From Dictyostelium discoideum (taxonomy: Eukaryota), in assembly GCA_000004695.1 (NCBI GenBank), contig CM000152.2, forward strand, positions 1,600,001-1,664,000: a stretch of DNA of 64,000 nt, read 5' to 3'. Positions 1 through 64,000 of this stretch are shown here, piece by piece. The number at the start of each line of letters is the position of its first letter. The first letter of the stretch is position 1. A model generated the notes under the pieces. The model worked only from the letters and a program-made list of their open reading frames with translations. It ran no database searches and had not been told where the DNA came from. A program made the translations under genes and the position numbers.

Positions 1-602
1 AACCACAATTCATCATCCAATCAGCCGGCGAGTTTTTCAATGTTGACCAACTTTTGGAATGTGAATGCAAAATGTTAAAAACTTTAAATTTTTCACTTTG
101 CACTCCAACCATCAAATTCTTTTTGGGTAGATATTTAATTGCCGTAGGTGATTCAGATATTTCTCATGTTGCTCACGTAAGTTTCCTATTAGAAGAGAAA
201 AAAAAAAAAAGAAAAAAAAAAAATTGCAATTCCATACTAATTTTTATTTTTATTTATTTATTTTTTTTTTAGTTATTTGGAGAATTATCATTATTAGAGT
301 ATAATTTGATTAATTATCCACCATCAGTAATTGCAGCAGCATGCGTTTATTTGGCATGTTTAGTTTTACAAAAGCAATGGACCACAACTTTAACCTATTA
401 TTGCAGAGTTGAAGTTAATGATATTTACTTTCAAAAATGTGTTAGATTCATCTATGATAAATTTCAATCGAATGAATCAGAGACTTATTCTCGTACAATT
501 AAAAGTAAATATGCTTATGTATTTGATATATTTAACAAGTATAGTTCAAATCAATCCTCAAGTGCTCCATTTTGTAACAAACAACAATTGATCTATAGTT
601 AG
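1..602 (+). CDS. A/B-type cyclin, C-terminal part; the 5' end lies outside the window. Exons are 1..176 and 273..602 (frame from nt 3).
   Basis: The reading frame is open from nt 3 (PQFIIQSAGEFFNVDQLLECECKMLKTLNFSLCTPTIKFFLGRYLIAVGDSDISHVAHV). A 96-nt AT-rich intron (GTAAGT at 177, polypyrimidine then AG at 271-272) keeps the frame. Exon 2 LFGELSLLEYNLINYPPSVIAAACVYLACLVLQKQW matches the second cyclin fold (PPSxIAAAA..LA) of cyclin A/B. Confidence 0.7.
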
Positions 603-1130
603 ATTAATTTCAACTATATTATCAATTGGATTTATGCCAAATAGTAATTAAGAATAGAATAATTTCATTTTTATATAATATTTACACACTTTTTTTAATC
701 AAAACAAAAACAAGAAAAAAAAAAAACAAAAAAAAAAAAAAACAAAAAAAAAAAAACAAAACAAGAAAAAAAAAATTAACAAGAGATTAATTTTCTTTTT
801 ATTAAATAAACTTTTAAATATTATAAACAACCTTTGTTGTTTGTTTATAAATATTTTTTTTTTTTAAAAAAAAAAAAACTATAATTAACAATTTTTAACT
901 TTCAAAATGTTTAGTTTATTTTTTGAAATTATGAAACTATAGTATTTTTATAAATCTTTTTTTTTTTTTTATTTTAAACGTTTCCTTTCAAAATTTTTAA
1001 AAATTAAAGGATAACCATCACTGAAAATAGTATTAAAAAAATCAATTCCTATAATTTTTTTTCTTTTTTTTTTAATTATATATACATTTATTTACAATAT
1101 TATTATTATTCTTCTTATTATTATGATAGA

Positions 1131-1668
1131 TTATTTAGAAGATGAAGGAGGGGGTAGTTTATAACTTGAATTATAATATTCATCTTCTAATTCTTTTAAC
1201 GATCTTGATAACTCTTCAGATATTAATTTAATTGATTTGTTGGTTCTTTCATTCTCTTTGTGAAAAACTAAATTTTGAATTCTAACTTCTTCAGCCATTG
1301 TTGAAAAATCATTTAAAATTAAATTTTGTTTTAATTCCTCTATAATCTTTAATAATCCTTCACCTGCATTTAACTATATATGTTTTTTTTTTTTTTTAAA
1401 AAAAGAATATTAATACTAATAATATTATTTCATAAACACAGTTATTTTTTAAAATACAAACCATATTAGAAGTTCTTGTTTCCATTTCATAAATTTCACT
1501 TGCATTTTTTAAAGGATCATTCACTTTTGAAATCTTTATAATATTATGATAATTTTCTAACAATTGCATAATTTTTGAATCAATTTGCTTTTGAAAGAAT
1601 TGTTGGTCTCTGAATAAAACTTCACCTCTAGTTTGGGGTGGTAATGAATTATTTCCACCAGTATTCAT
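1131..1668 (-). CDS. med22: Mediator complex subunit 22 (MED22/Surf5) homolog, 2 exons: 1668..1462 and 1373..1131.
   Basis: Exon 1 ends ...EIYEMETRTSNM and is followed by a GTTTGT donor and an 88-nt intron with acceptor TATATAG. Exon 2 reads LNAGEGLLKIIEELKQNLILNDFSTMAEEVRIQNL...LKELEDEYY. This is collinear with the MED22 signature [34 protein letters not shown]...ELEEEYY. The ORF track shows only exon 1. Confidence 0.6.
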
Positions 1669-1908
1669 TTTATATATTTTGATTGATATGATATTAATGA
1701 AAATAAAAAAAAAAAAAAAAATTTAAAAAAATGAAAAAAAAAAAAAAAGTTGAAAAAAAAAAAAAAAAAAAAAAAAAAGCTGGAAAAAAAAACAGGAAAA
1801 AAAAGTTGAATAAATTGAAAATCATTTCAACCAGCTTCTTGGTAAATTGATTTTTTTTTTATATTTTATTTTATTTTATTTTATTTTTTTTTAATCATTT
1901 TATTTATA

Positions 1909-1962
<54 letters not shown>

Positions 1963-1964
1963 AT

Positions 1965-4051
1965 TTATTGTAAACTTGCTAATTCCATTTTAGTATTAAT
2001 GAATTTTTGTTCTAAAATGGTGTAATCATTTTCCATTATTTTCTTTTCAGATTTTAATTTTTCGATTTGATCCAATAAGCCTTTGATATAGTCATCTCTC
2101 TCTTGTTCAGCGAGTACAGTTTGAGTGAGAGTGGTTGTTTTCTTTATTAATTCTTCTTCAATATTTTTATAGGCCTGAGCGTTTACTCTTCTATTGGTAT
2201 CAGTAATTTTAATAATACCTTTTGGTTGATAAGAATGATCAATAGTGAAATCATTTAAAATACCACCATAGGAAGGATCTAAAGTTTTTGAAGATTTTTC
2301 ACCCAATAAAATTTCACAATTACCAAGTTCAACACCCCATTTAATGTTCATATTTACCTTTTTAATACTTTTTTGGATATTCTTGATCTTTCCTCTCTTT
2401 CTCTCTACCAAACCAACGACTTTTGTAATGAAATTTTTAATATCGGGCATTTTAATTTTCTTTCCAAAAGTTTTTGACTTGAGTGGTTTTTTAAAACCTG
2501 GTGGATATCTCTTTTTCATCACTCTAACTTGAGTACCTTGAAGTTTAACCCAAACATCGGTAACCCAATCATCAATTTCTTTATCGATTAATACTGATTG
2601 TTTAGCTACATCTTTTTGATGTCTTCTTTTGTAGGTGATTAATAAATTTGTATTATCTTGATTTGTGGCTGGTATTAATTCATCCTCTGGAATTGGTAAT
2701 GGTCTAAGTATGGTTGAGGTTGATAATTTTGGATGATCAATACCGTAGGCTTCAAAGGTACCAATCTTAAATACAATAGTTTGACCAATATCATTATTTT
2801 GTAAAATAATACCCATTGATTGAACTTTAATTTGACTTAAAATATCACCACCACCACCACTACCACCACTACCACTATTGTTTACATTTTTATTGATAAT
2901 TTCATCAGGTATAATCGATGTTTTTGCTAAACCACCAATAATTGTATCAATAACACCACCAATAATTTGAGTTGGAGGTGGTGGTTGATCATTTGATGCT
3001 GATGAAATTGGTGAATCTAATGAAATTGTTTCATTTGTAAAGGAATCATCATCTTGCTGTTGTTGCTGTTGTTGTTGATTATTTTCTTCATGAACATCAT
3101 TATCATGTTTTTCTTTTGGTTCTAAAAGATGTTGAAGTGGTAAATGGAAATCCCCATTTTGAATTGAGATATAAGAAGTCCAAAAATATTGTTGTAAAGT
3201 TTTCTCAACCTTATTCTTTATGGTTAAAGTTTTATCCAATTTCTTTTGTTCCAATGATTTTAATCTTTTCTTTGCCTCTTTAGAGATTCTGGATTTCAAT
3301 AGATTTTTTAATTTCTTTGGTGATAAATATTTATTTGCAACGAAATCCAATAACTCTGAATGTTGTGAAGTCAATTTGAAATTGAAATCTGAAGAGATCA
3401 ATGATAAATCAATCTTTGGTATTCTTTTATTGTTTGCCAATAGATGATCATGAGATCTTGAGATACGAGTGAATAAACTAATGGTTGCAGGCTCTAAAAT
3501 GGTAGTGATTGTATTATCATGATCAACATCAATGACTCTCAATGAAACATTCTCCATTTGAAATGAGAACCTATGATCTAAACCAAATTGTGAAATTATA
3601 TCTTGTGGAGCTATTGGTGTGGTGTTATTGATATTATTAGTTGTCATATTAATTAATTGAATACCATCCATTAAGAAAGGAACTGTCTTCCAATCACTAT
3701 GATTACACATTACAAATGATTGTAAATTAATTTGTAGTCTTAAACCTCTAAATGATTCATCAACATTTTCTCTCTCCTCTGGTAATATCAATTGAGTATT
3801 GGTTGCCTTTAAAATTATCTTTATTTGACTCTTCCAATTATTTGATAATTTTAATTTTCTCTTAAATGTATTAATTTTCTTTTTACTTTTTTCAATTACT
3901 GATTTTTTATTTTCATCATTATTAATTTTATCTGATGTATCTTTTTCAATTTTTTCATTTTCATTTATATTATTATTATTATCAATACTATTATTATTAA
4001 TATTTTCATCGGTTGGTTTTTTACTATTATTATTATTATTATTATTATTAC

Positions 4052-4114
<63 letters not shown>

Positions 4115-5062
4115 TGGTATTATTATCGATATCATTTGTTGTTAATGGAATAGTGTCAATTGGTGAAGTAATTGTGACAATATTTTTTGTTGGTGATAAT
4201 TTTTGAATAGCACTATTGTCAATATTATTACCATTTAAATCAGAATGACCATCTAAATCTAAAGTACGATTATGATAATCATTTATTGAACCAGATTCAG
4301 AATCTAAATCAGATTCATTATCAGATTCAGGTGGCATTAAATAAGAGATTAAAGTTTTCCAAACTTTTCTATCACCATAAAGTTTTAAATCATTTAAACT
4401 AATGTTTGATTCTAAACCAATTAAAGGTGGACCTTGTAAATTTGAAAGTGGATCGATTTCATTGGTTTGAGGTGAAGTTGAGTTACTGCTGCTACGATTT
4501 GTAATTGGTCTTCTAAACATTAGATTACCTTTTAGTAAACATTGACCTGAATAACTATTTATATTGATTCTAGCTGGCATTGAATCTGAAGATATCGATG
4601 TAATGGATTTATTATATTTCTTTGTTTGTTCAATATTTGTATTACACAGTTCATTCTTTATTAAACCTGAAGAGAATGATGCAACCTCTTGAATATTCAA
4701 TGTATTAAATAAAACTGATAGGATAGTTTCACGAATTGGTAATTGATAAAAAGTAGTATTGGTTTCACGATTAATTGGTTTAAATATTGTATTGGCTGAT
4801 GTGAATCCAAAATGTAATCCTTCACCTTTAAATCTAAATCCTGAATCTTGTTGTGCAAAATTATCCATCAATTCTAATTGATATCTTTCAATATGAAATT
4901 CATATGAAAAATCTGAATGTTTTGGTGGTGGTGGTGAATCATCATTAATATCACCTCCACTACCACCACCACTCATACCATTACTACCAACATTAATTGG
5001 TGGTGTTAATGATCCATTTGTTGCTGCTGTTATACCATTTGCATTATTATTATTACTATTAC

Positions 5063-5096
<34 letters not shown>

Positions 5097-6195
5097 TGTC
5101 GATGTTGAGGGTGATGATACAGTTGTAGTTGTTGGTGAAGTTGTAGTATTAGAGAAAGCACCTGCAGTACTTTGTGAAATTGGTGTAACATTTAATGGTG
5201 TTAAATTACTTGTAGATGATAAATCTGATTTACTTAATTGTTGACCATTACTATCTGTTATTGATGTTGATGATGATGATTTATCTTTTTTCTTACTTGA
5301 AAATGATAAAGAAGATTTTAATTTCTTTCTATAAGATTCAAATGGTTGTTGTGAAGATGGTGAAGAAGCTGGTATAGCTCTTGCAAGAGTTGCTTGGAAA
5401 TTATTAATTAAATCACTAAGTGAATGATATTCTGATAAGGTCCATTTCAAATCCAATTGTTTAAAGAGTACTTCAATCTTTGCTGATATTTGAATCCAAT
5501 CTTTTATTCTACGTTTTGAAGAATACAATACTTTCAATGGCATATTCTCAAGAAGTGTTTTTGACATACCACCAATATCTTGAATCTTTATTGTGATTGA
5601 TTTGGCTGTAATTAACTTGTGTAATGATTCAACACCATGTTCTTTATCCACTGCTTTAATTTGACTTAAATCACCTGGTTGAAAATTTGAATTGGTCGAT
5701 TGTATCAATATATCATTAATTTCAATCATTAATCCATCACCATTTAAACTAGCTATATTTAATTTCAATTTCTTTACTTCAATTTGTAAATTCTCTGTAA
5801 TTTCATTTCTTTTCTTTTCTTTATTTTTATTTTTAATTCTAAATATATATAAATAATTTTATTATTATTCTAATATAAAATTAAAAAAAAAAAAAAAAAA
5901 ATATAAATATAAAAAATACTTACTTTTTTAATTGTGAATGAAATGGTTGAATTTCTTCAGGTTCTCTTAAATTTAATGAAATGGTTTGAAGAGAAATTAC
6001 AATTGGTTCTTTTTTAAAACTAGTCCATGGTATTTTAGCTGATAGACTATCACAAGATGCATTTACAATTTGGAATTGTGGTGGAATTAATAATAATTCT
6101 TGTATAATTACTTCATTTAAATCTGAGGAAATAATAAAAATAATAATAGTATTAGTAGTAATTAAAAAAAAAAAAAACTATTATTTCCTATGAGG

Positions 6196-6231
<36 letters not shown>

Positions 6232-6352
6232 TACCTAAATCCACCAAAGTTCCTTCTCCTTTCATTAAGGACATTGAAAAATTATCAGATTTGAAATTTT
6301 TTATAAACATTTTGAAGTACTTTTTAAGTACTTTTGATACAATTGCTTCCAT
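1965..6352 (-). CDS. Chorein-N domain bridge-like lipid-transfer protein (VPS13/ATG2/SHIP164-BLTP3 superfamily), about 1395 aa, 3 exons: 6352..6235, 6122..5924 and 5838..1965.
   Basis: Exon 1 MEAIVSKVLKKYFKMFIKNFKSDNFSMSLMKGEGTLVDL ends at a GTAAGT donor in phase 1. Exon 2 DLNEVIIQELLLIPPQFQIVNASCDSLSAKIPWTSFKKEPIVISLQTISLNL is the canonical chorein-N motif (IPW...P.V..L). Its GTAAGTA donor is in phase 2, and the TTTAG acceptor at 5840-5839 joins in frame to the 1267-aa ORF. The M at 5768 in the ORF track is a TTG inside exon 3, so the track misses exons 1 and 2. The C-terminus is a coiled coil. Confidence 0.7.
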
Positions 6353-6756
6353 TTTATTATTATTATTGTTATTTTTTTTTTTTTTTTTTTTTTTTTTTAT
6401 TATATTATAAATATCTAGTTTTTATATATTAATATTATTAATAAATAATTTTAAAAAAAAAAAAAATAAAAAACTATAATATTCCACAGTAATTCAAATT
6501 CTTTTATTATATTTAATTTAAAAATAAAATATTTTGTAAAAGTACAACAATTATTAATACTATAGTAAAAAAAAAGTGTGTTTGTATTTTTTTTTTTTTT
6601 TTATTTATTTGTAGAACACAAGATTAATTTTTTTTTTTTTTTTTAAATTTTTAATTTTTTTTTTATTTTTTTATTTTTTATTTTATTTTATTTTTTATTT
6701 TTTTTTTTATTGCTAAAAATGAACACACCTACGTGGGTTATAATAAAAACTTTTTC

Positions 6757-6792
<36 letters not shown>

Positions 6793-7167
6793 ATTTCATA
6801 TCCCAAACCCCTACCATTTTTTCTCGTTTTTATTTAAAACACATGTTTTGTTTTATTTCGTTTTTTTTTTTTTTTTATAAAAATTAACCAATTTTGCTTT
6901 TTCTAGTATTATTTAGTTATAATATACTTTAATTAGTTTTTATTTTTTATAGGTTATGAATAATGATTTATGGGAAAAGTGAAATGAATAATTTCAAAAG
7001 GACAAATATGGTTAGTTTTAATTGTTAAAAGGTTAATTATTATTGAAAATGGTCGATTAATCAAGTTTAAATCAATTTCATTGGTGGTATTTATAATTTT
7101 CACAAGAAAATAAAATTAAATAAAAAAAAAAGAAAAATAAAAAATCAAAAAATTAAATAAAAAGAAA

Positions 7168-7208
<41 letters not shown>

Positions 7209-8910
7209 AAAACAAAAAATCAAGTCGAAAAAAAAAAAAATGAATCAAATTAAATTATACATATGGTGATTCTATTAAAATCCAGGAAAAGAAAAAAAAA
7301 AAAAAAAATTTTAATTAATTTCATACACAAATTTAAATAATTCAAAAAGAAGTATAATTCGTAAATGGTATTGTATCTTTTTTCCACACAAAAGATAGAA
7401 TTTTAGAATTTTTGAAAAAAAAAAGAACAAAAATCGACATCAAATTAGTGGTAAGAGAATATGGCATTGTTCATATCTCTTTCTCCCCTGTCTCCTCCCC
7501 CCCTTCACAATTAGTTAATTGTTTGCGTGTGTGTGTATTTGTTGTTTGTTCCACATCTCCACATAATCATCAATCAATTAATTAATTGTTTTGTTATTAT
7601 CTTATAATAGAGTATTGTTTTTTTGTTCTATTTATTTTTTCAATATTATTTATTATTTATTAATAAATTTTTTTAAAAAAAAATAATTGCACCACATTTG
7701 TATCAGTTTTATATCTTTTTTTTTAAAATTTTCACTATTTATACAAAAATTTTATCAGTCAATAATTTTTGATCTATCTTTTTTATATTTAAATTTTTCT
7801 TTTTTTATTTTTTTTATTCCATTTTTTTTTTAATCATTTTTATTCTCAAATAATTTATATTTATTTGTTTTTAGTTTTAGTTTTTTTTTTTTTTTGTCCT
7901 ATATATGTATTTTTTTTTTTTTTTTAATTATTAGTATTTTTATTTTTGTTTTTAAAATTTTTTTAAATTTCCACTTTTTTCCAAAAATTATTTTTAATTG
8001 TTTTGTGAATTTTAAAATCAATAATTTGGATTATTATTATTTTAAAAAAAAAAAATTAAAAAATAAAAAAACTCACAATTTGTAAATTGTTTGGAAGGAA
8101 TTGATTTATTAGGGTCGAGAATCACCTTTTTTGTTGATGAATATTAATTTTATAATGGTTTTGTTTGTATCCCAAATAAAACAATCTTGTAAAATTAATA
8201 TTCTTTATCTCTGTTTTTCCTTTTCTTTTCCATATTTCCAACTAAGCTCAATTTGTCTTGTTTTTATTTCTTTTTTTTTTTTTTTTTTTTTTTTATAAAA
8301 TAATAAACATTTTATAATTTTTGAATTTCAGCAACAATGTTTTTATTTTTTTATTCAAAATTCATCTTCAAGAAAAACATTTCCTTTAAGTGATTGGTCT
8401 ATCAATTCCTATCTTTCCAAAAGAAATCCTTTTTTCAAATAATCAATTCAAATTTCCAATTCAAGTATTTTCAATTCGTATTATTTAAAATATTTAAAAG
8501 TATGTACATATTATTATTTATTATTATTATTTTTATTTTTTATTTTTTGGGGGTTGGTTTTAATTTCTGGATTTCAAGAATTAAGGTTAGTTTTTAAATT
8601 AAGTGTATTAAAAAAAAAGTAAAATAATAAAAAAAATAATAAAAAATAAAAATGAACAATATTTTAGTAATTTACATTATATAAAGATCGAACTTTAAGT
8701 TTTATATATTTTTTTTTATTTTCATTTTTTTTTTTTTTTTATTTTTATTTTATTTTTTTTTTTTAATTAAAAAAAAAAAAAGGTTTACTGATATTTAACT
8801 TGATGGGTTTCATTTGGGTCGCTAAAAATAGAGTAAAAAAAATAAAAAGAGTCAGTTTCTTTCTTTTTTTTTTTTTTTATTTATTTCTTTTAAAAAATAT
8901 GTTTTGATAC

Positions 8911-13036
<4,126 letters not shown>

Positions 13037-13247
13037 TTGTATGGAAATTTATAACCCAATTAAAAATTATAAATAACAAATAAACACATATATTTATTTA
13101 TTTCAAATTCTAAGTATTTGGGGCTTAATTTTATTAATAAATAAATAAAAATAAAAAAATAAAAAAAAAAAAAAAAGGAAAAAATTAAAAAATAAAATTA
13201 AAGGCTTTTTTTTTTAAAAAAAAATTAAAAAATAAAATTAAAGGCTT

Positions 13248-13279
<32 letters not shown>

Positions 13280-13621
13280 TTTATCTTTTTTTTTTTTTTA
13301 TTTTTTTTTGTTTTTGTTTTGAAAACAATAAATACCCCTTTAAAAAAAAAAAAAAAAAAAAGTTAAAGAGAGATCTTTTTTTCAAAATCATAATAATAAT
13401 TTAAAACAAGTAATTTAATCTCATTGTTTTTTTTTTTTTTTTTTTTTTTTTTTTTCTTATTATTATTATTATTGTTATTATTATTATTTTTATTATTATC
13501 AATTTTCCAATAGCACAAATATATTTATATATATATAATATTGTAATAATAGTAACTGTAAAAATAAATCAAGATAAAATAGGTAATTAGCAATAATACC
13601 CAATAATAAAAGAACTAAAGA

Positions 13622-13688
13622 ATGAGTCAAAGTGAAGATTACTCTACAGAGAGTCAAAAAAAAGTGTAATTATAATAAACATTTATAA

Positions 13689-13719
<31 letters not shown>

Positions 13720-13732
13720 CTCTCTCGCACCA

Positions 13733-13763
<31 letters not shown>

Positions 13764-14302
13764 CTCGATATTGTTTTTTTTTATTATTTATATTTGTTTA
13801 CTATTATTTTATGTAACTAACTGTTATTTTTTTTTTTAAAAAAAAAAAATTTACGTAAAAAAAAAAAAAAAAAAAAAAAAAATAATAATAAATAAAAAAC
13901 CAACAACTAAAACAGATATACAATTTGGGCAAATAATATTTTAAATAAAAGAAGTTTACATATTTCAGATTTATTTGAAGATTTAAGAGATGGTGTTTAT
14001 TTAATAAACATATTAGAGATATTAACCTCTGAAAAGTCTGAAAACTATATTGTCAAACCAAAGAATAGATTACAACAATTATCAAATGTTCAATTAGCAT
14101 TAAACGTTATTGATAGATGGGGTATTAGTTTAGTTAATTGTAGACCAGAACATTTAGTTGATAAAAATAGTAAAATGATTCTAAGTTTAATTTGGAGATT
14201 AATTTCAAAATTTCAAATTCAACAATTTTTAACTGATGAAGATTTTGGTTTATATGATAATAGTACTAGTAGTGGTAGTGGTGGTAGTAGTAGTGGTAGT
14301 AG

Positions 14303-14368
<66 letters not shown>

Positions 14369-17300
14369 TCATCCAACAGAATTAATTAGATCATTTTCAG
14401 GTATGATACCAAATGTTTCATCAAGAACATCAACAAGTATTAGTAAACCAACAGTAACAGCAAAGGAAGCATTATTGAGATGGTGTAGACGTGAGATTGA
14501 GTCATATACCAATGCAACTAGTATAACGAATTTCAGTAAATCATTTCAAAGTCCACAATTATTCTATTGTTTAGTTCATAAATATTGTCCAGAGAGTATT
14601 GGTAATTTAGAGAGTATTTCGAAACAAGATGAAGTTGATGCGTTAAATAAATGTTTTGATATTGCAGAGAAACAATTAGGTATTCCAAAGTTTTTAACAC
14701 CTCAAAATATCATTGAAGGTCCAATCGATGAATATTGTGTTATGACTTATATTTCTTATTTTTTAAATTATCATAGAAATCAATTACAACCACTACCATC
14801 ATTACAACATTCAATTTCAACTAATTCAACCACTGCCACCACCACTACATTCACAAAAGGTCATCAAAGAGTATCTAGCACAGGTTCAAATAATTCAAAT
14901 GCCTCAACAATTAGTAATGATTTAAATGTATTATCATCAACTGTATCAATATCATCATCATCAACTTCTACAACAGCAGCAGCACCAATAACATCATCAT
15001 TATCAACGTCATTTACAACAGCAGGTTTACCTTCAACTACATCATCATCATCAACAACCACAACAACATCAACTTCACTATCAATACCACCATCACAAGG
15101 TGTTAGTAAAAAGAGAGCATCAATATCAGTTAATACAAATGTTAGTAGTAGTAGTAGTAGTAGTAGCAGTAGTAGCAGTAGTGGTAGTAATAGTAATAGT
15201 AATGCTAGTGGATCAAAAACACCATCACTATTATCTACACCAGAGAAATTAGCATTTACTTCACCAATAAACTCACCTTCATTATTAAATGATAATAAAG
15301 TATCAACTTCACCAAGACCTCAACATAAACCACAACCACCATTATCACCACAACAACAACAACAACCAACTGTACAAAATTCACAACAACAACAACAAAT
15401 TATTGAAATTATAAATAACTTTGCATCAGAATTAAAGAAATTCTCTGAAAGACATGAGGGAATGTTAATTAAAACAGCGGCTATTTTAGATGAAAAAGTT
15501 AATAGATTAGGTGACAAATTAGATCAATTAGAAACGAAAATATCTTCAATGAAAAATGTAATCTCATCAATAACAGAAAATCATCAATGTTCTCATCACC
15601 ATCATAACCATAACCATAATCACAATCAGCAACAACAACAACAACAACAACAACAATACAGTGAAGTAAGTTCACCATATTCTGATAAGAGGATTCAATC
15701 ATTAGTGACCTCACCAATTTCATCACCATCATTAACACCAACCTCACCAATGACTCCACCACAAAATGGAACAAATACAACTACAACAACTACAACTACA
15801 ACTTCAACTTCAACTACAGTTCCAAGAAAAGAAACTCAACAAGAGAAAGAAGAAAGAAGAGAGAAAAGAAGAAGTAGAAGAAAAGAAAAAGAAGATAGAA
15901 GACAACAAAGAAATGCAACATTAAAAAATAATAATACCACCACCACAAATTTCTCTAGTGGTGGTGGTGGAGGAGGTATTGATCCACATGGTACATTAAC
16001 ACAATCATCATCATCATGTTCATTAGTTGATGAAGCACATGATCGTGAAGAGATTAAAAAGATTATAAAATCACAAGCATTGGTTAGAGGTTATTTAATT
16101 AGAAAACAATATAAACGTATAAAGAATCGTAGAGAAGTTGCCCAAGAGATCTTAAAGACCGAAGAAACCTATGTCAATAGTTTGACAGTGCTATTCAATG
16201 AATATCTAGTACCACTAAAGAATGAAAGTGCAGGTATATCATCAATCAGTGCAGACAATGTGAAAACATTGAATAACAACATCAATGTAATCTTAAATAT
16301 GAACAACATGCTTCTCAAGAAACTTCGTGAAAGAATGACAACACCATGGCATTATAGACAATTGTTTGGTGATATCTTTTTCAAGATGAGTGATCTCTTG
16401 AAATGTTATATCGCCTATGTCAATCACTACAATCGTGCCCTCTCCACTGTAAATGATTTCACCAAACATTCAGGATTGAACGAGATGATCAATGCAACCT
16501 TTTTAAGAACTCATCAACAATTGCGTGATCTTATCATTATACCAGTTCAAAGAATTCCAAGATATGTACTATTGTTGGAAGAAATGTGTAAAGTTACAGA
16601 GACCTCTCATCCTGATCATCAACAACTAAGTCAATCGTTAACAAAGATGCAATCGATAGCTGACCATGTAAATGAAAAACGTAGAGATTTTGAAAATGTT
16701 ATTCATGTCTCTCTTTTACAAGATGCTATCACTGGCTTCAATATTATGGAATACTCTTCACTACGTTATATTATGGAAGGTGACCTTCAAGCTCATATCA
16801 TGAGTGGTGGTAGTGGTTTTGGTACTGCTATCGCTGGCGTCGTTGGTAATGCTGTCTCTGGTACCAATGGTGGTGGTGGAAGTTCTGGTTCAAACAGCGG
16901 TAGTGGTGGTTCAAATTCAAACTCTGGCGGTGGTAGTGGTAGTGGTGATCTTGGTAAAGGTGTAACCACTCCATTACATGTATTTTTATTCAATCAAATG
17001 ATGGTGGTTTGTAAATATAAAAAGGGTAAAGATAGTTACTTCACCAATAAAACCCTCTTTGGTAATGTAAACAATGAAAAACATAAATCAAAACAACCAA
17101 AATATAAATATTTATCTCATCATCTTTTAACCTCAAATACAAAATTATCAAGTAATAAATCTGAAAGTAAGTAAATAATAATTCTAATAATAATAATAAA
17201 AAATAAAAAAAATAAATATATTAACAAAACTTTTTTTCTTTCCAAATTATTATTAGATTGGTTTGGTATTGATAATGGTTCAGATTATAAAAGATTTTTT

Positions 17301-17399
17301 GCAAGAACTGTTGCCGAAAAAGATATGTGGGTTCAACATATTCAACCATGCATTGATAAAGCCACCGAAATTAAAACACTCAAAGATAATAAGAAATAA
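13622..17399 (+). CDS. Rac guanine-nucleotide exchange factor with CH, IQ, DH and PH domains (same architecture as RacGEF1). Exons are 13622..13665, 13916..17166 and 17257..17399.
   Basis: Exon 1 MSQSEDYSTESQKK plus GT joins, via a GTAATT donor in phase 2, to exon 2 (V)YTIWANNILNKRSLHISDLFEDLRDGVYLINILEIL...LVNCRPEHLVDKNSKMILSLIWRLI. Together these form a complete calponin-homology domain (QKKxxTxWxN, DLxDG, LIW). The gene continues with an S/T-rich linker, a coiled coil, an IQ motif (IIKSQALVRGYLIRKQYKR) and a DH domain (EVAQEILKTEETYVNSLTVLFNEYLVPL...IPVQRIPRYVLLLEEM). A GTAAGT donor at 17167 and a 90-nt intron lead to the PH C-terminus WFGIDNGSDYKRFFARTVAEKDMWVQHIQ. Confidence 0.7.
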
Positions 17400-17462
17400 G
17401 TTATCCGGATTTTCATTAGAAATATCACATATTTATTTATAATAATTTAAATTTTAAAAAAG

Positions 17463-17496
<34 letters not shown>

Positions 17497-17568
17497 AAAT
17501 ATATTTAATAAAAAAAAAAAAAAAAGAAAATAAAATAAAAAATTTATATAATTTAACTTTTAAAGAAG

Positions 17569-17600
<32 letters not shown>

Positions 17601-18502
17601 TTTAATCAATGAAGTGATCTCAACAAAATATGATTTCATCCAATCAAATTTTTATTTTTATTTTTATTTTTATTTTTATTTTTATTTTTATTTTCCAAAA
17701 CATTTTTTTTTTTTTTTTTTTTTTTTGAGGACAATTTATAATAATTGATCCCAAATCTCTAGTGTGACGGAATCTTTTTTAAAAACCAATTATTTTAATT
17801 AATTGTAATAATTATGGTTTTTTGATTAATTTTTTTTTCTTTTTTCGTTTATGACCCTCTATCTTCCAAAAAAAATAAAAGATAATCACCTGACTTTTTC
17901 GTAAAATATATTAATTTTATTTTTTTTTGAATTTTTTTTTTTTTTATTTTGGATTTTTTTTTTGATTTGATTAAAAAAAAAGATTTGCTTCTAAAATTAG
18001 GTTCCTTTTTGATTTTTTAAAAAGGTTTATTATAATTAACTATTTTATTTTAATTTTATTTTTTATTTATTTTTTATTATTTTTTTTTAAAAAAACGATT
18101 TTTTTTTTTTTTTTTTCTTTTTTTATTGTTTTATTTTATTTTAAAACATTGTTATTAATATTTCATTGTGTGTGGTTTTTTTTTTTTTTTTATGTTGCCA
18201 AGTTATATATAAACAATTGTCAAATAGTTATTAATTATCCGTACTTAATTACCCCCCCCCCCCTTTTTTTCTTTTTAATTTTTTTTTTTTTAATTTATTA
18301 TTTTTTAATTTTTTTTTTTTTTTTGTGTTTAGATTAATTGATTAATATCATTAAAAATTTTAAAAATCGGCTTAAGGAAAAAAAAAAAAAAAAAAAGTGT
18401 ATAAAAAAAAAAAAAAAAGAAATAAAAAAAATAATATAATTATAGATTAATAAATAAAAACAATAAGAAATTATTTTTTTTTTTCCAATAAAAAAAAAAA
18501 AA

Positions 18503-18713
18503 ATGACACATAAAAAAGATAAAGATAATGAAAATTTATCAGAAAAATTAGAAATTCAAAATAAAGAAATTAAAGAGATTAAATTATCAATAAAAGAAAT
18601 TACAAGATCTATTGAAAATGTTTATCAATTATTATTAACCAATAGGAATTTATGTAGTCATTGTCAACAACAAAAATTGAATAATAGTGGTGGTGGTATC
18701 AACAATACCAACA

Positions 18714-18811
<98 letters not shown>

Positions 18812-19200
18812 CTTGTAAATAATAACCATGTAAATAATAATAATAATATTAATATAAATAGTAATGGCATAAATAATACTATAAATAATAATAATAATGT
18901 AATTAATAATAGTAATGGAAGTAGTAGTAATTTATTGGGAACAATAAATAATAGTATAAGTAATAGTTTAAATAATCATGAACAAATTAAATTTTTACAA
19001 AGAAGTAAAACCTTTTCACAAGAGAGTGATATTCTTACACAAACTCTCACTGATAGAGCAAATTATTTAAATAATAGTTTTCAACAAATTGGAAATAATG
19101 GTAATAGATCCCCAAGAAATATATCACAACCACCATCACCATCTTCACCCTCATCATTATCATCTTCTTATTCTTCAACTTCATCTTCCTCATATTTAAT

Positions 19201-19239
<39 letters not shown>

Positions 19240-20851
19240 TTGTAATAATAGTAATAATAGTAGTAGTAATAATAACAATAGTAATAATAATATAAGTAAT
19301 ACACCACCAAAAGTACCAATATTACATTTAAAAAAAGATGTTTCAAATCCAGGATTAATTAAACAATGGATAAGTGATACAGTTAGAATTAAAGCAGATG
19401 ATAAAAATGTTGATGAGAAAATAATAAAATTAGATATTGGTGGTAAATTTTATTCAACTTCATTGAGTACATTAACAAAGTATCCAAATTCAATGTTGGG
19501 TGTAATGTTTTCTGGTCGTTATGAATTACCACGTGATAAAGATGGTAAAGTATTCATTGATAGAGATGGTAAATTATTTGGTTTTATATTATCCTATCTA
19601 AGGGATGGACCATTATGGATACCACCAGTTGATATGGATTTAAAGAGAAGAGTCGAGGTTGAAATGTCCTATTTCGGTCTCCCAAGTATTCAATATACAA
19701 CTCAAGTCGGTATGAGTCCAATGTCAACACCACGTTGTGTTTGTGATGTTAAAAATCAAACACTCGGTCAAAATAGTGAACATCAAGGTATTTGGGAAGA
19801 AATTAAAGGTATGACTACAGGTATAAAATCATTTAGATTATTAATTACAATGAATAATACATTATATGCAATTACTGAACGTATTCATGAACAATCAAAT
19901 GATATTAGTTTAAATAGTGGCAATAACAATAGTAATAATAATAATGGTAATAATACTAGTAATAATGTCAATAGTAATAATAATAATAATAGTAGTATAA
20001 TAATAAATAATAATAATAGTAGTAGTAATAATTTATTAAATTGTAATATAAGTAGTAATAGTAGTACAAATACAAGTGGTAATAATAGTCCAAGTTTAAG
20101 TGGTGGGTCATCATCAGTTACAATTCAATTTGAAGAATATAATATTAGAAGTAATAGTTGGAGTTATATTTGTCCAGTATTAGATTCAATGACTCCACAT
20201 TATTTTGCAGCTGGAGTAGTTGGTGATAGTATTTATGCTTTCCCCGACGCAGGTTTACAACAATCAATCTTTAGATACGATGCCAAAGAAATGAAATGGA
20301 AAAACACTGAAACCAAACTCCCATGTGGTAAAACTGGTTTCAATTTAGCCGTTTTAGATGATTACATTTATATTATCGGTGGTTATAAAGGTTCAACTGT
20401 ATCTGATTCTGTGGAAAGATATCATCCAAAATCAAATAGTTGGTGTTCAGTTAGTAATATGTTAACAAAACGTGCTGAAGGTTCAACTGTAATTCATGAT
20501 AATAATATCTATATTATTGGTGGTTCAATTCCAAATACAACCATTGAACGTTATAATCCTCATTCAAATGTTTGGTCATTCGTTTGTAACCTCAGTAATG
20601 GTCAATTCAAAGTTTCAACAGCCGCTTCAATTGAAGGTAAAATTTATGCAATTGGTGCTGAAAATGAATCTTATTCAAACAACATTGTACTCCAATTCAA
20701 TCCAACTACAAACTCTTGGAAAAGAGTGGCTCCATTATTGGCAAATTCTTATAATCCTCATAGTTCCGTGGTTTTAGATCGTTTCATTTATTTCATTCCT
20801 TGGGGTGGTGGTGGTTCAAATGTTCATAAATATGAAAGTTGTTTTTGTTAA
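18503..20851 (+). CDS. BTB/POZ (T1/KCTD type) plus Kelch-repeat protein with an N-terminal coiled coil and poly-N linkers.
   Basis: Single ORF. The T1-type BTB reads IIKLDIGGKFYSTSLSTLTKYPNSMLGVMFSGRYELPRDKDGKVFIDRDGKLFGFILSYLRDGPLW. It is followed by Kelch blades (AAGVVGDSIYAF, LAVLDDYIYIIGGYKGS..VERYHPKSNSW, IHDNNIYIIGGS..IERYNPHSNVW, IEGKIYAIGA..QFNPTTNSW). Confidence 0.7.
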
Positions 20852-21393
20852 CAATCTATCATAAATTATATATATATTAAATATTGATTTATTATTTTTA
20901 AAACTAAATAATTAAAAATAAATAATAATAAAAGAATTAAAAAAAAAAGAATAATAATAAAAACAAAGATTATTTGGTTTCCAAACTTTTTATTATTTTT
21001 TTTATAAAAAAATTATTTTTAATGGTAATATGGAAATTTTAATTAATAGTAATTTGTTATATTTAATTTCTAAATACACTTACCACCTGTTTTCCAAATA
21101 ATCATTTCGATTATTAAAAGATAAGTTTTTTTTAAAAAATAAAATAAGATTAGTAAATTTAATTTGATTAAAATAGGTTATATAGATTTTTAAAAAACAC
21201 AATAAAAAAATAATAAAGAGAGAGAAATGTTAAATATTTATATTTTTTTTTATATGGCAGATGAAAACACCAAAGTGTTTTAATAAATATATATTTATTA
21301 TTATTTTTTTTTTTTAAGGTTTTATTTTTACAATTTTTTTTTTGATTTTTATATTCTGTTTTACAAATTAAATTGTTCGGGCAAATAGAATAT

Positions 21394-22295
21394 TTATTTC
21401 TTTTGTGGACCGTATCTCTTTTTCTTTTCTTCTAAATCACGATTCATCCACCAAATGGCACCAGCAGAGGAACCAGCACCAGCATCACCAGCACCACCTG
21501 AATAAGCAGCACCACCATATTTCTTTGAAGCAGTACGAACAGCAGCTTCAGCAGAGATAAGGGCAAAGTTGAGTTGTTCCTTTAATGGACCACTATCAAT
21601 TTGAGCGAGCATGTTTGTGGCACCGAGACCTTTGACACCTGGAATCTTTGATTCTTCGGTTAAACGGGCTTTTTCTTCTTCGTAAGCACGAATACGTTTG
21701 TTGACTTCTTCGAGAGCTAAACGAGCTTTTTTGATTTCTGGATGTTCATCGTGGTTCATTGAACGAGTACAGAAATCAGCTGGATTGGCGAAATCTTTGT
21801 ATTGATATAAGAGATATTCGAGGAAAGAGACACGACCATCGAAATTGACATCGACTTTTTCTCTTAATTCTTGTTTACGTTTGAGAGCAGTCAACATTTG
21901 TGGTTGAGAGATTGGGTAGGTGGTTGCATAGTTTTTGTTCTTTGGATCTTCACAGAATTTGCATAATTGTTCATAGAAATAGAGAGCAATATCGAAATCC
22001 AAATCGTTACCTTCATCGTATTTGAAAACGAGTTGGATACCTTTGCAATGCATATCAGCATATTTGATTGTTTCCCAACCAACGGAATAGATGAATTCAG
22101 CTTCTTTGCTAACTTCAGCCCAATAAGCATTCAAAAAGTGAACAGCTTGTTGTGAGAATGGTAATTTGGCAACATTACAGAAAAATTCCATAGCTTCAGC
22201 TGATAATTTTTCAGTGAAGGATTGACCTGCCTTGGTTTCTTTAATGAATTAAAAAGATTTTTTAAAATTAATATTTTATTTTATTTATAAACATT

Positions 22296-22328
<33 letters not shown>

Positions 22329-22514
22329 TTTTTTATTATTATTTTTTTTTTTTTTTCATTCATTATTTATTTAATATTATTATTATTATTATTATTTATA
22401 ATTATTTATTATTTATGATTATTTATTTTAAAAAATTATTTATTAAATTAAAAAAATTAATAATAACTTACGCTCAATACCAGTAAGATTTGGTGCAACT
22501 TTTGTTTCTGCCAT
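21394..22514 (-). CDS. abpB: Calcium-regulated 34 kDa actin-bundling protein (30 kDa ABP), 295 aa. Exons are 22514..22472 and 22238..21394.
   Basis: Exon 1 MAETKVAPNLTGIE plus C ends at a GTAAGT donor. After a 233-nt intron, acceptor ...TTAAAG|AA joins exon 2 (Q)TKAGQSFTEKLSAEAMEFFCNVAKLPFSQQAVHFLNAYWAEV...IWWMNRDLEEKKKRYGPQKK*. This is the sequence I recall for the D. discoideum 34 kDa actin-bundling protein. Codon usage is a higher-GC, highly-expressed type. Confidence 0.9.
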
Positions 22515-22719
22515 TATTTATTATATATGAATTGTTGTTTTGAAAATGAATTTAAAAAAAAAAAAAAAAAAATCTTTTATATTCTAAAAAAAAATTTTCT
22601 AAAAAATAAAAAAATTCAAAAAAAAAATTTTAAAAACCCAACTTTTCGGTGGTTGGATCCACTTTTTAACTGAAAAAAAAAAAAAAAATTGTGGATAGTT
22701 GGGTTGAATAACTTTTTTT

Positions 22720-22750
<31 letters not shown>

Positions 22751-22770
22751 GGGTATTGTGAAAATTTAAT

Positions 22771-22826
<56 letters not shown>

Positions 22827-23708
22827 AAAAAAAAATTAATAATAATTATTTTCGTATGATTTTCATATGAACCTGTCAAAATTTATGACAGGAGGCATTA
22901 AAAAAAAAAAAAAACCCAACCGATTTCTTTCGATTACAAAAAATTGGAATGTTTTTATTTTTTTTTCTTTTTTTTTTAATAATTTTTTTTTTTTTTTTTT
23001 TTTATTTTATTATTTTTTTTGTTTTCTTTTTTTTTTATTATTTTTTTTATTTTTTTTTTTTTTATTTTATAGTTAACTAAAAAACCAAATTTGTGATTAG
23101 TTTACCCATAGTATTGATATTTTAAAAACTACCAAATGGTAAGGTTTTCATATGAAAATTTTTTAGAAAACTTTATAAGAAAACCATCCAATTTTATTAA
23201 TAATCATTGATATGTTTCAAATAATTTTTAAATTTTTAAATTTTTTTTATTTAAAATTTTTTTTTTTTTTTTTTTGTAAAATCTAAAAAAATATCTTTTT
23301 TTTTATTTTTCTTATATTATTTTATTTTTTTTTATTTTATTTTATTTTTTTTTTTTTTTTTTTTTTATTTTTTTTTTTTAGGTGGTTGTGAAAAAATAAT
23401 TTATTTTTATTTTTGTGTGATTTTAATATAACATTCCACATCTGTATATAGCGATAGAATGAAATAATTGAAAGGGTGTACCTGTTATTAATTAAAAAAA
23501 ATAATAAAAAAAAAAACAAAAACCAAAAAATAAAAATAAAAAATAAAATATAATATAAAATAAAATAAAACAAAAATTAAACAAGATAAAATAGGGAGCT
23601 AATGGAAAATAAAAAAAAAAAAAGGCTGACCAACCAGTGCCACATAAAATTAGTTTTTACCACTTTAATGCTGAAATTTTATATATCCAGCCAACCTTAT
23701 TCTCTACC

Positions 23709-23749
<41 letters not shown>

Positions 23750-24151
23750 GAAATTCTGATTTTCTAATTCAGCGTGTGGAAAATAAAAAAAATAAAAAAA
23801 TAAAAAAATAAAAAAAAATTTAAAAAAAAAAAAAAAAATCATAATTATTAATTTAAACTAAAAAGAAAAAGAGGAGAAATTAACAAAGAATACCAATCCC
23901 AATTCTATGTGCGATTCTTTTTTTTTTTTTTTTTTTTTTCGTTTTAAAAATTTAATTTAAATATTTTTTTTTTTTTTTTTATTTTCACTTTTTTTTTCGT
24001 TTTAAAAATTTTTTTTTTTTTTAATTTTTTTGATTTTTTTTTTTTTTTAATTTTTTTTAATTAAATTTTCATGCAACATTGTTTTAGGTTCATTAATTAG
24101 TTTTATACTTTTCTTAATTATTATTTTATACAAAAAAAAAACAATTTTAAA

Positions 24152-24711
24152 ATGTCCAGAACAGTTATTTTAACAAGACGTGAGGTATTTTCATCAAGGT
24201 AAGATAAAATACTTTTTTTTTCTCCAATTTTTTTTCTCCTTTTTTTTTCTTTTTTTTTTTTTTTTTTTTCTTGGAAACTTTGGGAAAATGCTTTTTTTTT
24301 TTTTTTTTTTTAGTTTAGAAAAATAATATTAATAACCAATAAATATTTAGTCATAGATTATATTCTGATAAATTAAGTTTAGAAGAAAATAAAAAGATTT
24401 ATGGAAAATGTATAAATTCTCACGGTCATAATTATGTTTTAGAAGTATCAATCAAGGGTGCAGTCAAAGAAGATATTGGTATGTTTATGAATATTACAGA
24501 ACTTAAAGAAATCTTAAAGGAGAAAGTAATGGATAAATTAGATCATAAAAATTTAGAAAATGATGTACCAGAACTCAAAGGTATTGTAACCACCACAGAA
24601 AATTTATCAATCTTTATTTGGGATCAATTATTCCCATCTTTAAAAGATTTTTTATATGAAGTTAAAATTTTGGAAACAGAAAATAATTTTGTAGTTTATA
24701 GAGGTGAATAA
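24152..24711 (+). CDS. ptsA: 6-pyruvoyl tetrahydrobiopterin synthase (PTPS), about 135 aa. Exons are 24152..24198 and 24351..24711.
   Basis: Exon 1 MSRTVILTRREVFSS plus AG ends at an AG|GTAAGA donor. After a 152-nt intron, acceptor ATTTAG|T joins exon 2 (S)HRLYSDKLSLEENKKIYGKCINSHGHNYVLEVSIKGAVKEDIGMFMNITELKEILKEKVMDKLDHKNLENDVPELKGIVTTTENLSIFIWDQL...VKILETENNFVVYRGE*. This is collinear with the PTPS active-site region (GKC...HGHNY...DHKNLD...TTEN...ETDNN.VVYKGE). Confidence 0.85.
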
Positions 24712-25591
24712 AAATAAAATTATAATAAAATTATAATAAAAAAAAAACAAATTAAAAAAAAAAAAAAACATTTAAAATATAATTATTTTTTTATTTTATT
24801 TTATTTTTTTTTTTAAATTGTAAAATTACCATGTCTGATATTAAATTGGTTTCTTTTATTATTTTTGTTAAAATTTTTATTAATTTTTTTTTTTATAAAA
24901 TTAAACCCACTTTGTTAATGATCAAGATATCCCTACCCGAGTAATTGATTGAAAATAAAAATTATTATTAGTGGGGGCATTTTTTATTATTACAAATTCC
25001 AAATAGATTTTTTTATTTCAGACTGAAACTTATTTTTGTATGAGTATTTTCATTTTTTTTAAATGTCCCAAAAACTGATTATTTTATGAGGTTTTTTTTT
25101 TTTTTTTTTGCACATATTTAATTAATATTTTTTTTTTTTATTTAATTTTATTTTGTTTTATTTTTTTTTAAATATCTTTTTAAATACAATTGGAGAAAAT
25201 ATTTTGGTGACTAACCTTTTTATTGACAATTTATTCCAAAGAAGCTTTGAATAAAATGAAAAATATTATAATTTTTTTAAATATCATATCTTATTATAAT
25301 TTTCATATTTTTAATTATTTTCCAAAATAAAAAAAAAAAATAATAAAATTGATAATTATCAATATAAAAGCCAATTAAATACATTAGATTTATTAATTGA
25401 ATCGAAGGTCATCGATTCAAATTTACAAGAAAATAATAATGATAATGATTGTAATTCAAGTCCTTCCGAAATTTCCAATCAAAGTAATGAAGATATTTAC
25501 TATATTAAAATTGAAAAAAATTCAAAAGTATTTTTTGGAGGATTTATTTCAAAAATGATTTCAAACGGTAGACCAACTTACCTACCCTCAG

Positions 25592-25898
25592 AAATAGTTT
25601 CAAGTACCCAGATTTCTCTATTATTGCATTAAAATTAACACATTGCGACAATTGCATAATTGATCCAGGTAATTATTATTATTTTTATCTTAAATATTAA
25701 AAAATGATACTAATAATTAAAAATATTACTACAGATTTCTCTGTGTTATTGTCCTCAGATTTCGATAAAACTTGTGATAAAAGTGGAACTCCATCATATG
25801 TTATAGCCCTATCAATTGTTTTACCAGTTTTTGGTATATGTGCTATTGTGATTCCAATTGTCTACTATAGAAATCATCAAAAAGGGAAAAAACTATAA
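25592..25898 (+). CDS. 3' part (two terminal exons) of an uncharacterised single-pass membrane protein. Proposed exons are about 25592..25668 and 25735..25898.
   Basis: The terminal exon (D)FSVLLSSDFDKTCDKSGTPSYVIALSIVLPVFGICAIVIPIVYYRNHQKGKKL* has a TM helix and a short basic tail. It is joined in frame through a 66-nt intron (CCAG|GTAATT at 25669, TACTACAG acceptor at 25733-25734) to an upstream exon ...FKYPDFSIIALKLTHCDNCIIDP. That exon is a paralogous repeat of the start of the last exon. Upstream exons are not resolved; a further ORF at 25396..25630 in another frame may belong to the same gene. Confidence 0.25.
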
Positions 25899-26036
25899 CT
25901 TGTTTAAAAAATTCTCTCAAGCAAAATAAATAATTGTTTATTTTAAATATATTTGATTTAAATATGTTGTACAATAAAATCTTTTTTAAATTTTATTAAA
26001 CTTTATTTTTTTTTTTTTTTTGGTGTGATTTGGGTA

Positions 26037-32840
<6,804 letters not shown>

Positions 32841-32881
32841 TTTTTTTATAAATAAAAAAAAAAACTATTTGTGTTGTATAT

Positions 32882-32912
<31 letters not shown>

Positions 32913-33444
32913 TTATATTTTTATTTATTTATTATTTAAAATATATATATTATATAATTTATAATATAAAATTATTAACTTAATATAATCTTAAGATATT
33001 AACATATAATTATATATATATATATATTATTTATTATTATTATTGTATAATAAAAAAAAAAAAATAAAAAAAAATAAATTAAAAGTTTTAAAGATTTTTT
33101 TTATTTTTTTTTATTTTTTTCATTTTTTTTTTTTATTTTTTTTTTTTTATTTTTTTTTTAATTATTTTTTTATTTTTTAAGTCGCCAATATCTCAAAGAA
33201 TTGTTTACATAAAAAAACAAAAAAATTTAAAAATAAAACAAAGAAATTTTAAAATATTAAGAAAAAAGAAAAAAAATAAATAAAAAATCCAAAAATAAAA
33301 AAATAGTTACCAAAATAGTTAACTTAATTTTTTTTTTTTTTTTTTGCAATTAATTATTTTGTTTATTTTTTTAAAAATATTTTTTTTTTTTTTTTTAAAC
33401 AATTTGTTTAGTTTTTTTTTTTTTTTTTTTTTTTTAAATTTGAA

Positions 33445-33768
33445 TTATTTAAGTTTAATTTTGGAGTACAAAAGAATGGAAATGAAAAAAATCATTGGAT
33501 AATTATACCATGGATCTGTCATTATTAGTTTAATTTGAACCCAAATAACTAAAATTAATAAAACTATAACCAATTTAAAAATAACTCCAGAATAATATAT
33601 TAAATGTTTTCCGAGTTCATTATATGTATCAATTGTAAGATTGCTAGAGGTTGACAACATATTTACATTTTCAATTGATGGTTGAAATTTGTCTATTAAA
33701 ATATCAGTAGCTTCTTCTAATCTCTTACTAATAAAAGATTTTGATGGTTTAGTATTTGAGGCACCCAT
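33445..33768 (-). CDS. Small tail-anchored/TM protein of 107 aa with an N-terminal MGxxxT/S (possible N-myristoylation) motif.
   Basis: Single ORF MGASNTKPSKSFISKRLEEATDILIDKFQPS...NELGKHLIYYSGVIFKLVIVLLILVIWVQIKL. It has a soluble 55-aa head followed by a hydrophobic helix. Confidence 0.4.
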   Translation of the reverse strand: MGASNTKPSKSFISKRLEEATDILIDKFQPSIENVNMLSTSSNLTIDTYNELGKHLIYYSGVIFKLVIVLLILVIWVQIKLIMTDPWYNYPMIFFISILLYSKIKLK

Positions 33769-34322
33769 TTTTTTATTATTTTAGAATATTTCTAATATTA
33801 AAGTTTAATTATTTTAAATTTTTTTTTTTTTTTTTATTTAAATATTTGATACCAAAAAAAAAAAAAAATAAATAATAAATAAATAAATAAAAACAAATAA
33901 AAGCTAATAAAAAAAAATATATTAAAATAAGGATTTAAAAAATTAAAAAATCACTTATTTTTTTAAAAATTTTTAATCACTTCACCAAATTTTTAAAAAA
34001 AAAAATTATTATTGTTATTAAATATTGATTATAGTTATAAATATTTTATTTGTATTATCCCAATTCAACAAAAAAAAAAAAAATTATATTATTTCCTTGG
34101 AGGAATTTCTGATATTTGTTAAATATATATATCTTTTTTTTTTCCTTCTTAAAATATTAAGTGTAATGATTTTTTTTAAATTTATTGAATAATAAATTAA
34201 ATTAAAATCATTGATGGAGTTGATATTATTTACAAATTTTTTTTTTTATTTTTTATTTTTTATTTTTTTTTATTTTTTTTTATTATAAATTTAGATATGT
34301 TTGTTTATTTTTTGAAATACTA

Positions 34323-34622
34323 TTAATTGGTTTTAATTTTGTTTGATGAAGTGAAAATTTCTTTAAGTTTACATAATATTGCTAAAATTATAAAAGCAAC
34401 TAATAAAGGCAATATAATGCTAGAGTATAGTTGTAGCTGTTCTCCAAATTCCTTATAAGGCTTTAATGTGGATTCAACGGTTCTACGTGATGAAATAGCT
34501 AATTCTTTATATAAATCAATAGCTTTATTTGAATTTATAATTGGTGGTTCAATTATTTCTGATAATTTTCTAAATTCATTAACAATATTATCAATATTTT
34601 TTCCAATATCCAAAATTCCCAT
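34323..34622 (-). CDS. Small TM protein of 99 aa, paralogous to the ORF at 33445..33768.
   Basis: MGILDIGKNIDNIVNEFRKLSEIIEPP...KEFGEQLQLYSSIILPLLVAFIILAILCKLK has the same layout as the neighbour (Y.E.G..L..YS.I..L...I.L.I). Same strand, about 550 bp apart. Confidence 0.4.
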   Translation of the reverse strand: MGILDIGKNIDNIVNEFRKLSEIIEPPIINSNKAIDLYKELAISSRRTVESTLKPYKEFGEQLQLYSSIILPLLVAFIILAILCKLKEIFTSSNKIKTN

Positions 34623-34764
34623 TTCAATTTTTTTGTTATTATTTATTTTTTATTTTTTTTTAATTTTATTTGTGAATTTATGACCAAACAAAATTTTTAA
34701 TAAAAAAAAAAAAAAAAAAATTAAAAAAAAAAAATTTAAGTTGATCTTCAATTGATTGATTTCT

Positions 34765-34796
<32 letters not shown>

Positions 34797-35135
34797 TTTA
34801 ATTTTAAAATAAATTTAATTTTTATTTTTTATTTTTTATTTTTAATTTTTTACATAGAAAACTTAATAAATATTATTTACACACACATAAAAATTATTTT
34901 CTAAAAAAACGACATGTTTCGCCACTTTTTTTTTATTTTTTATTTTTTTTTTTTATTTTTTATTTTTTATTTTTTATTTTTTTTTTTTATTTTTTATTTT
35001 TTATTTTAATTAAAAAAAGTGATGTTTGTTTTATTGTAACTAATTTCCTTCCCACCTTATACCGAATCATAAAACGTTTTGATATCATCACATTTAAAAA
35101 ATAAAAAAAAAATAAAAAAAATAAAAAAACATAAA

Positions 35136-35168
<33 letters not shown>

Positions 35169-35388
35169 AAAATTAAAAAACTAATTCTTTGTAATAATTT
35201 GTAAATAAATAAAAACAATAGATTACTGTACTAACAATAATATATAAATAAAGCTATAAAATTACCATAATATTTTTTTTAAAAAATAATAAAAAAAAAA
35301 AAATAATAATAATAAAATAATTATAATAAAATAATAATAATAAAAATAAATTAAATATATTATTATTTAATTTAAAAAAATTGAATAG

Positions 35389-35422
<34 letters not shown>

Positions 35423-35439
35423 AGAAATTTTTTTTAAAA

Positions 35440-35819
35440 ATGAGTTATCCAATTTATTCAGATAAATCAATTAGAAGAGGAGATAATGATGGATTAGGAG
35501 AAGATTATTATGAAAAAAATAAAGATGAAACATCATTCACAAGAACTCAATTATATCAACCAGTGATTCAACCATTACATTTCGATGAAGATGATTTAAA
35601 TATCATTGCAATGGCAAGTAATAATTTAACGACTCATGCACGTAAATCAAGTTTAGAATCACCAATACCGCCACCATTACATAATGATATTGGTTCAATT
35701 AAAAAGAGTATTAGTACAAATGGTAATTCATTCTCAACATTAAATAGGAATCAATCATCACATGAATATAAATCACCAGGTTTTTATAGAACGCGTAGTA
35801 TAAATGATACATTATCATC

Positions 35820-35853
<34 letters not shown>

Positions 35854-38559
35854 CCACCATTACAACCATTAACACCTGACCCAATAATTAATAGTGGTTC
35901 TGGATCATTGGGTAGATCGAATCAATTAAAGAAAACTAGTTTAATTTTAAATGATATACCAGAGAATTCAATATTGGAATCACCATTACCACCACCACCA
36001 CAATCTTCAAATTCATTTTCAACATCAAATATTATTACAACAAATAAAACGCCAACTAAAACACCCAAAACGCCAAAAACACCAAAAACACCAAAAGATT
36101 CTAAAAAAGCTACAACTACTATAACAACAACCACTTCTACAGCATCAATTGATAAAGATTTAGCAAATTTACATAATTTAGAAGATAAAAAACAATCATC
36201 ATTTAAAAAGAATTTTAGTTCATTTATAAATGAATTGAATGGTGATTCACCAATTGCTTTAGTTGTTGATAAAGATAAACCATTTCCAACAACAACATCA
36301 GTAACAACATCAACTATTACAACAACTACAAATGATGAAATTGAAAAAGATAAATTAAAAGAATCAAGAACAATTAAAAAACATCAATCATTAAAAAAAA
36401 ATATTGTACCACCATTAAATATTGATCCAACTACAGGTTTAATTCATGCAAGTAATAAATTATCAATATTAAATGATAAAGTTGGAGATACAGGACCAAT
36501 ACCAAATGTTGAACAACCATCAATGTTTTCAATTAAAGATACGACCAATATTTTCAATTATAAGAAACCAGTGATTTCATCGAGTACCAAAGAGTTTATA
36601 GTTTGTTTAAAGAGGGTATTAATTGATAAGGAAAAGATTATGGAAAGAAATGATCAATCTCTTAGAACCGTTATACATAAACTATTCTTTACAATTAAAA
36701 AGTTACACCAAGATGGTAGTTTAAATATCCTATTCGATGATTTAAGGTTAATAACAGAGATTATCATTAGATCAGGTTATTTCATTCAAATTTTTAGATC
36801 ATTTTTTAAATTAATTGACGAAGTTAAAACTTCGGAGGTTTTCTTTAGTTTTCTTTCAGAGTGTCGTCATATGGTGGATATTATCAATTTAATAATTAAA
36901 GCCGCTGGTCATGGTAATGAAACTCAAACTAGAAAAATGATTTACATTGAAGAGGATCATCGTAAAATTCTATTGAAACAAATTAAATATCTCATTCAAA
37001 TTCTATTACAAAATGAAGAGTTAATTTCATTGGTTCGTAATATTAGTAATTTAAAGAAACAGGTTGACATTGCAAAAGAGGAACAAAGAAAAGCATTTCC
37101 CTATGATTTAAAAGAGAATTTAAAGTATGCACCATTCACCAATGAATTCATATGTGCAGCTCAATCGATAGTTGGTGAAAAAGTTAATATACGTAATATC
37201 TTTGCAAATGTAAATCAAGCGATAACCTATATTGGTAGTAATAGAAATTATAAACGTGTTATTAAAGAGTTTTCAACCATCATTCGTAGAATCTATTCAA
37301 CTGAGGAATCAAATTTAACAATTGAACTTGAAACTCAAACTCGTCAAGCTATGGATAGATTGGAGATAATGATAATTGAAATTTGTTCTCTACCATCATT
37401 GGTTGAGGTTAGAGTACAATTAACATTATTAATCTCTTCATTTATGTCTGACCCAATCAATGAAAAGTTAATTCACGATATTAAAGATCTATTCAATAGT
37501 TTAAAATCTGATAAAATTGGTAAAAAGATTGATATAAACATTTTTAGAGAATTAAAACTATTGGTATTCCCATATCTTATTCATAATATTCACAAGATAT
37601 CAATACCAAATATCGTTGGTTTAAAAGAGAGTTCAAAGAAAAAGATTGAATATAGATTAGAGAATATTAATTTAATCCTAACTAAAATCGATCCAAATGA
37701 TTTAAAAATCAAATTAATTTCTTCGGTTGAAACTGCACCATTAGTATTGAAAGGTTGTATCAAATCGATTCTATCGATAGAGTTAACAAATATTCAATTT
37801 CGTTTGGATCAAGTAGAATGGTACTTTAAGAAATCATCTTTTCCAAAGATTAAAGACAATGGTTTGGTTAATATTTCAACTGGTGGTGATGGTGATGGTA
37901 AAGGTGGTCATGGTGGTGGTGTTGATATTAAATTGAAGCTATCTTTCTCTCCAAAGATATTGGATAGTAAACATTGTTTCCAAATTTTAAAATCCAAATG
38001 TAAAATCAATGATATTCATATCAATATACTCAATAGTAATCATAATGGTCTCTATAAAACCATCTATAAACTATTTAAGAAAAAGATAAAGAAATCAATC
38101 GAAGATGCAATCTCTGAACAAATTAAAATCAAAGTTATGGAATTGGATCAATATATCTATGATCTTTTCTTGGCAAATGATAAACCAACCGTAGATAAGA
38201 ATTCAATCAAAAAGTTAAATAAAATTAAACGTGAGAAAATTTTAGAAAGAATTGTAACAGAAATTCCAACTTCAATTAAATCATCACGTAGATTCTCATT
38301 ACTCTCTTTCAATTATCCAAATCCAAATGGTAGTAGTGATGATTCACCAACTAATGTCTCTGGAACTAATACTCCAAGATCAACCACTTCAAAAAGATCT
38401 TTAGATGATGAAATTGAAGAATTCATTCTAAAAGAACAACAACGTGAACGTTTAGAAGATGAAGATAATTTAAATAAAAATTCTTTAGGTTATGAATTTA
38501 AATATGAATATAATTCACCTGCACCATTTGCAAAAACTGCTTCAAATTTTCCAATAACA

Positions 38560-38593
<34 letters not shown>

Positions 38594-38700
38594 CTTCAAA
38601 TTCAAGTATTAATCCTCCTTCGCCTTCAGTTGAATCTCAACAAAGAAGATCTTCTCAACCTGATTTATATCAATATGAAAGAAGAAAACAAACTTTTTAA
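35440..38700 (+). CDS. Hypothetical protein of 1086 aa with an S/T/Q-rich N-terminal half and an alpha-helical C-terminal half; no family recognised.
   Basis: Long uninterrupted ORF with Dictyostelium codon usage. Contains TPKTPKTPKTPK and poly-Q tracts. The C-terminal region contains GGDGDGKGGHGGGVDIKLKLSFSPKILDSKHCFQILKSKCKINDIHI. I could not match it to a known domain. Confidence 0.55.
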
Positions 38701-38721
38701 AAATAAAAATAATAAGACTTG

Positions 38722-38752
<31 letters not shown>

Positions 38753-38887
38753 AATAAACCTTCATTGTATAGAAAAAATAAAAATAAAAAAAAAATAAAA
38801 ATAAAAATTAAATCTATCTTTTTTTTTTTTTTTTATTATTACTTGTTTTATTATTATTATTATTAAACGAAATCCTTTTTAATTATT

Positions 38888-42613
<3,726 letters not shown>

Positions 42614-42948
42614 TATTACTTAAAAAAAGAAAAAAAAGTAATATTATTATATGTTACTAATAAATTTAAATAAACAAAATAAAAAAAACAAAAAAAAAAA
42701 AAAAAAAAAAGAAAAAAATTAAAAAAAAAAAAAAAAAATTCACTTTTCTTGGAAATTTGATGATTTTTAAATTCTAAAAATAAATCTTAAAATTATTTTT
42801 TGAAATTTAGAAATGTTTAAATATGGTTTTTTTTTTTTTTTTTAGATAATTTTTTTTTTATTTTTTTTTTAAATTTTTTTTTTTTTATTTTTTTTTTTTT
42901 AAAATTATATATTTTTTAATTTGTTTTTTTTTTTTTTTTGTTTTAAAT

Positions 42949-45602
42949 TTAATTATTAACAACTAAAGAATTATTTTGTCTCTTTTTGTGAGATTTTTGT
43001 TGATTGCTATTGTGATGTTTTTTATTTTGATATTGTTGGTTACCTTGATTTTGATTTTGGTGGTGATGGTGATGATGTTGAGTGGTTTGTTGTTGTTGTT
43101 GATGATGTTGTTGTTGTTGTTGATTGTGGTGATGATGGCCGTGGTGTTGATGACCATGATGTTGGTGACCATGATGTTGACCACCAGCGATTGGTAAGTG
43201 ATCATTATCACCCTTCTTTCTGTAGGAGGTACCAAATTTAACATCGTAAATACGTTCATTTTGTTCGACAAAATCAACTAAAGATTCAGAGTAATGAAGA
43301 GCAAGATATTGGAGTTTAGTTTGTTCAGCACGGAAAGTGATTGATTCGGTAGAGTGTTCCATTGAGGCAGAGATTTCGTGATTATTCATCATTTTGGCGA
43401 CGATAGAGTGAACTTGACTCTTTGGTAAATGGAAACGATCGGCCAATTCACTGAGGAGGATACTATCGTAAGAAGTGGAATAAGTGAAGAGGAAAGTCTT
43501 TAAGGAGACCTCTTGAACGATACGAGTGAGTTTTTCACGAACACTGTCAATGTCTGGGATGAGGGACCAGAAACGAAGGGTGTTGACATGTTCGAGACAT
43601 TGTTGCCAGTCACCAGCGGATAAGGCTTTGCTAGCTTGATAGATGATATCTTTTGAGGTTTCGGATGGGGCAATAAAGATTTGACGATCGACACTATCCA
43701 TATGACGTTGATAGAATTTACAAGTTTTGAATTTGTTATCGAATGGACGATAGGCATTTTGTGGAACTGCGATTAACATACCAGAGATGAGATTAACGGT
43801 TTCAATCAAATCGATTGGAATCCACATATGAGCAGGAAGGATACGAGTGGTCTCTTCAACCTCTCTAACGGTATCTTTTTCAGCGGTTTTGCTTTGAACT
43901 GATAAACCTTGAGCCAAAAGATCCTTACGAAGACCAGAGAATTCGACGACACAATTTTGAGCCTCTTGAATGTAACCACAACGGAAAGCACAAAGACCCA
44001 ATTGAACCATAGCACGATTGAAAAGGATTTGAGTTGAAACATCCATGAGTGTTGGATTATCTTGGAGATGAGACATGAGCATCATATCACGAGCTTCATG
44101 GAATTTGTTATTGATGGCATTGAAGTAGATGTTACAAAGAATGGTACGAGCATTGAGACGTTCATCACCAAATTTATAGACAAAAGATGAGAGTTTACTC
44201 ATCAAGGTAATTTGCTCACTCAATGGCATTGTGCTTGGGATGATATTGTTTTTGAGATTACTTGATTTGTAGTAGATATGTTCGATACGACGAATGGCAA
44301 TCTTTGCGGCGGCGCCATTGTTACCTGCAGACTCGTAATACTTTTGAAGTGATTCACCCAAGTCTAAGATGATTTGTTCGTCTTGTAAACGATCTAAATA
44401 CTCTTTGGTTGGATAGTTGATTGATTGAAGTGACTTTGAGAATTCGTCATCCAACATTTCGAATAAAGCTAAAAGATTACCAGTTACTGCTACTTGACCC
44501 TTGCTGATGGTTGGTTCTTGGTGTTCGAGAACCAAGACAAAGTTGGTATTGGTCTCCAAGATCTCCAATAACTTTTTGATGCCATCGGCAACCTTTTGCC
44601 AAACTGGAATGGAGAGAGCAACCTTTACAGATGCAGTATCGAATTGAGCGGCAATCAATTCATAGAGTACAATAAAGGTCTCCTTATCGCCTTGGATTAA
44701 ACTGTAAAAATATTCAAGTTGTTGAATTTGTTTCATTGGGTCAGTCTTTAATTTACCTCTGTTGGAGATGACTTCTTTAACTTTCTTCATGATTTGGTCT
44801 TGAGTCAATTTCTCGCCTTCACCCTCACCGGCGGTTGGAACGGCACTGCCACTTCCACTGAGTGGTGAGACTACAGCATTTCTACGATCCAATTTATCCT
44901 TATCGGTCTTTCTCACGGTGGTAACTGAAGCTTTGGCTACAACCTTTTTATCGTCTTTAATCATCCATTTGTTATCGCCAGAGTCGTCATCACTGTCACT
45001 GTCAGAGTCGTCATCACTATCGGATGACCATGACTCTGAGATCAATTCTTCACTCTCTGATTCAGATTCTTCACTCTCTGACTCACTATCGTCATCACCT
45101 TTTTTGGTTAATGGTTTCTTTGCAACTACAGCTTTGGTGGCTGGTTTCTTACCAAATGCAGCTTTACCTTTACCTTTACCTTTATCATCATCTGATGATT
45201 CACTCTCTTCAGACTCAGATTCACTTAAATCGTCATCATCATCATCACTGTTGGCTTTGTTCTCTTGTTCATTCACCAATGCTGGATTATCATGATATGG
45301 TTTCAATTCCTTTGCATAGAGATCACATGTTTTCTTTAACTTTTGTTTGATTGAATTGTATGATTTATTATTATTTGCATGTAATTTCTTTTTTTGTTCT
45401 GTTGTTAAATCTCTATGACTTGTTTGAATAATAAATAATGCTTTAATAAATGATGGTGGGAAACCTTCTTTTTCAATAATTCTAGTTGTTTTACCATTTG
45501 TAATTAATTTTGTCATATTATCAAATTCTAAATATAATAAATAATAATAATAATAATAATAAAATATGTTAATATATTTTATGTGTGTTTGTGTGTGTTA
45601 AT

Positions 45603-45665
<63 letters not shown>

Positions 45666-45898
45666 CCTGAAGTAGTTGAAACCCAATCATTTGTTTTAAG
45701 AGCATTTCTAACTTTTTTTAAACTTTCATCAAATTGTTGCCAAATTTTATCTTTAGCTGATAAAACGATTCTTTTCTCTTCAATTTCATCTTCAGATGAT
45801 GAAACATAACGAGTTGGTTTTTTTACTTGAACATCTGAATCTGATGATGACTCTGATGATGATTCTGATGATGAACCTTGTCTATAAAAACGTGACAT
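42949..45898 (-). CDS. eif3C: Eukaryotic translation initiation factor 3 subunit C (eIF3c/NIP1), about 936 aa. Exons are 45898..45667 and 45527..42949.
   Basis: Exon 1 MSRFYRQGSSSESSSESSSDSDVQ...VLSAKDKIWQQFDESLKKVRNALKTNDWVSTTS plus G matches human MSRFFTTGSDSESESS...VVRSAKDKRFEEL...IRNAMKIRD. A G|GTAAAT donor and a 139-nt intron containing (ATTT)15 lead to acceptor ATTTAG|AA and (E)FDNMTKLITNGKTTRIIEKEGFPPSFIKALFII, compare [34 protein letters not shown]. Acidic S/D/E block, then a PCI domain (ILFNRAMVQLGLCAFRCGYIQEA...LRFWSLIPD...TYLFTYSTSYDSILLSELADRFHLPKSQVHSIVAKMMNNHEISAS). Confidence 0.9.
45607..45665. repeat. (ATTT)n tetranucleotide microsatellite, about 15 units, inside eIF3c intron 1.
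   Basis: The motif atttatttattt... is uninterrupted from about 45607 to 45665. Confidence 0.9.
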
Positions 45899-46287
45899 TA
45901 TTTAATAGTATATAATGTGTGTGTGTGTGTGGTTTGGTGTGCTAAAAAAAAGTGCTGTTTCTTCTTTTTTTTCTCTTGTAATTTTAATTTATTATGTGAT
46001 GGGATTGATGAGGAAATAATTTAAATAATAATATTATAAAAAGTTGTTATGCTTAATTTGATATTATTAAAATAAATAAAAATTATATTTCTATGATATA
46101 ATTGATTATCACTCTATCTGTAATAAAAATAAAATTATAAAAAAAAGTGAAAAAAAAAAAAAAAAAAATTGAAGTGAAAAAAAATGAAAAAAAAAAAAAA
46201 ATTTTTTTTGCCGACATTATAATCGAAATTCATTTTTTTTTATTTTCATTTTTATTTTTATTTTTATTCTTTTTTTCTCTTTTTTTC

Positions 46288-46318
<31 letters not shown>

Positions 46319-46411
46319 ACTTTATTGATTTATTATTTATTATTATTATTATTATTATTTATTTGTTAAAAAAAATTAATTTTTTTTTTTTTTTTTTTTT
46401 TTTGTTTTTTT

Positions 46412-46449
<38 letters not shown>

Positions 46450-46735
46450 ACCAAAAATTGAAATTTAAAATTTTATTTTTAGAAATACTATATTTTTTAA
46501 TTTTAATTTTATTTTATTTTTTTTTTTATTTTTTTTCTTTTATAAAACATTCCTTTACCAAAATTTAATTAAATTTCCCAATTAAACTAATATTTTTCAA
46601 ATATTTTCTATTTTTTTTATATTTTTTTTTATATTTTTTTTTTTTTTTTATTGTCCAAAATTTGGGGTTGTGTTTTTTTTTATTTTTTTATTTTATTATT
46701 ATTTTGAATAAATTATTTTAATTTTTAAATTAATA

Positions 46736-47008
46736 ATGACAGATATAGAAATAAAAGAAAATGAAGAAAACATAACTATAATTAATATAGGTATTGAAAT
46801 TATAGTGAATGAAAGATCAAATGCATTATTCAACACATTAAAATCAAATATAGAATCATTTATAAAGCAACGACCAAATAAAGAGAATGAAATAATTCAA
46901 ACACTTTATTCATTGAACAATTCATTGGAAAGAGCAGTTAAATATTTCGATTATCCTGATAAATCAATTGATTATTATAAAATTATTTTATTAGGAATAT
47001 CTGATAAA

Positions 47009-47054
<46 letters not shown>

Positions 47055-48284
47055 GTAATAATACATTTCATATTAATTATCAAAATAAGGGTATTATACC
47101 TACGATACCAATTAAATTTCAAATAAATTATCAAACATTTATATATAAATTATCAACAGAACCACCACAAAGTGAATTATCTGATGATTTAGAAACTTCA
47201 CCACCCTATCAACAATTAGTTTTACCAAATAAATCAATTGAAACACTTTGGGAAAAGTATTTTTCATTCATCATCCCTAATTTTCATTTAATAAATTATT
47301 TTTACTAATTATTTATTATTATTAATAAAAAAAAAAAAAAAAAGTTTAATTTATGAAGATGGTTTAAAATCAAAATTATTATCATATATGTCAACATTAA
47401 TTGTAAGAACAAATTTATATTATTATAAATTTATATTATTATAAAACTATTAAAATTTTTTTTTTTATTTTTTTATTTTTTTTTTTTATTATTATTATTT
47501 TAGTTATTTTCAAAATTTAGAATAGATTCAAATATTGTATCAAATAATAAAGTAATATTTTTATATGGACCACCAGGTACAGGTAAAACAAGTTTAGCCA
47601 AAGCATTAGCGCAAAGAATATCGATTGTATATAGGGATAGATATCAATTTTCACAATTGATTGAAATTAATACTCATAGTTTATTTAGTAAATGGTTTTC
47701 AGAGAGTGGAAAATTAGTGATGAAAATGTTTGAGAATATAAAAGAGTTATTAGAGGACCAAAATTGTTTTGTAATGATATTAATTGACGAAGTTGAAAGT
47801 TTGGCAGCAGCAAGAAGTTCAGCAATTAACAATGGTACAGAACCAAGTGACTCGATTAGAGTGGTGAATGCATTTCTAACACAATTGGATCAACTAAAAC
47901 AATATTCAAATGTTTTAGTTGTTGCAACTTCAAATATAACGAAAGCGGTTGACCTCGCCTTCATTGATCGTGCCGATATTAAACAGTTTATTGGACCACC
48001 ACCAATCGATGCAAGAAAAATACATCTTTCAAACTATATTCACTGAATTATCAAATAAAGGTATACTAACATTAGATTATGAAACATTGGATACTCAATT
48101 AATATCATTATCAAATTCTACTGAAAACTATAGTGGTAGAGCCATTAGAAAATTACCAACCGTAGCATTATCATCTCATATTGCCTATACTCAATTTCCA
48201 ATTCATTCAAATAGATTCACTTGTATCTTATTAGATTTTATTGAAAAAAATAATTTATCAAATAATCAATTATTAAATGAATAA
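46736..48284 (+). CDS. TRIP13/Pch2 AAA+ ATPase homolog. Exons are 46736..47256, 47345..47402 and 47504..48284. An apparent +1 frameshift in the A5 run at 48016-48020 interrupts the frame.
   Basis: Exon joins reproduce the human order LWDSLVYDVEVKSHLLDYVMTTLLFSDKNVNSN as LWE|[20 protein letters not shown]|[10 protein letters not shown]. The donors are AA|GTATTT at 47257 and ATT|GTAAGA at 47403. Walker [44 protein letters not shown], Walker [12 protein letters not shown] and sensor VVATSNIT are present. After [11 protein letters not shown] the conserved continuation (K)[14 protein letters not shown]...[14 protein letters not shown]..., compare human IFKIYLSCLEEL...LSGRVLRKLPFLAH, is in the +1 frame. 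Frame A ends ...HLSNYIH* at 48046. Confidence 0.75.
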
Positions 48285-48336
48285 TAAATATTTATTATTT
48301 TTTAAAAATTTATATATATATTGTTTATTTTTTATA

Positions 48337-48377
<41 letters not shown>

Positions 48378-48403
48378 TATTTTTTATTTTTTTTTATTTT
48401 ATT

Positions 48404-50743
48404 TTATCTAACTTTACCATTACCAATTTTTTCAGAAACTAAAGGTTCATTTTGATTGATAAATAATTGAGATTTATTATAACTAATAATTTTATCAATA
48501 CAAGTGAGATCATAATGAAGGAATTCTTTTTGATAATCAATTGTTGGTTTTGGTTTAATTGACATACCTTTACCGGCAATTTTTGAACCAGCTTCAATTG
48601 ATTGTGGATTTGATGGTACCAAGAATGATAAACTTTCTTTAGTGGCTTGACCATCATCAGCAACAAGAATCATTGCTTCAGAGAGAACACCTTTGAATTT
48701 TGAAGGTTTCAAATTTAATACTACAGCCAATTTCTTACCAATGAGTTGGGATTTTTCAAAGTTTGCTTTAATACCTGAAACTGCGGTTTTAGTTTGATCA
48801 CCACCTAAACTTAATTTAATTACATATAAATTCTCTGCGGATGGATGATCATTTACCTCCAAGACTGTGGCAATTTTCATATCGATTGGGAATTCTGGTC
48901 CGATTCCAGAGAATTTTGTACGCCATTTCTTGAGGTCATCGGCTTCGATTTTCTTTACCAATGGTAAGATTTCCTTTGAAATTTCATGACCTGCTGGAAT
49001 TGCATTGATGTCGAAATGGGTGGAATATTTAGTTGGTTCAACATTTAATTGTTGATGGACTTTATCGGTGAGTGATGGGATGTATGGTTCTAAGAGGGTT
49101 GATAAAAGTTTGATTAAATTGATGAGGATTGCCAAGACTTGACCACAACGTTCATTATCTTTACCACTTAAATCCCATGGTTTATTATCTTGCATATAGG
49201 TATTACCAAGTTTAGAGATTGACATGGCAATCTTTAAACCCTCCTTCAATGAGATCTCCTCTAATTTTTGGAAATATTGTACTAAATGTTCATCGACTTC
49301 TTGAACCAATTTCTTATCAACCTCATTCAATTCGCCAATCTTTGGTACGACACCATTGAATGCTGCATTGGTATTCAACATTTTCAATACACGATTAACT
49401 AAATTACCAAAATTATTCAAGAGTTCGTTATTCTTAAAGTTGAAATCGTCCCAACTGAAAATTGAATCTGATGATTCTGGACGATTATTCAAGAGATAGA
49501 ATCTCCATACCTCACTTGGGATACCTGTTGCCTTTGCACCATCACCAAATACACCGGTGTTTCTTGATTTTGAGAATTTACCAGTTTCATAATTGAGGAA
49601 CTCTGTGGTTGAAAGGTTATTTAAGAGTGTGTAATTATCTTTTGAACCAATTAAAGAGGCTGGGAAAATCACTGTATGGAATGGTACATTATCTTTACCC
49701 ATGAATTGTACCAACTTTACATTTTCTGGATTTTTCCACCACTTCTCCCATTCATTGGTGTATTCAGCTGTGATTGAAATGTAACCAATTGGTGCGTCGA
49801 ACCAAACGTAGAATACTTTATCCTTGAATTCCTCCATTGGGACTGGTGTGCCCCATTTAAGATCACGAGTGATACAACGTGGTTTCAATTCACCCTTTAC
49901 CCATGTATTGGTGATGGCAATGGAATTCTCACTCCAATTGCCGCCCTTGGAATTTGTCTCTACAAATTGGTCCACTTGTTGTTGCAATTGTGGTAAGTCG
50001 ATGAAAATGTGTTTGGTTGATTTTATAACTGGTGGTTTTGAACAAACTTTGCAACGTGGGTTGATCAATTCGGTTGGATTCAATAATTTGGAACAACCAT
50101 CACATTGATCACCTCTTGCATCCTCAAATTTACAATGTGGACATGTTCCCTCCACAAAACGATCTGCTAAAAACATCTTACAAGTTTGTTCACAATAAAG
50201 TTGTTCAATCTCTTGAGTTAATGTATATCCGTTATCTTTAATCTTGTTGAAAATATCTTGAGCAATCTCAGTTTGACTATTGGTTGAGGTTCTTCCAAAT
50301 TTATCAAATGAAATATTAAACCATTCATAAATCTCTTTATGAATTTCATGATATTTATCACAAATCTCTTTTGGTGTACATCCTTCTGATAATGCTTTTG
50401 TTTCTGTTGCTGTACCATATTCATCTGTACCACAAATATAAATACAATTATAATTTTTTAAACGACAATATCTATAAAAATAAAAAATAAAAAAAAAGTA
50501 AAATAAATAAAAAAAAAATTTTGATTTATTTTTAGAATTAATTTTGTTTATTTTTTTTTTTTTTCCCAAAAATATTTATTTTTTTAAAATTTATACTAAC
50601 CTTGCATATACATCTGCACTTAATACACAACCAATAATATTACCAAGATGTGGAACATTATTTACGTATGGTAAAGCTGATGTGATTAAAATATTTCTCT
50701 CCCCATCTTTTGGAAGAGGTGGTGTGTTTGATGGTTTACTCAT
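48404..50743 (-). CDS. metS: Cytoplasmic methionyl-tRNA synthetase with a C-terminal EMAP-II/Trbp111-like tRNA-binding domain, about 736 aa. Exons are 50743..50601 and 50471..48404.
   Basis: Exon 1 [47 protein letters not shown] plus AG ends at a GTTAGT donor. After a 129-nt intron, acceptor TTTTATAG|A joins (R)[41 protein letters not shown]...[17 protein letters not shown]...KVCSKPPV. This is collinear with human MARS1 ([57 protein letters not shown]). A KMSKS-type motif (KFSKS) is present. The C-terminal Myf/EMAP-II domain reads [33 protein letters not shown]...[22 protein letters not shown]. The N-terminal MGKKKKINK...FYF stretch of the ORF track is intron read-through. Confidence 0.9.
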
Positions 50744-51480
50744 CTTTGTTTTTATATAAAATTTAAATAAAAAAAAAAAAAAAAAAAAAATGAAATTGAA
50801 ATAAAAAAAAAGTGAAAAAATTTTGTTTTAAAAAAAAACTGAAAAAATTGGAAGAGCAAAACTACAAAATTTAATCCACAAAAAAAAAAAAAAAAAAAAG
50901 AAAATTAAATAAAATTAAATAAAAAAAAAAAAAAAAAAAAGAAATCAATTAAATATAAAAAAAAAAATATATTAAAAACTGGAATTCAATTATTTTTCCC
51001 ATAATTTCACAATTAAAAAAAAAATAAAAAAAATAAAAATAAAAATAAAAAAAATATTAAAAAAACAAAAAAAACCGTGGTTTGATATTATTTTATTTTA
51101 TTTTTAACTTTATTTTATTTTATTTTATTTTATATTGTTTTATTTTGCTTTATTTTATTTTTATTTTTTTATAAAATATCATCCAATTACATGATGGTGT
51201 AATATTTATTAACCACACCCCATTCCTAAAAGTCTGGTAGATTATCTGACACAATTACCATCATTTTTTAATTTTTAAATTTTTTTTTCATGTTTTTTTT
51301 TCAAAATTTCATTTTTTTTTTATTTTTTTTTTTTTTATTTTTTTTGAGTTTTTTTTTTTGAGTTTTTTAATTTTTAACAAATAACTGCATTTACATCTCA
51401 AATTATTTGTACACCAATAAAAGTTAGTGTTTTTTTTTGTGTGTGTGTGAGTGTGTGTTTTGTGGAAATATATTTAAAAA

Positions 51481-51606
51481 ATGGATCCATCAAAAGAGGC
51501 GATTCTTTTTGAATATATACCAAAAGTATTATTTGCAAAACCTCAATTAAATGGTGAAAAACCGCAAGCAACAACAACAACAACAACAAATGGTAGTAAC
51601 AATAAT

Positions 51607-51696
<90 letters not shown>

Positions 51697-52333
51697 AATA
51701 ATAATAATAATAATTCCAATGACGAAGGTGGTGTTATTATGACCATTATGTTAAATGGTGATTGTTTTTTTTATCCAACAAGTGCAGATTTATTGGACCA
51801 ATTACCAGACGTTTTCATGAATAATACAAGTCAAATCAATTATACATATAATAATAGTAGTAGTAGTATGAACTCTATAAATAGTGCAGTTAGTAATAGT
51901 CTCAATAGTATTAATAGTATCAATAACAATAAAAATGGAGCAAACGCAGGAACGACAGGTGCAAAGAAGAATAATATGAAATCGAAATATAATATACCTT
52001 TACATTTATCACCAGAATATAAAGTTTATGCTTTTGATTTTAAACATTTAGATCCAAATGAACCATTTGTATATAAACCAAATACAACACATGTTTCAAC
52101 TGATTCAAAGAAAACTAATAACAATAATAACAATAATAATAATAATAATAATAACCAACAAGATTTTTTTATACCAATTAGATTTAGAAAACCAAGAAAA
52201 TTATTAGTTAGTCATGATAAAAAATTATTAATGATTATTGGTGCAACTATTAAAGGTGTTAGTAGTTTAACAATGTAAGTATTTATATATATATATATAT
52301 AAATATTTATAAAAGAAATTTCTTTTAAAAATT

Positions 52334-52371
<38 letters not shown>

Positions 52372-53295
52372 TATTTTTATAAAAATAGTTATAAAATTTT
52401 AAAAGAAGGACCAAATTATTTTCAATTATTATTTTATGATACAAGTTTTACATATTTAGATGCATGTTTTACATCAGATTCAACAGCAATGACATCAATT
52501 TTAGCGAGATATCCAAATTTTATATTCATATTACAGATTCCAGGTATTCAAAGTAAACCTAGTGTTTGTAATTCACATCCAAATGATCCAGTTGTCAAGG
52601 ATACAGAAAAGGATTCAAGATTAATTGATACAATCGATTATCAAGAGAAGAGGGTAATATTTGAACCAAGAAAAATTGGACCACTTGCAATTGTTGGTCC
52701 AGTTAAGAATTGTTTAGGTCAACCTTATCATATGACACATATAGCTTCAAATCCAAATTTGTTTCCTGATAAAGTTAAAGCATTTGAATTTATTACTTGG
52801 AATGATGATAATATAGGTGAATGTTGTTTTTGGAATATTTTTAAAGATCAACAATCATCTCATGGTATTAGTAGTGGTGGTAGTGGTAGTGGTGGTAGCA
52901 ATAAACATGGTGGTAGTGGTGGTGGTAGTAGTGGTGGTGGTGGTGGTGGTGGTGCTAATAATCATCAATCACCATTAAGAAATATTCCGTCATTAAAATT
53001 TGAGTGGATGACAAAATTTGTAGGATCAATTGTACCAGATAGAGCATGGATAGAAAAAGAATCATCACCAAAGACTCAAATCATTGATATGATTTTCTCA
53101 CCACATGGTGATTTAATAATGACTGTTGTCAAAAAAGAAAACCATGATCATAAAAATAAATCATCAAATGGTATTGGATTTCAATGTATTCCATCGACTT
53201 TGGAATTATTGAATTTTAATAGTCCTACTGATAACAGCAACAGCAGTAATACATCATTATCAAGTAATAATAATAATAATAATAACAATAATAAC

Positions 53296-53352
<57 letters not shown>

Positions 53353-53885
53353 AGTAATTATAATCAATATAATTTTAATAATAAAATTAATAGTTATAAG
53401 ATTGGTAATCAAAATAACCCAATATTAAGTAAAGGTATGATTGGTGGTGATTTAACGAGTTCATGGTTTCAAATATCGGAATCATTCGATAAGAGTATAA
53501 TTTTATCAAGTAAATGGACAGATTCATTATTTTTTGGTGGATCATCTCAATTATTACCAAGTGTATTGGTAAAGGATAAAGGTGTCTATGAATTAGTTTC
53601 AAATAACTATTGTGCTCAATTTACAAATGCTTCAGAGGAATTTATGAAAACTTGTGTAAACTTTATTCAATTAGGTAAATATCATAGATTATGGATATCA
53701 TGTTATGGTACTCTCTACTCTATTACAATGACTCCAAAGAATGAAAAATTCATTGAATGGATTCCCACTGTCTTTGAAACTCTACCTCAAAATTCAACTG
53801 CTCGTTCAAATAATTTATCTCATTCAAAATATTTTAAAGTTTCTCAAATGATTGGTTATTCTTTAATTGATTTTTCAAAAGGTAA

Positions 53886-53945
<60 letters not shown>

Positions 53946-54895
53946 TTTATCTTATATATATTTATATATTAACTTTTTCTTGTTATCATATTATAATTTG
54001 GATAAAAAAAAATATATATATACATATATTATTATTATTATTAGAATTTAAACCAGAAATAAGTACAAAACATTTAAATAAAAAGAAATTGGAAGATTTA
54101 TTAGCAACAATTCAATCTACAGGATCAATTGCAGAGAGATCAGGAAAAGGTGACGCTGAAATTTATGCTTGCTTACATTTATATAGATGTTGGAGTTGTA
54201 AACAGACCTTAATGAAACCTTTAATTTGTGGTTATTGTAAAACTGTTGCTTATTGTTCAAAAGATTGTCAAAAAGATCATTGGCCAATTCATAAACCATC
54301 TTGCACCCCTCCTATCTTACCATTATTAGTTCATCAACATAATCAACAGCAACAACATCAACAACAACAAATTCAACAATTACAACAACAAATTCAACAA
54401 CAACATCAACAAATTCAACAACAACATCAACAAATACAACAAACTAGAGAAAAGGAAAGACAACAACAACAACAACAACAACAACAGCAGCAGCAGCAGC
54501 AACAACAACAACAAAAACAACAACAACAACAGCAACAACCACCACAAAAACAACCACAACAACAACAAAAACAACAAAAAAAATCAGAGGAATCATTAGA
54601 AGAACAATCAGAAGATCAATCAGAGGATCAATCTGAAGAACAATCAGACCAATCTGATGATCAATCATATTACCAATCTGATGCTGGTGAAGTACCATTA
54701 CGAGTACGACGACCATTGGCCCTAAAACAGGTTCATGGAAAGTACCAACAAGCACACCTACAACAAATGTTGAAAGCAGGATTACTTTCAAATAAGGTGA
54801 GTGGGTTGGAAGGTACTAACTCTGTTGGAAAAGAAGAAGGTAGTAATAATATTACATTTACAAGACATATTACAGGAAAAGTAACTCAGAATTAA
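51481..54895 (+). CDS. MYND-type zinc-finger protein, about 1045 aa, with a Q-rich acidic C-terminus. Exons are 51481..52274, 52389..53881 and 54045..54895.
   Basis: Exon A MDPSKEAILFEYIPKVLF...GVSSLT plus AT ends at a GTAAGT donor at 52275. After a 114-nt intron, acceptor AAAATAG|T joins (I)YKILKEGPNYFQLLFYDTSF...ARYPNFIFILQIPG in phase with the ORF at 52489. Donor AAAG|GTAAAT at 53882 and a 163-nt intron containing (ATT)n lead to acceptor TATTAG|AA and (E)FKPEISTKHL.... The MYND finger reads CLHLYRCWSCKQTLMKPLICGYCKTVAYCSKDCQKDHWPIHKPSC, followed by (QQQ)n and SEDQSEDQSEEQSDQSDDQS. Confidence 0.65.
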
Positions 54896-57800
54896 AACAA
54901 AAAAAACCAAAAAAAAAAAAAAAAAACAAAAAAAAAAAAAAAAAGAAAAAACATAAACAAAGATTTAAAAAATAAAATAATTATACATTTATTTATTTTA
55001 TAAAATATAATTATATATATTGCATAATTTTATCAATTTATTATTATTGTGTTGTTTGTTGTTTATTGTTGGTTGTTGTTTACCTTTTCAAGAAATTGTC
55101 TGGGCCAAATATATAATAAATAAAAAAAAAAGATTAAATAAAATTAAAATATTTTATTATTATTTTTGTCTTTAGCATATTTTTTTTATATTATTTTTGT
55201 TTGAGGAGGGTACTCCACTTTAAATAAAAAATCCAAAACTATTTCAAATTGGACCCTACCATCAATGGAAATGATCCTAATCAACAATATAAATAATAAT
55301 AAAATTTTTCTTTTTTTTTTTGTTTAGTAATAATAAAATAAAGAGTTTTTTTTTTATATTCTATAAATTAAATTTTTATTTTTCAAAAACACATTATTTT
55401 AAAGAATTTAATAAAATTTAAACTTTCAATAAAACGTTCTAAAGATTTTAAAATTTCATTTATAAATAAAATTTTTAATATTTCGGACAAAATTTACTAT
55501 TATATATTAAAATTTTAAAATCAAAATTAAAATATGATGGTGTTAAATGTAAAGAAGATGGTAATGTGATTGTAGTTGTTGCAGTTTTAGTTAATGGTGT
55601 AATTTTAATTTTATATTTAAAAATTGTTGTTTTTAATTCTTAAACCTAATCGATATACTGGAAAACCAGTATTTCCTATGGTTATCATTTATCTCTATAT
55701 ATTTTTTTTGAAAGTAAAAAAAAAAAAAAAAAAAAAAAACAGATAAATAATTTAATAACAAAAACGAATAAAAAATAATAAAAACAGATAAAGATTTTTT
55801 TAATTTAAATCCATTTAAATTTATTTTTATTAAGTGTTAAATAACACACCAGAATTAATTTAAATTTTTTCTATTTATTTTTTTTTTTTAATTATACAGT
55901 AATAAATATTATTTCCCAAATAAACCCTTAATTTTATAATTATTATTATTATTATTAATATTATTATTATTTAATTTATTTTTATTATTATTTAATATTA
56001 TTATTATTTTATTTTTTTTTTTAAAAAAATATATTTTGAATAATAAAATAAATTATAAAATTTAAAAATAAAGCTTATTCAAAAATATTTCTGTTTTAAA
56101 AAATAAAATTTTAAATCAAATAATCAAAAGTCTTTGTTGTCTTTTGTTTTTATGGTCCAAGTAATTCTTATGAAGGAAGGGTTTAGTGTAGAGAAACTGT
56201 ATAAAAAAATTAAAAAAAAATTATTATTTTAAAATGGGGGGTAGTTGATAAAAATGATTATTAATTTTTTTTTTTTTTTTTTCTAAACAATTTTATTTAT
56301 TTTATTTTTTATTTTATTTTTAAATTGTTATTTAATTCAATTATTTTTGTTGTTTCAATATATGTAGAAATTAATAATCATTGGTTTTTGGAAATTTTAA
56401 CTATAGTTTCAAAGTTGGTTGTAAAAACATTAGGTAGAAGTTTTTAATAGATTCACAAAAGATAAAAACTTCATTTAGGGGGTAACAAGTATAAAAGAAA
56501 AAGAGTTTGGCAGGTTTAATTAATGTAATCTTTTTTAAGGTTCCAACACCCTAATCAATAAAAAAACAAAAAAAATTCATATATCCAAACATACACACAC
56601 TCACACATTCACATTTTACCAAGATATATGATTATATGAAGTGTGGTTTAAAGTTTAAAAAAAAAAAAAAAAAAAAAAAAGAAAATTGTACAAATCAACA
56701 CTAACAAACACACATTACCACAAAATCTTTTGTTAATCTCTAAGATATTTTTAAATAATTTAAAAATTTAACCCACTAAACATAGTTTTTTAAACAAAAA
56801 TTTAAAAAAAAACACAAAATTCACTATGAATAAATAGCAATATATCTCATTACTTGAATCATTTTTTAAATTTTAATCTATTTTTATAAAAACACCATAT
56901 AATTATCTAGATTTGGTATTGTTAAAAAACACATAACTGACCACAAATGTTAAGAATCAAAAAAAAAATTAATAAACAAACCAAATTTAACAATTTTTTT
57001 ATTTTAATAAAATAAAATAAAATAAAATATTAAACTATTTAAATCATTGATCTTTTTATTTTTTTTATTATTCCCATCAAAATATTTAAAACTACAAAAC
57101 AAAATAAAATAAAAAATAATAAATCAAATATAATATAATAAAATAAAAATAAAAAAAATAATTCAAAATTAAATAAATAATTAAATAAATAAATAATTAG
57201 ATAAAAAAAATAAAAAAAAAAAAAAACAAAATTTTTTTTTTTTAATAATAAAAAGTTAACAGGAAAAAGTATATTTAAATAAACAAAAAAAAAAAAAATT
57301 ATTTTAAAAAAAATGTCTTTATTAAGTAAGTATTTTTAAATAAATCACATGTGTATTAATAAATTATTTTTTTTTAATTAAAAAAATTTAAAAATCTAAT
57401 AATTTTTTTTTTTGTTAAAAATAGAATCAATCACTTCATTAAATTCAATTTCAAAAAAATCAAATTCCAATAATATAGTAAATAATAACAATAAATTTTT
57501 ACACAATTATTCAGAATCATCAACATCATGGTGTTTAATATTCCAATACACAGGAAAAAAGACTTTCCTTGCATGTATTTGAAATAATAATAAGAATTTT
57601 AATAATAATAGTAATGATAATAATAATAGTATAAAAATATAGAAAAATAATTTTGAAATCAATATAATTTTAAAAAAATTTGACCGATATTGTATCACCA
57701 ATGATAGTAATTAATATATATTTAATAATTTTAAAAATAAAAATTTAATTTTTTATAAAAACTTTTTTTTTTTTTTTTTTTAATTAAAAAAAACTATTAG

Positions 57801-58913
57801 ATAATTTTAATTCTTTTTCTACTATTTTATATCCCATTATAACCAACCAGTAAATTTTAAGGAGTAGAAAAATGTTAATAAAAACAAAAAATATTTTAAA
57901 AATTAATTTATTGGAGAAAATAAAATTTTTTAAAGGAATAATGGTAATGATAATTTTATTAATAATGTTAATTCATCCTCTTTCTGGGATTTTAATCTTT
58001 TTTAAAGACCAGCTTTTCCCAATGCAGTTGCAACATTAAGGAGTAAATTGCTTACAAGACCTTCTGAAATTTTATTTTGAGTGAATTGAGTTGTGGTGTC
58101 AGATTTGTTGACATCATTTGATTTGTTTAAGTTGTTAACTTTTGAAATTGAGGAGATTGAAGCTATTAATTATTAAAAAAAATTAGAATTAATAAAAATA
58201 TACATATTTTTTTTTTTGAAACTCTAATTTCATTTTATTAATAATTACTATAGAGCATTTTAAAATATTGATTTGTTTTAATAGGTTGATTTAATGGATA
58301 TGATAATGTTTAAATTTACTCAAATTTATATTAAAAAATTTAGATATTAAAAAAAAGAATTTAAAATTTAAAAATATTAAATATCAAAAAATAAAAATTA
58401 ATTGAAAACATTGATTTACAAATATTATCCTTAATATTTGTAAATTAATTAATTACCACTAAGAAATGGTTTTGATATATTTATGCATATTAAATTGTTG
58501 CTTTTGTTTAGATTAATACTAAATAACAATTTAAAAATAAAAATAAATTAAATTTGTAATTTAAATTTTTTACCACCAAATTAAGTGGGGTATCTCATTT
58601 TCTATACTTCTATTTAAAATTTATATTTAATCAATATCATTTTCAGTATCAAACCAATTGGGGGATATTAAAAACCAATTGATATTTTAATTTCCCCCAA
58701 TATCTAATCTTATTTAATGTATTATTTATAAATATAAACTATGGAGATATGTTTTTTATTTAAATTAATATATTTTATTTATTTATGATAATATAAAAAA
58801 GAGAATAATAAAGAAACACTGTAGAAAAGATTAATGATTTTATATTTTCAAACATTTTTTTTTATTTATTTTTTTTTTAAAAAAAAAAAAAAGAGAGTTT
58901 TTGTTAAAACGTT

Positions 58914-59552
58914 TTAGATTATTAATTGTAAAAATAAAAGAACTGTTGAAAAAATTAAAACTCCATTGACTAGTGGTGTTGAAGCAGTTGATTTTTGATA
59001 CTCTATATTTTTATCGTCATCATAATCAGTGACATACATTTTAAGTGTGCCATCAGATTGTATAACAAGTTGTTCAGAAGATGTTAATACAATACTTTCA
59101 GGTTCTTGGTTAGCTTGGTTTACTGGGACATGCTCGTAGCATTTTGAAACATCAGAGGTACCTTGAATTGAGATAATGTAATCACCACCCAAGAGGTAAT
59201 TGTTCATTTTGATTGAAAAAGACAAGTCACGAGGGATACACATTGAGTATTCCAATGGAGTGGTAGTATATGTCATGTTTGTTTTATCACTAAAAGTACT
59301 GGAAAAGATTAAAGATTCTGGTGCTCCATCAGATGTGATACGAAGCTGCACTGAAACAGAATCATATTCATCTTTTGTTAGTAAAAATTTTGATACCTGG
59401 TGATTTGGAACATTAAATTTTTCATTAATTACTGGCCCACTGGCGATAACAAAAAACTGACCATTATCATACTTTTTCAAGGTATATGATTGTACAGAAA
59501 AAATTAAAATATTAATTATTACTATTAAAAACAATAAATTTAACACATGCAT
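58914..59552 (-). CDS. Predicted secreted or GPI-anchored protein, 212 aa, with an N-terminal signal peptide and a C-terminal hydrophobic tail.
   Basis: MHVLNLLFLIVIINILIFSVQS looks like a signal peptide. The protein has a mature domain with 2 Cys and ends ...STASTPLVNGVLIFSTVLLFLQLII*, which looks like a GPI-attachment signal. Confidence 0.45.
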   Translation of the reverse strand: MHVLNLLFLIVIINILIFSVQSYTLKKYDNGQFFVIASGPVINEKFNVPNHQVSKFLLTKDEYDSVSVQLRITSDGAPESLIFSSTFSDKTNMTYTTTPLEYSMCIPRDLSFSIKMNNYLLGGDYIISIQGTSDVSKCYEHVPVNQANQEPESIVLTSSEQLVIQSDGTLKMYVTDYDDDKNIEYQKSTASTPLVNGVLIFSTVLLFLQLII

Positions 59553-60010
59553 CTTGATATTTTAGTTTTAAACTATTAAATATAATAAAAAGAAAATATA
59601 AATTAAAAATAAAAACAATTTATAGTGAAAAACTCGTTTCAAAAAAAAAACAAACAATATATTTTTTTCATTGTATTTTTTATTTATTAATTTCAATTTA
59701 CAAAATTGGGGTTGTTTTATATCAATTTACAAAATTGATTTGCACAACAAAAAAATTTTTTCTTTTTATTTTTATTTTTATTTTTATTTTTATTTTTATT
59801 TTTATTTTTTTACTTAAAATAATAAGTGTTGCTATAAATAATACACACAAACACACAAATTAAAAAATAAATATATTTTTTTAATTTTTCTTTTATTTAT
59901 TTATTTTTTAATTTGTGTGTTTTTTTAATTCATTTTTTTTTTTAGATCATTTTTTTTTAGATCATTTTTTTTTAATTCATTTTTTTTATTTATAACATAT
60001 AATTTTAAAA

Positions 60011-60469
60011 ATGACAAGTAAATATAGGTGCCAGCATGATAAATTTTCGTTAAAACAATTAAAAAAAAGAGGATTCAGTCTTTACCTTGATGAATTATTT
60101 GACAAAGATGAGTTTCCAAATATTGGCTACTGTACCGAGGAATGTAAAGAAAAAATGAAAGAGATTTATAGGATAACCTTTGAACAATATCTCGAAATAA
60201 TAAATAAATATTACAATGATAGCAGAATTTTTGATTATAACTTAGAAAACAACCCTGAAGAATGTGATCTTTGGATGTATCGAGAATTTTTAAGTGCTCG
60301 ACCCCCCCTCTCACCTCAAGATGAATATGCTAGAATGGCAATAAAAGCAATGAAAGTTGGTATTCAAGATGGAAAGCCTGTTAGATTATGTGAATTGCAG
60401 CCTGGTGTACAATGTGATTTCGATGCAACAAACCTACCTGGCTCTGAAGAAGATGAAAGAGAAAAATAA
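60011..60469 (+). CDS. Orphan ORF of 152 aa, function unknown, with locally elevated G+C and atypical codon choice.
   Basis: MTSKYRCQHDKFSLKQLKKRGFSLYLDEL...ARPPLSPQDEYARMAIKAMKVGIQDGKPVRLCELQPGVQCDFDATNLPGSEEDEREK*. It uses codons rare for Dictyostelium (CCT GGC TCT, CGA CCC CCC CTC, CAG CCT GGT). It lies directly beside the retroelement 3' end, on the opposite strand. Confidence 0.3.
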   Translation: MTSKYRCQHDKFSLKQLKKRGFSLYLDELFDKDEFPNIGYCTEECKEKMKEIYRITFEQYLEIINKYYNDSRIFDYNLENNPEECDLWMYREFLSARPPLSPQDEYARMAIKAMKVGIQDGKPVRLCELQPGVQCDFDATNLPGSEEDEREK

Positions 60470-60746
60470 AATTAAACAATAAGTGTTAAATAAAAAGAAC
60501 TGTTTTTTGAAAAAAAAATTCCCATATAAATAAACAAAGAAACCTCTCTTTATTTTTGGTGTGTTTTTCGTTGAAAATTAAACGATATTTATCTGAAAAA
60601 TCTGAGGATGCCATCTCAACTGATTTTTTAATTTTAATTTTTAATTTTAATTTTTTTTTTTTAATTTTTTTATTTTTTTTTAATTTTTTTTAAGAACTGA
60701 GATATTTTTTGATATAAAAACCAAAATTGTCAAAATCGAAATTGGT

Positions 60747-63700
60747 TTTTTTTTTTTTTTTTTTTTTGATATAAATAAACTATTGTAGTATACAATTAGT
60801 ATGTTATTTTTATTTATTTATTTAAGGTTTTTTAGTTTTTGTGAATTTAAAATGGTATGTTATTTTAGATTAGGTAATTAATAATTAATTGGTGGTGTAA
60901 TTGTTGGAATTGGTTCATTTGTGTTTATGCTCCATTCTTTTTTAAATTTTTTGATGGTTTCGGACCATTGGGTTTCTTTTTGAGTTTTTGTGAGGTTGTT
61001 TTTAATTGAGTATTGGTTAAAGTTGATAATGTTCTTGAATATTCCAATCTTATTAGCCTGTGCCATTTTGATTTTAATATATCATAATCTAGTGTTGTGT
61101 TGTTTATTTGGTTGTTCCAATTTTCAATTGATTGAGTTATATTGATGTCAAATAATGATTTGCATAACCATATCCATATTTGGTGAATAACTAATGAGAT
61201 TATGTTCCAATATGCATGTGTTCTGACTAGATCAAGATTTGTGTTTATATAATTCCAGTTGAACTTGTATTTTTTATATTGTGCGTTTTCTGCAAAATGA
61301 AAATTAATATTGATAGTTGGATCTGGTTTAAATGCTTTGTTGTTTGTTTGTGGTTTATAAATGAGTGTGTATAATTTTGTTGTTTGGTTTTTTGTTAGTG
61401 ACCAGTTTTTGTTTCCATTGCAATTTTTATATATAAAATATTTTAATTTGTCGTAGTTTATGAAGTTGATTGTGTGCTGACAATTGAAAAACAAATGACC
61501 ATAGGGATCATTATTCATTTCATTGTTGCAAATGGGGCAAACTTTGTTGTGTAGATGATTAATCGGAAGACATCTAGCATGGAATCTTTGCATTGTATCA
61601 CGGCCTTTTGGATCTTTTAATTTTTGAATTTTGACAAATAGTTGGTCGTATGTGTATTTCCATAATAGTTGTATTGATTGTTGGTGCGAAGTAAGAAGTA
61701 GATCTGAATATTTCTTGCCAATATAGTCTTTTGATTTACATTGGTGATTGTTGAGTATTGTCGAGTAGATTTCTTTGAGTGTTGGTGGTAGTGAAATATT
61801 ATTTGTGTTTAATGTTTGAGAGGTTTGATTTTTTATTAATATTGGTTGTAGGATTTGAACTTTATCTTTTAGATGTCCAATTTGAGTTGCATAGTTTTCC
61901 CATTCTTTTTTGATTTTTATAAGGTATGGAGAAGAGATTGATTTGTTGATGATTTGATCCATCCAACTTATCATGTATAGTGAATTGTTTGCAGATTTAT
62001 GCATTTGTAAAAATCTGTTGTATATCCAAATCTTTTGAGCAACTTGTCGTAATTGTATATTCCACATACCCCAACCACCTTCTTTTAATGGTTTTAACGA
62101 TCTATCATAACACATCAAAGGTATTTTTGCACGTGATTGGATGGTTGATGTGTTTTTTTCAATGGAATTGGTATCGAGAGTTGGTGATTCAGAATTTGCG
62201 GGAGAATTCATAAACCATGAGATTAATTTATTAATTTGAATTTCTTCATCTTTTGTAAATTCTTCAAGGAATGATAAATATGTTATTGGTGATAGTGAGT
62301 AGGTGTTTATGATGGTTGTTTTTGTTTTTAATGTTGTTCCACTAGTTTTCCATAGTACTAATGATTTAATCAGTGTTTTCATTGTTTCTGGTAATTTCCT
62401 ATGTAAACCATTATGATTAAAGAAATAGCCAAGGACTCTTTCTGATTGATCTTTTTTGGTTATTGGTATTCTTTTTGATTGTGGAATGTTGTTTATTATG
62501 TGTTTATCAGTGATTTTGTGGGGGTTGATTTCTATTATTGCACTTTTGTCAAAATTTAATGATGATGATGTTGAAGCGCAGAAATTATCGAAATGTTTGA
62601 TTGATTGTTGTTGTTGTTCGTAGTTGATGTTGTAGGTTGTAGAGTCGTCTGCAAATTGGGTAAATTTGATTTTAATTTGTGGATTGGGTGAAATTGGTAA
62701 TCCAATTATTGTATTGTCTGCATTTATTGTTCTTGCTAATATTTCAATTACAATTACAAATAAAGTGGCTGAGATTGGGTCACCTTGTTTTACACCTCTT
62801 TTAATATCGAATTTTCTGGTCGTTTTACCATTAATTAAAATTTTTGCTTGTGAGTCAGATAATAGCTTGTGGATTAAATTTATTAATTTTATTGGTATAC
62901 CAATATGAATTAATGTTCTTTTAATACTATCGTGAGAGATAGAATCAAATGCTTTAAATAAGTCAAATAGTGTGATGATACCAGGGAGGTTTTTAGATTT
63001 GAGGTAGTTGATTAATTCATTGATGTTGATGATGTTGTCTATGATGAATCTGTGGGGTACGAAACCAGTTTGGTTGTTGTTGATGAAAGGAAGTATTCTC
63101 AGAAGACGTGTATTGATTACTTTTGAGAGGATCTTGTAATCAGTGTTTAGAAGTGTAATGGGAAGACGATTTGATATGAGTAAGGGGTTGCCTTTCTTGT
63201 ATATTGTGTGTATAAGACCTTCGGTGAATTCTGTTGTGATGTGGTGAGGATTTTCTAGTATATCGTTGAATAATGTAGTGAGAATTGGTTTAACTTGGTT
63301 TAAATGATTAATGTAGAATGCATTTGTAATGCCATCTGGACCGGTGATTTGTTGGGGTTACAGGTTTTAATTGCAGCTTCAACTTCATCTTGTATAAATG
63401 GTGAGTCTAAACCATTCCAATTTTCATTTTTTATGATGGGCCATGTGTTTAGCATGAGCTGGTGAGTAATTGGACAACATATTTGTAAGCTATACAGATT
63501 TGTGTAGAATTCAACAAACGCATTTTCAATTTGGTCGGGGTCGGATGTAATGATGTTACCATATTGGATTGATTCAATTTTTGCATCTTTTGATCTTTTG
63601 TTTAGTATTGCTGATAGATACTTACTAGGTATTTCTCCATTTATATGTTTTTTTAATATGTTTGTGTGGTTTTGATGTAATTTGTTTTTGTTACATATAA

Positions 63701-64000
63701 TATTGTATTCAGCAATGCATTGTTCTTCAAGATGTTTGAATTTTGCTGCTTTTTCTAATAGAATTTGTTTTGCACGTTGAGTTTGTTTGTCTTTATTATA
63801 TTGATAGTTTTTTAGAGTTTTAATAATTTTTGATTTTACTTTTGACCAATTTGTAAATTGATTGATTGATGTGTTATTGTGATTAATTATTAAATGATTG
63901 ATAATATTGATTGCTTCATGGTCATTTGCAGTACCAGGTGATAATATCCATCTTTTCTTATGTTTATTTATTTGAAAAGGTGAAGAAATTGTTGTTGATA
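60747..64000 (-). mobile_element. Non-LTR (LINE-like, TRE/DRE-type) retrotransposon: 3' part with the poly(A) tail at the low-coordinate end. It runs off the window at 64000.
   Basis: Minus-strand translation from 64000 downward gives a reverse transcriptase: NPNKSP(G)PDGITNAFYINHLNQVKPILTTLFNDILE...QTGFVPHRFIIDNIINI...ITLFDLFKAFDSISHDSIKRTL...INGKTTRKFDIKRGVKQGDPISATLFVIVIEIL...KFTQFADDSTTY (the FADD box). A CCHC region follows in the 485-aa ORF (HARCLPINHLHNKVCPICNNEMNNDPYGHLFFNC). The stop is at 60925, then a 3' UTR and a T21 run on the plus strand at 60748-60768, which is the poly(A) tail on the element strand. Confidence 0.75.
60925..64000 (-). pseudogene. Retrotransposon ORF2 (reverse transcriptase plus C-terminal zinc knuckle), disrupted by at least one frameshift; 5' part outside the window.
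   Basis: The RT reading frame breaks at about 63340-63360: ...TCNPNKSPVQMALQMHSTLII* in one frame, whereas the conserved continuation GPDGITNAFYINHLNQ is in the +1 frame (a missing G in CCGGTCC). Further short frame changes and stops occur between 62383 and 63300. Confidence 0.6.

Follow-up and report, generated by a model that had tools for sequence, protein, structure and literature searches.

A surplus adenosine that breaks the TRIP13/PCH2 reading frame in the Dictyostelium discoideum AX4 reference is probably a sequence error

Introduction

Human TRIP13 and Caenorhabditis elegans PCH-2 (PDB 6lk0, 5vq9, 4xgu) are hexameric AAA+ remodellers of HORMA-domain proteins. [quoted passage not shown] The gene described here lies in a stretch of 64,000 nt of the Dictyostelium discoideum genome (the window), the base composition of which is ~75% A+T. 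Once its reading frame is repaired, its product resembles human TRIP13 and PCH-2 in possessing the Walker A and Walker B motifs, the PF23242 lid and the SGRxxRKLP sequence, while the Pfam model for the N-terminal domain, which most other matches carry, is not among the best 25 of its 46 Pfam matches.

Genes in which two overlapping frames jointly specify one collinear protein are known from programmed +1 frameshifting (antizyme, yeast EST3 and ABP140, Euplotes), and the window shares with them both this arrangement and a slippery-looking A run at the junction. In the known cases, however, the shift site is kept across species, a stop or hungry codon is present and a stimulator is often found, whereas here the shift is missing in every relative and no stimulator was seen. 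Single-base homopolymer errors in draft and Sanger-era genomes, which give rise to falsely truncated gene models, provide another parallel. As in the window, such cases involve a mononucleotide run whose length is off by 1 nt in a single sequence, an intact downstream frame, a sister-strain assembly that does not carry the change and other low-quality calls nearby. They differ from the window in that the run here is short (5 nt) and coding, where such errors are less usual; Sanger sequencing does not typically falter at five identical bases within coding sequence of moderate GC content. Relative to intact D. discoideum alleles, the window carries one additional A at 48016–48020, and the length of a poly-Asn tract differs by strain.

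Results

Structure of the gene and origin of the allele

The TRIP13/PCH2 gene consists of three exons at 46736–48284 on the + strand, according to the open reading frame list and splice reconstruction. Its features are as follows.

46736–47256, + strand: exon 1, with the ATG at 46736, encoding the divergent N-terminal domain and ending 3′ in the split codon AA|
~47010–47057, + strand: poly-Asn (AAT)n tract in exon 1
47257–47344, + strand: intron 1, 88 nt, GT...AG
47345–47402, + strand: exon 2, placed by splice reconstruction and alignment to human TRIP13
47403–47503, + strand: intron 2, 101 nt, GTAAGA...TTTTAG
47504–48019, + strand: frame-A part of exon 3, encoding the large AAA+ domain and ending at Lys365 (AAA 48017–48019)
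48016–48020, + strand: A5 run, with one A in excess of every other genome examined
48044–48046, + strand: premature TGA in frame A, which terminates the 373-aa product of the reference annotation
48021–48284, + strand: +1-frame part of exon 3, encoding the small AAA (lid) domain, with the stop TAA at 48282–48284

Splicing out intron 1 yields a protein collinear with human TRIP13 (...LWDSLVYDVEVKS...). The small AAA (lid) part includes the conserved SGR(A/V)(I/L)RKLP motif, home of the presumed sensor-2 arginine. Proteins of the discoideum type span 442–452 aa; the poly-Asn tract comprises 16 Asn in AX4 and AX2 and 7 in CR116C.

The neighbouring methionyl-tRNA synthetase gene (metRS) encodes, when spliced, a 736-aa protein identical to EAL67895.1/XP_641872.1/Q54X95, labelled D. 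discoideum AX4, and the spliced translation of TRIP13 as it stands (373 aa) is letter for letter the entry 'Dictyostelium_discoideum_DDIS009649_TRIP13' (PMC5579357 Dataset EV1). Because both products match public AX4 or D. discoideum models, the window carries the AX4 reference allele; the locus probably belongs to chromosome 3. The gene order eIF3c–TRIP13–metRS is common to the window and the wild D. discoideum strains CR116C and OT3A, and no frameshift was found in the neighbours eIF3c and metRS. Elsewhere in the window, two long + strand ORFs (52489–54051 and 53867–54895) overlap in different frames; the 3′ end of the former is poly-Leu/low-complexity read-through, and the AX2-like assembly described below has a single 1045-aa gene annotated across ~51482–54896, so that this overlap most likely reflects an ordinary intron and not a second frameshift.

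Family membership

By homology, the window gene is a TRIP13/Pch2 AAA+ ATPase. Residues 211–357 match Pfam PF00004 (AAA; E 2.2e-26), bit scores against PDB sequences are 279 for TRIP13, 235 for PCH-2 and ~102 for Cdc48/p97, and beyond Dictyostelia the top database matches bear the name pachytene checkpoint protein 2 homologue. The C-terminal SGR motif aligns with human LSGRVLRKLP, and its Arg would correspond to the sensor-2 residue (PCH-2 R385, PMC4439613). The N-terminal ~130 residues are divergent and contain the poly-Asn insert, and the PDB alignment begins at residue 135. PF23563, the TRIP13 N-terminal domain, was not among the best 25 of 46 Pfam matches (E up to 1) and is missing from the precomputed domains of all dictyostelid matches.

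The frame break and the coding nature of frame B

The first-pass annotation of this DNA had proposed that the gene needs a +1 shift in the A5 run, with the AAA+ motifs in frame A, the TRIP13 C-terminal domain in frame B and no intron between them, and each of these proposals is borne out. Bases 48011–48025 read GCA AGA AAA ATA CAT, which puts the run at exactly 48016–48020. Frame A holds Walker A (GPPGTGKT) and Walker B (ILIDEVESL); after Lys365 it continues as IHLSNYIH and reaches the TGA at 48044–48046, so that the deposited sequence specifies 373 aa, composed of 365 homologous residues and 8 out-of-frame residues. Frame B (+1) is open from 47949 to the TAA at 48282–48284, and removal of one A gives a collinear protein of 452 aa. 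The frame break is truly present in the deposited AX4 reference sequence.

Several comparisons bear on whether frame B is coding. From base composition, the chance of an open stretch of 88 codons is ~3e-4. The frame-B piece alone matches Pfam PF23242, the TRIP13-like AAA+ lid C-terminal domain, with 28.0 bits (cut-off 27; E 2.7e-6), while within the full repaired protein the same model scores 24.3 bits, under the cut-off of 27. In a phmmer comparison against PDB sequences, the repaired protein aligned with human TRIP13 (6lk0; E 5.9e-82) in one unbroken alignment of residues 135–425, which spans the junction. Pairwise comparison of the frame-B part between strains gave 48 synonymous and 18 non-synonymous differences. 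Judged by its sequence, the frame-B stretch is genuine coding sequence. The repaired protein, human TRIP13 and eight dictyostelid orthologues all share an IGPP-to-EL spacing of 20 residues, and since it is constant, the window has exactly one surplus nucleotide.

Two other accounts of the junction were rejected. Chance similarity of frame B is ruled out by the PF23242 match, the PDB alignment across the junction and the synonymous excess between strains. A tiny intron joining the frames is ruled out as well, because the true introns of the gene are 88 and 101 nt long and relatives read straight on at this point.

The junction in other strains and species

In a search for homologues, intact proteins were recovered from D. 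dimigraforme and from four discoideum-type assemblies, two of wild D. discoideum and two of cf. discoideum, and the corresponding DNA was retrieved. All four discoideum-type genomes have GCAAGAAAATAC (A4) at the site, and relative to them the surplus A is the sole indel throughout exon 3. In D. dimigraforme the site reads AGGAAGTAC (GCC AGG AAG TAC) and in D. purpureum AGAGAATAT (GCA AGA GAA TAT); both lack an A-run and continue in a single frame to the normal C-terminus. Altogether, the protein is encoded in one frame in 7/7 other genomes examined. The extra A is private to the window sequence and is not a species feature. The first-pass annotation had considered that orthologues might also terminate here; at the genome level this is false, as the DNA of the relatives reads through in one frame.

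The wild TRIP13 alleles of CR116C (445 aa) and OT3A (442 aa) are ~97% identical to the repaired window protein and have the same exon structure. Against the four wild genomes, all four codon changes private to the window in exon 3 are synonymous, two of these lying beyond the shift, and no other indel or stop was found in frame B in this comparison. Such lack of decay would be compatible with an artefact as well as with a mutation of very recent origin. The same counts do not describe an established, decaying pseudogene.

The seventh genome is the assembly GCA_054883475.1. Its CM142509.1 (6.43 Mb, chromosome-scale) likewise encodes the exact metRS protein, and the locus there is 99.87% identical to the window across 12.3 kb and 99.80% across 22.3 kb. 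It carries GCAAGAAAATAC, that is A4, at the site, its annotated gene has 452 residues and the spliced translation is exactly the repaired window protein. The accessions and species names of the comparison assemblies match a project, apparently BioProject PRJNA1300491, that produced ten Nanopore + Illumina de novo assemblies, the laboratory strain AX2-214 among them (Holland et al., PNAS 2025, PMC12745789). From its near-identity to the window and the project description, GCA_054883475.1 is most likely AX2-214, which is the only isolate of that project expected to be nearly identical to AX4. If so, a natural polymorphism of the wild isolate NC4 is ruled out as the source of the extra A, since AX2 has A4.

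Reference-private differences around the gene

The axeB deletion-insertion is identical in AX2 and AX4 (PMC4374526), which implies a common axenic ancestor, and the true divergence of the two strains should therefore be minute. Per site and generation, AX4 acquires 2.5e-11 substitutions and 4.9e-11 indels, and its deletions are 4.5 times commoner than insertions (PMC7466956). From these rates we estimate that any one gene would gain a true private 1-nt insertion with a chance of roughly 1e-4. On our own assumption that AX2 and AX4 split ~10^4 generations ago, expected true differences amount to far <1 per 22 kb. In fact, the window and the AX2-like assembly differ in 33 blocks in 22 kb, mostly in long A/T runs or low-complexity sequence. 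At 48016, 51236, 55148, 56496 and 56608, the positions for which comparison with wild CR116C and OT3A allows a decision, AX2 shares the state of these two strains and only the reference deviates. Besides the A5 run, these reference-private differences are the following, all non-coding.

51236–51237: GG in the reference versus A; AX2 matches the wild strains
55148: A in the reference versus T; AX2 matches the wild strains
56496: A in the reference versus T; AX2 matches the wild strains
56608: T in the reference versus C; AX2 matches the wild strains

Position 57914, also non-coding, is G in the reference, T in AX2 and A in the wild strains. Within the T/A-rich intergenic stretch 56510–56575, the reference differs at ~25/65 positions while AX2, CR116C and OT3A mutually agree; this garbled 65-nt stretch, 8.5 kb from the A5 run, has the appearance of poorly called reference bases, not of mutation. 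The reference-private differences nearby are overwhelmingly errors, being far too frequent for true mutation.

Within ~14.5 kb of coding sequence, A5 is the lone difference between the reference and AX2, apart from a shift in TAT-repeat register at 41872/41945; the remaining differences are non-coding, mostly in low-complexity runs. The register shift lies in a gene at ~38900–42616 (minus strand), where the reference and the AX2-like assembly place a 12-nt TAT/TTA repeat block ~70 nt apart while remaining equal in length. Either the repeat register differs within this coding sequence, or the alignment produced an artefact there.

Discussion

The extra A in the AX4 TRIP13 gene is probably a base-calling or assembly error in the Sanger-era reference. 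For this particular base we infer as much from its surroundings: the reference-private differences are overwhelmingly errors, and by base rates the TRIP13 A is thus much more likely to be an error than one of a handful of true AX4-private indels. The first-pass annotation had left sequencing error, a pseudogenising insertion and slippage-dependent expression unranked; sequencing error emerges as the best supported of these, since the near-identical AX2-like assembly and all six other relatives examined are without the extra A and the reference is demonstrably error-prone around the gene. A real insertion would have to be very recent and private to AX3/AX4, and slippage finds no support.

The main competitor of a reference error is that A5 is real and arose as a 1-nt insertion in laboratory stocks of the AX3/AX4 line once this had separated from AX2, truncating TRIP13 to 373 aa. 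We consider this unlikely. The base does stand in the deposited reference, the 373-aa model has been distributed, and the gene shows no further decay, as expected of a mutation only decades old; moreover, the indel hotspots of AX4 mutation-accumulation lines are chiefly homopolymeric A:T runs (PMC7466956). Against this, the prior is very low, given a recent shared axenic ancestor, ~5e-11 indels per site per generation and insertions as the minority class, and reference-private differences nearby exceed what real mutation would produce, some of them being plain base-call noise. AX4 TRIP13 of any length was not found in a collection of 15 billion proteins, in which the adjacent AX4 metRS (XP_641872.1) was found. 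This would fit curators treating the locus as a pseudogene, and the locus may since have been re-classed in this way in the annotation, which would explain the missing protein. In an assembly-derived collection, the exact 373-, 452-, 129-, 111-, 91- and 208-aa products were not found, nor is the 108-aa first-ATG product of frame A on record there; that the first-ATG ORFs of frame A (108 aa) and frame B (91 aa) have no record while metRS contigs do counts weakly against a real A5. The latter contigs, Logan SRR26869258_3367800 and SRR26869267_4953728, derive from lab-type D. discoideum and are 99.4–99.8% identical to the window; both end at 48378 in an AT-rich spacer, 26 nt past the metRS stop, and so miss the TRIP13 3′ end by ~95 nt. 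An exact-pattern metagenome scan that allowed A4 or A5 gave 0 matches, and a literature search for a Dictyostelium TRIP13/Pch2 pseudogene or for estimates of reference error found nothing specific. If A5 were real, the truncated protein could be made, because the stop lies in the last exon and the transcript would be no target of exon-junction-dependent NMD. The frame is lost where the small AAA domain begins, and the 373-aa product lacks this entire domain, including the SGR motif. As the hexamer contacts involve the small domain, which also supplies the sensor-2 arginine, truncation would be a loss of function, to judge from C. elegans PCH-2 (PMC4439613), and the 373-aa product is probably a non-functional ATPase. 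That AX3/AX4 are natural TRIP13 truncation mutants while AX2 is intact, perhaps with some full-length protein made by +1 slippage on A-AAA-A, we likewise judge improbable.

Slippage as the normal route to full-length TRIP13 from a real A5, whether by +1 movement of ribosomes with tRNA-Lys on A-AAA-A or during transcription, is very improbable. A P-site tRNA-Lys on AAA 48017–19 could re-pair perfectly with AAA 48018–20, and the +1 frame is intact. Yet the site is not conserved, being A4 in AX2 and four wild genomes and having no run in D. dimigraforme and D. purpureum; there is no slow or stop codon in the A site, where the next frame-A codon is ATA and no stop follows until 8 codons on; and the 100 nt downstream fold with an MFE of −6.8 kcal/mol, no better than shuffles (z = 0.17). 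Transcriptional slippage is appreciable only at A-runs far longer than five. Equally hard to credit is that A5 is the true state and the long-read comparison assemblies under-called the homopolymer. All of them come from Nanopore-based projects, and Nanopore reads tend to shorten homopolymers, but A4 is present in five independent assemblies and gives a gap-free alignment to all TRIP13 orthologues, and the assemblies of the project also drew on Illumina reads (PMC12745789). Furthermore, the protein is encoded in one frame even in D. dimigraforme and in the older D. purpureum assembly (GCA_000190715.1), where the site contains no homopolymer, so that under-calling cannot account for the difference.

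[quoted passage not shown] By homology, the intact enzyme would remodel HORMA-domain proteins. D. discoideum is represented in p31comet.fa and Mad2.fa of the kinetochore dataset of van Hooff et al. 2017 and has no entry in HORMAD.fa (PMC5579357), and HOP1 is reported lost in Dictyostelium (PMC6263441). The presence of p31comet and Mad2 together with the absence of HORMAD and HOP1 suggests a role in Mad2 cycling rather than the pachytene checkpoint, and the Dictyostelium TRIP13 substrate is probably Mad2, engaged via p31comet, and not meiotic axis proteins. The first-pass description of a meiotic checkpoint gene was right about TRIP13/PCH2 identity, while the meiotic label appears too narrow.

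The truncated 373-aa model has been used as 'D. discoideum TRIP13' in comparative work (PMC5579357 Dataset EV1), and its influence may extend further. The D. purpureum GenBank model ('partial', 349 aa; GL870946.1 2501–3615) ends in ...KARE, aligned to AX4 K365, while the D. purpureum genome stays in frame for ~90 codons further (~3616–3880) to a normal TRIP13 C-terminus. Because the D. purpureum annotation employed homology-seeded predictors (PMC3188802) and the endpoints match, the AX4 truncation may have been copied into this model. The Cavenderia fasciculata orthologue (358 aa) stops soon after the junction (...ELIKKNLIKQDSNNKKLK) and has no SGRxLRK motif; this model, too, may be truncated.

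The main value of the finding is practical, namely correction of an annotation. With the base corrected, or with the AX2-214 model in its place, Dictyostelium would have a normal TRIP13 with a lid domain and the presumed sensor-2 arginine. Should A5 prove real instead, AX4 and AX2 would differ in a spindle-checkpoint and HORMA-remodelling enzyme, which would matter for comparisons of mitotic and sexual phenotypes. This would be an unrecognised genetic difference between workhorse laboratory strains, affecting Mad2/p31comet dynamics and possibly the sexual cycle, and it would concern the lineage (AX3/AX4) from which the reference genome and many published mutants derive.

Follow-up and report, generated by a model that had tools for sequence, protein, structure and literature searches.

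A decayed, poly(A)-tailed TRE3 copy, probably of subfamily TRE3-B, in a tandem array downstream of a tRNA-Cys(GCA) gene of Dictyostelium discoideum

The minus strand at the right-hand end of the window (the whole stretch of DNA analysed, 64,000 nucleotides) was identified with high confidence as part of a defective TRE3 retrotransposon copy, probably of subfamily TRE3-B. The 3.25 kb at its 3′ end, about two-thirds of this broken copy, fall within the window, and the rest lies past the window end. The locus is an ordinary one: the copy is already in the reference annotation and TRE3 biology is known. A preliminary description made from the letters had proposed a minus-strand, poly(A)-tailed, frameshifted non-LTR element of the TRE group that was cut by the window, and this was confirmed by its RT domain, its CCHC motif and an A22 tail. 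The features of the element inside the window were as follows.

60746..60767, minus strand: poly(A) tail, A22 (plus-strand T22), read from the sequence; all family copies end in AGTTTATTTATATC followed by A13-A22
60768..60877, minus strand: 3′ UTR of 110 nt ending in ...GTTTATTTATATC, between the consensus ORF2 stop and the tail; aligns with intact copies
60878..64000, minus strand: ORF2 remnant with linker, RT, CCHC region and C-terminal region, carrying two frameshifts; 95% protein identity to intact ORF2
60878-60880, minus strand: consensus-frame ORF2 stop, from the ORF list and comparison with an intact relative
61480..61539, minus strand: Cys-His motif CPICNNEMNNDPYGHLFFNC, CX2CX10HX4C, in the zinc-finger region of ORF2, read from the translation
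62509..63198, minus strand: reverse transcriptase domain (Pfam PF00078 RVT_1, E = 3.5e-30, residues 268-497 of the joined translation)

The RT/CCHC ORF2 predicted at the outset was thus recovered. The T-run was also present, but as T22 at 60746-60767 and not as T21 at 60748-60768, the coordinates of the preliminary description being displaced by 2-4 nt. A few A's of the A22 tail may have been part of an A-run in the target.

The 95% identity of the ORF2 remnant was obtained against the intact 1275-aa ORF2 proteins P0002 and P0150, which are multi-copy D. discoideum proteins with endonuclease and RT. The window edge cuts the remnant just past the endonuclease domain. Both domains (PF03372 and PF00078) were carried by the intact relatives and by the extended locus, in the ORF2 order endonuclease-RT-zinc finger; the layout of TRE elements was reported to be APE-RT-zinc finger (PMC5006619). 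In a second D. discoideum assembly, GCA_054883475.1, the same locus was identical in sequence to the window across 57915-64000, and the whole copy could be followed past the window end, occupying the window-equivalent positions 60746-65984. The extension suggested in the preliminary description therefore delivered the 5′ end, at 65984. It was found that 45 nt were absent from the 5′ end of the full copy and that ORF1 was broken too. No LTRs were present at this locus, where tail-ended elements formed a head-to-tail array without terminal repeats, as is the structure of non-LTR elements.

The intact relatives were 5305 nt long, with an ORF1 of 402 aa and an ORF2 of 1275 aa. In an intact copy ORF1 ended at nt 1371 and ORF2 started at nt 1368, one frame back, which constitutes a -1 overlap; the corresponding junction of the window copy lies outside the window. 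For TRE3-A, an ORF2 of the APE-RT-ZF type, a -1 frameshift overlap with ORF1 and an oligo(A) tail have been reported (PMC5911963). A phmmer search of PDB with intact P0150 gave human LINE-1 ORF2p (PDB 8SXT, 8C8J, 8UW3) as the best match of solved structure, with E = 2e-42 to 5e-43 from the end of the endonuclease through the RT, whereas R2 reached only 1e-20. An APE-type endonuclease combined with an L1-like RT that is closest to L1 ORF2p places the family in the L1 clade. LINE-1 ORF2p resembles the family of the copy also in its C-terminal Cys-rich motif and in presumed target-primed reverse transcription. L1 differs from TRE3 in that it does not target tRNA genes and in that its ORF1 protein is unrelated (PMC5006619).

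The family of the copy agrees with TRE3-B in being a non-LTR family with two overlapping ORFs, an endonuclease-RT-zinc finger ORF2 and a poly(A) tail, and in being multi-copy with several intact members. The subfamily is probably TRE3-B, as judged from length, abundance and a single neighbouring gene identifier. The published consensus lengths are 5279 bp for TRE3-B (43 copies) and 5229 bp for TRE3-A (67 copies) (PMC5006619 Table 1), compared with 5305 nt measured here for this family and 5222 nt plus a 5′ A-run for the family of the neighbouring elements. The two listed protein clusters of this family at 90% identity had 29 and 13 members, 42 in all, versus 79 for the neighbouring family. DDB_G0291688 was a member of a protein cluster of this family, and its identifier is next to DDB_G0291686, which is labelled 'TRE3-B ORF2' by dictyBase (PMC12405889). 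TRE3B also exists as a Repbase ID (PMC1635306). The literature full text was searched for gene IDs and accession numbers that tie the copy to a named subfamily, and none was found.

The tRNA gene to which the copy belongs was found in the second assembly, in locus L004.

L004 4360-4433, same orientation as the elements: tRNA-Cys(GCA) (ARAGORN; Rfam tRNA, 61.4 bits)
L004 4529-9770, orientation of tRNA-Cys: TRE3-A-like copy 1, from the sequence of the locus
L004 9789-15037, orientation of tRNA-Cys: TRE3-A-like copy 2, from the sequence of the locus
L004 15038-20276, orientation of tRNA-Cys: TRE3 copy of the window, from the sequence of the locus

Counted from tRNA-Cys, with which it is co-oriented, the window copy comes third in the tandem. 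At its 5′ end it directly adjoins the A27 tail of the neighbouring element, and at its 3′ end the tail may run on into an A-run of the target. The first array member starts 77-95 bp after tRNA-Cys; TRE3-A-like copy 1 has the direct repeat CTAAC on both sides, with an A-run after each. The two elements between the copy and tRNA-Cys appear to be TRE3-A, as judged from their length of 5222 nt plus the 5′ A-run (published 5229 bp) and from their protein cluster, the most abundant one. TRE3-A (formerly Tdd-3) shares its group, layout and target zone with the window copy, but the TRE3-A-like ORF2 was only ∼44% identical to that of the window copy, and the DNA of the two families gave no BLAST cross-match.

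ARAGORN found no tRNA gene in the 64-kb window, in line with the earlier remark that none was visible in 60470-60750, and neither ARAGORN nor Rfam (at E<=1) detected one in the same locus over an interval that begins 10 kb to the left of the poly(A) end and stops 6.4 kb past the window end. The preliminary description had expected a tRNA gene just beyond the window or just left of the poly(A) end. A tRNA gene does anchor the array, but tRNA-Cys(GCA) lies ∼10.6 kb upstream of the 5′ end of the copy and ∼12.6 kb past the window end, having been separated from the copy by the insertion of two younger TRE3-A-like elements. [quoted passage not shown] Sequential insertions at one tRNA gene are known to give tandems (PMC5006619, supplementary Table S2 note).

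Seven other DNA copies of the family were seen, in five other loci. Relatives began 37, 45, 31 and ∼30 bp after tRNA-Lys, a further tRNA, tRNA-Thr and tRNA-Leu, respectively (L002, L007, L008 and L010), and all these tRNA-adjacent relatives were downstream of the tRNA, co-oriented with it and with the 5′ end towards it. Their target-site duplications (TSDs), of 10-17 bp, bracketed the whole element. This arrangement bears on whether the copy could be a TRE5-type element, a type whose insertions lie ∼50 bp upstream of a tRNA gene and point the opposite way. TRE5-A, of the sister group, has an ORF2 with the same domain order, and both groups are associated with tRNA genes (PMC5006619). The downstream, co-oriented placement of all family copies that have a tRNA gene next to them makes a TRE5-type origin highly improbable. 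Neither the upstream, opposite insertion nor the modular UTRs of TRE5 were seen here.

The copy is unable to encode its own proteins. Its minus-strand frame was open from 63998 to ∼63345, after which the next frame stayed open as far as the stop at 60925. Alignment with intact copies revealed the following lesions of ORF2.

63345, minus strand: frameshift 1, one C missing compared with intact copies, splitting KSP/GPDG just upstream of the RT domain; same in the second assembly
63087, minus strand: in-frame 3-nt deletion, FIINNNQ to FINNNQ, as compared with P0150
61025, minus strand: frameshift 2, one A missing; the last ∼55 ORF2 residues are out of frame, with the stop at 60925 instead of 60878

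A frameshift at about 63350 had been noted beforehand and corresponds to the single missing C. It had been given as the minimum number, and the second frameshift at 61025 and the 3-nt deletion at 63087 had been missed. The consensus ORF2 C-terminus ...NFNQYSIKNN...PPINY is still encoded in the other frame, in the ORF 60878-61066. Against one intact copy, 68 substitutions and 10 deletions were counted in all, and 52 substitutions were private to the copy. Compared with TRE3-B, the window copy is thus dead: in addition to the missing 5′ 45 nt it has nine internal deletions, five of them frameshifting (three in ORF1 and two in ORF2), and 10.6 kb of younger elements separate it from the tRNA gene.

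Gene models nevertheless cover this remnant. All residues of the AX4 model DDB_G0279127 (951/951 aa) mapped onto the ORF2 remnant, and a second model, ACTFIT_010390, exists in GCA_054883475.1. Such models are what a domesticated, single-copy RT-like host gene with an intact ORF would have, the case that the preliminary description had set against its own reading. But the family is multi-copy, its clusters of 29 and 13 proteins being formed at >=90% identity. The copy is poly(A)-tailed and truncated at its 5′ end, and the models skip its two ORF2 frameshifts by invented introns, an artificial intron bridging frameshift 1 in both. The probability of a domesticated gene is therefore regarded as negligible.

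Elsewhere in the window, strong GC skew occurs at 9-13, 27-31 and 42-45 kb. Other transposons were considered as its source and rejected, these regions being ordinary host genes. They code for a polyN/polyQ protein, a DEPDC5/Iml1 homologue and eIF3c.

At the 3′ end of the copy, a repeated motif had been noticed on both sides of the T-run. The two copies were indeed found, but TTTTTTGATATAAA occupies 60705-60718 and 60762-60775, not 60707-60718 and 60766-60777, with a gap of 43 nt (27 unique nt and 16 T) instead of 45. This 14-nt sequence occurs exactly twice in the window; in dinucleotide shuffles 0.12 matches were expected per window, and two matches appeared in 2/100 shuffles. The features outside the element were the following.

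60705..60718, minus strand: second TTTATATC+A6 (plus-strand TTTTTTGATATAAA), outside the element, read from the sequence
60719..60745, minus strand: flank of 27 nt directly after the tail, CCAATTTCGATTTTGACAATTTTGGTT, with TTTCGATTT inside at 60733-60741

A 14-nt direct repeat close to an element end could be taken for the TSD of the element or its remnant, or for the bracket of a small nested insertion, both of which had been suggested. However, both copies are at the 3′ end, whereas a TSD would bracket both ends, as the real TSDs of the relatives enclose the whole element. The copy at 60762-60775 is nothing else than the last 8 nt of the element itself, TTTATATC, plus tail, and this octamer is terminal in every family member. 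A nested insert is likewise disfavoured: in neither orientation does the 43-nt interval end in a 3′ poly(A), with the A-run on its 5′ side (minus) and the T-run on its 3′ side (plus), a polarity that fits no retroposed insert. Either origin is consequently considered very improbable.

The flank copy of TTTATATC+A6 is then either a coincidence or the footprint of an aborted first insertion attempt. In the latter case, RT would have started at the nick by ...TATCTCAG, copied A6 and the last 8 nt, stalled, left a 27-nt filler and restarted on the poly(A) by template switching; CCAATTTCGATTTTGACAATTTTGGTTTTTATATCAAAAAA would then have no place in the pre-insertion site. The order flank-T6-GATATAAA-27 nt-T22-GATATAAA-element is what such an event would leave, and the low expectation for the 14-mer points in the same direction. 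Of the 8 occurrences of TTTATATC in the window, both strands counted, only these two are followed by A's. On the other hand, the similarity is limited to 8 nt and an A-run, while A/T runs of >=6 number 562 in the 64 kb; a doubled 3′ end was seen in 0/7 other family copies, and no duplicate of TATCTCAG... was seen upstream of the array. The 27 nt themselves also argue against a filler. TTTCGATTT agrees at 7/9 positions with GTTCGATTC, a motif that adjoins other family insertions and might be an external B box, and it is situated just downstream of the insertion point, like GTTCGATTC in L008; in L007 the TSD overlaps the motif. This suggests native flank, and a short-word BLAST of the window and all loci for another source of the 27 nt returned only the flank itself. 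The 27-nt flank is thus probably native target DNA, and an aborted first attempt is regarded as unlikely. The pre-insertion target, as reconstructed, would read ...GATACTAAC(A)nCCAATTTCGATTTTGACAATTTTGGTTTTTATATCAAAAAATATC...

An empty allele was sought in other strains via the 152-aa flanking gene, and none was found. Loci L005 and L006 were considered as allelic sites and rejected, since they have only the 152-aa gene in common (84-87% identity) and are paralogous rather than syntenic. For the 212-aa and syntaxin-7B flank proteins, no other-strain variants were present in their clusters.

From the literature and homology to L1, the insertion of such a copy would proceed by target-primed reverse transcription. 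The AP-type endonuclease of ORF2 would nick the target, and RT would copy the poly(A)-tailed RNA straight onto the nick. This would account for a 3′ end in poly(A), for copies that are often truncated at the 5′ end and for short duplications of the target. The choice of target would depend on the RNA polymerase III machinery at the B boxes of tRNA genes. At the present locus, the window copy would have landed first, in an A-rich site 77-95 bp downstream of tRNA-Cys(GCA), its 5′ 45 nt being absent on arrival or lost later. Two TRE3-A-like elements would then have inserted in turn at the same spot, each moving its predecessors farther from the tRNA gene, and the outcome would be the head-to-tail array tRNA-Cys, TRE3-A-like, TRE3-A-like, window copy. 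The window copy, which presumably decayed since insertion, is probably the oldest of the three stacked elements, an undated order judged from position and decay.

These results are of relevance mostly for annotation, as TRE3 elements have been well characterised, and so have their targeting to tRNA genes and their accumulation in tandem. The gene models DDB_G0279127 and ACTFIT_010390 represent pseudogene fragments, and their introns are there only to bridge the frameshift. If the aborted first attempt were true, the doubled terminus (TTTATATC+A6, 27 nt, TTTATATC+A22) would record how the TRE3 RT begins synthesis. The locus provides a tidy example of three successive insertions on one target of <=18 bp, and a TRE3 copy without a tRNA gene within 10 kb still fits tRNA targeting once the younger insertions are counted.

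The preliminary description of a poly(A)-tailed, frameshifted retrotransposon of the TRE group was borne out by a T22 tail, an RVT_1 domain, frameshifts including a missing C at 63345, and 95% identity to D. discoideum endonuclease+RT proteins, which were the closest proteins to the element. All the features were found, with coordinates shifted by 2–4 nt from those first assigned.

Features of the element (minus strand, window coordinates)
60746–60767: poly(A) tail, T22 on the plus strand
61025: 1-nt deletion compared with intact relatives, shifting the frame of the final ~55 codons
61480–61539: CX2CX10HX4C motif, joined translation
62509–63198: reverse-transcriptase domain (Pfam RVT_1, E = 3.5e-30), joined translation
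63087: in-frame 3-nt deletion compared with intact relatives
63345: frameshift, one C missing, splitting the conserved ...NKSP/GPDG... just before the RT domain

An untranslated stretch of 110 nt separated the tail from the long coding region, which was open on the minus strand from 63998 (window edge) to ~63345 and then in the next frame to 60925. The normal C-terminus (...NFNQYSIKNN...PPINY) was still encoded by an ORF at 60878–61066.

It was found that 951/951 residues of DDB_G0279127 ('partial', reference strain AX4) mapped to window 63938–63414 and 63255–60928; this very copy of the element is therefore already annotated in AX4, and the finding was already known. The 158-nt 'intron' of this model (window 63256–63413) is a mere bridge across the 1-nt frameshift at 63345. 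The gene model ACTFIT_010390 of the assembly GCA_054883475.1 likewise bridges the frameshift with an intron, and both models are pseudogene fragments annotated as proteins. The same locus in that assembly (CM142509.1) showed 99.76% identity over 14 kb and was identical to window 57915–64000, including both frameshifts, indicating genuine lesions rather than read errors. The ORFs of 152 aa and 212 aa that flank the element were DDB_G0279121 and DDB_G0279119 of AX4. The former (window 60011–60469) belonged to a small multi-copy family, whose relatives (74–87% identity) occupied non-syntenic places in other D. discoideum-group assemblies, making it a poor anchor for orthologous loci. Elsewhere in the window, GC and AT skew was extreme at 9–13 kb because of a 923-aa minus-strand ORF (10265–13036) of almost only polyN, polyQ and PQ/TQ repeats, which had no Pfam match and is ordinary for Dictyostelium.

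The element was compared with four copies from other loci (L007, L008, L009 and L010 copy 1), which were ≥99.9% identical among themselves and 98.7% identical to it. Three of them were 5305 nt without tail, and that of L008 was 5276 nt, with 29 nt missing at the 5' end. An intact 402-aa ORF1 and a 1275-aa ORF2 with a −1 frame overlap were present in 4/4. By sequence, the best solved relative of intact ORF2 was human LINE-1 ORF2p (E about 1e-42). Relative to an intact copy, the element carried 68 substitutions, 52 of them private, and ten deletions.

Deletions in the element
5' end: first 45 nt
5' UTR: 1 nt
ORF1: 1, 3, 18, 1 and 14 nt, three frame-shifting
ORF2: 1, 3 and 1 nt, two frame-shifting

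The longest ORFs left were 485 and 466 aa, and the element is a fossil.

Family insertions lay downstream of tRNA genes, with the 5' end of the element towards the tRNA gene and in its orientation in 4/4 loci. This matched the published behaviour of TRE3 and was opposite to that of TRE5.

Target sites of the family (distance from the tRNA gene to the inserted DNA)
L002: tRNA-Lys(UUU), 37 bp, TSD CTATATTTTTAG bracketing the whole insert
L007: tRNA gene, 45 bp, TSD GATTCTAGATAG
L008: tRNA-Thr(AGU), 31 bp, TSD TAAATCGGGTCA
L010: tRNA-Leu(UAG), about 30 bp, TSD TTTTTACGAA

Several side observations were made at L002 and L009. At L002 9830–9852, an extra GGTTCAAATCCCAGAAAAAAGT with a B-box-like motif preceded the canonical 5' end of one full-length copy, and other copies had different short extra sequences there; these may be products of 5' transduction, with read-through transcription of a source copy that lay next to an external B box. 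At L009 7690–7800, the parts of a tRNA-like gene appeared permuted, with a T-arm/B-box segment (GGTCATCAGTTCGAGCCTGAT) ahead of a D-arm/A-box segment (TTAGCTCAGCGGTAGAGCG). ARAGORN found no tRNA there, and Rfam gave only a weak Y-RNA-like (YrlA) match (E = 0.0018). An intact copy of the element's TRE3 family began about 40 nt downstream, so this gene still seems to be recognised as a target. Tiny insertions ending in ...ACACCGCTTTTAGGT and then A10–A15 (L002 about 15170–15205, L009 about 13170–13200) were present where TRE3 lands in two unrelated loci, and look like copies of a different poly(A) retroelement with extreme 5' truncation (16–19 nt and a tail).

A 14-mer (octamer plus A6) at window 60705–60718 and 60762–60775 had been put forward as a possible TSD remnant or small nested insertion. 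On the element strand the region reads ...GTTTATTTATATC-A22-CCAATTTCGATTTTGACAATTTTGGTT-TTTATATC-A6-TATCTCAG..., in which the first 'copy' was the family's invariant terminal octamer followed by the element's own tail. The second was absent in all seven other family copies, each of which had one terminal octamer. Because both copies lie on the 3' side of the element, they cannot be its TSD. Nor is the stretch that separates them a small retroposed insert, since it lacks a 3' poly(A) on either strand; either origin is highly improbable. With 0.12 occurrences of the 14-mer expected per window, and only 8 of the octamer on both strands of the window, the coincidence is not trivial. Nevertheless, the match comprised only 8 informative bases beside an A-run, where A/T runs of ≥6 numbered 562 per 64 kb, and was spotted post hoc. 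The 27 nt between the copies contained TTTCGATTT; GTTCGATTC, which we read as a putative external B box, occurred a few nt downstream of the insertion site in L008 and was overlapped by the TSD in L007. This suggests that the 27 nt are native flank. Chance is very likely the source of the repeat, and the footprint of an aborted start with template switch is an unlikely one.

The locus was extended past the window via neighbouring gene models (L004; window coordinate = 81022 − L004 coordinate). A tRNA gene had been expected just beyond the window or at the poly(A) end. None was found within the window or near that end, but tRNA-Cys(GCA) was present ~12.6 kb beyond the window end (window-equivalent 76589–76662), so that the expectation was right in kind and wrong in place.

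Array behind tRNA-Cys (L004 coordinates, all on one strand)
4360–4433: tRNA-Cys(GCA), ARAGORN; Rfam tRNA, 61.4 bits
4434–4510: spacer, 77 nt
4511–4528: A18 run
4529–9770: second-family copy 1, A20 tail
9771–9788: linker, CTAAC + A13
9789–15037: second-family copy 2, A27 tail, 98.3% identical to copy 1
15038–20276 (window 65984–60746): the window's element, A22 tail

The second family measured 5222 nt, not counting a 5' A-run of variable length, with a protein cluster of 79 members, and the element's family (5305 nt) formed two 90%-identity protein clusters of 29 and 13 members. TRE3-A is reported as 5229 bp with 67 copies and TRE3-B as 5279 bp with 43 copies (PMC5006619, Table 1). DDB_G0291686 is 'TRE3-B ORF2' in dictyBase (PMC12405889), and the adjoining ID, DDB_G0291688, was a member of the element family's cluster. 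The element is a defective TRE3 copy that was already known and annotated. Judging by lengths, cluster sizes and the adjoining ID, it probably belongs to TRE3-B, and the two copies next to it to TRE3-A.

Sequential insertion at one tRNA gene, with newer elements nearer the tRNA, has been documented (PMC5006619, Table 1 footnote c and supplementary Table S2 note). The direct repeat CTAAC, each time followed by an A-run, lay on both sides of the proximal copy (second-family copy 1), which shared 99.75% identity with a copy in L008; the distal element, that of the window, was the most decayed in the array. These sequence features agree with sequential insertion. The reconstructed empty site would be ...GATACTAAC(A)nCCAATTTCG..., 77–95 bp after tRNA-Cys, and all three insertions would have taken this one site; for the two earlier insertions, the TSDs were inseparable from A-runs. 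At L010 18509–18550, the poly(A) tail of a copy ran straight into a 5' fragment (CGAAACAAAGAAATAAACGAGAATTTATACATATAATAAATAA) from an older member of its family. Here a copy has inserted into a resident element at the latter's 5' end, the same sequential process in the family of the window's element.
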